DNA of 56,504 nucleotides, counting the filler, from Somniosus microcephalus (lineage: Eukaryota): assembly GCA_052327205.1 (NCBI GenBank). It is 3 parts of 3 records of this genome, joined end to end, with 100 filler letters (N's around TTAATTAATTAA, not from the genome) between each part and the next. Parts side by side here need not be neighbours in the genome. Positions count along the whole stretch, not along the records: positions 11,165 to 35,433 come from CM126211.1; 2 more parts are not named here. One strand, given 5' to 3'. Shown piece by piece: positions 1 to 56,504 of this stretch. A model generated the notes under the pieces. It was given only the letters and a program-made list of their open reading frames with translations, did not search any database and had not been told where the DNA came from. The position numbers and the translations under genes were made by a program. Positions within the stretch are counted from its first letter, which is position 1, and each line of letters starts with the position of its first letter.

Positions 1-477
1 CACACTCTCACACAGACAGACACACACACAGACAGACACACACACACACAGACACACACCCACAAACACACACACACTGACACACAGGCACAAAGAGACA
101 CACGCATTCTCACACACACACTCACACACACAGATGCACACATAGACACCGACACACACACACCAACCCACACACACATGCAGACACACACACACTCACA
201 CACACACACACAGACACCGACCCACNNNNNNNNNNNNNNNNNNNNNNNNNNNNNNNNNNNNNNNNNNNNNNNNNNNNNNNNNNNNNNNNNNNNNNNNNNN
301 NNNNNNNNNNNNNNNNNNNNNNNNNNNNNNNNNNNNNNNNNNNNNNNNNNNNNNNNNNNNNNNNNNNNNNNNNNNNNNNNNNNNNNNNNNNNNNNNNNNN
401 NNNNNNNNNNNNNNNNNNNNNNNNNNNNNNNNCATAAGCACACACATACGCATGCACACACATATATACACACACCA
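1..477. repeat. (CA)n/(CAGA)n microsatellite with internal N run
   Basis: Direct CA-rich simple repeat; N at 226-432. Confidence 0.95.
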
Positions 478-3139
478 GTAGAACAGATCCACCGGAGGTG
501 GTGTCACAGTGGTATACAGTCAGGAGGGAGTGCCCCTGGGAGTCCTCAACAATAACTCCGGACCCCATAAAGTCTCATGACTTCAGGTCAAGCATGCTCA
601 TGGAAACCTCCTGCTGATTACCACCTACCACCCTCCCTCAGCTGATGAATCAGTACTCCTCCATGTTGAACACCACTTGGAAGAAGCACTGAGAGTACCA
701 AGGGCACAGAATGTACTCTGGGTGGGGGACTTCAATGTCCATCACCAAGAGTGGCTCGGTAGCACCACTACTGACCGAGCTGGCCGAGTCCTGAAGGACA
801 TAACTGCCAGTCTGGGCCTGCGACAGGTGGTGAGCGAACCAACATGAGGAAAAAACCTAATTGGCTTCATCCTCACCAATCTACCAGTCGCAGATGCATC
901 TGCCCATGACAGTATTGGTAGGAGTGACCACCGCACAGTCATTGTGGAGACGAAGTCCCGTTTTCACACTGAGGATACCCTCCATCGTGTTGTGTGGCAT
1001 TACCACCGTGCTAAATGGGACAGATTCAGGACAGATCTAGCAGCTCAAAACTGGGCATCCATGAGGCGCTGTGGGCCATCAGCAGCAGCATAATTGTATT
1101 CCACCACAATCTGTAACCTCATGGCCTGGCATATCCCTCACTCTACCATTACCATCAAGCCAGGGGACCAACCCTGGTTCAATAAGGAGTGTAGAAGAGC
1201 ATGCCAGGAGCAGCACCAGGCGTACCTAAAAATGAGGTGCCAACCTGGTGAAGCGGCAACACAGGACTACATGCATGCTAAAAAGTGGAAGCAGCATGCT
1301 ATAGACAGAGCTAAGCAATCCCACAATCAACGGATCAGATCAAAGCTCTGCAGTCCTGCCACATCCAGTCGTGAATGGTGGTGGACCATTAAACAACTAA
1401 CGGGAGGAGGAGGCTCCAAGAATATTCCCATCCTCAATGATGGTAGAGCCCAGCACGTGAGTGCAAAAGACAAGGCTGAAGCGTTTGCAACCATCTTCAG
1501 CCAGAAGTACCGAGTGGATGATCCATACCGGCCTCCTCCTGAGGTCCCCACCATCACAGAAGCCAGTCTTCAGCCAATTCAATTCACTCCACGTGCTATC
1601 AAGAAACAGCTGAGCGCACTGGATACAGCAAAGGCTATGGGCCCCGACAACATCCCGGCTGTCGTGCTGAAGACTTGTGCTCCAGAACTAGCCGCGCCTC
1701 TAGCCAAGCTGTTCCAGTACAGCTACAACACTGGCATCTATCCGACAATGTGGAAAATTGCCCAGGTGTGTCCTGTCCACAAAAAGCAGGATAAATCCAA
1801 TCCGGCCAATTACCGCCCCATCAGTCTACTCTCAATCATCAGCAAAGTGATGGAAGGTGTCATCGACAGTGCTATCAAGTGGCACTTACTCACCAATAAC
1901 CTGCTCACTGATGCCCAGTTTGGGTTCCGCCAAGACCACTTACAGCCTTGGTCCAAACATGGACAAAGGAGCTGAATTCCAGAGGTGAGGTGAGAGTAAC
2001 TGCCTTTGACATCAAGGCAGCATTTGACCGAATGTGGCCTAGTAAAATTGAAGTCAGTGGGAATCAGTGGGAAAACTCTCCACTGGCTGGAGTCATACCT
2101 AGCACAAAGGAAGATGGTTGTGGTTGTTGGAGGCCAATCATCTCAGCTCCAGGACATCGCTGCAGGAGTTCCTCAGGGCAGTGTCCTAGGCCCAACCATC
2201 TTCAGCTGCTTCATCAATGACCTTCCCTCCAACATAAGGTCAGAAGTGGGGATGTTCACTGATGATTGCACAGTGTTCTGTTTCATTCACAACTCCTCAA
2301 ATAATGAAGCAGTCCATGCCCACATGCAGCAAGACCTGGACGACGTTCAGGCTTGGGCTGATAAGTGGCAGGTAACATTCGCACCACACAAGTGCCAGGC
2401 AATGACTATCTCTAACAAGCGAGAGTTTAACCACCTCCCCATGACATTCAATGCAATTACCATCCCCGAATCCCCCACCATCAACATCCTGGGGACCACC
2501 GTTGACCATAAACTTAACTAGAACAAGAGCAGGTCAGAGGCTGGGTATTCTGTGGCGAGTGTCTCACCTCCTGACTCCCCAAAGCCTTTCCACCATCTAC
2601 AAAGCACAAGTCAGGAGAGTGATGGAATACTCTCCACTTGCCTGGATGAGTGCAGCTCCAGCAACACTCAAGAAGGTTGACACCACCCAGGACAAAGCAG
2701 CCCGCTTGATTGGCACCCCATCCATCACCTTAAACATTCACTCCCTCCACCATCGGCGTACCGTGGCTGCAGTGTGTACCATCTACAAGATGCACTGCAG
2801 CAACTCGCCAAGGCTTCTTCAGCAGCACCTCCCAAACTCGCGACCTCTACCACCTAGAAGGACAAGGGCAGCAGGCGCATGGGAACAACACCACCTCCAA
2901 GTTCCCTCTCCAAGTCACACACCATCCTGACTTAGAAATATATCGGCCGTTCCTTCATCGTTGCTGGGTCGAAATCCTGGAACTCCCTCCCTAACAGCAC
3001 TGTGGGAGCACCTTCACCACACGGACTGCAGCGGTTCAAGAAGGCGGCTCACCACCACCTTCTCAAGGGCAACTAGGGATGAGCAATAAATGCCAGCCTT
3101 GCCAGTGACGCCCACATCCCATCAATTAATTTTTAAAAA
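478..3139 (+). mobile_element. 5'-truncated CR1-group (Zenon-like) LINE, disrupted ORF2 (end of APE, RT) and 3' tail
   Basis: ORF pieces carry PWF, KAMGPDNIP, YRPISLLS, GVPQGSVLGP, FTDD and IYKAQVRRVMEYSPLAW; stops and frameshifts; ends cccacatccc plus A/T tail. Confidence 0.85.
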
Positions 3140-3520
3140 TGATGGTGGAGCCCAGCACGAGAGTGCAAAAGACAAGGCCTGAAGCCTTGCAACCAGCTTC
3201 AGCCGGAAGTGCCGAGTGGATGATCCATCTCGCCTCCTCCTGAGGTCCCCACCATCACAGAAGCCAGTCTTCAGACAATTCGATTCACTCCACATTATAT
3301 CAAGAAACGGCTGAGCGCACTGGATACAGCAAAGGCTATGGGCCCCGACAACATCCCGGCTGTCGTGCTGAAGACTTGTGCCCCAGAACTAGCCGCGCCT
3401 CTAGCCAAGCTGTTCCAGTACAGCTACAACACTGGCATCTACCCGACAATGTGGAAAACTGTACCATCTACAAGATGCACTGCTGCAACTTGCCAAGGCT
3501 TCTTCGATAGCACCTCCACT
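3138..3520 (+). mobile_element. Second Zenon-like fragment with internal deletion
   Basis: Repeats sequence seen at about 1437-1757, then jumps to sequence seen at about 2775-2830. Confidence 0.8.
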
Positions 3521-3950
3521 TCAGTGATGTGGAGAGACTGGAAAAGCTGGGGTTGTTTTCCTTAGAGCAGAGAAGGTTAAGAGGAGATTTGATAGAGGTG
3601 TTCAAAATCATGAAGGGTTTTGATAGAGTAAATAAGGAGAAACTATTTCCAGTGGCAGAAGGGTCGGTAACCAGAGGACACAGATTGAAGGTGTTTGGCC
3701 AAAGAACCAGAGGAAACATTTTTTACACAGCGAGTTATGATCTGGAATGCACGGCCTGAAAGGGCGGTGGAAGCAGATCCAATAGTAACTTTCAACAGAG
3801 AATTACATAAATACTTGAAGGGAATAAATTACAGGGCTATGGGGAAAGAGCGGGGGAGTGGGATTCATTAGATAGCTATTCCAGAGAGTCAGTACAGACA
3901 CAATGGGCCGAATGGCCTCCTTCTGTGCTGCATCATTCTATGATTCTATG
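3521..3950 (+). mobile_element. CR1 LINE 3' fragment
   Basis: LGLFSLEQRRLRGDLIEVFKIM..TRGH; 3' end gaatggcctcc..(attctatg)n. Confidence 0.9.
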
Positions 3951-4110
3951 CACATACATGCATACACACATTATTATATACTTACACGCACATACATACA
4001 GATACATACACACAGGCACATACATACATACATACACACACATACATACAGACATATACATACACACATGTAGACACAAATGCACATACATACACAAATA
4101 CATACAGTAC
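3951..4110. repeat. (CATA/CA)n microsatellite
   Basis: Direct simple repeat. Confidence 0.9.
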
Positions 4111-4821
4111 ATAGTTATTAGCTCTTGCATGGCTCTCCAGGTTTAATAAGTTCAAAAGCTGATTAGTGCTGGTCCAGGATATAAAATGCACTTTGTGACC
4201 CACACACAAATACATACCAATTGCCCGGCTGGGCCAGGGTGTAAATGTATGACACTGCGCCTCGCATGCCAGGGAGATCAGAGGTTACAATCCTGATCTA
4301 TGCCCTCAGCAATACTAAAATTGATCTCCATTACCCTGGACGGAGGGTGGGGGGGGGCGGCAATCAACCTGGGGTTTCCTGCTCCTAATCCACTGACAGC
4401 CCCGATGGAAGCCAGGTGAAGATAGGGACAGTGTTAGATTGTCATGCCCCCCCCCCGTTGTCGAATAGTCTCCTAATACCCATTCCCTAGATTCACCTCT
4501 TTAGTGAGGCACCAAAGGGTGCCAGCTCTGATATCCTTCACCTCGACAAACACAAAAGTCATTCATAAAAAAATCCATTCGGACAGTCCATCAACAGAAA
4601 CTACTCGCAGTTTTGGATGTTCAGCCACTAGTTGATGCTAGTACATACTCCAATGAATTTACATTCAGGACATTATGACAGCACCAATATCCCCTTTACA
4701 TTGACTTAGCAGTGGACTTTTCACAAACTGGGCTTGGAAATGCAAATGTACTCTTGGTTTTGGAATGCAGAATCTAATAGTGCCCCACCAGTATTGCTCT
4801 GGGACTAAGCTCGCCATTTGG

Positions 4822-5230
4822 AGTGTCAGTTTGGCTCAGTTAATGGCATTCTTGCCTCTGGGTCAGAAGGCTGAGGGTTCAAACTCGTAATCTAGCCCGA
4901 CATTCCCGCAAAGTGCTGAGGCAGCGCTGCCCTATTGGAGGTGCTGCCTCTTTGCATGAGATGTTAAATGGAGGGCCTAAGTGCCTGTTGAGGTGGATGT
5001 TAAATATCCCAGGGCACTAATTGAAGTAGCTCAGGTACTTGTCCTGTCCAATGACCCCCCACCACCACCAACGCCCACCTAAATCTGGTCACTCATTGCA
5101 TTCCTGTTGGGGGTAGGGCTGCTGCAGGATGGCTCCCACGTTTGTCTATATAACAGTCAGTGCAAAGTAATTCATTGTGTGAATCACTTTGAAAGGTTTT
5201 GACATGATAACATACTTTATAAGTGCAAGG
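4822..5230 (+). mobile_element. Diverged DeuSINE (SacSINE1-like)
   Basis: tRNA-like head (tggctcagt..gggttcaaa), Deu-like core ggaggtgctgcc..gagatgttaaa, L2-like tail ataagtgcaag. Confidence 0.65.
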
Positions 5231-5309
5231 TCAGTTGGAGCCAGGGTTTTGTTCCTTGACTGCAGTGTTGCGCACCTTACACCCTTGATTCCACTTAGCC
5301 TTGGGTAAA

Positions 5310-5637
5310 ACCATTGCCACTGGTGGGGGAATCAAGAACAGGGGTACATAATCTTAAAATTAGAGCCAGGTCATTCAGGAGGGAAATCAGGAAGCACCTT
5401 TTCACACAAAGGGTAGTGGAAATCTGGAAAACTCTCTCCCCCAAAAGGCTGTGGGATGCTGGGGGTTAATTGAGGCTTTCAAGACTGAGATTGCTCGGTT
5501 ATTGTTAGGTAAGGGGTATCAAGGGATATGGAGCAGAGGCGGGTAAGTGAGGTCGAGGTACAGAGCAACCACGATCTGATTGAATGGTGGAGCATGCTCG
5601 AGGGGCTGAACGGCCAACTCCTGTTCCCAATGTTCCT
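5310..5637 (+). mobile_element. CR1 LINE 3' fragment
   Basis: CR1 ORF2 end and 3' UTR motif gaatggtggagcatgctcgaggggctgaa. Confidence 0.8.
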
Positions 5638-5695
5638 CCACACCCCAAGAGGTAGAACTCACATCCTGTGCTTTGTATCGTCCTTGTTGCCACAG

Positions 5696-5907
5696 AGTCG
5701 CCCCAGGACGTAAGGTGCTGGAAGAAAGCCTACAACTGGTTCTGCGGGTTTGAGGAGCAGGCCAAGAAGCTGAGCAAAGAGGAGCAGGAAGCCCTGCAGA
5801 AGCAGCTGACAGACATTTCAGAGGTGCCCCTGTGGAGAAATGTGGTCAACATTAACGCCATCATCCTGCTGACGGTCTGCGTCTTCTTCTGGGCTTATTA
5901 TGCATAG
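5696..5907 (+). CDS. slc5a1: Terminal coding exon of a sodium/glucose cotransporter (SLC5A family, closest to SGLT1); upstream exons not seen in window
   Basis: Pyrimidine tract and cacag acceptor at 5691-5695; peptide KKAYNWFCG..LTDISEVPLWRNVVNINAIILLTVCVFFWAYYA* resembles the SGLT1 C-terminal TM14 region; SLC5A9/SLC5A4 not fully excluded. Confidence 0.85.
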
Positions 5908-6125
5908 CGCAGCGGCAGAAGGAAATGACCTCGAGACCAACGTCTACAAGTTGACTTGACCATACTCATGATGCATTGCTTTCACACTCTCTGCAGACAG
6001 TCGCATACTTAACCAGATCTAAACACGCAACTGTAAGCACATGTCTGTTCTGTGCCTTTAAGAGGTGGTATTTCTGTTTTCAGGCCTTGATAAAAAAATA
6101 GTTTCTTTTATTTATCAAAAAACAG

Positions 6126-6131
6126 AATAAA
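6126..6131 (+). promoter_or_regulatory. Candidate polyadenylation signal of the SLC5A gene
   Basis: AATAAA about 220 nt after the stop, followed by a T-rich tract. Confidence 0.5.
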
Positions 6132-6221
6132 ACAGGTGGCCTTTTTTTTTAATTAAAAAAAAATTGAGAATCGTAGGTTTAGGCAGGGGCTAAAATATCT
6201 TCCCTTCTGGTTGTCAATTCG

Positions 6222-7090
6222 CTCACAAGTACTTCAGCAGTCCGTGTCCATATGCAGCAAGACCTGGACAACATTCAGACTTGGCTGACAAGTGGCAAGT
6301 AACATTCGCACCACACAAGTGCCAGGCAATGACCATCTCCAACAAGCGAGACTCTAACCATCTCCCCTTGACATTCAATGGCATTACCATCGCTGAATCC
6401 CCCACTATCAACATCCTGGGGGTTACCATTGATCAGAAACTGAACTGAACCAGCCATATAAATACTGTGGCTACAAGAGCAGACCAGAGGCTGGGAATTC
6501 TGCAGCGAGTGTCTCACCTCCTGACTCCCCAAAGCCTTTCCACCATCTACAAGGCACAAGTCAGGAGTGTGATGGAATACTCTCCACTTGCCTGGTTGAG
6601 TGCAGCTCCAACAACACTCAAGAAGCTCGACACCATTCAGGACAAAGCAGCCCGCTTGATTGGCACTCCATCCACCACCTTCAACATTCACTCCCTCCAC
6701 CACCGGCGCACTGTGGCTGCAGTGTGTACCATCTACAAGATGCACTGCAGCAACTCGCCAAAGCTCCTTCAACAGCACCTTCCAAACCCGCGACTTCTAC
6801 CACTTCGAAGGACAAGGGCAGCAGACGCATGGGAACATCACCACCTACAAGTTCCCCTCCAAGCCACACACCATCCTGACTTGGACCTGTATCGCTGTTC
6901 CTTCACTGTCGCTGGGCCAAAATCCTGGAACTCCCTTCCTAACAGCATTGTGGGTGTACCTACACCATATGGACTGCAGCGGTTCAAGAAGGCGGCTCAC
7001 CACCATCTTCTCAAGGGCAATTAGGGATGGGCACTAAATGCAGGCCTAGCCAGCCAGTGACGCCCACATCCCATCAATGAATTAAAAAAA
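6222..7090 (+). mobile_element. Zenon-like LINE 3' fragment
   Basis: IYKAQVRSVMEYSPLAW..HHLLKGN*, A-rich tail. Confidence 0.85.
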
Positions 7091-8240
7091 ATTTTTTTTA
7101 AGTTTGTTGAGTTAATGGAGTGTGTGTGTGACAATCAAGGCTCCCAGCCATGAGGAGACTTCAGCCAGGAAACCCTGAAGAAATTTTTTTTTTAAACAAG
7201 AATAATTTATTACATTTTTAAACTAATTGCAATAATACTGCTGTATGGAATAAAATTATCATTGCAGATATAATAAAGCCCAACCTCCTGTTTTCCCTCT
7301 TGCATGTCAGATTCGTTTGCGCCTCTGGCGGGCAAATGGCTTTTCGCGCCCCCCCCCCCCCCACTGACGCAACAACCGTGCCTCCCACGAAATTCAGCGG
7401 GAGGTTAGCGGCGGCGCCACCGGGTATCACCCCGATCTCCTGCTCCAGGAGATCATGACGTCATCTCCGGGCGCAGCGTCGCGGAAGAAAAATTCCCCAT
7501 CGCACCCCTCAGCAGCGCCGGGCGATGTTACCGACTGCTGCAGGGGGCGCGAGCAGTGAGGCCGGCCGCCATTTACAGGCGCAGTGGCCGGCTGACATGA
7601 CAAAGGTCGCCGATTTAAAAAGAAAAATTCTGAGCACCGGTCTAAGTGCTGCGATCAGTCAGCCCGGTGCTCCCGCACCCTGGTGCTCCAGCCGATGCCA
7701 AAAAAAATACAGAGCTGGCAGCGTGGGGCCCTTCCCTTTAATTGAGGGAAGAGCCCCTGCAACGCGACAGTGTCACACGTGTCCACTCGTGGCGCTGCTG
7801 AGCACATCGCCCCGGATCGGGACGTTCCCCGTCTCTCGCGCTCCAAGAAGCAAATGGAGAGCCTGATTTAGCGCTCCAAGGCCTAGAAATTCAGTATAGC
7901 CACTTTTGGGGCGGTAAAGTCGGGCGGCCGCTAAAGTTTGCGCCCGGCGCAAAGTCGCGCCCCCTTCGCCGATATTCAGTCGCAACGCCCCAAGAGGTTG
8001 CTGCTGCGCTAAAACAGGCGATGCACGACTATCTTTAGGTGCTAAGCCGGCGGTGCTGAGCGATACCACCGAGGCCGGGCGCAGCGCAGGTGCGGCGAGT
8101 TTTTGATTGACGGCAGACACTCTGGCGCCGGTCAGCTCTTAAAGGGGGAGGGTGGATTTGTTTGCCTGCCACGCCCTGCACACTGCAGCCCTCAACCTAG
8201 GCCTGACCACTTCAGCTTCACCTGTACAACGCCCAGGACT

Positions 8241-10621
8241 ATGGAGAAGGCCAGGGAGAGAGCGCAGCGCTTCAGCGACGGTGACCTGAGGGTGCTGGTT
8301 GGCGGAGTGGAGCGCAGGCGCCATGTTTTGTACCCAGAAGGTGGCAAGAGGCCGCTGCCCAGCGCCTACCGGAAAGCCTGGAGGGAGGTGGCCAACAGGG
8401 TCTCTTCCAACAGCGTGGTTGCCAGGACTGCTGTGCAATGCCGGAAGAAGTTCAACGACCTCACTCGGGTTGTCAGGGTGAGTACCCTTTCCAGTGTCCT
8501 CCTCATCCTTGCATGTGCACCTCACATTATGGGCAAAGGGACCTGAAAGCCCTAATGGCCAGCCCTCATCCAGCAGCTATGGGACTGGCATGAAAATCAC
8601 TTGCACATTCAGCACTTTACACACTGTACAAGCTATTCGACCATGGGAGGCAGTGCAGACAAGATCAGGGCTACACACTGTCCAAGCTATTCAACCATGG
8701 GAGGCAGTGCTGACAAGATCAGGGCTACACACTGTCCAAGCTATTCGACCATGGGAGGCAGTGCAGACAAGATCAGGGCTACACACTGTCCAAGCTATTC
8801 GACCATGGGAGGCAGTGCAGACAAGATCAGGGCTACACACTGTCCAAGCTATTCGACCATGGGAGGCAGTGCACACAAGATCAGGGCTACACACTGTCCA
8901 AGCTATTCGACCATGGGAGGCAGTGCAGACAAGATCAGGGCTACACACTGTCCAAGCTATTCGACCATGGGAGGCAGTGCAGACAAGATCAGGGCTACAC
9001 ACTGTCCAAGCTATTCGACCATGGGAGGCAGTGCAGACAAGATCAGGGCTACACACTGTACAAGCTATTCGCCCATGGGAGGCAGTGCAGACAAGATCAG
9101 GGCTACACACTGTACAAGCTATTCGACCATGGGAGGCAGTGCAGACAAGATCAGGGCTACACACTGTACTTAGAGGCCGTCCTTTCTCTTTCAGGCCAAG
9201 GTTGCGCATAACCGGCGCAACCAAACTGAGACCGGGGAGGCCGTCCTGACATCAAAGAGCTCTCCGACCTCGACCAGCGTGTGGAGCGCATTATGGGAGG
9301 CCGGCTGATTGGCCCCGTCGCCACTGGAAATGCCGACCCTGTTCTAGGCACCAATGGTAAGGGCATGACCTTTTGGACCTCTCTCGTTCCACTTGCGCAT
9401 CAGATCAGCATCCTTTGCCACTGTCCGACCAATGCGGTGAATGGCACCACTCATGCCTCCCTCGCTGCCGCCCTGTCCTCATTCTAAAGCTACTCTTGTG
9501 CCTTCCTGCTTTCAGATGGTGAATCGCCAGGTGAGGAGGCGGGCCCTCAAGCTGCCACTGTCAGCCCTTCGGAAGACGAGGAGGAGGAAGAGGAAGCCGG
9601 CCCATCAGTGCCACCCTCAGCCGCGCCAGCCCATGCCGATGTAGGGGACACGTCTTCCCTGGAGGGGAGCCGGGGGGAAGGGTCGGAGGAGAGTGAAGCT
9701 CCGGGGCCCAGCGGCCTGCAGCAACACGGAAGGGGTGGGGAAGCTCGGCGGACTTCTCCCCAGAGGGTGAGTGCGGCCTCCAGTCCTGCGACGGTCAGCG
9801 CAGAGGAGGTGCGCCTCCTAGAGGAAATGGCCGTCCAGGCTGAGCGCAGGCACACTGAGCTCATGGCTGCAGTGGCACGGATGCCTGACTCCATAGAGTC
9901 ACTGGCAAGGAGTGTGCAGGAATTCGGGTCAGCACAGGCCAGGAGTCTGCAACAATTCAGTGCAGCACAGGCCAGGAGTCTGGAACAATTCAATGTAGCA
10001 CAGGCCAGGAGTGTGCAGGACATCAATGCAGCACAGGCCAGGAGTCTGCAGGACATCGCGGCAGCACAGGCCACGAGTCTGCAGGACTTCACGGCAGCAC
10101 AGTCGGCTTCTAGCCAAGTGCTCAGTCGTGCCGTCCATTCACTGGCTGGTGTATTGCAGACACAGACCAGGGCCACACGGGCACTAACTGCTGCCACCCT
10201 CGCTGGATCAGCCAGGCCTCGCCAGGGCACTCGCCGCGCAGCAGCAGCCCAGCAATCTGTCCTTCATGCTGCACTGCTGGCCCGTGCGAGTGCCAATGTC
10301 TCAGGCGACCAGCGAGCACCTGCGAGCTGCCAGGTTGCCACCATTCCTGCAGCCGACACTGCCACTCCGCCATTGCAGCTGCCACGAGCTGCTGGACACA
10401 CTGCTGCCGCCCAGCCAGAGTTGGAGCATTCAGCAGCTGGCCCCTCCAAGGCCAGAGCTGGTGCAGGCCGACCCCCAAGGGCATCTGCCGTCTCGCCATC
10501 TGCCCCTCAGCAGCCTTCCCCCAGCCTTACTGCAGCCACTGGGCTCCCATTGAGGAGCAGCAGGGTGGGCAGGGGCCAGGCAAGGATGCGCAAGGCATCG
10601 CCCTCACAGGGCAAAAAGTAG
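8241..10621 (+). CDS. Harbinger-associated Myb/SANT-like DNA-binding protein; exons 8241-8477, 9195-9356, 9516-10621; one -1 frameshift near 9234-9237
   Basis: RAQRFSDGDLRVLV..WREVANRV..RTAVQCRKKFNDL trihelix motif; canonical GTGAGT, tttcag, GTAAG and ttcag sites with compatible phases; one added G restores AHNRRNQTETGGGRPDIKELSDL. Confidence 0.8.
8618..9168. repeat. 54-bp minisatellite, 10 copies, in intron 1 of the Myb gene
   Basis: Unit acactgtccaagctattcgaccatgggaggcagtgcagacaagatcagggctac; 8621 to 9161 is 10 x 54. Confidence 0.95.
9902..10103 (+). repeat. 33-bp coding repeat (11 aa, AQARSLQxFxA), about 6 copies
   Basis: gcacag recurs at 9932, 9965, 9998, 10031, 10064 and 10097. Confidence 0.9.
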
Positions 10622-10679
10622 AGGTATGCACAAATGCCTGGTGCTTGTTGGAAGGCCGACACTTGTGCAGCTGTTTGGG

Positions 10680-10857
10680 TGTAAGGCCGAGACTGGTGTC
10701 TATCTGTTTTTGTGTAAGGCCGAGACTGGTGTCCATCTTTATTTGTGTAAGGCCGAGACTGGTGTCTATCTTTATTTGTGTAAGGCCGAGACTGGTGTAT
10801 ATCTTTATTTGTGTAAGGCCGAGACTGGTGTCTTTCTTTATTTGTGTAAGGCCGAGT
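10680..10857. repeat. 33-bp minisatellite, about 5.5 copies, 3' of the Myb stop
   Basis: Unit tgtaaggccgagactggtgtctatctttatttg. Confidence 0.95.
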
Positions 10858-10872
10858 GTAAAGTCTGTGGGT

Positions 10873-11064
10873 TGTATAGCGAAGTAATACACAGACTACA
10901 AGAGTAACTTAAACAGGACTTTACTATTCGAAGGTCAGGGCGAATCTGCCCAATAAACCCTGACACAGCACTTATATACTGGTGTGGTCACCGTCGGTAT
11001 TACAGTATACAGCAGCCAAGATAAAGTAGTGCCACACCTAAAATAGTTCTCTTAAAGGTGAACG
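10873..11064 (-). mobile_element. LTR (Gypsy-like) 3' portion, cut by the gap
   Basis: Minus strand reads cctttaagag..TATATAAG..AGTAAA..cgctatACA: TATA box, polyA signal and terminal CA in LTR order. Confidence 0.55.
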
Positions 11065-11164
11065 NNNNNNNNNNNNNNNNNNNNNNNNNNNNNNNNNNNN
11101 NNNNNNNNTTAATTAATTAANNNNNNNNNNNNNNNNNNNNNNNNNNNNNNNNNNNNNNNNNNNN
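11065..11164. other. Artificial contig linker
   Basis: 44 N + TTAATTAATTAA (stops in all six frames) + 44 N. Confidence 0.9.
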
Positions 11165-11328
11165 GTTCTGACAACTGCGCAAGCTTAAGAGGGCCGTGAA
11201 ACCGGGATTGAGATGATACAAGTTTGGGAGAAAATTACTTCCAGATTTAGTTCTCAAAACGAAGCTATTTCTACTAGAGCACACCTTTCTCCGTAGAGTC
11301 GAGGCTTTAAATTGTTATTCTTAACCTC

Positions 11329-12280
11329 TTTCGGATGAGATGTTAAACCGAGCCCCCCGCCGTCTGCTCTCTCAATTGGACGTAAAAGATCCCATGGCCA
11401 CTATTTAGAAGAAACATAGAAGATAGGAGCAGGAGTAGGCCATTCGGCCCTTCGAGCCTGCTCCGCCATTCAATGAGATCATGGCTGATCATCCAAATTC
11501 AGTACCCTGTCCCTGCCTTCTCCCCATATCCCTTGATCCCTTTAGCCTCAAGAAATATATCCAACTTTTTCTTGAATATATTTAATGAACTGGCCTCCAC
11601 CGCCCTCTGTGGCAGAGAATTCCACAGGTTCACCACTCTCTGGGTGAAGAAATTCCTCCTCATTTCAGTCCTAAATGTCCTACCCCTTATCCTTAGACCA
11701 TGACCCCTGGTTCTGGACTCCCCCGTCATCGGGAACATCCTTCCAGCGTCTAGTCTGTCCAGGCCTGACAGAATTTTATAGGTTTCGATGAGATCCCCTC
11801 TCAATCTTCTAAACTCCAGTGAGTATAAGCCCAATCGACCCAATCTCTCCTCATACGTCATTCCTGCCATCCCAGGTATCAGCCTGGTGAATCTTCGCTG
11901 CACTCCCTCCATGGCAAGAACATCCTTCCTCAGGTAAGGCGACCAAAACTGCACACAATACTCAAGGTGCGGTCTCACCAAGGCCCTGTACAACTGCAGC
12001 AAGACATCCTTGCTCCTGTACTCGAATCCTCTCGCTACGAAGGCCAACTTCCCGAGGTGTCTTGGGCCAATATTTATCCCTCAAACAACATCACTTAAAA
12101 AAAACAGATGATCTGATCATCAAGACATTGCTCTTTGTGGGAGCTTGCTGTGCGCAAATTGGCTGCCGCGTTTCCTACATTACAACAGTGGCTACACTTC
12201 AAAAAGTGCTTCATTGGCTGTGAAGCGCTTTGGGCGTCCTGAGGTGGTGAAAGGCGCTATAGAAAGGCAAGTCTTATTTT
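11329..12280 (+). mobile_element. DeuSINE body and tail interrupted by CR1
   Basis: ctttcggatgagatgttaaaccgag..gatcccatggccactattt, resumes at about 12049 to aaggcgctatagaaaggcaagtc. Confidence 0.8.
11410..12048 (-). mobile_element. Young CR1 3' fragment
   Basis: Intact 182-aa ORF2 end LYRALVRPHLEYCVQFWSP..FFTQRVVNLWNSLP; ttctatgt tail. Confidence 0.9.
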
Positions 12281-12924
12281 ACTGGAATTTTATGCCCGAT
12301 AGGATCATGACCTTCCCAACACGTTCACCTTTTCTTAATGACCTGTTCAAAAACAGGTTCCTGAATTCAGCAGAAGGGATTAACAATGTGGTTTTAGATT
12401 CCATGCACTTCTTTTGTGTGCCAAAGTATAACTTGTGAATGAGTGTAAAGCTGGCTTCCAGTGCAAACTTGCTGTCAATGCAAAAGCATTTGTTTTCGTG
12501 GAAATCAAAGCAAAAGGTCGTTGTGACATTTTTTCAAGGAGCTTGTTAATTCAGTTGACATGAATCACTAAGCTGGTATACAATTAAATTCTGATCAATC
12601 TAGTGCTGCAATTAGGCAGGATTTTGTAAGTGATTTTGTTAACTGTTGTGATATAATCGGGTTGTTGCACTTGCTGTGTGCAGACACCTAACTTAACCAG
12701 TGCTTTTGTAACTGTTACCTGCACCCCTGTGCTTGCTGCCCTTCACTGGCTCCCGGTCCGACCTCACCTCAGTTTCAAAATCCTCATCCTTGTTTTCAAA
12801 TCCTTCCATGGCCTCGCCCCTCCCTATCTCTGTAACCACCTCCAGCTCTACAACCCTCTGAGATCTCTGCGCTCCTCCAATTCTGGCCTCTTGAGCATTT
12901 CCCGATCTTAATCGCTCCACCATT

Positions 12925-13722
12925 CCATCAACATTCACTCCCTCCACCACCGTGGCTGCAGTGTGTACCATCTACAAGATGCATTGCAGCAGCAACTCGC
13001 CAAGGCTTCTTCGGCAGCACCTGCCAAACCCGCGACCTCTACCACCTCGAAGGTCAAGGGCAGCAGGCGCATGGGAACACCACCACCTCCAAGATCCCCT
13101 CCAAGTCACACACCATCTTGACTTGGAAATATATCGGCCGATCCTTCATCGTCGTTGGGCCAAAATCCTGGAACTCCCTCCCTAACAGCACTGTGGAAGC
13201 ACCTTCACCACACGGACTGCAGCGGTTCAAGAAGGCGGCTCATCACCACCATTACAATCAACCTCATCTGAAGCCCGCATCGCCTTGTGGAAAGACCGGC
13301 TCGCCAGTCTTGAACAACCCCCAGCGATGGAAATTTTACCTGATGAAAGCCTTCCCCCAGGAGCTAATTGCAACTGGGCAACCTGGAAGTGCCTTAACAG
13401 ACTTAGGACCGGTGTAGGTTGCTCAAAGGTGTCACTAAGCAAATGGGGATATTCAACCAGCCTGACAACTTGTGAATGTGGAACTGAGGCACAGACTATG
13501 CAACATCTCCTGCAATGCCCATCGTTAGAGGAATCCTGCACTGTTGCAGATCTTGCCGAATTCAACAACAAGGCGCAAAAATGTGTCCAGTTCTGGCCGG
13601 GCTATGTATAGACTGTCCGTGGACACGATAAGAAGAAGACCACCTTCTCGAGGGCAATTAGGGATGGACAATAAATGCTGGCCTTTCCAACAACGCCCAC
13701 ATCCCATAAACGAATAAAAAAA
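12925..13722 (+). mobile_element. Zenon-like LINE 3' fragment inserted in L2
   Basis: Matches other Zenon copies; CATT duplicated at 12921-12924 and 13723-13726. Confidence 0.8.
13251..13638 (+). mobile_element. Vingi-like (Ingi/I group) LINE 3' fragment
   Basis: LPPG..WATWKCLNRLRTG..CECG..QTMQHLLQCP; ends gacacgat(aag)n; ACCACC target duplication. Confidence 0.7.
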
Positions 13723-14689
13723 CATTGGGGGCCGTGCCTTCAGCTGTCTGAGCCCTAAGCTCTGGAATTCCCTCCCATAACCTCTGCGCCTCGCTACCTC
13801 TCCTCCTTTAAGACGCACCTTAAAACCTACCTCTTTGACCAAGCTTTTGGTCATTTGTCCTGATATCTCCTTCTGTGGCTCGATGTCAAAGATGTTTTTA
13901 TTGTTATCGCTCTTGTGACGTTTTACTACGTTAAATGCGCTCTATAAATGTAAGTTGGTTAGATTTTAATGACTGACACACACCCCCCCCGCCCAAACCT
14001 GATTTCATTCAGTTACATTCTGTAGAAGGGGGATATTGCATTGATGAGTAATTTTTACGTTCAGTACTAGATCGGGCGTGAGTGTGGTCGATTTGTTTCA
14101 AACCTGTCTTTGTTGCTGCCACACTGGTAACTTGGGTTAGACTGTTGCTGGGATAACAAGTGTCCTGTTATTGTAATGAAACGCTGCCTATTATGGGGCT
14201 TGAGTCTTTAATTACCGTACGCTGATCTTTAACCAGGGTTTGAAGACTGGGCATAGACATGGTTTGTGCTCCGCCTAAAATGATTGATTCCACTAAGACT
14301 GGAGTATTAATGCAGCAAAGGCTTCTCGATCCAGCTGTGTTTCTTTAAGTTTTCATTTCCGGCATTATATTGCTGAAACAAGCACTAATAATACGTAACA
14401 AATCTGCTGAAGTGTCAGAGGTCTCTCACTCTCTCTCTATGGTGATGGTAATCCTAAACTTAAACACCTAAAATTTTAATTAAAAATAAATATTTTTACA
14501 ACATTTTAATTTTGCTCACCAACTTCTCCTCCTCCCTTCCCTGTTCTATTTATTTTTCAACTTAAATTTTCCTTTTTCTGTTCTATCTCAACTTAATTTT
14601 TTAAAATTCCTGTACCTTTTAGTTTCTTAAATAAAATGTGAACTTTCAAATCTTTTATTCACCTTCTCCAAGCCCCCACTGTCCAATTA

Positions 14690-15160
14690 GAAAGAAAAGA
14701 CTTGCATTTATATAGCGCCTTTCACGACCACCGGAAAGCCCAAAGCGCTTTACAGCCGATGAAGTACTTTTTGGAGCGCAGTCACTGTTGTAATGCAGGG
14801 AAACACAGCAGCCAATTTGCGCACAGCAAGCTCCCACACACAGCAATGTGATAATGACCGGATAATCTGTTTTTAGTGATGTTGATTGAGGGATAAATAT
14901 TTGGCCAGGACACCGGGGAGAACTCCCCTGCTCTTCTTCAAAATAGTGCCATAGGATCTTTTACATCCACCTGAGAGAGCAGGCGGGGGCCTCGGTTTAA
15001 CATCTCATCCGAAAGGCAGCACCTCCGACGGTGCGGCGCTCCCTCAGCACTGCACTGGGAGTGTCAGCCTGGATTGTGTGCTCAAAGTCCCTGGAGTGGG
15101 ACTCGAACCCACAACCTTCTAACTCAGGCGAGGGTGCTGCCCACTGAGCCACGGCTGACA
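14690..15160 (-). mobile_element. Full-length DeuSINE (SacSINE1-like)
   Basis: A box gtggctcagtgg, B box ggttcgagtcc, Deu core, L2-type tail aggcgctatataaatgcaagtctttt. Confidence 0.85.
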
Positions 15161-15284
15161 CTGAGTTGGAAGCAACTATTAGGAAAAAAAACAAATGACG
15201 AAAAGCACATAATATTTTGGATAAGTACATGAGGGAGAAAGGACTAGAAGGTTATGCCGATAGGGTCAGATGAAGTATTCTTTT

Positions 15285-15727
15285 CGCCCTCATGTGTTTG
15301 TCTAGTTTCCCCTTAACTGCATCTATGCGATTCGCCTCAACCACTCCCTGTGGCAGCGAGTTCCACATTCTCACCACTCTCTGGGTAAAGAAGTTTCTCC
15401 TGAATTCCCGATTGGATTTATTAGTGACTATCTTATATTGATGGCCCCTAGTTCTGGTCTCCCCCACAAGTAGAAACATTTTCTCTCTGTCTACCCGATC
15501 GAACCCCTTCAGAATTTTCAAGACCTCGATCAGGTCTCCCCCTTAGCCTTCTCTATTTTTTTCAAATGAAAAGAGCCCCTGCCTGCTCAATCTTTCCTGA
15601 TGGTTAGAACCCCTCCGTCCTGACATCATCCTTGTAAATCTCTTTTGCACCTTCACCAGTTCCCCTATATCCTATTTCAAAAATGGAGACCGGAACTGTG
15701 CGCCGTACTCCAAGTGCCGAGCTCCAC
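15285..15727 (-). mobile_element. CR1 fragment
   Basis: TRGHQYKI..FFTQRVVRMWNSLP. Confidence 0.8.
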
Positions 15728-15949
15728 TGTAAACGCCTGCAGCTAATCTACACTCGCAACACGAGCCAGCAACACGAGCCAGCAACACGAGCCAGCAACT
15801 TGCTCCAGAAGGAGATGGCTTTCTGTGAAAATAAACGCCTCCTGACCTCTCACCTGGTTCTATTCTTGCGTACCTTGCACGCCTGTCCTGACCTATCTTA
15901 ATACAAACAGTTAGCAAAAAAGACGACGTGTAGTCACTGCGCTATTTTA

Positions 15950-16113
15950 AATACAGTGTTGCACTGTCGGAGGTACCGCCTTTCAGTTGAGACGTTAAAC
16001 CGAGGTCCCGTCTGCGCTCTCGGGTGGACGTAAAACTCCACTTCAAAAGTACTTCATTGGCTGTAAAGCGCTTTGAGACGTCTGGTGGTCGTGAAAGGCG
16101 TTATATCAATGCC
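15950..16113 (+). mobile_element. Internally deleted DeuSINE fragment
   Basis: gcactgtcggagg..gagacgttaaaccgagg joined directly to the tail. Confidence 0.7.
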
Positions 16114-16960
16114 AGTACTTTTTGAAGTACAGCCTCTGTTGTAATGTAGGAAACGCGGCAGCCAATTTGCGCACAGCAAGCTCCCACAAACAGCAATGTG
16201 ATAATGATCAGATAATCTGTTTTGGTGAAGTTGGTTGAGGGATAAATATTGACCAGGACACCGGGGAGAACTCACCTGCTCTTCTTCAAAATAGTGCCAT
16301 GGGATTCTTTATGTCCACCTGAGAGCAGACAGGGCTTTGGTTTAAAGTCTCATCTGAAAGATGGCACCTCCGACAGTGCAGCACTCCTTCAGTACTGCCC
16401 CGCCGACAGTGCAGTGGAGCGCTCCCTCAGTACTGCCCCTCCGACAATGCGGTGCTCCCTCAGTACTGCCCCTCCGACAGTGCAGTGCTCTCTCAGTACT
16501 GCCCCTCTGACAGTGCAGCGCTCCCTCAGTACTGCCCCTCCAGCAGTGCAGCGCTCCCACAGTACTGCCCCTCCGACAGTGTGGCACTCCCTCAGTACTG
16601 CCCCTCCGACAGTGCAGTGCTCCCTCAGTACTGCCCCTCCAGCAGTGCGGCGTTCCCTCAGTACTGCCCCTCCAGCAGTGCAGCGCTCCCACAGTACTGC
16701 CCCTCTGACAGTGCAGCGCTCCCTCAGTACTGCCCCTCCAGCAGTGCAGCGCTCCCACAGTACTGCCCCTCCGACAGTGCAGCGCTCCCTCAGTACTGCC
16801 CCTCCGACAGTTAAGCGCTCCCTCAGTACTGACCCTCTGGCAGTGCGCCGCTCCCTCAATACTGCCCCTCCGACAGTGTGGCGCTCCCTCAGTATTGCAC
16901 TGTGAGTGTCAGCCGAGATTTTGTGCTCAAGTCTCTGGAGTGGGAGTGGAACTTGCAACC
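16114..16960 (-). mobile_element. DeuSINE with internal tandem expansion
   Basis: Colinear with the 14690-15160 copy apart from the array. Confidence 0.8.
16370..16900. repeat. 33-bp minisatellite (about 15-16 copies) derived from the DeuSINE core
   Basis: Unit cagtactgcccctccgacagtgcagcgctccct. Confidence 0.95.
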
Positions 16961-17924
16961 TTCTGGCAGGGAATAACCATTGATTTCTTCAACAGTAAGA
17001 TATTCTGCATAGTTCCAGTCTTGTGCAGATATACAAATATAGATTGCAGCAATTTGCATTATTTATATTGTGTCTCATAATATGATTCAGCTTATGGGAT
17101 CTTCACTGAACGAATCTGCTTGCACTGAGAGAGGTTATTTCTGCTGGAAGATTTTGACCGTGGTGAGTTTATAGTACAGTAGCAGTTGCATAAAGGGCAT
17201 CAGTCTTCTAGAATGTGAATTTTTAACTCTAACTTTTCTTTTTGGACTTTGCACTATTTGCTCTGCATTATCCTGCTCCAAGCATTCAGATGAATGAATT
17301 CACTACAGAGATCTTATTTATTTTGCTTGCATGGCTTTCTGGCAGGGTGCTTGTATACTGAATAGTGCATGGTGTAGATCGCTGTATTTAAGTTGCACCA
17401 CGTACAGTCAGTCATTTTATAGCTCTTGACTTCTCGCACCGAGTCTTCGGCAGCTGTCGACATTCCATCAGCGCTGGTGCTTTCTGGGCCAGATGGCCAT
17501 GTAATGCAAATGATTATTTTTTGTCTTTGTGTGTATGTTTCTTGCGTTTCCATACTTACTGCATCAGCATCTCCTACCGGCCCACACCCCGATCTTGGGT
17601 CTAGTTACCAGTGCAAAATTGTGTGCTTTTCTGGTTGTTGGCTGTCTTGTGATTTTTTTTTTCAGTACTGAATAAATGAACAGAGGAAGCTTTTTTTCCA
17701 TTTTACTTTTTGATTGCGGGAAAATTATTGACACCACTGTTGCTTTTTGTGTCGCGACATCAGTGAATTGCTCCCATCCCGAATCCTGCATTAATTGATT
17801 TTTCATTCTTTGTACCACATATTGCAAAATGGTGATCGGGCAGCTTTTGCCGATACTGCATTGTACTGTAGCAAGCTTGCCCTTGTGGTATCTTGCCCTC
17901 TGGTTTTTTTGTTCTATTTACGTA

Positions 17925-18262
17925 TCTCCCTATCTCTGTAACCTCCTCCAGCCCTACAACCCTCCGAGATCTCTGTAACCTCCTCCAATTCTGGCCTCTT
18001 GCGCCTCCCCGATAGTCATCGCTCCACCATTGGCGGCCGTGCCTTCAGCTGCCTGGGCCCTAAGCTCTGGAATTCCCTCCCTAAACCTCTCCACCTCTCC
18101 CTCCTCCTTTAAGACGCTCCTTAAAACCGACCTCTTTGACCGAGCTTTTGGTCACCTGTCCTGATAATCTCCTTACGTGGCTCAGTGTCAAACTTTGTCT
18201 GATGACGCTCCTTGTGAAGCGTCCTGGGACGTTACAGACGCTATGTAAATGCAAGTTGTTGC
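17925..18262 (+). mobile_element. L2 3' end
   Basis: Same sequence family as 12722-13958. Confidence 0.85.
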
Positions 18263-18342
18263 CCTTCATCCTAATCAGGGAGTCGACAGTCCATCTCTAC
18301 ATTGAGGATCTGGTTGAGCTTGGAAGCGCATTTGCTCACTAC

Positions 18343-18578
18343 TACAACAACAACGTGTATTTATATAGCGCCTTTAACGTAGTAAAATTTCCCAAGGCGC
18401 TTCACAGGAGTATTAAAAGACAAAAAATGTTGACACCGAGCCACATAAGAAATTAGGGCAGGTGACCAAAAGCTTGGTCGAAGAAGTAGGTTTTAGGGAG
18501 CGTCTTAAAGGAGGAGAGAGAGGCGGAGAGGTTTAGGGAGGGAATTCCAGAGCTTGGGGCCCAGGCAGCTGAAGGCAC
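18343..18578 (-). mobile_element. L2 3' end
   Basis: Reverse complement of the L2 tail with (caa)n. Confidence 0.8.
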
Positions 18579-19164
18579 TCCATGAAAAATAAGGTTGCAT
18601 TTCATTAAGTCACTTACATTAGATTTCTTAATCCACCTGGAAGTCCTGTAGCTCGTCTCTTCCCCCCCTCTATAATTGAAACACCCCACTGAAAGGTGAC
18701 CTTTAACATTCGCCTTCTCTAGATTTTAACCAAACATGGTGAGTGTTTTCATTTTTCCGAGGCATTCGTTCACTTCCTTTTTTTGAAGGAGGAAGCTCGG
18801 GAATAATTGCCTACGTGACCCATTCCCCTGTGCAGTCACAATTATTTTAAACTCCTTTTTGGGTTAGGACCAAATCTGACACGTGATCTCTTGTGGTTGT
18901 GTCCCGTTTATCTTTGTGAAAAGTTGCCTTCCTCTGTACGTTGAACGAGGCACCTGTAAAAATGCTATACTTAAATACTCCTTCGATAGATTTTAAATGC
19001 TTTTTCCCTCCCTTCTTGAGTCCGTTAGCTATTCTCTCTTGTAGTTGCCTTTGTCATGTGTGGAGGAAGCTTCAGCGTGGACTTTTGCACTGAAGTTTCC
19101 TCTGCTTGCTGTCTGTCCGTGGCGACGTGGCTAAGGCTGGAAACTTGCCAAAGTGGGGCAACGA

Positions 19165-20163
19165 AGTCAGCCGTGGCTCAGTTGGCAGCACTCTTGCCTG
19201 TGTGAGGTCATGGGTTTAATCCCCACTCAAGGACTTGAGCACATAACCGAGGCTGACACTTTGGTGTCGTACTGAGGGAGTGCTGCACTGTTAGAGGTGC
19301 CGTCTTTCAGATCAAACGTTGAACCGAGTCCTTGTCTGCAGGCTTCAGTGGATATAAAAGATCCCATGGCACTATTTGAAGATGTTCTTCTGTCCTGGCC
19401 AACGTCCATCTCTCAATCAACAATGCCAGAACAGATGATCCGATCACGAATCTCCTTGATCTCGCACTGACTACACTTCAAAAGCACTGTGAAGTACTCG
19501 GGGACATCCTACATAGAAGAAGATAGGAGCAGGAGTAGGCCATTCAGCCCCTCGAGCCTGCTCCACCATTTAATGAGATCATGGCTGATCATCCAAATTC
19601 AGTACCCTGCCCCTGCTTTCTCCCCATATCCCTTAGCCTTAAGAAATATATCTAACCCCTTCTTGAATATATTTAATGAATTGGCCTCAACTGCCTTGTG
19701 TGGTAGAGAATTCCACAGGTTCACCACTCTCTGAAGAAATTCTTCCTCCATCTCTGTCCTAAATGGCTTACCCCTTATCCTTAGACTGTGACCCCTGGTT
19801 CTGGACTCCCCCGCCATCGGGAACATCCTTCCTGCATCTAGTCTGTCTAGTCCTGTTAGAATTTTATAAGTTTCAATGAGATCCCCTCTCATTCTTCTAA
19901 ACTCCAGCAAGTATAAGCCCAATCGACCCAATCTCTCCTCATACGTCATTCCGGCCATCCCAGGTATCAGTCTGGTGAATCGTCGCTGCACTCCCTCCAT
20001 GGCAAGAACAGCCTTCCTCAGATAAGGCGACCAAAACTGCACACAATACTCAAGGTGCGGTCTCACCAAGGCCCTGTACAACTGCAGCAAGACATCCTTG
20101 TTCCTGTACTCGAATCCTGAGGAGTGAAAGATGCTATCTAAATGCAAGTTGTTACTTTCTTTA
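19165..20163 (+). mobile_element. DeuSINE interrupted near its tail by CR1
   Basis: Head gtcagccgtggctcagttgg; tail resumes cctgaggagtgaaag..aaatgcaagt. Confidence 0.75.
19511..20118 (-). mobile_element. Young CR1 3' fragment
   Basis: Same subfamily as 11410-12048; ATCCT on both flanks. Confidence 0.9.
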
Positions 20164-20219
20164 TATCCATCACATCCTGCTGCTCCATCATGTTGTCCCA
20201 TTTAAAATGTTTTCACTGA

Positions 20220-20700
20220 ATTTGATGAATCATTTCTACTCGCGGGTCTTGACGCAGTCAATCACACTGCCTCTTCCAGTGCCCTCCTCCATCGTCCAGC
20301 TTGGTGGGACTGTCCGAGCTTGGTTCCACCTGTAATTATCTGATTTGTAGCCACAGTATCTCTCTACCAGTGGCTTCTCTTTCCAACACTGCACTGTCTC
20401 CTCGGAAGTCCCTCAAGGATCCATCCTTGGCTCCCTTCCTCTTCCTCATCTGCGTGCTGCTTCTTGGCGATGACGTTTGTAGACGTGGAATCTGATTCCA
20501 CATTTACACCGACGGCACCAAGCTCTACCTCTCCACCTCAGCCCCTCGGCTACATCTGTGTTGTCAGGCTGCTTATCCAACATCCAGTCTTGGATGATCC
20601 ACAGTGTCCTCCATCTAAACACTGGGAAGAGGGAAGCTTCAGTCTTCAGTCCCCCCCACAAATCGCGTACCTTCGCCACTGACTCCACTACCTTCCGCAT
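20220..20700 (+). mobile_element. Old L2 RT-region fragment
   Basis: Degenerate gtccctcaaggatcc..ccttgg (VPQGS) and gacggcacccaagctctac-like (DDTQLY) sequence. Confidence 0.55.
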
Positions 20701-20751
20701 CCGAATTTATCCTGCATTTCCATGTCATATGAGAAAGCGGAAAAGTTGTTT

Positions 20752-21233
20752 AACATAAGAACATAAGAAATAGGAGCAGGAGTCGGCCATTTGGCCCTTC
20801 GCGCCTGCTCCACCATTCAATACGATCATGGCTGATCTTTTACCTCATCTCCACTTTCCTGCACTATCCCCATATCCCTTGATTCCCTTAATATCCAAAA
20901 ATCTATCGACCTCTGTCTTGAATATACTCAATGACTGAGCCTCCACAGCCCTCTGGGGTAGAGAATTCCAAAGATTCACCACCCTCTGAGTGAAGAAATT
21001 TCTCCTCATCTCAGTCCTAAATGGCCGACCCCTTATTCTGAGACTGTGACCCCTGGTTCTAGACTCCCCAGCCAGGGGAAACATCCTCCCTGCATCTACC
21101 CTGTCGAGCCCTGTAAGAATTTTGTATGTTTCAATGAGATCACCTCTCATTCTTCTAAACTCTAGAGAGTATAGGCCTAGTCTACTCAATCTCTCATCAT
21201 AGGACAATCCCCCCATCCCAGGAATCAATCTGG
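20752..21233 (-). mobile_element. CR1 3' fragment
   Basis: 127-aa ORF2 end and (ttcttatg)n tail. Confidence 0.9.
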
Positions 21234-21920
21234 TTATTTCTTTGGCAATCTTTTATCTTATTAGTAGAACCTCTGTCAGTTATATTTACTTAAACCAGAT
21301 TGACATGGTCAATTCTAAACGGTTCTCTGTCAGGCCGATGTAGCGACAATCTTCAGAATTCTTGTCAAGTGCTTAAAATTGTATAATTAGAGGTATGATT
21401 TGGATTTACAGTTTCCCTTTCTAGCTCCATGATGGAACCACAAACCATCTTAAAAAACAAAACATGCAATTCTTTCTTTCAAGTGTGAAATAGTGTATAT
21501 CTAAATATTGTGGAAGTGTATTTTTGTGTAAGTGGCCAATTCTATTCAAACATCATTGTGCAAAGTTAAAAGTTGAATGATCCCAAGTATTTAAACAGTT
21601 TAGTTCTAGTCCAGCTTGCCTGCTGGCCCAGTGAATACACGCACCACATGGTTTGTATTGAGCCGTACAATTCAGGATGTGCGCTTGAAGTGCCGTAACC
21701 CGCAGGGCTACGGACCAAGAGCTGGAAAGTGGGATTAGGCCGGATGGCTCTTTTTTGGTCAGCACGTACACGATGGGCTGAATGGCCACCTTCTGTGCCG
21801 TAATTTCTATGATGATTCTTCCCGGCCATTAACTCAGGCTCAATCAGACTGTTGGCAGCCCTGGGTGTCCGGTTTGACCTGAGCTGAGCTTCTGACCACA
21901 TATCCTGTCCCATCACAAAG

Positions 21921-22468
21921 ACACGGGAACACGAGGAGGCCATTCAGCCCCTCGAGCTTGTTCTGCCCTTCGATGAGATCATGGGCTGATCTGCGACCTA
22001 ACTCCATCTACAGGAAACTTTCGATTAACCGGCCCCTAAATAACCGGAACGCTCTATCCACCGGCAAAATTCAGGAGTCGGTTTAGGTAACTTTTTTTAC
22101 TTTTGTTACTCCATCTGTTGCTGTGCAAGGGTGTGGCTGAAGCTGTTGCTAAGCTACAGAGACGCTTGCAACTTGTGCCGATTGTTTTGAAGCTGCAACA
22201 GGGTTTGTTGCTTTATACGGAGCTCTGAGCTCCGTATCTTTTACTATAGCGTTCGGTTATCCGGGATTGTTGATGAACCGGCACCACGTCGGTCCCGTCC
22301 GTGCCGGATACCAGAAAGTTTCCTGTACCCGCCTTTGGCCCATAATCCTTTTTAATACCTTTGGTTAACAAAAATCTATCAATCTCCGATTTAAAATTAA
22401 CAATTGATCGAGCATCAATTGCTGTTTGCGGAAGAAAGTTCCAAACTTCTACCACCCTTTGTGTGTAG
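21921..22468 (-). mobile_element. CR1 3' end carrying a MITE
   Basis: YTQRVVEVWNFLPQTAIDARS; 3' UTR continues across the MITE. Confidence 0.8.
22011..22325. mobile_element. Tc1/mariner-pogo type MITE
   Basis: TIRs CAGGAAACTTTC / GAAAGTTTCCTG; TA duplication on both sides. Confidence 0.85.
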
Positions 22469-23331
22469 ACCGCCTTCTTCCACCTCCAGAATTTCGCCCC
22501 TACCTCAGCCCATCTGTTACTGAATCTCTCATATCCATGCCTTTCCCACATTGAGACATGATTACTCCAATGTTCTCTTGGCTGGCTTCCCGACATCCAT
22601 CCTCTGTAGACTCCAGCTCATCCAAGATTCTGCTACCCTTATCCTGTCCTGCTCACCCATAGCTGCTAACCTTACTAACGTACATGGGGTTCTGGTCTCC
22701 CAAGGCCTCGTTTAAAGTTCTGCTCCTCGTGATTTAATTCCTCTATAGTCCTGCCCTCATTATCTCTGCAATCTTCAACTCTCGCAAACTTTCCATTCCT
22801 TTAGTTCTGGCCTCTTGTGTGTTCCCTCTCTCTTTCTTCACCCCACCATTGGTGGCTGTGCCTTCAGCAGCCTGGACCCCCACGCTTTGGATTTCCTTCC
22901 CTAAACATCTCTGCCTCTCCACCTCTCTCCTCCTTTAAATAATAAATTGGGAAAACCGAAGCCATTGTCCTCAATCCTCCGGCATGGACTCTGCTCCCTA
23001 GCCAGCGACTCCATCCCTCTCCCTGGCCACTGTCTGAGGCTGAACCAAACTGTTCGCAACCTCGGTGTCCTACTTGACCCTGAGCTGAGCTTCTGACCCC
23101 ATATCTTCTCCATCACCAAGGCCGCATACTTCCACCTCTGTAACATCGCACGTCTCCTCTCCTGCTGAAACCCTCAACCATGCCTCTGTCACCGCCAGAC
23201 TGGACTATTCCAACGTTCCCCTGGCTGGCCTCCCAAGTTGCCCCCTCCGTGAAATTGAGCTCACCCAAAAGTCTGCTGCCTGTATCCGACCTCGTACCAA
23301 GTCCCGTTCGCCCATCAGCCCCTGTGCTCAC
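22469..23331 (+). mobile_element. Two adjacent L2 fragments
   Basis: L2 ORF2 C-terminal sequence (cgcaacctcggtgtcc..gaccctgagctgagcttc; agactggactattccaa). Confidence 0.65.
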
Positions 23332-24390
23332 AAAGGCAGCAGGACAGGTAGATAAGGTGGTTAAAAAGGCATATGGGATACTTGCCTTCATTAGCTGAGG
23401 CATAGAATATAAGAGCAGGGAGGTTATGATGGAGCTGTACAAAACACTAGTTAGGCCACAGCTGGAATACTGTGTGCAGTTCTGGTCGCCACACTATAGG
23501 AAGGATGTGATTGCATTGGAGAGGGTGCAGAGGAGATTTACCAGGATGTTACCTGGGCTGGAGCGCTTCAGCTATGAAGAAAGACTGGACAGGCTGGGGT
23601 TGTTTTCCTTAGAGCAGAGAAGGCTGAGGGGGGATCTGATTGAGGTGTACAAAATTATGAGGGGCATAGATAGGGTAGATAGAAAGGAACTTTTCCCCTT
23701 AGTAGAGGGGTCAATAACCAGGGGGCATAGTTTCAAGGTAAGGGGCAGGAGGTTTAGAGGGGATTTGAGGAATAACTTTTTCACCCAGAGGGTGGTTGGA
23801 ATCTGGAACTCACTGCCTGAAAGGGTGGTAGAGGCAGGAACCCTCACAACATTCAAGAAGCACGGTGGCATAGCGGTTAGCACTGTTGCCTCACAGCGCC
23901 AGGGACCCGGGTTCAAATCCGGCCTCGGGTGACTGTCTGTGTGGAGTTTGCACATTCTCCCCCTGTTTGCGTGGGTTTCCTCCGGGTGCTCCGGTTTCCT
24001 CCCACAGTCCAAAGATGTGCGGGTTAGGTTGATTGGCCATGATAAAAATTGGCCCTTAGTGTTAGGGGGGATTAAATACGTGGGGTTACGGGGTTACGGG
24101 GATAGGGCTTGTGTGGGATGGCTGTCAGTGTAGGGACTGGGTGCTAGGGTTTGGATGATCAGCCATGATCTCGTTGAATGGCGGAGCAGGCTCGAAGGGC
24201 CGAATGGCCTACTCCTGCTCCTATCTTCTATGTTTCTATGTAGATGAGCACTTGAAACGCCATAGCATACAAGGCTACGGACCAAGTGCTGGAAAATGGG
24301 ATTAGAATAGACAGGGTTTGATGGCCGGTACGGACACGATGGGCCAAAGGGCCTCTTTCTGTGCTGTATAACTCTATTACTCTATGACCT
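23332..24390 (+). mobile_element. CR1 3' fragment interrupted by SINE
   Basis: LYKTLVRPQLEYCVQFWSP; resumes tagatgagcacttg at 24241. Confidence 0.9.
23859..24240 (+). mobile_element. HE1-like V-SINE with CR1-type tail
   Basis: tRNA head cacggtggcatagcggttagc..gggttcaaatcc; V domain gtggagtttgcacattctcccc..gtttcctccgggtgctccggtttcctccca. Confidence 0.85.
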
Positions 24391-24394
24391 ATAT

Positions 24395-24818
24395 ATTGGC
24401 TCCCGGTTAAGCAACGCCTCGATTTAAAAATTCTCATCCTTGTTTTCAAATCCCTCCATGGCCTTGCCTCTTCCTATCTCTGTAACCTCCTCCAGCCCTG
24501 CAACCCTCCAAGATGTCTGCGCTCCTCCAATTCTGGCCTCTTGCGCATCCCTGATTTTCATCGCTCCACCATTGGTGGCCGTGCCTTCAGCCGCCTGGGC
24601 CCCGAGCTCTGGAATTCCCTCCCTAAACCTCTCCGCCTCTCTTTCCTCCTTTAAGACGCTCCTTAAAACCTCCCTCTTTAACCAATCTTTTGGTCACCTG
24701 TCCTAATATCTCCTTATGTGGCTCGGTGTCAAATATTGTCTGATAATCGTTCCTGTGAAGCGCCTTGGGACATTTTACTACGTTAAAGGTGCTATATAAA
24801 TACAAGTTGATGTTGTAG
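24395..24818 (+). mobile_element. L2 3' end
   Basis: Near-consensus match to the other L2 tails. Confidence 0.85.
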
Positions 24819-25394
24819 TTTAAGATCCCCTTAAAACCCACCCCATGGACCAAGCTTTTGGTCACTCTTAATATATCCTTCAGTATATTCTTCCATACAC
24901 CGCTGCAAAACACTGTGAATGTTTTTTAACGGTAAAGGCTGTATGTCTATGTATGTGTGTGTGTTCATATTTTATGATATTTGCAAGCCAGAAATGATGC
25001 CTTTGATTAAATATATTTGAACACTGATTCATGATCTGAGGTATTTGGCTTGATTCAGATTGTCAGTAACTTCTGTAAATGCTTCAGTTCTACGAGTTAG
25101 ATCAACAACCACAACTCCAGGTAAAATTGCTCTTAATGAAAAATGGGAGAAAACCTTTTTATGCTCCATAATTGATGGTCCGTCAATGAAATTGCACAAA
25201 TCACAGTCTCACAAACCCATTTTACCAACATGCATGGCTCCTGACACCTGGGATTTCGAAGAAGGCTGATTTCATTCGCTGATAATGGAGGACAGAAGGT
25301 TTGCTGAGGATTTCCGCCACCTCCACGTCCTAAGTTTCACTAAAATTGTGCCATGCAAAATTGTCCCAATTCTTTGCAGTAATGAAAAAATACA

Positions 25395-26028
25395 CAGTTA
25401 GCCTTTATTACAAAGGGATTTGAGTATAAGAGTAAAGACGTTTTACTGCAATTATATAGGCCCTTGGTGAGACCACACCTGGAGTACTGTGTACAGTTTT
25501 AGTCTCCTTACCTAAGGAAGGATATACTTGCCTTAGAGGGAGTGCAACGAATCATTAGACTGATTCCTGGGATGAGAGGATTGTCCTATGAGGAGAGATT
25601 GAGTAGACTAGGCCTATATTCCCTCCAGTTTAAAAGAATGAGAGGTGATCTCATTGAAATATATAAAATTCTTACAGGGCTTGACAGGGTAGATGCAGGG
25701 AGGATGTTTCCCCTGACTGGGGAGTCAAGAACCAGGGGTCACAGTCTGAGAATAAGGGGTCGGCCATTTAGGACTGAGATGAGGAGAAATTTCTTCATTC
25801 AGAGGGTGGTGAATCTTTGGAATTCTGTACCCCAGAGGGCTGTGGAGGCTCAGTCGCGTATATTCAACACAGAGGTTAATAGATGGATACTAAGGGAATC
25901 AAGGGATATGGGGCTGGAAGGTGGAGAATGAGGTAGAAGATCAGCCATGATCTTAATGAATGGCGGAGCAGGCTCGAAGGGCCGAGTGGCCGACTCCTGC
26001 TCCTATTTCTTATGTTCTTGTGTTCTTA
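25395..26028 (+). mobile_element. CR1 3' fragment
   Basis: RGDLIEIYKIL..TRGHSLRIRG; ttcttatgttcttg tail. Confidence 0.9.
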
Positions 26029-26617
26029 ATAGGCATGCAATCACAAAATTCCATGCACTTAATTCTGCTGTGTGTGCTAAAGCACATTTTAGTTGGCATA
26101 CTTTTACAATGACATCACCACGTTTACATATAGTTCCCCTTGATGACAATCCCACACAAATCTGAAACTTTCCCTGTCTGTACTTTTTACTAGAACGAGT
26201 GAGTGTTCACATGTCAGAATAGATTTTAACCTGATTACTGCGAAACCACTTAATGGCTTTGTGAGATACCATTGTTGTTGCATTCCAAAACACTGGCCAG
26301 ACTCTTGAACAGAGTAATTTGTTCAACGTTTTACAACGTGAAATCCTTGCTTGCTTTGTACTGTTGTAATCCAGGTTGCTTTTAGTTCTCATTTTGAACT
26401 ATGCCTTACCTCAAATGCATTGTGTACGTGGAGGTCCCTAAGGCAAAAATAGGAAACTGAGCAGCAAGTAAAAACAGACCTACGCCCATCTATTGTCTTT
26501 GATGATGATCTTACCATGTTACGTTATGGAGTCAACAATCTACTGTGTCCGCTTCAGATATATTTGTAAATAGTTCTTTTAACCCTTTTGATGGCTGCTA
26601 TTGTGCTGAATTAGCCC

Positions 26618-26912
26618 ATTAAGGAGTGATTTGATTGAAGTTTTCAAGATATTAAGGGGAACAGATAGGGTAGACTACCCTATGTCAACTGGTTGGGGAG
26701 TCTAGGACTAGGGGACATGGCCTAAAAATTAGAGGCAGACCTTTCAGGAGTGAAATTAGGAAACACTTCTACATACAAAGGGTGGTCGAAGTTTGGAACT
26801 CTCTTTCGCAAACGGCAATTGATGCCAGATCAATTGTTAATTTTAAATCTGAGATTGATAGATCTTCGTTAACCAAAGTTATTAAGGGATATGGGCCAAA
26901 GGCGGGTAGATG
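26618..26912 (+). mobile_element. CR1 fragment
   Basis: VVEVWNSLSQTAIDARS. Confidence 0.75.
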
Positions 26913-27432
26913 GGATGTGGACGTCACTAGCGAGGCCAGCATTTATTGCCCATCCCTAATTGCCCTTGAGAAGGTGGTGGTGAGCCGCCGCCTTGAACCG
27001 CTGCAGTCCGTGTGGTGAAGGTGCTCCCACAGTGCTGTTAGGGAGGGAGTTCCAGGATTTTGACCCAGCGACGATGAAGGATCGGCGATATACTTCTAAG
27101 TCAGGATGGTGTGTGACTTGGAGGGGAATTTGGAGGTGGTGGTGTTCCCATGCGCCTGCTGCCCTTGTCCTTCTAGGTGGAAGAGGTGGCAGTTTTGGGA
27201 GGTGCTGCCAAAGAAGCCTTGGCGAGTTGCTGCAGTGCATCTTGTAGATGGTACACACTGTAGCCACGGTGCGCCGGTGGTGGAGGGAGTGAATGTTTAA
27301 GGTGGTGGATGGGGTGCCAATCAAGCGGGCTGCTTTGTCCTGGATGGTGTCGAGCTTCTTGAGTGTTGTTGGAGCTGCACTCATCCAGGCAAGTGGAGAG
27401 TATTCCATCACACTCCTGACTTGTGCCTTGTA
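26913..27432 (-). mobile_element. Zenon-like LINE 3' fragment
   Basis: YKAQVRSVMEYSPLAW..HHLLKGN*. Confidence 0.85.
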
Positions 27433-27950
27433 GCTGGTTTGGAACTCTCTTCTGCAAATGGCAGTTGATGCTAGATCAATTAATTTTAAATCTGAGATTG
27501 ATAGCTTTCTGTTAACCAAAGGTACAGGAAACTTTGTGCTATCCGGCACCGACGGGACCGAGCTGTTGCCGTTCCCTCAAAACTGCCGGACACTCCAGCG
27601 CTAATGTTGAAAGATACGGAAGCTTCTGAGCTCCGTATCTGTCAACAAACCCTACAGCTTCTAAACAGTCCAAGCGTCTCTGTAGCTTAGCAACAGCTTC
27701 AGCAGACCTTGCAGAGCTTGACTGTTGAGGAAAAAAGCAACGAGAAGAAAAAAAACCCAACGAAAACGGCTCCTGATTTTTGCCGGTGGCTCGAGCATTG
27801 CGGACAGTTAGCCTCCGGATAACACACAGTTTCCTGTATTAGGGATATTGATCAAAGGCGGGTATATGGAGTTAGGTTGCATATCAGCCATGATCTCATT
27901 GACTGGCGGAACAGGCTCGAGGGGTTAAATGGGCTCCTCCTGTTCCTATT
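27433..27950 (+). mobile_element. CR1 3' end carrying a MITE
   Basis: Same subfamily as 21921-22468. Confidence 0.8.
27525..27836. mobile_element. Second copy of the Tc1/pogo-type MITE (inverted relative to the first)
   Basis: CAGGAAACT..AGTTTCCTG, TA duplication; internal similarity to 22011-22325. Confidence 0.85.
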
Positions 27951-28164
27951 CTGGAGAATCAGGCCAGGCTTCAATGCTTTTGCATTGGCTATTGAAATGA
28001 TGGGCAGGAACTCACTGCCTGCCTTTCACAGAAGCAGAAAACCCCGGCACTAGTTTATATTTTTGTCACAAAAAGCTCAACGATGGAATTGCCCTAATTG
28101 TATAACCTGTCACTGTTCCAGTTTCACAGAATCTAGCCGTGTTGTCTTGCTGCTGTAGTGTAGA

Positions 28165-28655
28165 AGCTTACAGCGCAGAAGGAGGCCATTCGGCCCGTCG
28201 TATCTGTGCTGGCTCTTTGAAAGAGCCGTCGTGCTCAGTCCCACCCCCCCCCCCACCGCTTTTTGTCCGTAACCCTGTCAGTTCCTCATCCTCCAGAACT
28301 CATCCAACTCCCTTTTAAAATTATTGATGGAATTAGCTTCCACCACTCTTCCAGGTCGAGCGTTCCAGATCCTGACAACTCTCTGAGTGAAAAAAATTCC
28401 TCCTCATCTCCCCTCTAGATTTTTTGCCAATGATTTTGAATCTATGACCTCTAGTTATTGACCTACTGGCTGGAGGAAATATTTTTTCCCTTATTTATTT
28501 GTGTCGATACCCCTCGTCATCTTGAAAGCCTCTATTAGGTCACCTCTTAACCTTCTTCTGTTCCAAGGAGAACAGTCTGAACCTTTCTAACCTCTCCTCA
28601 TAACTGAAGCCCCTTAGACCTGGCCACATCCTGGTAGGACCTCCTCTGCACCCTT
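28165..28655 (-). mobile_element. Older CR1 3' fragment
   Basis: gaaggaggccattcggccc tail and degenerate ORF2 end. Confidence 0.7.
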
Positions 28656-28757
28656 TCAGTATGAAACTGGAAGGTCCGCAGTCAGAAAGCGAAGTTTCTT
28701 TTCCATACTGCTGCACTTCTCGACTACAAAATCGTACAAATTAAAGAATGATGGTTC

Positions 28758-29639
28758 TGTGTGCGTGGGGGTGTGTGGGGGGGTGCGNNNNNNNNNNNNN
28801 NNNNNNNNNNNNNNNNNNNNNNNNNNNNNNNNNNNNNNNNNNNNNNNNNNNNNNNNNNNNNNNNNNNNNNNNNNNNNNNNNNNNNNNNNNNNNNNNNNNN
28901 NNNNNNNNNNNNNNNNNNNNNNNNNNNNNNNNNNNNNNNNNNNNNNNNNNNNNNNNNNNNNNNNNNNNNNNNNNNNNNNNNNNNNNNNNNNNNNNNNNNN
29001 NNNNNNNNNNNNNNNNNNNNNNNNNNNNNNNNNNNNNNNNNNNNNNNNNNNNNNNNNNNNNNNNNNNNNNNNNNNNNNNNNNNNNNNNNNNNNNNNNNNN
29101 NNNNNNNNNNNNNNNNNNNNNNNNNNNNNNNNNNNNNNNNNNNNNNNNNNNNNNNNNNNNNNNNNNNNNNNNNNNNNNNNNNNNNNNNNNNNNNNNNNNN
29201 NNNNNNNNNNNNNNNNNNNNNNNNNNNNNNNNNNNNNNNNNNNNNNNNNNNNNNNNNNNNNNNNNNNNNNNNNNNNNNNNNNNNNNNNNNNNNNNNNNNN
29301 NNNNNNNNNNNNNNNNNNNNNNNNNNNNNNNNNNNNNNNNNNNNNNNNNNNNNNNNNNNNNNNNNNNNNNNNNNNNNNNNNNNNNNNNNNNNNNNGGGGT
29401 GGGGGGGTGTGTGTGTGTGTGGGGGGGTGGGGGGGGGGTGTGTGTGTGTGTGGGGGGGTGGGGGGGGTGTGTGTGGGGGGGTGGGGGGGTGTGTGTGTGC
29501 GTGGGGGTGTGTGTGGGGGGGTGGGGGGGTCCGTGTGTGTGGGTGTGTGTGTGGGGGTGTGTGGGGGGGTGGGGGTGTGTGTGTGTGTGTGTGTGTGTGG
29601 GGGGGTGGGGGGGGGGGTGTGGGGGGGGGGGTGTGTGTG
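28758..29639. repeat. G/GT-rich low-complexity tract with N run
   Basis: Direct; N at 28788-29396. Confidence 0.9.
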
Positions 29640-31442
29640 AGAGAAAAACCAGAAACACTTTTTGCTGACTGTTACAACAATGGGACAAAAAGTAACCTCA
29701 TTTTCTACTCAGATCAGCCAGTGGCTTGGATCACAGCAATAAAATCACACTATACCAATGTTAAGCTAGAAAATACCGCAAATGGGTCCATAATGAAAAT
29801 TAACACACCAGGAGACAGTTCAACTACGACGGTCAACGCGTACAATACCGGGACAATATTAGTGCAAGGCAACCTCGACAAATTTGCAACGGCCTTCAGG
29901 ACACTGAAAAAATTAACTAAGGGGGGAAGGAACAGCCCCAGAGTGGCCCGCACTCCCCCCAACATTGACAACTTACCAGGAGAAAATCTGCCTGGTCAGG
30001 AGGTGAACGAGCCACACAGTTCAAACCAGACACTAACCCCGGGGAACCACAGCCACACGATACAACTGACAAACCCCAGCATAACTACCAGGGAGGAAGC
30101 CACACATAGTCCCCCTACCATTCCCAGCTCACCAAGAGAAGAGCAGCATAGCCAGGAAGTGAGTGAGCCCTCCAGGGCCGACCAGCCGAGCCAGGAAGTG
30201 AGTGAGCCTACCAGGGCCGACCAGACACATACCCCGGGATCACACAGCCAGATACAACCAAAAGATAAATTTAATCAATTAGAGATAGAGATGGTTAAAC
30301 TTAGAGAGGACTTCCTCAAAATGAATGACAATCAAAATCAGGAGAGGGAGAGACACAAGAGAGAGCTGAAGCTACTTGAGAACCAGGTGAATCTACTTAG
30401 GAATCAGGTGAAAGAGCTGCAGGAAAAAGAAGAGAGCCATAGAGGAGAGAAAACACCATTAGACCAGCAACCAGAGGCTAGAGATAAGACAAGACAGAGC
30501 CGGACGGAACGGCTGCACTCCCACACGGAACAAAAGCAACAGACACACAATACAAGGGGTGCCACACAGACCGACCAGCATACTGATTCGCAATCTTCCC
30601 CCACCACCGTGGAACCACAAGCGGGCCGCTCACAAGAGGTACGCACACACCAGACACCCCAGCCCAGCACACACACTATGAGTCCAAGCGAAAGCCACCA
30701 GACAGTAAACACAAACAAGGCTGACGTCGTAATACTCATCGACTCAAATGGGAAATTTCTATGGGAGAAAAAGCTATTCCCTAGAAGTAAAGTAGAAAAG
30801 ATCTGGTGCCCAACAACAAACAGAGCCATGGGATGGCTGACCAAAGCCAGATTAGGCTCCCCCCAACACATAATAATACACACGGGCACAAATGACCTAA
30901 AGACCCAACAGAAAGAAGTAGCAACATCGCTCAGAGCAATGATTAGGAAAGCAAGCAGTACATTTCCAAACACTAGAATCACTGTTTCCACAATATTGCC
31001 GAGAACAGACTTCAACAACAACACAATTCATGAGATAAATGCCAGCATAGCAAGAGACTGCGAATCAAACCACAACGTACACCTGGCCCAACACCCCACC
31101 CTCGATGAGGAATGTCTTTACGACCACGTCCACATCCAAAGGCAAAGAATATCGATCCTTGCTAAAGCCCTGAAGGACGTCGCTTTTAACCGGGTCCATA
31201 CCCAGACTCCAAGAGGACCCCCCCCCGACCACCAGAGATCAGCGGGGTACATATCAGGAACACTACAAGGACCACCAACACACCAACCGAGACCAGAGAG
31301 GATCCCCATGCAAAACAACAATGTCAGACCTGCACCACTCCTGTCCCACAGGGGAATAGGACTGCTCCCAGCCAGACAGAGGGAGAGATGCACAGGACGT
31401 ACGCAATACCTCAGACAGAAACAATCCATTAAGAGACAATAA
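29640..31442 (+). CDS. LINE ORF1p, N-terminally truncated, with coiled coil and SGNH/GDSL esterase domain
   Basis: Open for about 600 codons; blocks VVILIDSNG, IIIHTGTND, LYDHVH; heptad-like LEIEMVKLRE..LENQVNLLRNQVKEL. Confidence 0.8.
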   Translation, partial: REKPETLFADCYNNGTKSNLIFYSDQPVAWITAIKSHYTNVKLENTANGSIMKINTPGDSSTTTVNAYNTGTILVQGNLDKFATAFRTLKKLTKGGRNSPRVARTPPNIDNLPGENLPGQEVNEPHSSNQTLTPGNHSHTIQLTNPSITTREEATHSPPTIPSSPREEQHSQEVSEPSRADQPSQEVSEPTRADQTHTPGSHSQIQPKDKFNQLEIEMVKLREDFLKMNDNQNQERERHKRELKLLENQVNLLRNQVKELQEKEESHRGEKTPLDQQPEARDKTRQSRTERLHSHTEQKQQTHNTRGATQTDQHTDSQSSPTTVEPQAGRSQEVRTHQTPQPSTHTMSPSESHQTVNTNKADVVILIDSNGKFLWEKKLFPRSKVEKIWCPTTNRAMGWLTKARLGSPQHIIIHTGTNDLKTQQKEVATSLRAMIRKASSTFPNTRITVSTILPRTDFNNNTIHEINASIARDCESNHNVHLAQHPTLDEECLYDHVHIQRQRISILAKALKDVAFNRVHTQTPRGPPPDHQRSAGYISGTLQGPPTHQPRPERIPMQNNNVRPAPLLSHRGIGLLPARQRERCTGRTQYLRQKQSIKRQ

Positions 31443-31621
31443 GCAGATGTGCAGCAGCATCTACTTCCGCCTTATGGATCAAGGACTAATTAATAGAAAG
31501 AACTGTAACCAAATTGTATTAACTTTTGTAGACAACTGATGTGATCTTTTTTTTCCCCACACTTAGACACGACAAACACGTACCACTCTTTAACCTATCA
31601 TAGTAAAAGATCAAACTTAAC

Positions 31622-34600
31622 ATGAAATCCTTATATATTTCGACCTGGAATATCCAAGGTCTACGCTCTTCACTGCGAGAAGTGAAAAGTAGGACCCCAG
31701 AGTTCATAGATGAAACTAAAGACCTAGATATTATCATTTTACAGGAAACTTGGTATAAAGGAAAAGGACACACTGGCTGTCCCCAAGGGTACACTGAGCT
31801 GGTGGTGCCTCCAATAAATTACCAAGTGTAACCAAGGCAGAGACTCCGGAGGCATACTGATCTGGTTTAAAACAGAACTTAAGAATTACATCAAATTTAT
31901 AAAAAAGGGCGAAACCATATGTGGCTCAAACTTGAGAGGGAGATTATCTCAAACACCCAAGATGTTTACATTTGCGCACTTTATATCCCTCCAATCGATT
32001 CCCCGTACTTTAAAGAGGACACCTTCTCCAACATGGAGGGGGAAATTATCCAATACCAGGCCCAGGGAACGTGTTGATCTGTGGGGACCTCAATTCAAGA
32101 ACGGGCGAAGAACCAGACTTCACCAATAATCAGGGAAACAATTATGTTTTCGGGAATAACACTTTGACATCCCTTCCCTTCCATACAGGCATAACTGCGA
32201 CAAGCAGTCAAATACCAACGGAAAACAGCTACTACAGCTCTGTCGAAACCTGGGTCTGTACATTGTCAATGGTAGGTTCATAGGAGACCTCCTAGGAAGA
32301 TCGACCTATTGCTCACCTCTTGGCTGCAGCACAGTAGACTATATTATATGATTACAGACTTAGACCCATCCTCTTTCAGAGCATTCACAGTCAAACCACA
32401 AACAACACTGTCAGATCACAGTCAAATTACTATGTTCCTCAAAAAGACAGAAACAAACAACATAGAAACACAACCCAGTAAACTGTACAACACCAAAAAA
32501 TCGTACAGATGGGCCAAAAACGACACGGAAAAATACCAGAAAACAATTAGCAATGCATCAACTCAAGCTCTCTTAGACACCTTTCTGGATAACATATACA
32601 CTCACAATAAAGAAGGCGTAAACCGGGCAGTTAGTAAACTAAACAATATTTTTGATAATTTGGCAACAAATGCAAACTTGAAAGCTCGCAAGAACAAACC
32701 CAAAACAAAAAACTATGAAAAATGGTTTGACCGAGATTGCCATAACATGAGGAAAAAACTTAGAAAAATATCAAACCAAAAACACAGACATCCAGAAAAC
32801 GAGGAACTACGCCTTACTTATTGTCAGACACTAACACAATACAGAAACACACTCAGAACCAAAAAAGAGCAATATATTAAGAATACACTCAGCTCCATGG
32901 AGGAATCCATTGATTCCAATTGTTTCTGGGAAAACTTGAAAACACTACACAAAAAACAACACGACGATTTGGCCATTCAAAATGGGGACACATGGGTAAA
33001 CCACTTTGAAAAATTATACCAGAAAAGAACACTAAGACCAGAGCAACACCAAATATGCAAAAAACTGGAAAAGCTAGAAATGGCCATAAAAGATAACCAA
33101 AACCCGCTGGACGCCATAATAACAGAAAAAGAACTTCTTGAAAAACTCGAGGACCTGCGACCAGGAAAAGCCTGCGGGACAGATGGCATACTAAACGAGA
33201 TGATTAAACACACAGACAACAAAATGAAACTGGCTATCCTAAAACTCTTCAACTTGGTTCTGAGTGTCGGTTATTTCCCTGATATCTGGAACAAAGGACT
33301 CATAACGCCCATATACAAAAGTGGGGACAAAATCGACCCAAACAACTATCGAGGCATCTGTGTAAACAGTAACCTGGGGAAGGTATTCTGTAGCATCATA
33401 AACAAAAGACTTATAAACTTCCTTGAGGAGCACAATGTCTTGAGTAAAAGCCAAATTGGATTCCTGCCAAACTATAGAACATCCGATCATATCTTCACCC
33501 TACAGACCCTAATTGACAAACACGTTCACAATAACAAAAGCAAAATCTACGCATGCTTTGTAGATTTCCAGAAGGCTTTCGACTCCATCTGGCATGACGG
33601 TTTATTCCTGAAACTTATCGAAAGTGGGGTAGGAGGGAAAACATATGATGTAATTAAATCAATGTATACAAACAACAAATGTGCAGTTAAAATTGGAGAC
33701 AAACAAACAAAATACTTCCCACAGGGGCGGGGGGTGACGCAGGGCTCGCCAATCTCACCGACACTCTTTAATATTTACATAAATGGATTGGCAAAACTAC
33801 TTGAACAATCTACAGCACCCGGCCTCACCCTATATGAATCCAAGGTTAAATTCCTCCTCTATGCAGACGACCTGGTTCTGCTGTCACCTACTAAAGAGGG
33901 GCTACAGCAAAACCTGGACCTGCTGGAGTCGTACTGCCAGACTTGGGCCCTGACAATAAATCCCCAAAAAACCAAAGTCCTTGTGTTCCAGCAAAGATCC
34001 AAACATCAGGGACCCAAAATAAATTTCACAGTAGGAACAACCAAAATTGAACAAACCACTAACTACACATACTTGGGCTTAAAAATCAGTTCTACGGGAA
34101 ACTTCAAACTGGCTGTGAATGAACTGAAAGAGAAAGCAAGAAGGGCTTTCTATGCCATCAAAAAATCAATCCAAATAGAAATCCCAATTAGCATTTGGCT
34201 CAAAATTTTCAAATCAGTAATTGAACCAATTGCACTCTATGGCAGTGAGGTATGGGGACCGCTAACTCAACAAGAATTTGCAAAATGGGACAAACACCCA
34301 ATTGAGATCCTACATGCAGAATTCTGTAAAAGTATCCTCCGGACTCAAAGGAAAACAGTAAACAATGCATGCAGGGCGGAACTAGGCCAATATCCATTAA
34401 TAATCACTATCCAAAAAAGAGCCACCAAATTTTGGAATCACCTACAAATGAGCAATCCCCAATGCTATCACTACGACGCCCTGAAATGCCAAGAGCTGAC
34501 CATAAAGAAGAATACCCTCAGTCAATTAGTCCTGGGACTCAGTGAAGTAACTACTAACAATACTAACAATAACCAGCCCCAGGACAGTGACAGGGTAACA

Positions 34601-35092
34601 CAAAGAATTCGACCCAACACAATCGTCGCTAAGCAAAAGGAAAAATATCTGACATATTGGGCAGAAACAACAAAAACCCAAAGCAAACTCAATTGCTACT
34701 TGGCCCTAAACAGACAATACAACATAGCTGATTACCTGACCATGGTAAAGGATAACAAACTGAGAAGAACCTTGACAAGGTACAGACTTAGCGAACATAG
34801 CCTAGCGATCGAAAAAGGCAGACACAGGCAGACCAGGCTGCCAAGAGAGGACAGGATATGCTCTCACTGCAGTCAGGGAGTGGTGGAGACAGAGATGCAC
34901 TTCCTCACAGCTTGTGGAAAATATCAGGGCATCAGGGAGAATTTCTACCAAAAATTCTCACAAATATGCCCTGATTTCAGAAATCTGAATGACAACCAAA
35001 AACTCCCATTCCTACTGGGAGAGGAGAGAAGCTGTATAACACTGGCGGCGCACTATGTTACAGCTTGCCATGAACAGAGGGACAACCAGTAA
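31622..35092 (+). CDS. LINE ORF2p: APE endonuclease (frameshifted, 31622 to about 32340), then intact RT and C-terminal zinc knuckle
   Basis: STWNIQG, ILQETW, ICGDLNSR, SDH; NYRGIC, FVDFQKAFD, QGSPISPTLFN, YADD; CSHC..HFLTAC; 927-aa uninterrupted ORF 32309-35092. Confidence 0.9.
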
Positions 35093-35433
35093 ACTAAGAA
35101 AAAAATATATATAGACAATGCGAATGTATGTTTATACACTCAGGGATATACCTGTTTATACACTGTATGAATAGAACTGCGTTTATGTGCTAAACCATAA
35201 ATGTATTTTGATGCTTTGGCAACATAAGATGTGACTTATCATGCCAATAAAGCGATTTAANNNNNNNNNNNNNNNNNNNNNNNNNNNNNNNNNNNNNNNN
35301 NNNNNNNNNNNNNNNNNNNNNNNNNNNNNNNNNNNNNNNNNNNNNNNNNNNNNNNNNNNNNNNNNNNNNNNNNNNNNNNNNNNNNNNNNNNNNNNNNNNN
35401 NNNNNNNNGGGGGTGTGTGTGTGGGGGGGTGGG

Positions 35434-35533
35434 NNNNNNNNNNNNNNNNNNNNNNNNNNNNNNNNNNNNNNNNNNNNTTAATTAATTAANNNNNNNNNNN
35501 NNNNNNNNNNNNNNNNNNNNNNNNNNNNNNNNN
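35434..35533. other. Artificial contig linker
   Basis: 44 N + TTAATTAATTAA + 44 N. Confidence 0.9.
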
Positions 35534-35610
35534 CCCCCCAGTCGCTCTCTCTCTTCCAGCAACAACATGACCTCGAAAAAGCCTCGGCACCCGCCGGGCA
35601 CTCCAGCTAG
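35534..35610 (+). mobile_element. Helitron-type 3' terminus
   Basis: Hairpin CTCGGC-accc-GCCGGG shortly before terminal CTAG (35607-35610), followed by T. Confidence 0.65.
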
Positions 35611-35699
35611 TTTCTTAATAAAGTATTAAAGCTGCTTTAACTAGACTGTCAAACCTACTACTTAATAAGAAAAGGCAGAGACCAAAATCTTATACTCAG

Positions 35700-36705
35700 A
35701 TTTTTTTTTAAATTCGTTCCTGGGGATGTGGGCGTTGCTGGCAAGCCAGCATTTATTGCCCATCCCTAATTGCCCTCGAGAAGGTGCTGGTGAGCCACCT
35801 ACTTGAACCGCTGCAGTCCGTGTGGTGAAGGTACTCCCATAGTGCTGTTAGGGAGGGAGTTCCAGGATTTTGACCCAGCGATGATGAAGGAACAGCAATA
35901 TATTTTCAAGTCAGGATGGTGTGTGACTTGGAGGGGAACTTGCAGGTGACGGTATTCCCATAAGCCTGCTGCCCTTGTCCTTCTAGGTGGTTGAGGTCAC
36001 GGGTTTAGGAGGTGCTGTCGTAGAAGCCTTGGCGAGTTGCTGCTGTGCATCTTGTAGATGGTACACACTGCAGCCACGGTACGCCGGTGGAGGAGGGAGT
36101 GAATGTTTAAGGTGGTGGATGGGGTGCCAATCAAGCAGGCTGCTTTGTCCTGGATGGAGTCGAGCTTCTTGGTGTTGTTGGATCTGCACTCATTCAGGCA
36201 AGTGGAGAATATTCCATCACACTCCTGACTTGTGCCTTGTAGATGGTGGAAAGACTTTGGAGAATCAGGAGGTGAGACACTCGCCGCAGAATACCCAGCC
36301 TCTGACCCGCTCTTGTAGCCATATTTTATGTGGCTGGTCCAGTTAAGTTTCTGGTCAATGGTGACTCCCAGGATGTTGATGGTGAGGGATTCGGTGATGG
36401 TAATGCCGTTGAATGTCAAGGGGCAGTGGTTAGACTCTCGCTTGTTGGAGATAGTCATTGCCCGGCCCTTGTGTGGCACAAATGTTACTTGCCACTTATC
36501 AGCCCAAGCCTGAATGTTGTCCAGGTCTTGCTGCATGCAGGCATGGACTGCTTCATTATCTGAGGAGTTGCGAATGGAACTGAACACTGTGCAATCATCA
36601 GCGAACATCCCCAATTCTGACCTTATGATGGAGAGAAGATCATTGATGAAGCAGCTGAAGATGGTTGGGCCTAGGACACTGCCCTGAGGAACTCCTGCAG
36701 CGATG
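35700..36705 (-). mobile_element. Zenon-like LINE 3' fragment
   Basis: GVPQGSVLGP, FADD, through to the tail. Confidence 0.85.
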
Positions 36706-38427
36706 TTTGCTTTGCCAATTGCTGCTCTACGATGACCAGGCATGGTAAGCATTGAGTCTACTGTCACTCGATTTTTTTCACCCTCTATCCTGGACAGCAT
36801 GACTCCATTCATTCAGTATTTTTCTTATTTTTTTCTTCCAATGTGCAACAGCCTATACTTATCCCAAATGAATTTCATTTGCCATCATTCTGCCCACTTG
36901 CAGATGTTGTTCAGATCCTTCTGTAGATCTCTGCTTATTTAAATTCTACTGCCCTCGGTCCCAACTTAGTATTGTCAATAGATCTGACCAACTTATGTTG
37001 CATTACTGAATCCGTGCTATTAATGTAGATTAGCTTATTTAAATATTCGCGATGTTACCAAAAGTAATGAGCTGTGCCTGACCATGGCTGCTTATTCCTG
37101 TATCCTTGATCTTCGAATATGCATTTTGAAAGGTTTGATGGGTGGGGGGACTATTCTTTATGTAATAGCCCTAAATAAAAATCAGCAAAACACATGATTT
37201 GATTTAGTATCGTCACAAGGATGATCGAATCTTGCCCAATAATGCCTTATATACATAGATGCATCTTATACTTTGCATTTTGTGATATCTGCTGAAAATA
37301 TATATTTCTTACTCCCTTACAGAATGGCCATAGCATAATAGTACAGCTACTATTTCAAATTCAACCCAACTGAAAAACTAATCACAATACTCCACTGAAA
37401 TTTTCCACTGAAGTACCTTTAGGAGGTGGAAATGCATCTGGATAATGTTTGGCAATCATATTGTGCTCAGCCATCAATTAGCATGTGTGATCGAAATTAA
37501 ACATCTGCTTTACAACTGGCATGGAGTTATATGCACCAAAAATAGGGAATCTGTCAACATTTAGATAAAAGAAGATATAGAGGACTGCAAATGGAGGATG
37601 AAAGGTACCCGTGAGGGAATTACATTGAAGTAATCCAATTAATGGGCTCAGACGGCACCAACTGCAAATCATTTTGGATAATTTTCTAAGTTCTGAGTCT
37701 GCGCTGAATCTAAATTGCCTTCCAATGTTTTCCTCTTAGCCTTCTTCTGAAGATGCTGACTCATTATAAAGTATTGCTCCACGGGTAGCAGTCCTGTTGT
37801 ACCTCACTCAAGTGTGAGCCCAGGCAGTGAATGTCAACAGGTTATTTGTCTGTGGAGAGTATCACAAAAAAAGCAGGATCACGTCCTCAACCAGCTTCCA
37901 CATACAGGTGCTTCTGGGAGTTGATCAGTAGTGGATTCACTTGCTCAACAGACCATGGCTTGATAGAATAATAATATGCAAATTGAGTCCTGTTGCAATT
38001 TTGAGGCACCAATGGGTGTGGTGTGCACTGTGCACCCTCTGCCCTTTGGTATTAGGCACTGATCAGCCTAACCAGTGGTCCTTAAATGGACCACTGCAGA
38101 AACAGGTAAGTCTTCAATTTTTTCCGAATTTTTCTGGGGCCAGGAGGTGAAAGTGAATTATCCCCTCACCCCCGACTTTCTACAATGAGGCACCCAAACT
38201 TACACATGGCACTCTAACTGTGGCCCAACAAGTGTTTTGCATTAATTCATCATTATTTCTTTAATCTTGTTCTCTATGCTCCTATTTATAGAACCTAAAA
38301 TGCCTTTTTTATGGCTTTATCCACCTCGCCTTGAGACGTTTTTACTACATTAAAGGCACTATATAAATGCAAGATGTTGCTGTATACACACTTTCAGGAA
38401 TGATGTATTTCAATCCCCAAGTCTCTT

Positions 38428-39765
38428 AATCATCAGCAAAGTGATGGAAGGTGTTGTCGACAGTGCAATCAAGCGCCACTTACTCACCAATAGTCTACTC
38501 ACCAATGCTCAGTTTGGGTTCCAACAGGACCACTTGACCTCATTACAGCCTTGGTCCAAAAATAGACAAAAGAGCTGAATTCCCGAGGTGAGGCTGGAAT
38601 GTTTGCCCTTGACAGCAAGGCAGCATTTGATAGAGTGTGGCATCAAGGAGCCTTAGTAAAACTGAAGCCAATGGGAATCAGAGGGAAAACTCTTCACTGG
38701 CTGGAGTCATACCTAGCACAAAGGAAGATAGTTGTGGTTGTTGGAGGTCAATCATCTCAACCCCAGGATATCGCTGCAAGAGTTCCTCAGGACAGTGTCT
38801 TAGGCCCAACCATCTTCAGCTGCTTCATCAATGAACTACCCTCCATCATAAGGTCAGAAGTGGGGATGTTTGCTGATGATTGCACAGTGTTCAGTTCCAT
38901 TTGGAACTCCTCAGATAATGAGGCAGCCCATGCCCACATGCAGCAAGACCTGGATGACATTCAGGCTTGGGTTGATAAGTGGCAAGTAACATTCACGCCA
39001 TACAAGTGCCAGGCAATGACTATCTCCAACAAGCGAGAGTCTAACCACCGCCCCTTGACATTCAACGGCATTACCATTGCCGAATCCCCCACCATCAACA
39101 TCCTGGGGGTCACCATTGACCAGAAACTTAACTGGACCAACCACATAAATACTGTGGCTACAGTGTAGGTCAGATCTGGTTGGGTAGTCTGCGGCTAGTG
39201 TCTCACCTCCCGACTCCCAAAAGCCTTTCCACCATCTACATGTCATCAGGAGTGTGATGGAATACTCTCCACTTGCCTGGATGAGTGCAGCTCCAACAAC
39301 ACTCAACAAGCTCGACACCATCCAGGACAAAGCAGCCCGCTTGATTGGCGCCCCATCCACCACCTTAAACATTCACTCCCTGCACCACTGGCGCACCGTG
39401 GCTGCAGTGTGTACCATCTACAAGATGCACTGCAGCAACTTGCCAAGGCTTCTTCAGCAGCACCACCCAAACCTGTGACCTCTTCTAGCTAGAAGGACAA
39501 GGGCAGCAGGCACATGGGAACACCATCACCTGCAAGTTCCCCTTCAATTTACGCACCATCCTGACTTGGAAATATATCGCCATTCTTCATTGTCACTGGG
39601 TCAAAATCCTGGAACTCCTTCCCCAACAGCACTGTGGGAGTACCGTCACTACAGTGGTTCAAGAAGGCGACTCACCACCACCTTCTTAAGGGCAATTAGG
39701 GATGGGCAATAAATGCTGGCCTTGCCAGCGACGCCCACATCTCAGGAACAAATTAAAAAAAATAT
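38428..39765 (+). mobile_element. Zenon-like LINE fragment
   Basis: AFDRVWH, FADD, MEYSPLAW, A tail. Confidence 0.85.
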
Positions 39766-39869
39766 CAGAGCCTGATCTGTATACTTGAACAAAGACCCCG
39801 CTGCCTTCTGGTGGGTGACCCTCTCGCCTGCTCATAAGAGCAGGTTAAAATTGCAACCAGCTTGAAGGC

Positions 39870-40260
39870 AGCGAGATTGCTGAGGGCACACAGAAGAGTA
39901 TCTATTGGACAGTTCAAGTAATCCAGGGGTCTTTGCATCTGAGTCCAGTCTCCTTGTGTTATCCCTGCAGATAGCAACCACTTCTCACTTTTTATATTAT
40001 CCCTGTGTCCTGAAATCTCTTGTACTGCCTCTTGAATGACTACATTCTGGAGCATGATCCAGAAACTCCTCTTTCTCTCAGATTTTGCAGAGCGCAGCCA
40101 ATTGCTGCTCCGGCACAGAGATCCTCTGCTCCACAGATTTAATTTCTCAACACTTATTGCAAATGTACTGCCCCTGGATGTAATGAGGATCTATGATGAT
40201 CCACATATCACACTCCATGAACATTACACCCACACCATCCCTTTGTGTCTAACGTAAAAA
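39870..40260 (-). mobile_element. Possible degenerate CR1 ORF1 fragment
   Basis: Minus strand resembles the ORF1 coiled-coil segment at about 48030-48150. Confidence 0.35.
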
Positions 40261-40479
40261 ACGAGTGCCTAACATGGACTCGGACTTCAAGTAGGTTGGA
40301 ATTGGGCACCTTTAGTTTATTTTCAATAAAACATTCAATTTATCAATTAGATTTTACTTTTGATTGCATCAGTCTCTAACTTTATCTGTATCCTTGTTGA
40401 TTGCAGACAGGCTAGCTGTATGGCTGATTTATCATCATTAGGGCAAGTGATTTTGCACACTTAAGACGTCCCCCAACAT

Positions 40480-42243
40480 CAAAAACTGAAGTAAAAACAG
40501 AAAACGCTGGAAATACTCAACAGGTTAGGCAGCATCTGTGGAGAGAGAAACAGAGTTAACATTTCAGGTCGATGACCCTTCGTCAGAACTGGAATAAGTT
40601 GGAGATGGAACAGGTGTTTAAGCAAGTGTAGGGGCAGGGAAAGGGGGGAGGGGCAGGGAAAGGGGGGAGGGGAGGAAAGAATAAAAGGGGAGGTCTGTGT
40701 TGGATGGAAGGCAGCAGAGATTAAGAGATAAAAGTGATGATGCAAGGCAAAAGGAGATGGTAATGGGACAAGTTAAGAAACAAAAGATGACTAGATGAAG
40801 TGTAAATGGCAATGGCAGAATGATCGACAGCTGCCATGCGAGAGAGAATTAAAAAAACATTTTTTTTTTTTAAAGATGGGGCAGAGGTTATGGTCTGAAA
40901 TTGTTGAACTCGATCTTGAGTCCAGAAGACTGTAAAGTGCCTAATCGAAAGATGAGGTGCTGGTCCTCGAGCTTACGTTGAGCTTCATTGGAACAATGTA
41001 AGAGACCGAGGACGGAGAGGTCAGAGTGGGAGTGGAGCAGAGAATTAAAGTGACAGGCGAGCGGAAGCTCGGGGTCACCCTTACGGACTGAACAGGTGTT
41101 CCACAAAGCGGACACCCAATCTGCGTTTGGTCTCCCCAATGTAGAGGAGACCACATCGTGAGCAGCGAATACAGTATACTAAATTGCAAGAAGTACAAGT
41201 GAATCGCTGTTTCACCTGGAAGGAGTGTTTGGGGCCCTGGACAATGGGAAAGGAGGAGATAAAAGGGCATGTGTTGCATCTCCTGCACTTGCACGTGAAG
41301 GTGCCAGGCGAAGGGGAAGATGTGTTGGGGATGATGGGAGGAGTGGACCAGGGTGTTGCGGAGGGAGTGGTCCCTTCGGAATGCTGAAAGGGGATGTGAG
41401 GGGCAGATGTGTTTGGTGGTGGGATCACGCTGGAGGTGGCGGAAAATGATCCGTTGAATGTGGAGGCTGGTGGGGTGAAAGGTGAGGACAAGGGGAACCC
41501 TATTGTGGTTCCGGGAGGGAGGGGAAGGGGTGAGGGCAGAAGTGCGGGAAATAGAACAGACACAGTCAAAGGTCGTGTCAACCACAGTAGAGGGGAATCC
41601 TTGGTTGAGGAAAAAGGAAGACATGTCGGACGCACTAGTATGGAAGATGGCATCGTCAGAGCAGATGCGGCAGAGATGGAGAAACTGGGAGAATGGAATA
41701 GAGTCCTTACAGGAAGCAGGGTGGGAGGAAGTGTAGTCCAGGTAGCTGTGGGAGTCAGTGGGCTTATAGTGAATGTTTGTCAATAGCCTATCCCCAGAGA
41801 TGGAGACAAAGAAGTCGAGGAAGGGAAGGGAAGAGTCAGAAATGGACCAAGTGAAGGTGAGGGAAGGGTGGAAATTGGAAGCAAAGTGAATGAAATTTTC
41901 TAGTTCAGGGCGAGAGCAGGAAACGACACCGATACAATCATCAATGAAAAAGAGGTGAGGGAGGGGACCTGAGTAGGACTGGAACAAAGAATGTTCCACA
42001 TATCCCACGAAAAGGCAGGCATAGCTAGGACCCATGCGGGTTCCCATAGCAACACCTTTAATTTGGAGGAAGTGAGTGGAGTCAAAGTGAAGTTGTTCGA
42101 TGTGAGAACAAGTTCAGCCAGGCGAAGGAGGGTGATGGTGGAAGGGGACTGGTTGGGCCTCTGTTCAAGGAAGAAGCATAGTGCCCTCAGGCCATCCTAG
42201 TGGGGGATGGAGGTATAGAGGGATTGGATGTCCATAGTGAAGG
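40480..42243 (-). mobile_element. Penelope-like retroelement (RT + GIY-YIG), degenerate
   Basis: MGTRMGPSYACLF, FIDD, FLD, YKPTD..YLDYTSSHP; NLVYCIRCSRCGLLYIGETKRRL..RF.EH. Confidence 0.9.
40554..40590 (-). ncRNA. Minimal type I hammerhead ribozyme motif in the Penelope terminal repeat
   Basis: Minus strand AGTT-CTGACGA-AGGGTC-ATC-GACCT-GAAA-TGTT-AACT. Confidence 0.6.
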
Positions 42244-42302
42244 CTGGAAGAGTCCACCTAGTCTGCCCTCCTGCTCTCTTAGCAGTTGTATTTGATACAG
42301 TA

Positions 42303-42973
42303 GGGCTAATTTTAACCCGCCTGCCTGCCGGAAACTATTTGCATGCAGTTAAAATGGCCACAGAGGCTTTCCCTCAGTAATCTCGCTGCCTTCAATCATG
42401 TGGTTGTAATTTTAACCTGCTCTTTTGAGCAGGTGAGAGGGACACCCACTAGAAGGCAGCAGGGTCTTTGTTCAAATATGCAGATCAGGCTCTGATGATG
42501 TCATCAGAGCCTGACTGCAGTTTTAACCCGAGGTCTGTGCAAGGAAGCCTTTGTGGCTCCCCCACCAGATTGGCTCGTCAGCCAGAAGAGGCCCACGAAG
42601 GTGAATTCATTTTTTTTGTTGTTTCTTTGTGGGCCAAGTGTGGGATGCTGCTCCAGACCCCACAAGGAAAGTTTGAACCTAACCTGCCCCAGGCTTCCTT
42701 CCCTTCTCCTGACCATGATGCCCTCCTGCTCCCCCTCCCAACTACTTACCTGATTGCCTGGGGTTGGTCCTTCAGGTCTCTGGCGGTGGTCACCTGCTGC
42801 CAAAAATCTCGCTCCCGGCTACTGGGAGATTGCCGGGGCCTATGCGGATGAGGCCAGGGAGTTAAAATCTTCCGGGCCTTATGCTGAAGAGAGTTGGACT
42901 GTTCACCATATGCCTTGGCTCCCAGCCATGCTACTCCTGTCAGGAGTTTAATTTTTTTTTTAAAAATCAGCCC
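42303..42973. mobile_element. Non-autonomous DNA transposon (Harbinger-like MITE)
   Basis: Termini GGGCTAATTTT / AAAATCAGCCC; no clear TSD. Confidence 0.55.
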
Positions 42974-42989
42974 TTGTATTTCTGTTCAT

Positions 42990-43600
42990 GATAGTTGTCC
43001 AGCTTTGCCTTAAAGATATCTAAACTATTTGCCCCTACAACTTCCCTAGGCAAGCTGTTACAATAACCAATTAACTACCTTCTCAATGTTTCCCTGCATC
43101 CTGTCTGAACCTACCTCTCCTCAGCTTAAACTTCTGTCCTTTTGTTCTGTAGTCTCATGCTAGTACAAATAGCTGTGAATGATCTTCCAAATCTCTGGGT
43201 CTTACTATCCCCTCTCAGTCTTTTCCCTTCTAATGAATTGCATCTATTGTCATATATTTTATTCTCCCACTCCCCGATCACCTTAGCAGCTCTTTTTTGA
43301 ACCTTTTCCAACTCAGCTACATCTTTTTGTAGTATGGGTTTCAAAACTGGACACAATACTCAAGGTAGGGCCTGACCAATGTTTTAAACAATGGTAGGAT
43401 TTCTTCCTTGATTGACGCTCCTTTCCTCTTTTCATGCAACCAACATCCCATTTGCTTTTTCACAGCTGCCAGACATTGGCTTGATGTCTTGAGGGACCTA
43501 TCTAAGATCCATTTTCTCATCCATCTTAGTTATTTTCTAATTTTCCCATTAGTCCTGTAATCCATCTGCCTATTCCTTGTCCCCTAATGCATTACAAATC
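42990..43600 (-). mobile_element. Old CR1 fragment
   Basis: KDVAELEKVQKRAAK..KRLRGD. Confidence 0.6.
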
Positions 43601-44524
43601 CCATAAGTTTCTACTCGTACCGCATATAGCTTGGTTTTCGCCCAAGTACCACAATCTTACATTAAAAGTCCAAGAGGCAGTGAAAATGATTTCTTTTAAT
43701 GGATCGGAGTGATCACAAATCATTTTTCCAACTCACAATCAACTTGGGTGCAGCAGAATTCGATCTACTTGGTCTGGTTTGAGTTTTTGAGGCCTCGTCT
43801 TTACAGTGCAGTTTACAGTGCAGTGTTAGTGTGCATTATCAACAAATTCTGGTCAGAAGATAACTTACCTGCATATACAGAATATTAAAAATATAAAAGT
43901 GACTTAGTATGAAAAGCTGAAAGATAAAGTGCCATAACTATCACAAGGATAAGTTAAATGAGGGACGTCATCCAGCCTACCTAACTCCTCCTTCCATAGA
44001 AACCTACGAGCCCCCGTCACACCATCTAAATGCCTCTTGAATGACTTAAAGTTTTTACCTCTATTTAAAATACTGATTCTAATTCATTCCTTAGAAGAAA
44101 AAAAATCTTGACATCATTCCCATTAGTTCCTGGTCTTATGAAGTGGTCAATACTGTTATTGCAATGCTGCAGAGATACAGTCTGTAATAAGTGACAATAC
44201 AATGACACAGTATTTAGGTTAAATGCAGCAAATAGGTTAAAGGACAGTTCCACCAAATTCAAAGTTGCCTTAAAAAAAAATATCAGTAATTTGACATTAG
44301 TTCCAAAGCTGGTGGAATCAAAGCCTACAGATATCTCACACTGGCTTTTCAGTCATTAGAGACTGCAGACTTCATCTCATCAGTCACCGTTAGATTCAAA
44401 TCCAGATATCATAAGTGAAAGCAAATAGTATTCTAAATCCTGTCCTGCCTCATCCCTATTTACATTCCAGTTTCTGAAAAGTGAACAATTTGGAATAAAT
44501 ACTTTTTTAGAAAAAGTCAAGACT

Positions 44525-46462
44525 TTTTTTAAAATTCGTTCCTGAGATGTGGGCGTCGCTGGCAAGGCCAGCATTTATTGCCCATCCCTAATTGCCCTCG
44601 AGAAGGTGGTGGTGAGCTGCCTTCTTACACCGCTGTAGTCCTTGTAGTGAAGGTACTCCCTCTTAATGCTGTTAGGGAGGGAGTTCCAGGATTTTGACCC
44701 AGCGACGATGATGGAACAGTGATATATTTCCAAGTCAGATGTTGGGGAACTTGCAGTTGATGGTGTTCCTATGCGCCTACTGCCCTTGTCCTTCACGGTG
44801 GTAGAGGTCGCGGGTTTGGGAGGTGCTGTCGAAAAATCCTTGGAGAGTTGCTGCAGTGCATCTTGTAGATGGTACACACAGCAGCCACGGTACACCGGTG
44901 GTGGAGGGAGAAAATGTTTAAGGTGGTGGATGGGGTGCTAATCAAGCGGGCTGCTTTGTCCTGGATGATGTCGAGCTTCTTGAGTGTTGTTGGAGCTGCA
45001 CTCATTCAGGCAAGTGGAGAATTTTCCATCACACTCCTGACTTGTGCCTTGTAGATGGTGGAAAGACTTTGGGGAGTCAGGAGGTGAGACACTCGCTGCA
45101 GAATACCTAGCCTCTGACCAGCTCTTGTAGCCACAGTATTTATGTGGCTGGTTCAGTTAAGTTTCTGGTCAATGGTGACCCCCAGGATTTTGATGGTGGG
45201 GGATTTGGCGATGGTAATGCCACTGAATGTCAGGGGCGGTGGTTAGACTCTCGCTTGTTGGAGATAGTCATTGCCTGGCACTTGTGTGGCACGAATATTA
45301 CTTGCCACTTATCAGCCCAAGCCTGAATGTCATCCAGGTCTTGCTGTGTTCGGGCATGGACTGCTTCAATATCTGAGGAGTTGCGAATGGAACTGAACAC
45401 TGTGCAATCATCAGCGAACATCCCCACTTCTGACCTTATGATGGAGGGAAGGTCATTGATGAAGCAGCTGAAGATGATTGGGCCTAGGACATTGCCCTGA
45501 GGAACTCCTGCAGCGATGATTGACCTCCAACAACTACAATCATCTTCCTTTGTGCTAGGTATGACTCCAGCCAGTGGAGAGCTTTCCCCGATTCCCATAG
45601 ACTTCAATTTTACTAGAGCTCCTTGATACCACACTTGGTCAAATGCTGCCTTGATGTCAAGGGCAGTCACTCTCGCCTCTCCTCTAGAATTCAGCTCTTT
45701 TGTCCATGTTTGGAACAAGGCTGTAATGAGGTCTGGAGCCAAGTGGTCTTGGCGGAACCCAAACTGAGCATCGGTGAGCAGGTTGGTAAGTGCCGCTTGA
45801 TAGCACTGTCGACGACACCTTCCGTCACTTTGCTGATGATTGAGAGTAGACTGATGGGGCGGTAATTGTCTGGATTGGACTTATCCTGCTTTTTGTGGAC
45901 AGTACATACCTGGGCAGTTTTCCACATCGTCGGGTAAATGCCAGTGTTGTAGCTTTACTGGAACAGCTTGGCGAGAGGCGCGGCTAGTTTTGGAGCACAA
46001 GTCTTCAACACGACAGCTGTTGTTAAGGCCCATAGCCTTTACTGTATCCAGTGCGTTCAGCCATTTCCTGATATCACGTGGAGTGAATCGAATTGGCTGA
46101 AGACTGGCTTCTGTGATGGTGGGGACCTCAGGAGGAGGCTGATATGGATCATCCACTTGGCAGTTCTGGCTGAAGATGGTTGCAAATGCTTCAGCCTTGT
46201 CTTTTGCACTCGTGTGTTGTGCTCCGTCATCATTGAGGATGGGGATATTCATGGAGCCTCCTTCTCCAGTTACTTGTTTAATTGTCCACCACCATTCACG
46301 ACTGGATGTAGCAGGACTGCAGAGCTTTGATCTGATCCGTTGATTGTGGGATCGCTTAGCTCTGTCTATAGCATGCTGCTTCCGCTGTTTAGCATGCATG
46401 TAGTCCTGTGTGGCAACTTCCCCAGGTTGGCACCTCATTTTTAGGTATGCCTGCTGCTGCTA
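44525..46462 (-). mobile_element. Zenon-like LINE, 5' truncated
   Basis: Colinear with about 1205-3139 on the opposite strand. Confidence 0.85.
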
Positions 46463-46539
46463 ATGGCTTTTTAGTCTCTTTCATAAATACCCTTTGTGTA
46501 ATAGAACTGTGCTTTCATGCAGTTTGTAGTTAGCCTCAT

Positions 46540-46915
46540 TAATTTTTTTTGTCATTCATGGGATGTGGGCATCGCTAATGAGGCCAGCATTTATTGCCCA
46601 TCCCTAATTGCCCTGGAGAAGGTGGTGGTGAGCCATTTCAGAGGGCAGTCAACCACATTTCTGTAGGTCTGGAGTCACATGTAGGTCAGACCAGGTAAAA
46701 GCATCAGATTTTTTTCCCTAAAAAGGACATTAGTGAATCAGATGGGTTTGTTTTTAAAACAATGACTGAAACTAGCTTTTTAATTCCAGATTTATTTAAT
46801 TAACTAAATTTAAATCAGATTTGAATTTGAACTATGGATTTAAACTCATGTCTCCAGATCATTAGTCAAGGCACTGGATTACTAGTCCAATAACATACCC
46901 ACTATGTTACTGTTC
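46540..46915 (-). mobile_element. tRNA-like SINE with Zenon-like LINE 3' tail
   Basis: Minus head gtaacatagtgggtatgttattggactagtaatcc..gagtttaaatcc; tail ggctcaccaccaccttctcc..cccacatccc. Confidence 0.6.
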
Positions 46916-47241
46916 CCGATGTTGATTTTAAACAAGCCTTTGCACTGATGTAGTTAAGTGCTAAACTGCAGCGAATACTAGAAACTGTAATGAGCTTTTC
47001 CATATCAAAAACTGATACCAGAGATCCATTGATATCTGAAAAGGGAAAAAAAGATAGGTTTATGTTTCAGGTAGGGACTCGTCAAACAAAACTCTGGCAG
47101 CTGTAATGACCTTTTCCCGGATATTGCCAAATTACCATCCAGTACACTTAGGTGTAGTGAATGATGCAACCTGCAGAGGGAGCAATACACTTCACCCAAG
47201 CCATCACAAAGCTGTCTTGAAAAAAGCAAAAGCATCACCAT

Positions 47242-47880
47242 GGCCTGGATTTTGCGGTCAGCGGCGAACGAACGGCGCCTGCCGTTCATTACACTTACAC
47301 TTACACTTGCCCACAGACTTTGTGGGCTTTTGCAATGCAACTCGTGGTAAATAGCGTCAAAACAGCACGGTGTCCTCTACAGGGAATCTGGAACCTGTGT
47401 GAACAGGTCAAGCAACTAACTGTGTGTCTCCTTAACCAATCAGCTTGAAGAATCCTTACTGAATCACACAGTCTAAATCAGGAAGTGTAAGATAGAATAT
47501 TAAATGTAATGTCAAATCATGTATAGAAAGTGAAATAAAGAGGGAAAAAAGATGGGATTAGAGAGAGAGTGAGATAAAAGAGACAGAAAGAAAGTTAAGA
47601 AAGATCATTTTATTTTAAATTTTTAAAAAATTTCCACCAATAATTAAAATCTGAAGGAATGAGGCACTACACTTTTTAAAGTAATTTTTTTAGCACCAGA
47701 GAGGTTGTTTGGCAGTAATTTAAAAAAAAATTAAGACTTATCGTGCCATTAAAAAATGATCTACATGTGAATGGACTAGTCCTAACTTTTTTCTGGCATC
47801 TTGTGGGTATCTAGTGGGTAAGTGCAGCAACGTCACACCCTTCATGTGTTTGAATGCTGAGTCTCTCGGCGAGATACCAG
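47242..47880. mobile_element. Harbinger-like non-autonomous fragment
   Basis: Begins GGCCTGGATTTT, similar to termini at 7880 and 42303; right end not found. Confidence 0.4.
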
Positions 47881-47959
47881 TGGAGCACAGCTTCTGGAGG
47901 AGCAGGGCATGTGGGGACACCAGAAGTTCCTGTCCAATTTATTCCTTAATAATGGTGAG

Positions 47960-48925
47960 CGCTGATAGGCCTCACTGTTATTCTTACTGCAAAATCCTTC
48001 ATGTCTCCTGGATAACCACCTGTGCAGGAAGTGCCTCCAGTTGCTCAAACTTGAGCTCAGGGAGGGTTTCTGAGCTTGAGGAGTGGCTGGAGTCACTGCA
48101 GGACATACAGCAGGCTGATCATTTCCTGGAGCGACGTTCCAGGAGGTGGTCAACCCGCAGCTACAGAGAGTGCAAGAGAATAGTAAGTGGGTGGCCATCT
48201 GGCAGGGTAGGAATCCTCTGGGAGTGTGGCACTGTCAAACCGGTTTTCAGCACTGAATACCGGTGAGGGTGATGACACCTCGGGGGAGTGCAGTTTAGAG
48301 CACATCCATGGCACAGTGGGGAAAATGACTGTACGGGGGGGGGGCACAGCAAAGTGCAGAAATGCAGTAGTCAAAGGGAATTCGATAGTCATGGGGATAG
48401 ACAGGCGTTTCTGCAACGAGAGTCCCACATGGTGTATTGCCTCCCTGGTGCTAGGGTAAAGGACATCACCGAGAGGGTGCAGAACATTGAGGAGGGAACG
48501 GGAACAGCCGGTAGTCGTGGTCCACGTGGGAATCAATGACATAGGAAGGAAAAGAGTTGCGGTCCTGCAGTCAGAGTTTCAGGAGTTTGGGAGTAAATTA
48601 AACAGCAAGGCTTCAAAAAGTAGTAATCTCTGGATTACTCCAGTGCCATGCGCTAGTGAGTATAGGAATAGTAAGATAAGACAGGCTAACGCATGGCTGG
48701 AGAAATGGTGCAGGAGGACTTCAGATTCCTGGGGCATTGGGACCAGTTCTGGGGCAGGGGCAATCTGTTCCAAGATGGATGAATTGCACATGAACAGAGC
48801 TAGGGAAAATATCCTCACGGGAAGGTAAACTAGTACGGTGGGGGAGGGTTTAAACTAATTTAGCATAGGGTTGGGCACCAGGATAAAACATTAGAGAGGA
48901 GAAACAATGTGCACAGAGGAATGCA
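47960..48925 (+). mobile_element. CR1 ORF1 remnant (Cys motif, coiled coil, SGNH esterase)
   Basis: RVSELEEWLESL, VVKGNSIV, CLPGARVKDI, VVVHVGINDIG. Confidence 0.75.
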
Positions 48926-49850
48926 CGCATCTCTAATTTCCCATTTAATGCCATCCCCAACCTTAGCATTACTGTTTGGGGGTCTGTATACAACTCCCAC
49001 TAACGTTTTCTGCCCCTTGGTATTTTTCAGCTCTACCCATACAGATTCCACATCATCAGAGCTAAGATCCTTCCTTACTATTGTGTTAATCTCCTCATTA
49101 ACCAGCAATGCTACCCCACTGCCTTTTCCTTTTTGCCTGTCCTTCCTGAATATTGAATACCCCTGGATGTTGAATCCCCAGCCTTGGCCACCCTGGAGCC
49201 ATGTCTCCATAATCCCAATGATATCATATCCGTTTACATCTATTTGCGCAGCTAATTCATCCACCTTATTACAAATGCTCCTCGCATGAAGACACAAAGC
49301 CTTCAGGCTTGTTTTTTTTAACATTCTTAGACCTTTTAGAATTATTGTTTACTGCGGCCATGTTTGATTTACACCCTTGATTTCTCTGACTTCCACTTTT
49401 GCTTTTCTCCTTCCTGTCTTTTGCTTCTATCCTTGCTTCCCTTTCCTCTGTCTCCCTGCACAGGTTCCCAACCCCCTGCCATTTTAGTTTAAACCCTCCC
49501 CAACAGCACTAGTAAACACTCCCCCTAGGACATCGGTCCCGGTCCTGCCCAGGTGCAAACCATCCAGTTTGTACTGGTCCCACCTCCCCCAGAACCGGTT
49601 CCAATATCCCAGGAATTTGAATCCCTCCCCCTTACACCATTATCCTAGCCACGTATTCATCTGAAATATCCTTCTATTTCTACTCTGACTGGCACGTGGC
49701 ACTGGTAGCAATCCTGAGATTACTACCTTTGGAGGTCCTATTTTTTAATTAACCTCCTAACTCCCTATATTCAGCTTTTAGGACCTCATCCCGTTGTTTA
49801 TCTATATCGTTGGTACCTATATGCACCACGGCAACTGGCTGTTCACCCTC
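48926..49850 (-). mobile_element. CR1 ORF1 end and ORF2 APE start
   Basis: VVHIGTNDI; LHARSICNKVDEL..IIGIMETWL..GVVYRPPN. Confidence 0.8.
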
Positions 49851-49873
49851 CCCACAACCCCCCCCCCCCCCCA

Positions 49874-50058
49874 GAATTCCCTCCTTAAACCTTTCCGCCT
49901 CTCCATCCTTTTTAAGATGCTTCTTAAAATCTATCTCTGGTAATATCTCATTATATGGGTTGGTTTCAAATTTTGTTTGATAACGCTCCTGTGAGGTGCC
50001 TGGCACGTTTTAATACATTACAGGCCCTATATAAATGCAACTTGTTGTTGTTGTTGTG
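49874..50058 (+). mobile_element. L2 tail
   Basis: ctatataaatgcaac(ttg)n. Confidence 0.75.
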
Positions 50059-50059
50059 T

Positions 50060-51182
50060 CTATGGCCTTTCAAAAAGGGTTTGGCAAAGTAACACAATAG
50101 ACTGGTTAGCAAAATTAAAGCCCATGGGATTAAAGGAACTGTGGCAGCATGGGTACAAAATTGGCTGAAGAACAGAAAGCATTTGTTTCTCAGACTGGAG
50201 GGAGGTATACAATGGTGTTCCCCAGGGTTCAGAATTAGGACCACTGTTTTTTTTAATATATATTAACAACCTGGACTTGGGTATACAAGGCATAAATTTC
50301 AAAGTTTACAGATGACACGAAACTTGGAAATGTAGTAAACAATGAGGAAGATAGTAACAGAATTCAGAAGGAAATGGGCAGACACATGGCAGATGAATTT
50401 CAACACAGAAGTGTGAGGTGGTAAGTTTTGGTAGGAAGAATTAGGAGAGGCAATATGAACTAAGTGGTACAATTTTAAAAGGGGGTGCAGGAAGAGAGAG
50501 ACCTGGGGGTGTATGTACACAAATCTTTGAAGGTGGTAGCACAAGTTGAAAAGGCTGTTAAAAAAGCATTGCTTCATCATTAATACAGGAATAGCATACA
50601 AAAGCAAAGAAGTTATGTTGAACCTTTACAAAACACTGGTTAGGCTTCAGCTGAAGTATTGTGTTCATTTCTAGGCACCACACTTCGAGAAGGATGTCAA
50701 GGCCTTAGAGGGTGCAGAAGAGATTTACTAAAATGGTACCAGGGTTGAGGGACTTCAGTTAGACTGGAGAAGCTGGGGTTGTTCTCCTTAGAGCAGAGAA
50801 GATTAAGAGGAGATTTGATAGAGGTGTTCAAAATCATGAATGGTTTTGATAGAGGAAATAAAGAGAAACGGTTACCAGTGGCAGAAGGGTCGGTAACCAG
50901 AGGACACAGATTGAAGGTGATTGGCAAAACAACCAGAGGCGACATGAGGAAAGATTTTTTTACAGCGAGTTGTTGTGATCTGGAAAGCACTGCCAGAAAG
51001 GGTGGTGGAAGATTTAGTAGTAACAGTCAAAAGATAATTAGATAAATACTTGGGGAAAAAAATTACTGGGCTATGGAGAAAGAGCAAGGGAGTGGGATTA
51101 ATTAGATAGCTCTACCAAAGAGCCAGCACAGGCACGATGGGCCGAATGGCCTCCTTCTGTGCTGTATCATTCTATGATTCTA
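50060..51182 (+). mobile_element. CR1 RT to 3' end, degenerate
   Basis: ggtgttccccagggttcag, gatgacacgaaact, (attctatg)n tail. Confidence 0.85.
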
Positions 51183-51556
51183 ACTCATTGGGAGCATGTA
51201 CTCAGCAATCCTTGTTTTGGGGTGGTTTGGTTTTTAATTGACAGGCCATTTGTTAGACATTAACAGATTTGTCTTCTTGCTGCAGCTCTAGTGCAGCTGG
51301 CAAATCCCCGCTTCCAACTGCTTCATGATAACTCCTTTACTGAGAGTATAATTGTGCAGCATGTTGCACACCACTACTATTTTGGATATATTTTGCAGGG
51401 CTGTACACTAGCACACGCCCAGATACCTCTAAACAGCAGAATCTTTGCTTCAGCGTGCCTGTGGTAAGCTCTATTCTTATTATGGAAGCATTTTTTTTTT
51501 AATTCGCTGGATCTGGGTGTCGCTGGCAAGGCCAGCATTTATTGCCCATCCCTAGT

Positions 51557-52259
51557 TGTGCTAAACCTTTATAAAACACTGGTTAGGCCTTAGCTGGAGT
51601 ATTGTGTTCAATTCTGGGCACCCAACTTGAGGAAGGATGTCAAGGCTGTGGAGAGGGCGCAGAAGAGACTTACTGGACTGGGACCAGGGATGAGGGACTT
51701 AAGTTATCTGGAGAAGCTGGGGCTTTTCTCCTTGGAGCAGAGAAGGTTAAGATGAGATTTGATAGAGGTGTTCAAAATCATGAATGGTTGATACCTGGGA
51801 TGGCAGGAATGACGTATGAGGAGAGATTGGGTCGATTGGGCTTGTACTCGCTGGAGTTTAGAAGAATGAGAGGGGATCTCATTGAAACTTATAAAATTCT
51901 AACAGGACCAGACAGACTAGATGCAGGAAGGATGTTCCCGATGGTCGGGGAGTCCAGAACCAGGGGTCACAGTCTAAGGATAAGGGGTAAGCCATTTAGG
52001 ACAGAGATGAGGAGAAATTTCTTCACCCAGAGTGGTGAACCTGTGGAATTTTCTACCACAGAAGGCAGTGGAGGCCAATTCATTAAATATATTCAAGGAG
52101 TTGGATATATTTCTTAAGGCTAAAGGGATCAAGGGATATGGGGAGAAAGCAGAGACAGGGTACTGAATTTGGATGATCAGCCATGATCTCGTTGAATGGC
52201 GGAGCAGGCTCGAGGAGCCGAATGGCCTACTCCTGCTCCTATCTTCTATGTATTTATGT
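51557..52259 (+). mobile_element. Two fused CR1 fragments (junction about 51787)
   Basis: Second part matches the young subfamily at 11410-12048. Confidence 0.8.
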
Positions 52260-52474
52260 ACCGAGGGCTAAATACTCCAGAATCTTTAGAGGAGTACAGA
52301 AAGTGTAGGGGTGCAATTAAAAATGATATTAGGAATGCAAAGAGAGAGCATGAAAAATTCTTGGCAAGTAAAATCAAGGAAAACTCAAAGATGTTTTATA
52401 AATATATTAAGAGTAAGAGGATAACTAAAGAAAGGGTAGTGCCTATTAGAGATCGTGTGTGTGTGGTGTTGTGT

Positions 52475-52541
<67 letters not shown>

Positions 52542-54093
52542 TGTATCCCAGGCTGTTAAGCGAAGCAAAAGAGGAAATAGCAGAGGCCCTGACCATCATT
52601 TTGCAATCCTCTCTGGCTTCAGGTGTGGTGCCAGAGGACTGGAGGACTACTAATGTGGTACCCTTGTTTAAAAAGGGAGAAAAGGATAGACCGAATAATT
52701 ACAGGCCAGTCAGCCTAACCTCGGTGGTGGAAAAATTATTGGAAAGAATTCTGAAGGACAGGATAAATCTTCATTTAGAAAGACACGGATTAATCAAGGA
52801 TAGTCAGCACGGATTTGTTAAGGGAAGGTCATGTCTGACAAACTTGATTGAATTTTTTGAGGAGGTAACAAGGAGGGTAGATGAGGGTAGTGCGTTTGAT
52901 GTAGTGTATATGGACTTTAGCAAGGCTTTTGATAAAGGTTCCACATGGCAGACTGGTCATGAAGTTAAAAGCCCATGGGATCCAAGGCAAAGTGTCAAGT
53001 TGGATTCAAAACTGGCTCGGAGACAGGAAGCAGAGGGTAATGGTTGATGGGTGTTTTTGTGACTGGAAGGCTGTTTCCAGTGGGGTTCCGCAGGGCTCAG
53101 TACTAGGTCCCTTGCTTTTTGTGGTATATATCAACGATCTTGACTTGAATATAGGGAGTATGATTAAGAAGTTTGTAGATGATACTAAAATCGGCTGTGT
53201 GGTTGGTACTGAAGAAGGAAGCTGTAGACTGCAGGAAGATATGAATAAATTGGTCAGGTGGGCAGAACAGTGGCAAATGGAATTCAATCCGGAGAAGTGT
53301 GAGGTAATGCATTTGGGGAAGGTTAACAAGGAAAGGGAACACACATTAAATGGTAGGACACTGAGTAGTGTAGAGGAACAAAGGGACCTTGGAGTGCATG
53401 TCCACAGATCCCTGAAGGTAGCAGGCCAAGTAGATAAGGTGGTTAAGAAGGCATATGGAATGCTTGCCTTTATTAGCCATTGCACAGAATACAAAAGCAG
53501 GGGGGTTATGCTTCAACTGTATAAAACACTAGTTAGGCCTCAGCTAGAGTACTGCGTGCAGTTCTGGTCACCACGTTACAGGAAATATGTGATTGCACTA
53601 GAGAGGGTACAGAGGAGATTTACAAGGATGTTGCCAGGAGTAGAGAATCTTAGCTATGAAGAAAGACTGGATAGGCTGGGTCTGTTTCCCTTGGAACAGA
53701 GGAGGCTGAGGGGAGACCTTATTGAGGTGTATAAAATTATGAGGTGCATAGATAAAGTGGATAGAAAGGACCCATTTCCCTTCGCAGAGGAGTCAAAAAC
53801 CAGGGGGCACAGATTTAAAGTAATTGGTGGAAGGTTTAGAGGGGATTTGAGGGGAAATTTCTTCACCCAGAGGGTTGTGGGGGTCTGGAACTCGCTGCCT
53901 GAAAGGGTGGTAGAGGCAGGAACCCTAACCACATTTAAAAAGTACTTGGGCGTGCACTTGGGATGCTGTAACCTGCAGGGCTACGGACCAAGAGCTGGGA
54001 AGTGGGATTAGGCTGGATAGCTCTTTGTTGGCCGGCGCAGAGATGATGGGCCGAAATGGCCTCCTTCCGTGCAGTAACTTTCTAATGATTCTA
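52260..54093 (+). mobile_element. CR1 ORF2 RT to 3' end, frameshift near 52937
   Basis: NYRPVSLTS, DFSKAFDK, GVPQGSVLGP, FVDDTK; (GT)n at 52456-52538. Confidence 0.9.
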
Positions 54094-54270
54094 AATATCC
54101 AACAGGGGTGCCATAAAATCTAGCAGAGAGGAGCTGGCAAACTTAAAGTTCAAAAACAAAAAAACAAACACTATGCGGTAGATTTTAACTGTTGTCGTTG
54201 AGGGGGAATTGGGCCTCAGCAGGTTGGTTGCCCGTTTTGCAACCCGCCCGATTTTCCTTTTATAAAATTA

Positions 54271-54386
54271 CTAGCTGGAGTGCCCGGCGGTGCCGAGGGT
54301 TTTTTGAGGGCATGTTGTTATGAAAAAGTAGAAATAATTTTTGATATATATATATAAATGAGTTTGTCTGTCTGTCTGTGTGGGAA

Positions 54387-54419
<33 letters not shown>

Positions 54420-54812
54420 GGGGGGAGAGGGGCCTGGGGATCGAGAGAGAGACTGGGGGGAGAAGAGAGCGACTGGGGGGAAGAGAAAGAGAGAGAGACT
54501 GGGGGGAAGAAAAAGAGAGAGACTGGGGGGGGGGGGAAGAGAAAGAGAGAGAGACTGGGGGGAAGAGAAAGAGAGACTGGGGGGGAGAGAGAGAGAGACG
54601 GGGGAGAGAGAGAGAGAGACTGGGGGGAGAGAGAGAGACTGGNNNNNNNNNNNNNNNNNNNNNNNNNNNNNNNNNNNNNNNNNNNNNNNNNNNNNNNNNN
54701 NNNNNNNNNNNNNNNNNNNNNNNNNNNNNNNNNNNNNNNNNNNNNNNNNNNNNNNNNNNNNNNNNNNNNNNNNNNNNAGAGACTGGGGGGGAGAGAGAGA
54801 GAGAGAGAGAGA
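54271..54812 (-). mobile_element. Helitron-type non-autonomous element 3' end with GA-rich minisatellite
   Basis: 54271-54329 is the inverted match of about 35551-35610 (hairpin + CTAG|T); followed by (TA)n, (GTCT)n and gagactggggggaagagaaagaga units. Confidence 0.65.
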
Positions 54813-55463
54813 GAACTAGGCCAATATCCATTAATAATCACTATCCAAAAAAGAGCCACCAAATTTTGGAATCACCTACAAATGAGCAACCCCAATGCTA
54901 TCATTACGACGCCCTGAAATGCCAAGAGCTGACCATAAAGAAGAATACCCTCAGTCAACTAGTCCTGGGACTCAGTGAAGTAAATACTAACAATACCCAA
55001 CCCCAGGACAGTGACAGGGTAACACAAAGAATTCGACCCAACACAATCGGCGCTAAGCAAAAGGAAAATTATCTGACATATTGGGCAGAAACAACAAAAA
55101 CCCAAAGCAAACTCAATTGCTACCTGGCCCTAAACAGACAATACAACATAGCTGATTACCTGACCATGGTAAAGGATAACAAACTGAGAAGAACCTTGAC
55201 AAGGTACAGACTTAGCGAACATAGCCTAGCGATCGAAAAAGGCAGACACAGGCAGACCAGGCTGCCAAGAGAAGACAGGATATGCTCTCACTGCAGTCAG
55301 GGAGTAGTGGAGACAGAGATGCACTTCCTCACAGCCTGTGGAAAATATCAGGGCATCAGGGAGAATTTCTACCAAAAATTCTCACAAATATGCCCTGAAT
55401 TCCGAAATCTGAATGACAACCAAAAACTCCCATACCTACTGGGGGAGGAGAGAAGCTGTGTAA
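54813..55463 (+). mobile_element. 5'-truncated second copy of the RTEX-like LINE
   Basis: Near-identical to about 34379-35038 with scattered substitutions and one short indel; 3' end lost in Ns. Confidence 0.9.
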
Positions 55464-55963
55464 NNNNNNNNNNNNNNNNNNNNNNNNNNNNNNNNNNNNN
55501 NNNNNNNNNNNNNNNNNNNNNNNNNNNNNNNNNNNNNNNNNNNNNNNNNNNNNNNNNNNNNNNNNNNNNNNNNNNNNNNNNNNNNNNNNNNNNNNNNNNN
55601 NNNNNNNNNNNNNNNNNNNNNNNNNNNNNNNNNNNNNNNNNNNNNNNNNNNNNNNNNNNNNNNNNNNNNNNNNNNNNNNNNNNNNNNNNNNNNNNNNNNN
55701 NNNNNNNNNNNNNNNNNNNNNNNNNNNNNNNNNNNNNNNNNNNNNNNNNNNNNNNNNNNNNNNNNNNNNNNNNNNNNNNNNNNNNNNNNNNNNNNNNNNN
55801 NNNNNNNNNNNNNNNNNNNNNNNNNNNNNNNNNNNNNNNNNNNNNNNNNNNNNNNNNNNNNNNNNNNNNNNNNNNNNNNNNNNNNNNNNNNNNNNNNNNN
55901 NNNNNNNNNNNNNNNNNNNNNNNNNNNNNNNNNNNNNNNNNNNNNNNNNNNNNNNNNNNNNNN

Positions 55964-56504
55964 CTCCACCTCCTCCCACTCCACAACCCACCACCACCAC
56001 CCACACCACTCCTCCACCACCACCTCCCACCCCACCTCCTCCACCACCACCACCACCCACACCACACCACCACCACCTCCACCCTCACCACAACCACCTC
56101 CCCTCCTCCCACTCCACACCTCCACCACCTCCCACCTCCACTCCTCCTCCTCCACCACCTCCCTCACCACACCTCCACCACCTCCACCACTCCACTTCCA
56201 CCTCCACCTCCACCACCCTCTCCACATCCACCACCACCTCCACCACCCTCTCCACCTCCTCCTCCTCCACCCTCACCTCTCCTCCACCACCACCTCCCAC
56301 TCCTCACCTCCTCCACCTCCTCCCACACCACTCCTCCTCCTCCACCTCCTCCCACCTCCTCTCCCTCTCCTCCCCTCCACTCCTCCACCTCCTCCTCTCC
56401 TCTCCTCCACCTCCACCTCCTCCCTCTCCTCTCCACACCTCCTCCTCCTCCCACTCCTCATCCACCTCCTCCTCCCACTCCACCTCCACCTCTCCTCTCC
56501 ACCT
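55964..56504. repeat. (CCA/CCT)n low-complexity tract
   Basis: Direct. Confidence 0.9.

Follow-up and report, generated by a model that had tools for sequence, protein, structure and literature searches.

A dead, 5'-truncated two-ORF LINE of Somniosus microcephalus, likely of the RTEX clade, and its probable soft preference for GA tracts

Kibi and Koshi are LINEs of the Tx1 clade, whilst Waldo and Mino belong to the R1 clade. RTEX elements have a 3' end made of short tandem repeats, and RTE elements usually do without a long esterase ORF1. Waldo, Mino, Kibi, Koshi and Dong are the microsatellite-targeting LINEs listed in the available text of PMC3812793, where such APE LINEs are recorded for a few lineages only and no RTEX element is named. 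Kibi (TC) and Koshi (TTC) of zebrafish and pufferfish and the insect elements Waldo and Mino are APE-type LINEs associated with microsatellites and described as sequence-specific (PMC3812793). Among RTEX elements, RTEX-1/2/3_NV, RTEX_BF and RTEX-1_SK are alike in their long ORF1, made up of an N-terminal region, a coiled coil and an SGNH esterase starting past residue 350, and in their APE-RT ORF2 (PMC3905857 Table S1, as available to us). In RTE-clade elements such as BovB, the microsatellite-like (CTGAA)n tail is thought to pair with the target, although the 3' microhomology given in the portion of PMC6007223 at hand is 1-2 bases only, with no microsatellite homing.

The window analysed here is a stretch of 56,504 nucleotides, filler included, taken from three records of the S. 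microcephalus assembly GCA_052327205.1. It carries an APE-type LINE with two ORFs on the plus strand (copy 1, 29640-35260; Table 1) and a fragment of a second copy, for which a sequence-only reading had proposed a young RTEX-like family apparently targeting GA/GT microsatellites. Our analysis favours, with moderate confidence, a dead, 5'-truncated, high-copy two-ORF LINE, likely RTEX, that likely inserted through target-primed reverse transcription, softly favouring GA-rich tracts. It resembles RTEX elements in the layout given above and in its nearest non-vertebrate relatives, which are coral proteins and mollusc/annelid clusters, but differs in that its lineage is vertebrate, with a (TTGAA)n tail and a GA preference seen in relatives. 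With Kibi it would share the GA/TC duplex, in fish; unlike Kibi, Koshi, Waldo and Mino, its lineage has only a partial preference, together with an esterase ORF1 (PMC3812793). The element may work like a loosely targeted Kibi, by analogy only. The tail unit of BovB is nearly the same as TTGAA (PMC6007223).

Table 1. Features of the element, its two copies and their flanks, in positions of the window
Feature	Position	Strand	Remarks
GT/G-rich simple repeat upstream of copy 1	28757..29639	+	Contains N gap 28788-29395; ends GTGTGTG and runs into GAGAGA at 29639-29644
5' truncation junction, copy 1	29639..29644	+	GAGAGA is repeat leftward and ORF1 codons R-E rightward; probable microhomology
ORF1	29640..31442	+	Open; start, about 25-70 N-terminal residues and 5' UTR missing
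Folded N-terminal domain of ORF1	29643..29930	+	Alpha/beta, conserved; model pLDDT 91.8
Likely coiled coil of ORF1	30264..30444	+	From the translation; weak coiled-coil Pfam matches in homologues
SGNH esterase domain of ORF1	30720..31200	+	Motifs DSNG 30741, HTGTND 30879, DHVH 31122
ORF2	31622..35092	+	APE endonuclease, RT (YADD 33860), C-terminal CxxC...H...C CCHC-like motif 34859-34915
Conserved 3' stem-loop GCTTTGGCAA...CATGCCAATAAAGC	35213..35253	+	Holds AATAAA at 35246-35251
N gap covering tail and 3' junction, GT/G repeat 35409-35433, artificial scaffold join	35261..35533	.	Sequence
GA-rich minisatellite and (GA)n upstream of copy 2	54388..54812	+	Contains N gap 54643-54777
Copy 2, 5'-truncated ORF2 fragment	54813..55463	+	1-nt frameshift near its start; N gap cuts 3' side

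In the truncated ORF1 the esterase motifs fall at residues 367, 413 and 494. The domain matched Lipase_GDSL_2 in Pfam below the cut-off (E 1.9e-5), and its best PDB match was the esterase of ZfL2-1 ORF1 (4c1b, E 0.0098). The first 100 residues of ORF1 were matched by 54 of 86 homologues. Structural comparison of the model of this N-terminal domain returned weak likenesses to the TBP-like N-domain of RNase HIII, the RnlA N-domain and KA1 domains (best Z 7.8), and DUF3378 scored below cut-off (E 0.004); there was no Foldseek match at E<=0.001 and no structural match with Z >=8, and hence no clear fold match. Esterase ORF1 proteins are said in the available part of PMC3905857 to be without structured RNA-binding domains, and no report of a TBP-like domain in ORF1 was found in our literature search. 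Profile matches of ORF2 comprised RVT_1 (E 3e-40) and Exo_endo_phos (E 2e-4), with the APE part broken between 31806 and 32345 by small indels not shared by many contigs of the family, which differ from the window there. Pfam searches with the ORF2 pieces of the window and of two relatives (P0001, P0025) returned Exo_endo_phos and RVT_1 only, with no RNase H domain. Such a domain, suggested by UniRef 'ribonuclease H' names on homologues, was rejected as these names lack Pfam backing.

ORF1 thus has a likely coiled coil and, after it, an SGNH esterase that begins past about residue 350, and ORF2 combines APE and RT without RNase H, as in RTEX elements. The esterase starts at residues 354-550 in the RTEX rows (one partial row aside) and at 68-252 in the CR1-clade rows of PMC3905857 Table S1, as far as that table was available; the ORF1 layout fits the former and not the latter, making the element RTEX-like by architecture. 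Consistent with this, its RT is only 22-27 % identical to the CR1/L2-type RTs of the window, versus 70-76 % to its own group, and a long branch of the RT tree separates it from the CR1/L2-type sequences, so that the grouping with L2/CR1 which would have spoken against the sequence-only reading was not seen. We take the CR1/L2 labels of these outgroup RTs partly from known motifs and partly from protein matches. The RT trees also placed the vertebrate group beside coral and other relatives, and human L1 ORF2p (84 bits) and R2 (96 bits) were both distant in PDB scores. Membership of the RTEX clade itself is likely, as judged from architecture and not from comparison with labelled RTEX sequences. 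Proto2 has been confused with RTE-X according to the accessible text of PMC10294476, and the element may belong to Proto2 instead.

Copy 1 reads GTGTGTG and then AGAGAAAAACC at its left edge, preceded by 245 nt of GT/G repeat that continues on the far side of the upstream N gap; beyond its right edge come 148 N, then GT/G repeat for 25 nt and lastly an artificial N44-TTAATTAATTAA-N44 join. Spacers of this kind, at 11065-11164 and 35434-35533, make adjacency uncertain across both. Homologues run on upstream of the left junction (...KLLR/EKPES), and because full-length homologues have about 25-70 extra N-terminal residues, position 29640 is a truncation inside ORF1 and was ruled out as the true start of the element. 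Copy 1 is dead, since it is both 5'-truncated within ORF1 and frameshifted. Copy 2 begins straight out of pure (GA)n with a GA overlap of 2 nt and is 96.2 % identical to 34379-35039 over 661 nt (dS 0.08 and dN 0.011 over 187 codons). Both copies are oriented with their sense strand on the G-rich strand, and each is bounded by N gaps, which hide the 3' tail and the true 3' flank. ORF2 has an A content of 39 %, compared with 28-30 % in three neighbouring LINE ORFs. The junctions, orientation, near-identity and distinct base composition described by the sequence-only reading were all borne out, albeit with a right-hand repeat of only 25 nt before an artificial join. Its description of the element as young holds for the family, as the copies are 96 % alike and most family contigs at least 95 % alike, but not for copy 1, which is dead. 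The C-rich, low-complexity CCA/CCT stretch at 55964-56504, after a 500-N gap, resembles poor-quality sequence rather than the true 3' flank of copy 2.

Few positions in the window have a repeat-like upstream flank: at a cut-off of at least 14 of 20 upstream nt, with thresholds chosen after the junctions had been viewed, 0.22 % of non-N positions were preceded by GA-like sequence and 0.83 % by GA- or GT-like sequence. Copy 2 scored 20/20 for GA, whereas copy 1 scored only 14/20 for GT, barely at the threshold. The element's own family contributes just these two junctions, both 5', and target sites were examined in related families (about 47-64 % ORF2 identity) in metagenome contigs from a handful of assemblies.

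The 3' end of these relatives is (TTGAA)n, preceded by a conserved stem-loop. Its inner 5-bp stem was 87.5 % paired across 24 sequences, with 34 cells changed on both sides; none of 500 shuffles reached this covariation and slid controls gave 25-59 %. As the outer stem was chosen by the search pattern, only the inner stem, which the pattern did not fix, counts as evidence. The last 66 nt of the window element folded no better on their own than shuffles (z -1.5). The stem-loop is likely to represent an RT recognition signal. Approximately 30 loci with the same motif (including L002, L003, L006, L012, L024, L038, L071 and L076) have (CTA)n or (CATT)n tails instead and, by eye, lack a GA flank; they likely represent families of this lineage in another host.

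Scanning the metagenome contigs for the 3' motif gave 103 matches in 102 loci, classed by regular expression as 56 (TTGAA)-type, 21 CTA-type, 10 CATT-type and 16 other tails, with a few misfiled. A GA repeat (at least 14 of 20 nt) followed the tail at 23 of 51 non-duplicate, evaluable TTGAA-type ends, against a background of 1.5 %. A hand-curated set (n=56) left out seven same-locus duplicates and one likely chance match and took in six loci found by eye and two contaminant contigs from bacterial records. Amongst its 55 evaluable non-redundant relatives, 22 had (GA)>=4 within 70 nt of the 3' motif and none had TC (background 146/9446 windows), a run being present in 10 of 14 ORF-linked and 12 of 41 unlinked copies. 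The remaining 33 had no such run. At the 5' side, 4 of 43 boundaries (L050, L059, L087, L098) abutted (GA)>=4 and none abutted TC (background 1.2 %, p 0.0017), most of these boundaries being estimated alignment ends and not proven junctions; a version of the test that needed no boundary and counted a GA run anywhere in the 1.5 kb upstream gave a negative result (8 GA vs 6 TC among 57 loci). One relative, L059, mirrors the pattern in the window, being truncated in ORF1 with (GA)14 directly upstream and GA-rich sequence downstream. Flanking of most copies on both sides by the target microsatellite was thus not seen in the relatives. By eye, (GT)n occurred in them only beside a GA run, and strict GT targeting was rejected. 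The search for target-site duplications in relatives yielded no clean duplication outside repeats, only repeat or chance matches, and assemblies break at microsatellites, which may bias these counts in either direction. Of the microsatellite targeting first proposed, then, a soft GA preference survives in the relatives, whilst specificity and a role for GT do not.

The same scan found no match in viral contigs and 13 stretches in bacterial genomes; of six that were viewed, three resemble fish contaminant contigs and three resemble chance matches. Fish-type LINE sequences, likely on contaminant contigs, lie within records of a Brevinema MAG (L108; 905-codon ORF2), Xanthobacter tagetidis (L109) and Nocardioides malaquae (L114).

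By analogy with a model put forward for RTE-group elements, insertion could proceed as follows. ORF2p would bind the 3' stem-loop of its own RNA and the APE domain would nick the pyrimidine (TC) strand, after which the freed 3' end would pair with an RNA tail ending (UUGAA)nUUGA(GA); GA and GA-like purine tracts (GAAA, GAGT, GATA) would prime best owing to this pairing. Reverse transcription would mostly stop early, the 5' end would be joined via short GA microhomology, and slippage at priming may extend the 3' GA run. Tail-target pairing has been proposed for RTE-group elements in the available text of PMC6007223. The (GT)n tracts are likely incidental neighbours of GA in compound microsatellites, although the fact that copy 1 abuts mostly GT/G sequence weighs against a GA preference.

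Alternatively, the GA run may be the element's own tail, arising where a master copy was transcribed into downstream (GA)n or where the RT slipped, such that GA microsatellites were made at near-random sites. GA is indeed far commoner at 3' than at 5' boundaries; several copies have a GA-rich 3' flank but a non-GA 5' side (L004, L035, L052, L055, L085), L004 sits inside the sequence of another LINE with GA at its 3' end only, and moths have been reported to gain microsatellites through RTE elements (PMC2887409, in the portion available). However, both 5' junctions in the window and four relatives have GA runs upstream, which is impossible for a tail and needs a target that was already present. 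Near-identical copies also bear different purine repeats: despite 99.8-100 % identity, L026, L027 and L043 continue into (GAAA)4, (GA)6 and GATAGAC, respectively, and L004 and L029, 96 % alike, into (GA)n and (GAGT)n, so a fixed templated tail is insufficient. We consider a tail origin unlikely as the whole explanation, but a GA preference and a self-made GA run may both contribute.

A family as strictly microsatellite-specific as Kibi, with an endonuclease reading (GA/TC)n and with non-GA relatives that are old or of other subfamilies, would accord with both window junctions lying at GA-containing repeats and with the frequency of 3' GA in ORF-linked relatives. Against this, a GA run is missing from the 3' end of L043, despite its GA-flanked near-duplicates, and from that of L013, which shares 95 % identity with L014, and relatives overall stand at 40 %, making strict specificity quite improbable. 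Least credible of all is an assembly or retention effect, whereby contigs were set beside low-quality repeat ends or insertions were tolerated only in repeat-rich DNA: both copies do lie between N gaps, one flank ends in an artificial join and the GT/G and CCT/CCA stretches resemble low-quality sequence, but the junction overlaps of 2 to about 6 nt are probably too short for an assembler join, the same repeat type occurs on both sides of the upstream gaps, and the strict strand bias in relatives (22 GA, 0 TC) is unexpected from retention.

At least half of the sampled element words were present in 10 of 22 listed runs, which carry three organism labels; five runs with small word shares (X12-X16) were left aside. 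Contigs matching the element numbered 19,866, 14,337 and 3,626 in runs X1, X2 and X5, respectively, and were mostly at least 95 % alike. Summed depth, which is not copy number, climbed from 5' to 3' in X1 from about 97,000 to 1.6 million, and the rise was about 15-fold in both X1 and X2, as expected of truncating target-primed reverse transcription. The family is high-copy in three run sets, and this depth profile is that of an abundant 5'-truncating LINE. Run X11, under a fourth organism label, held only 15 contigs at a depth of about 2-16, several near-identical to the element, and these may be trace DNA of its host.

Resemblance to teleost elements had raised possible horizontal transfer. 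This resemblance is real (70-76 % in the RT), and named ORF2 relatives among the best 120 matches were teleosts (up to 66 %), two frogs, a coral and one shark, Somniosus. The last, the S. microcephalus reverse transcriptase WPH61294/WPH61295, belongs to the same lineage (54 % identity over ORF2) but to a separate sub-lineage. The RT tree puts the window element into a polytomy with teleost and other lineages (nearest 76 %), whilst Somniosus lies behind starred branches with Astyanax and salmonid rows in a tree of 44 of the 96 rows of the larger one. An AU test rejected uniting the window element with Somniosus and its sister P0027 in one clade (p 1.3e-5), a group picked after the tree was viewed. 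Over a comparable region of 370 residues, the element shares 66-67 % identity with elements of Sparus, Cyprinus and coho, exceeding the 48-53 % between a neighbouring CR1 and CR1 of bony vertebrates; that CR1 is 63-66 % identical to carpet sharks and 52-56 % to rays, in line with a host that is likely a shark. Fourfold sites were unsaturated against four of five loci (41-55 % identity, chance 27-29 %).

The transfer itself was not borne out. The nearest DNA compared was 70-74 % identical with dS of 1.18-1.62 or saturated, closer proteins (P0031, 76 % in the RT) being compared as protein only. These values lie outside the limits for transfer given in the accessible part of PMC7070016 (Ks <0.5 and below the 0.5 % quantile of host-gene Ks, with at least 75 % DNA identity). 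The same paper also describes purifying selection acting on retrotransposons that were inherited vertically. Old paralogy also fits, because single teleost genera occur in several sub-lineages, and we rate an ancient transfer at somewhat below even. Doubtful, by comparison, is a fuller scenario in which a fish-wide RTEX lineage evolved GA/TC homing independently of Kibi via (TTGAA)nGA tail pairing, made at least two crossings from bony fish to shark (the window family and the Somniosus one) with massive amplification, and carries a TBP-like nucleic-acid-binding domain in ORF1. No report of RTE-X transfer in sharks was found in our literature search; if demonstrated, such transfer would give a retrotransposon example in a record that ray-finned fishes dominate.

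Were a partial preference for GA confirmed in an RTEX-like lineage, it would represent a further independent origin of microsatellite targeting and an intermediate between random and site-specific insertion, and would account for flanks shared by GA microsatellite markers of fish. Its thousands of copies per genome would be material for asking which of the two, RNA tail or endonuclease, determines the target. As the evidence stands, this is a specialist result on transposable elements. The literature search found no target preference, GA included, given for RTEX or RTE-X in the available portions of PMC5753468, PMC11203168, PMC10294476, PMC13708176 and PMC4120745; Repbase Reports, most subscription papers and the original descriptions of Kibi and RTEX lay outside it, and an earlier description of GA preference in RTEX is quite possible.

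Other features of the window include a second esterase-type ORF1 fragment at 48460-48828 (Lipase_GDSL_2, E 1e-4), likely from a CR1-type LINE. The shark-like CR1 at 52905-54011 has as top matches P0287 and P0288, which carry the labels Proteus mirabilis and Klebsiella pneumoniae, sit on 1.6-1.7-kb contigs and are likely mislabelled host DNA. A Myb/SANT-like domain (8241-8546; PF13873, E 6.5e-12) is followed by a long ORF with 33-bp repeats (9488-10621), with a 54-bp tandem array between them, an arrangement (8241-10621) that we take to resemble a Harbinger accessory gene.
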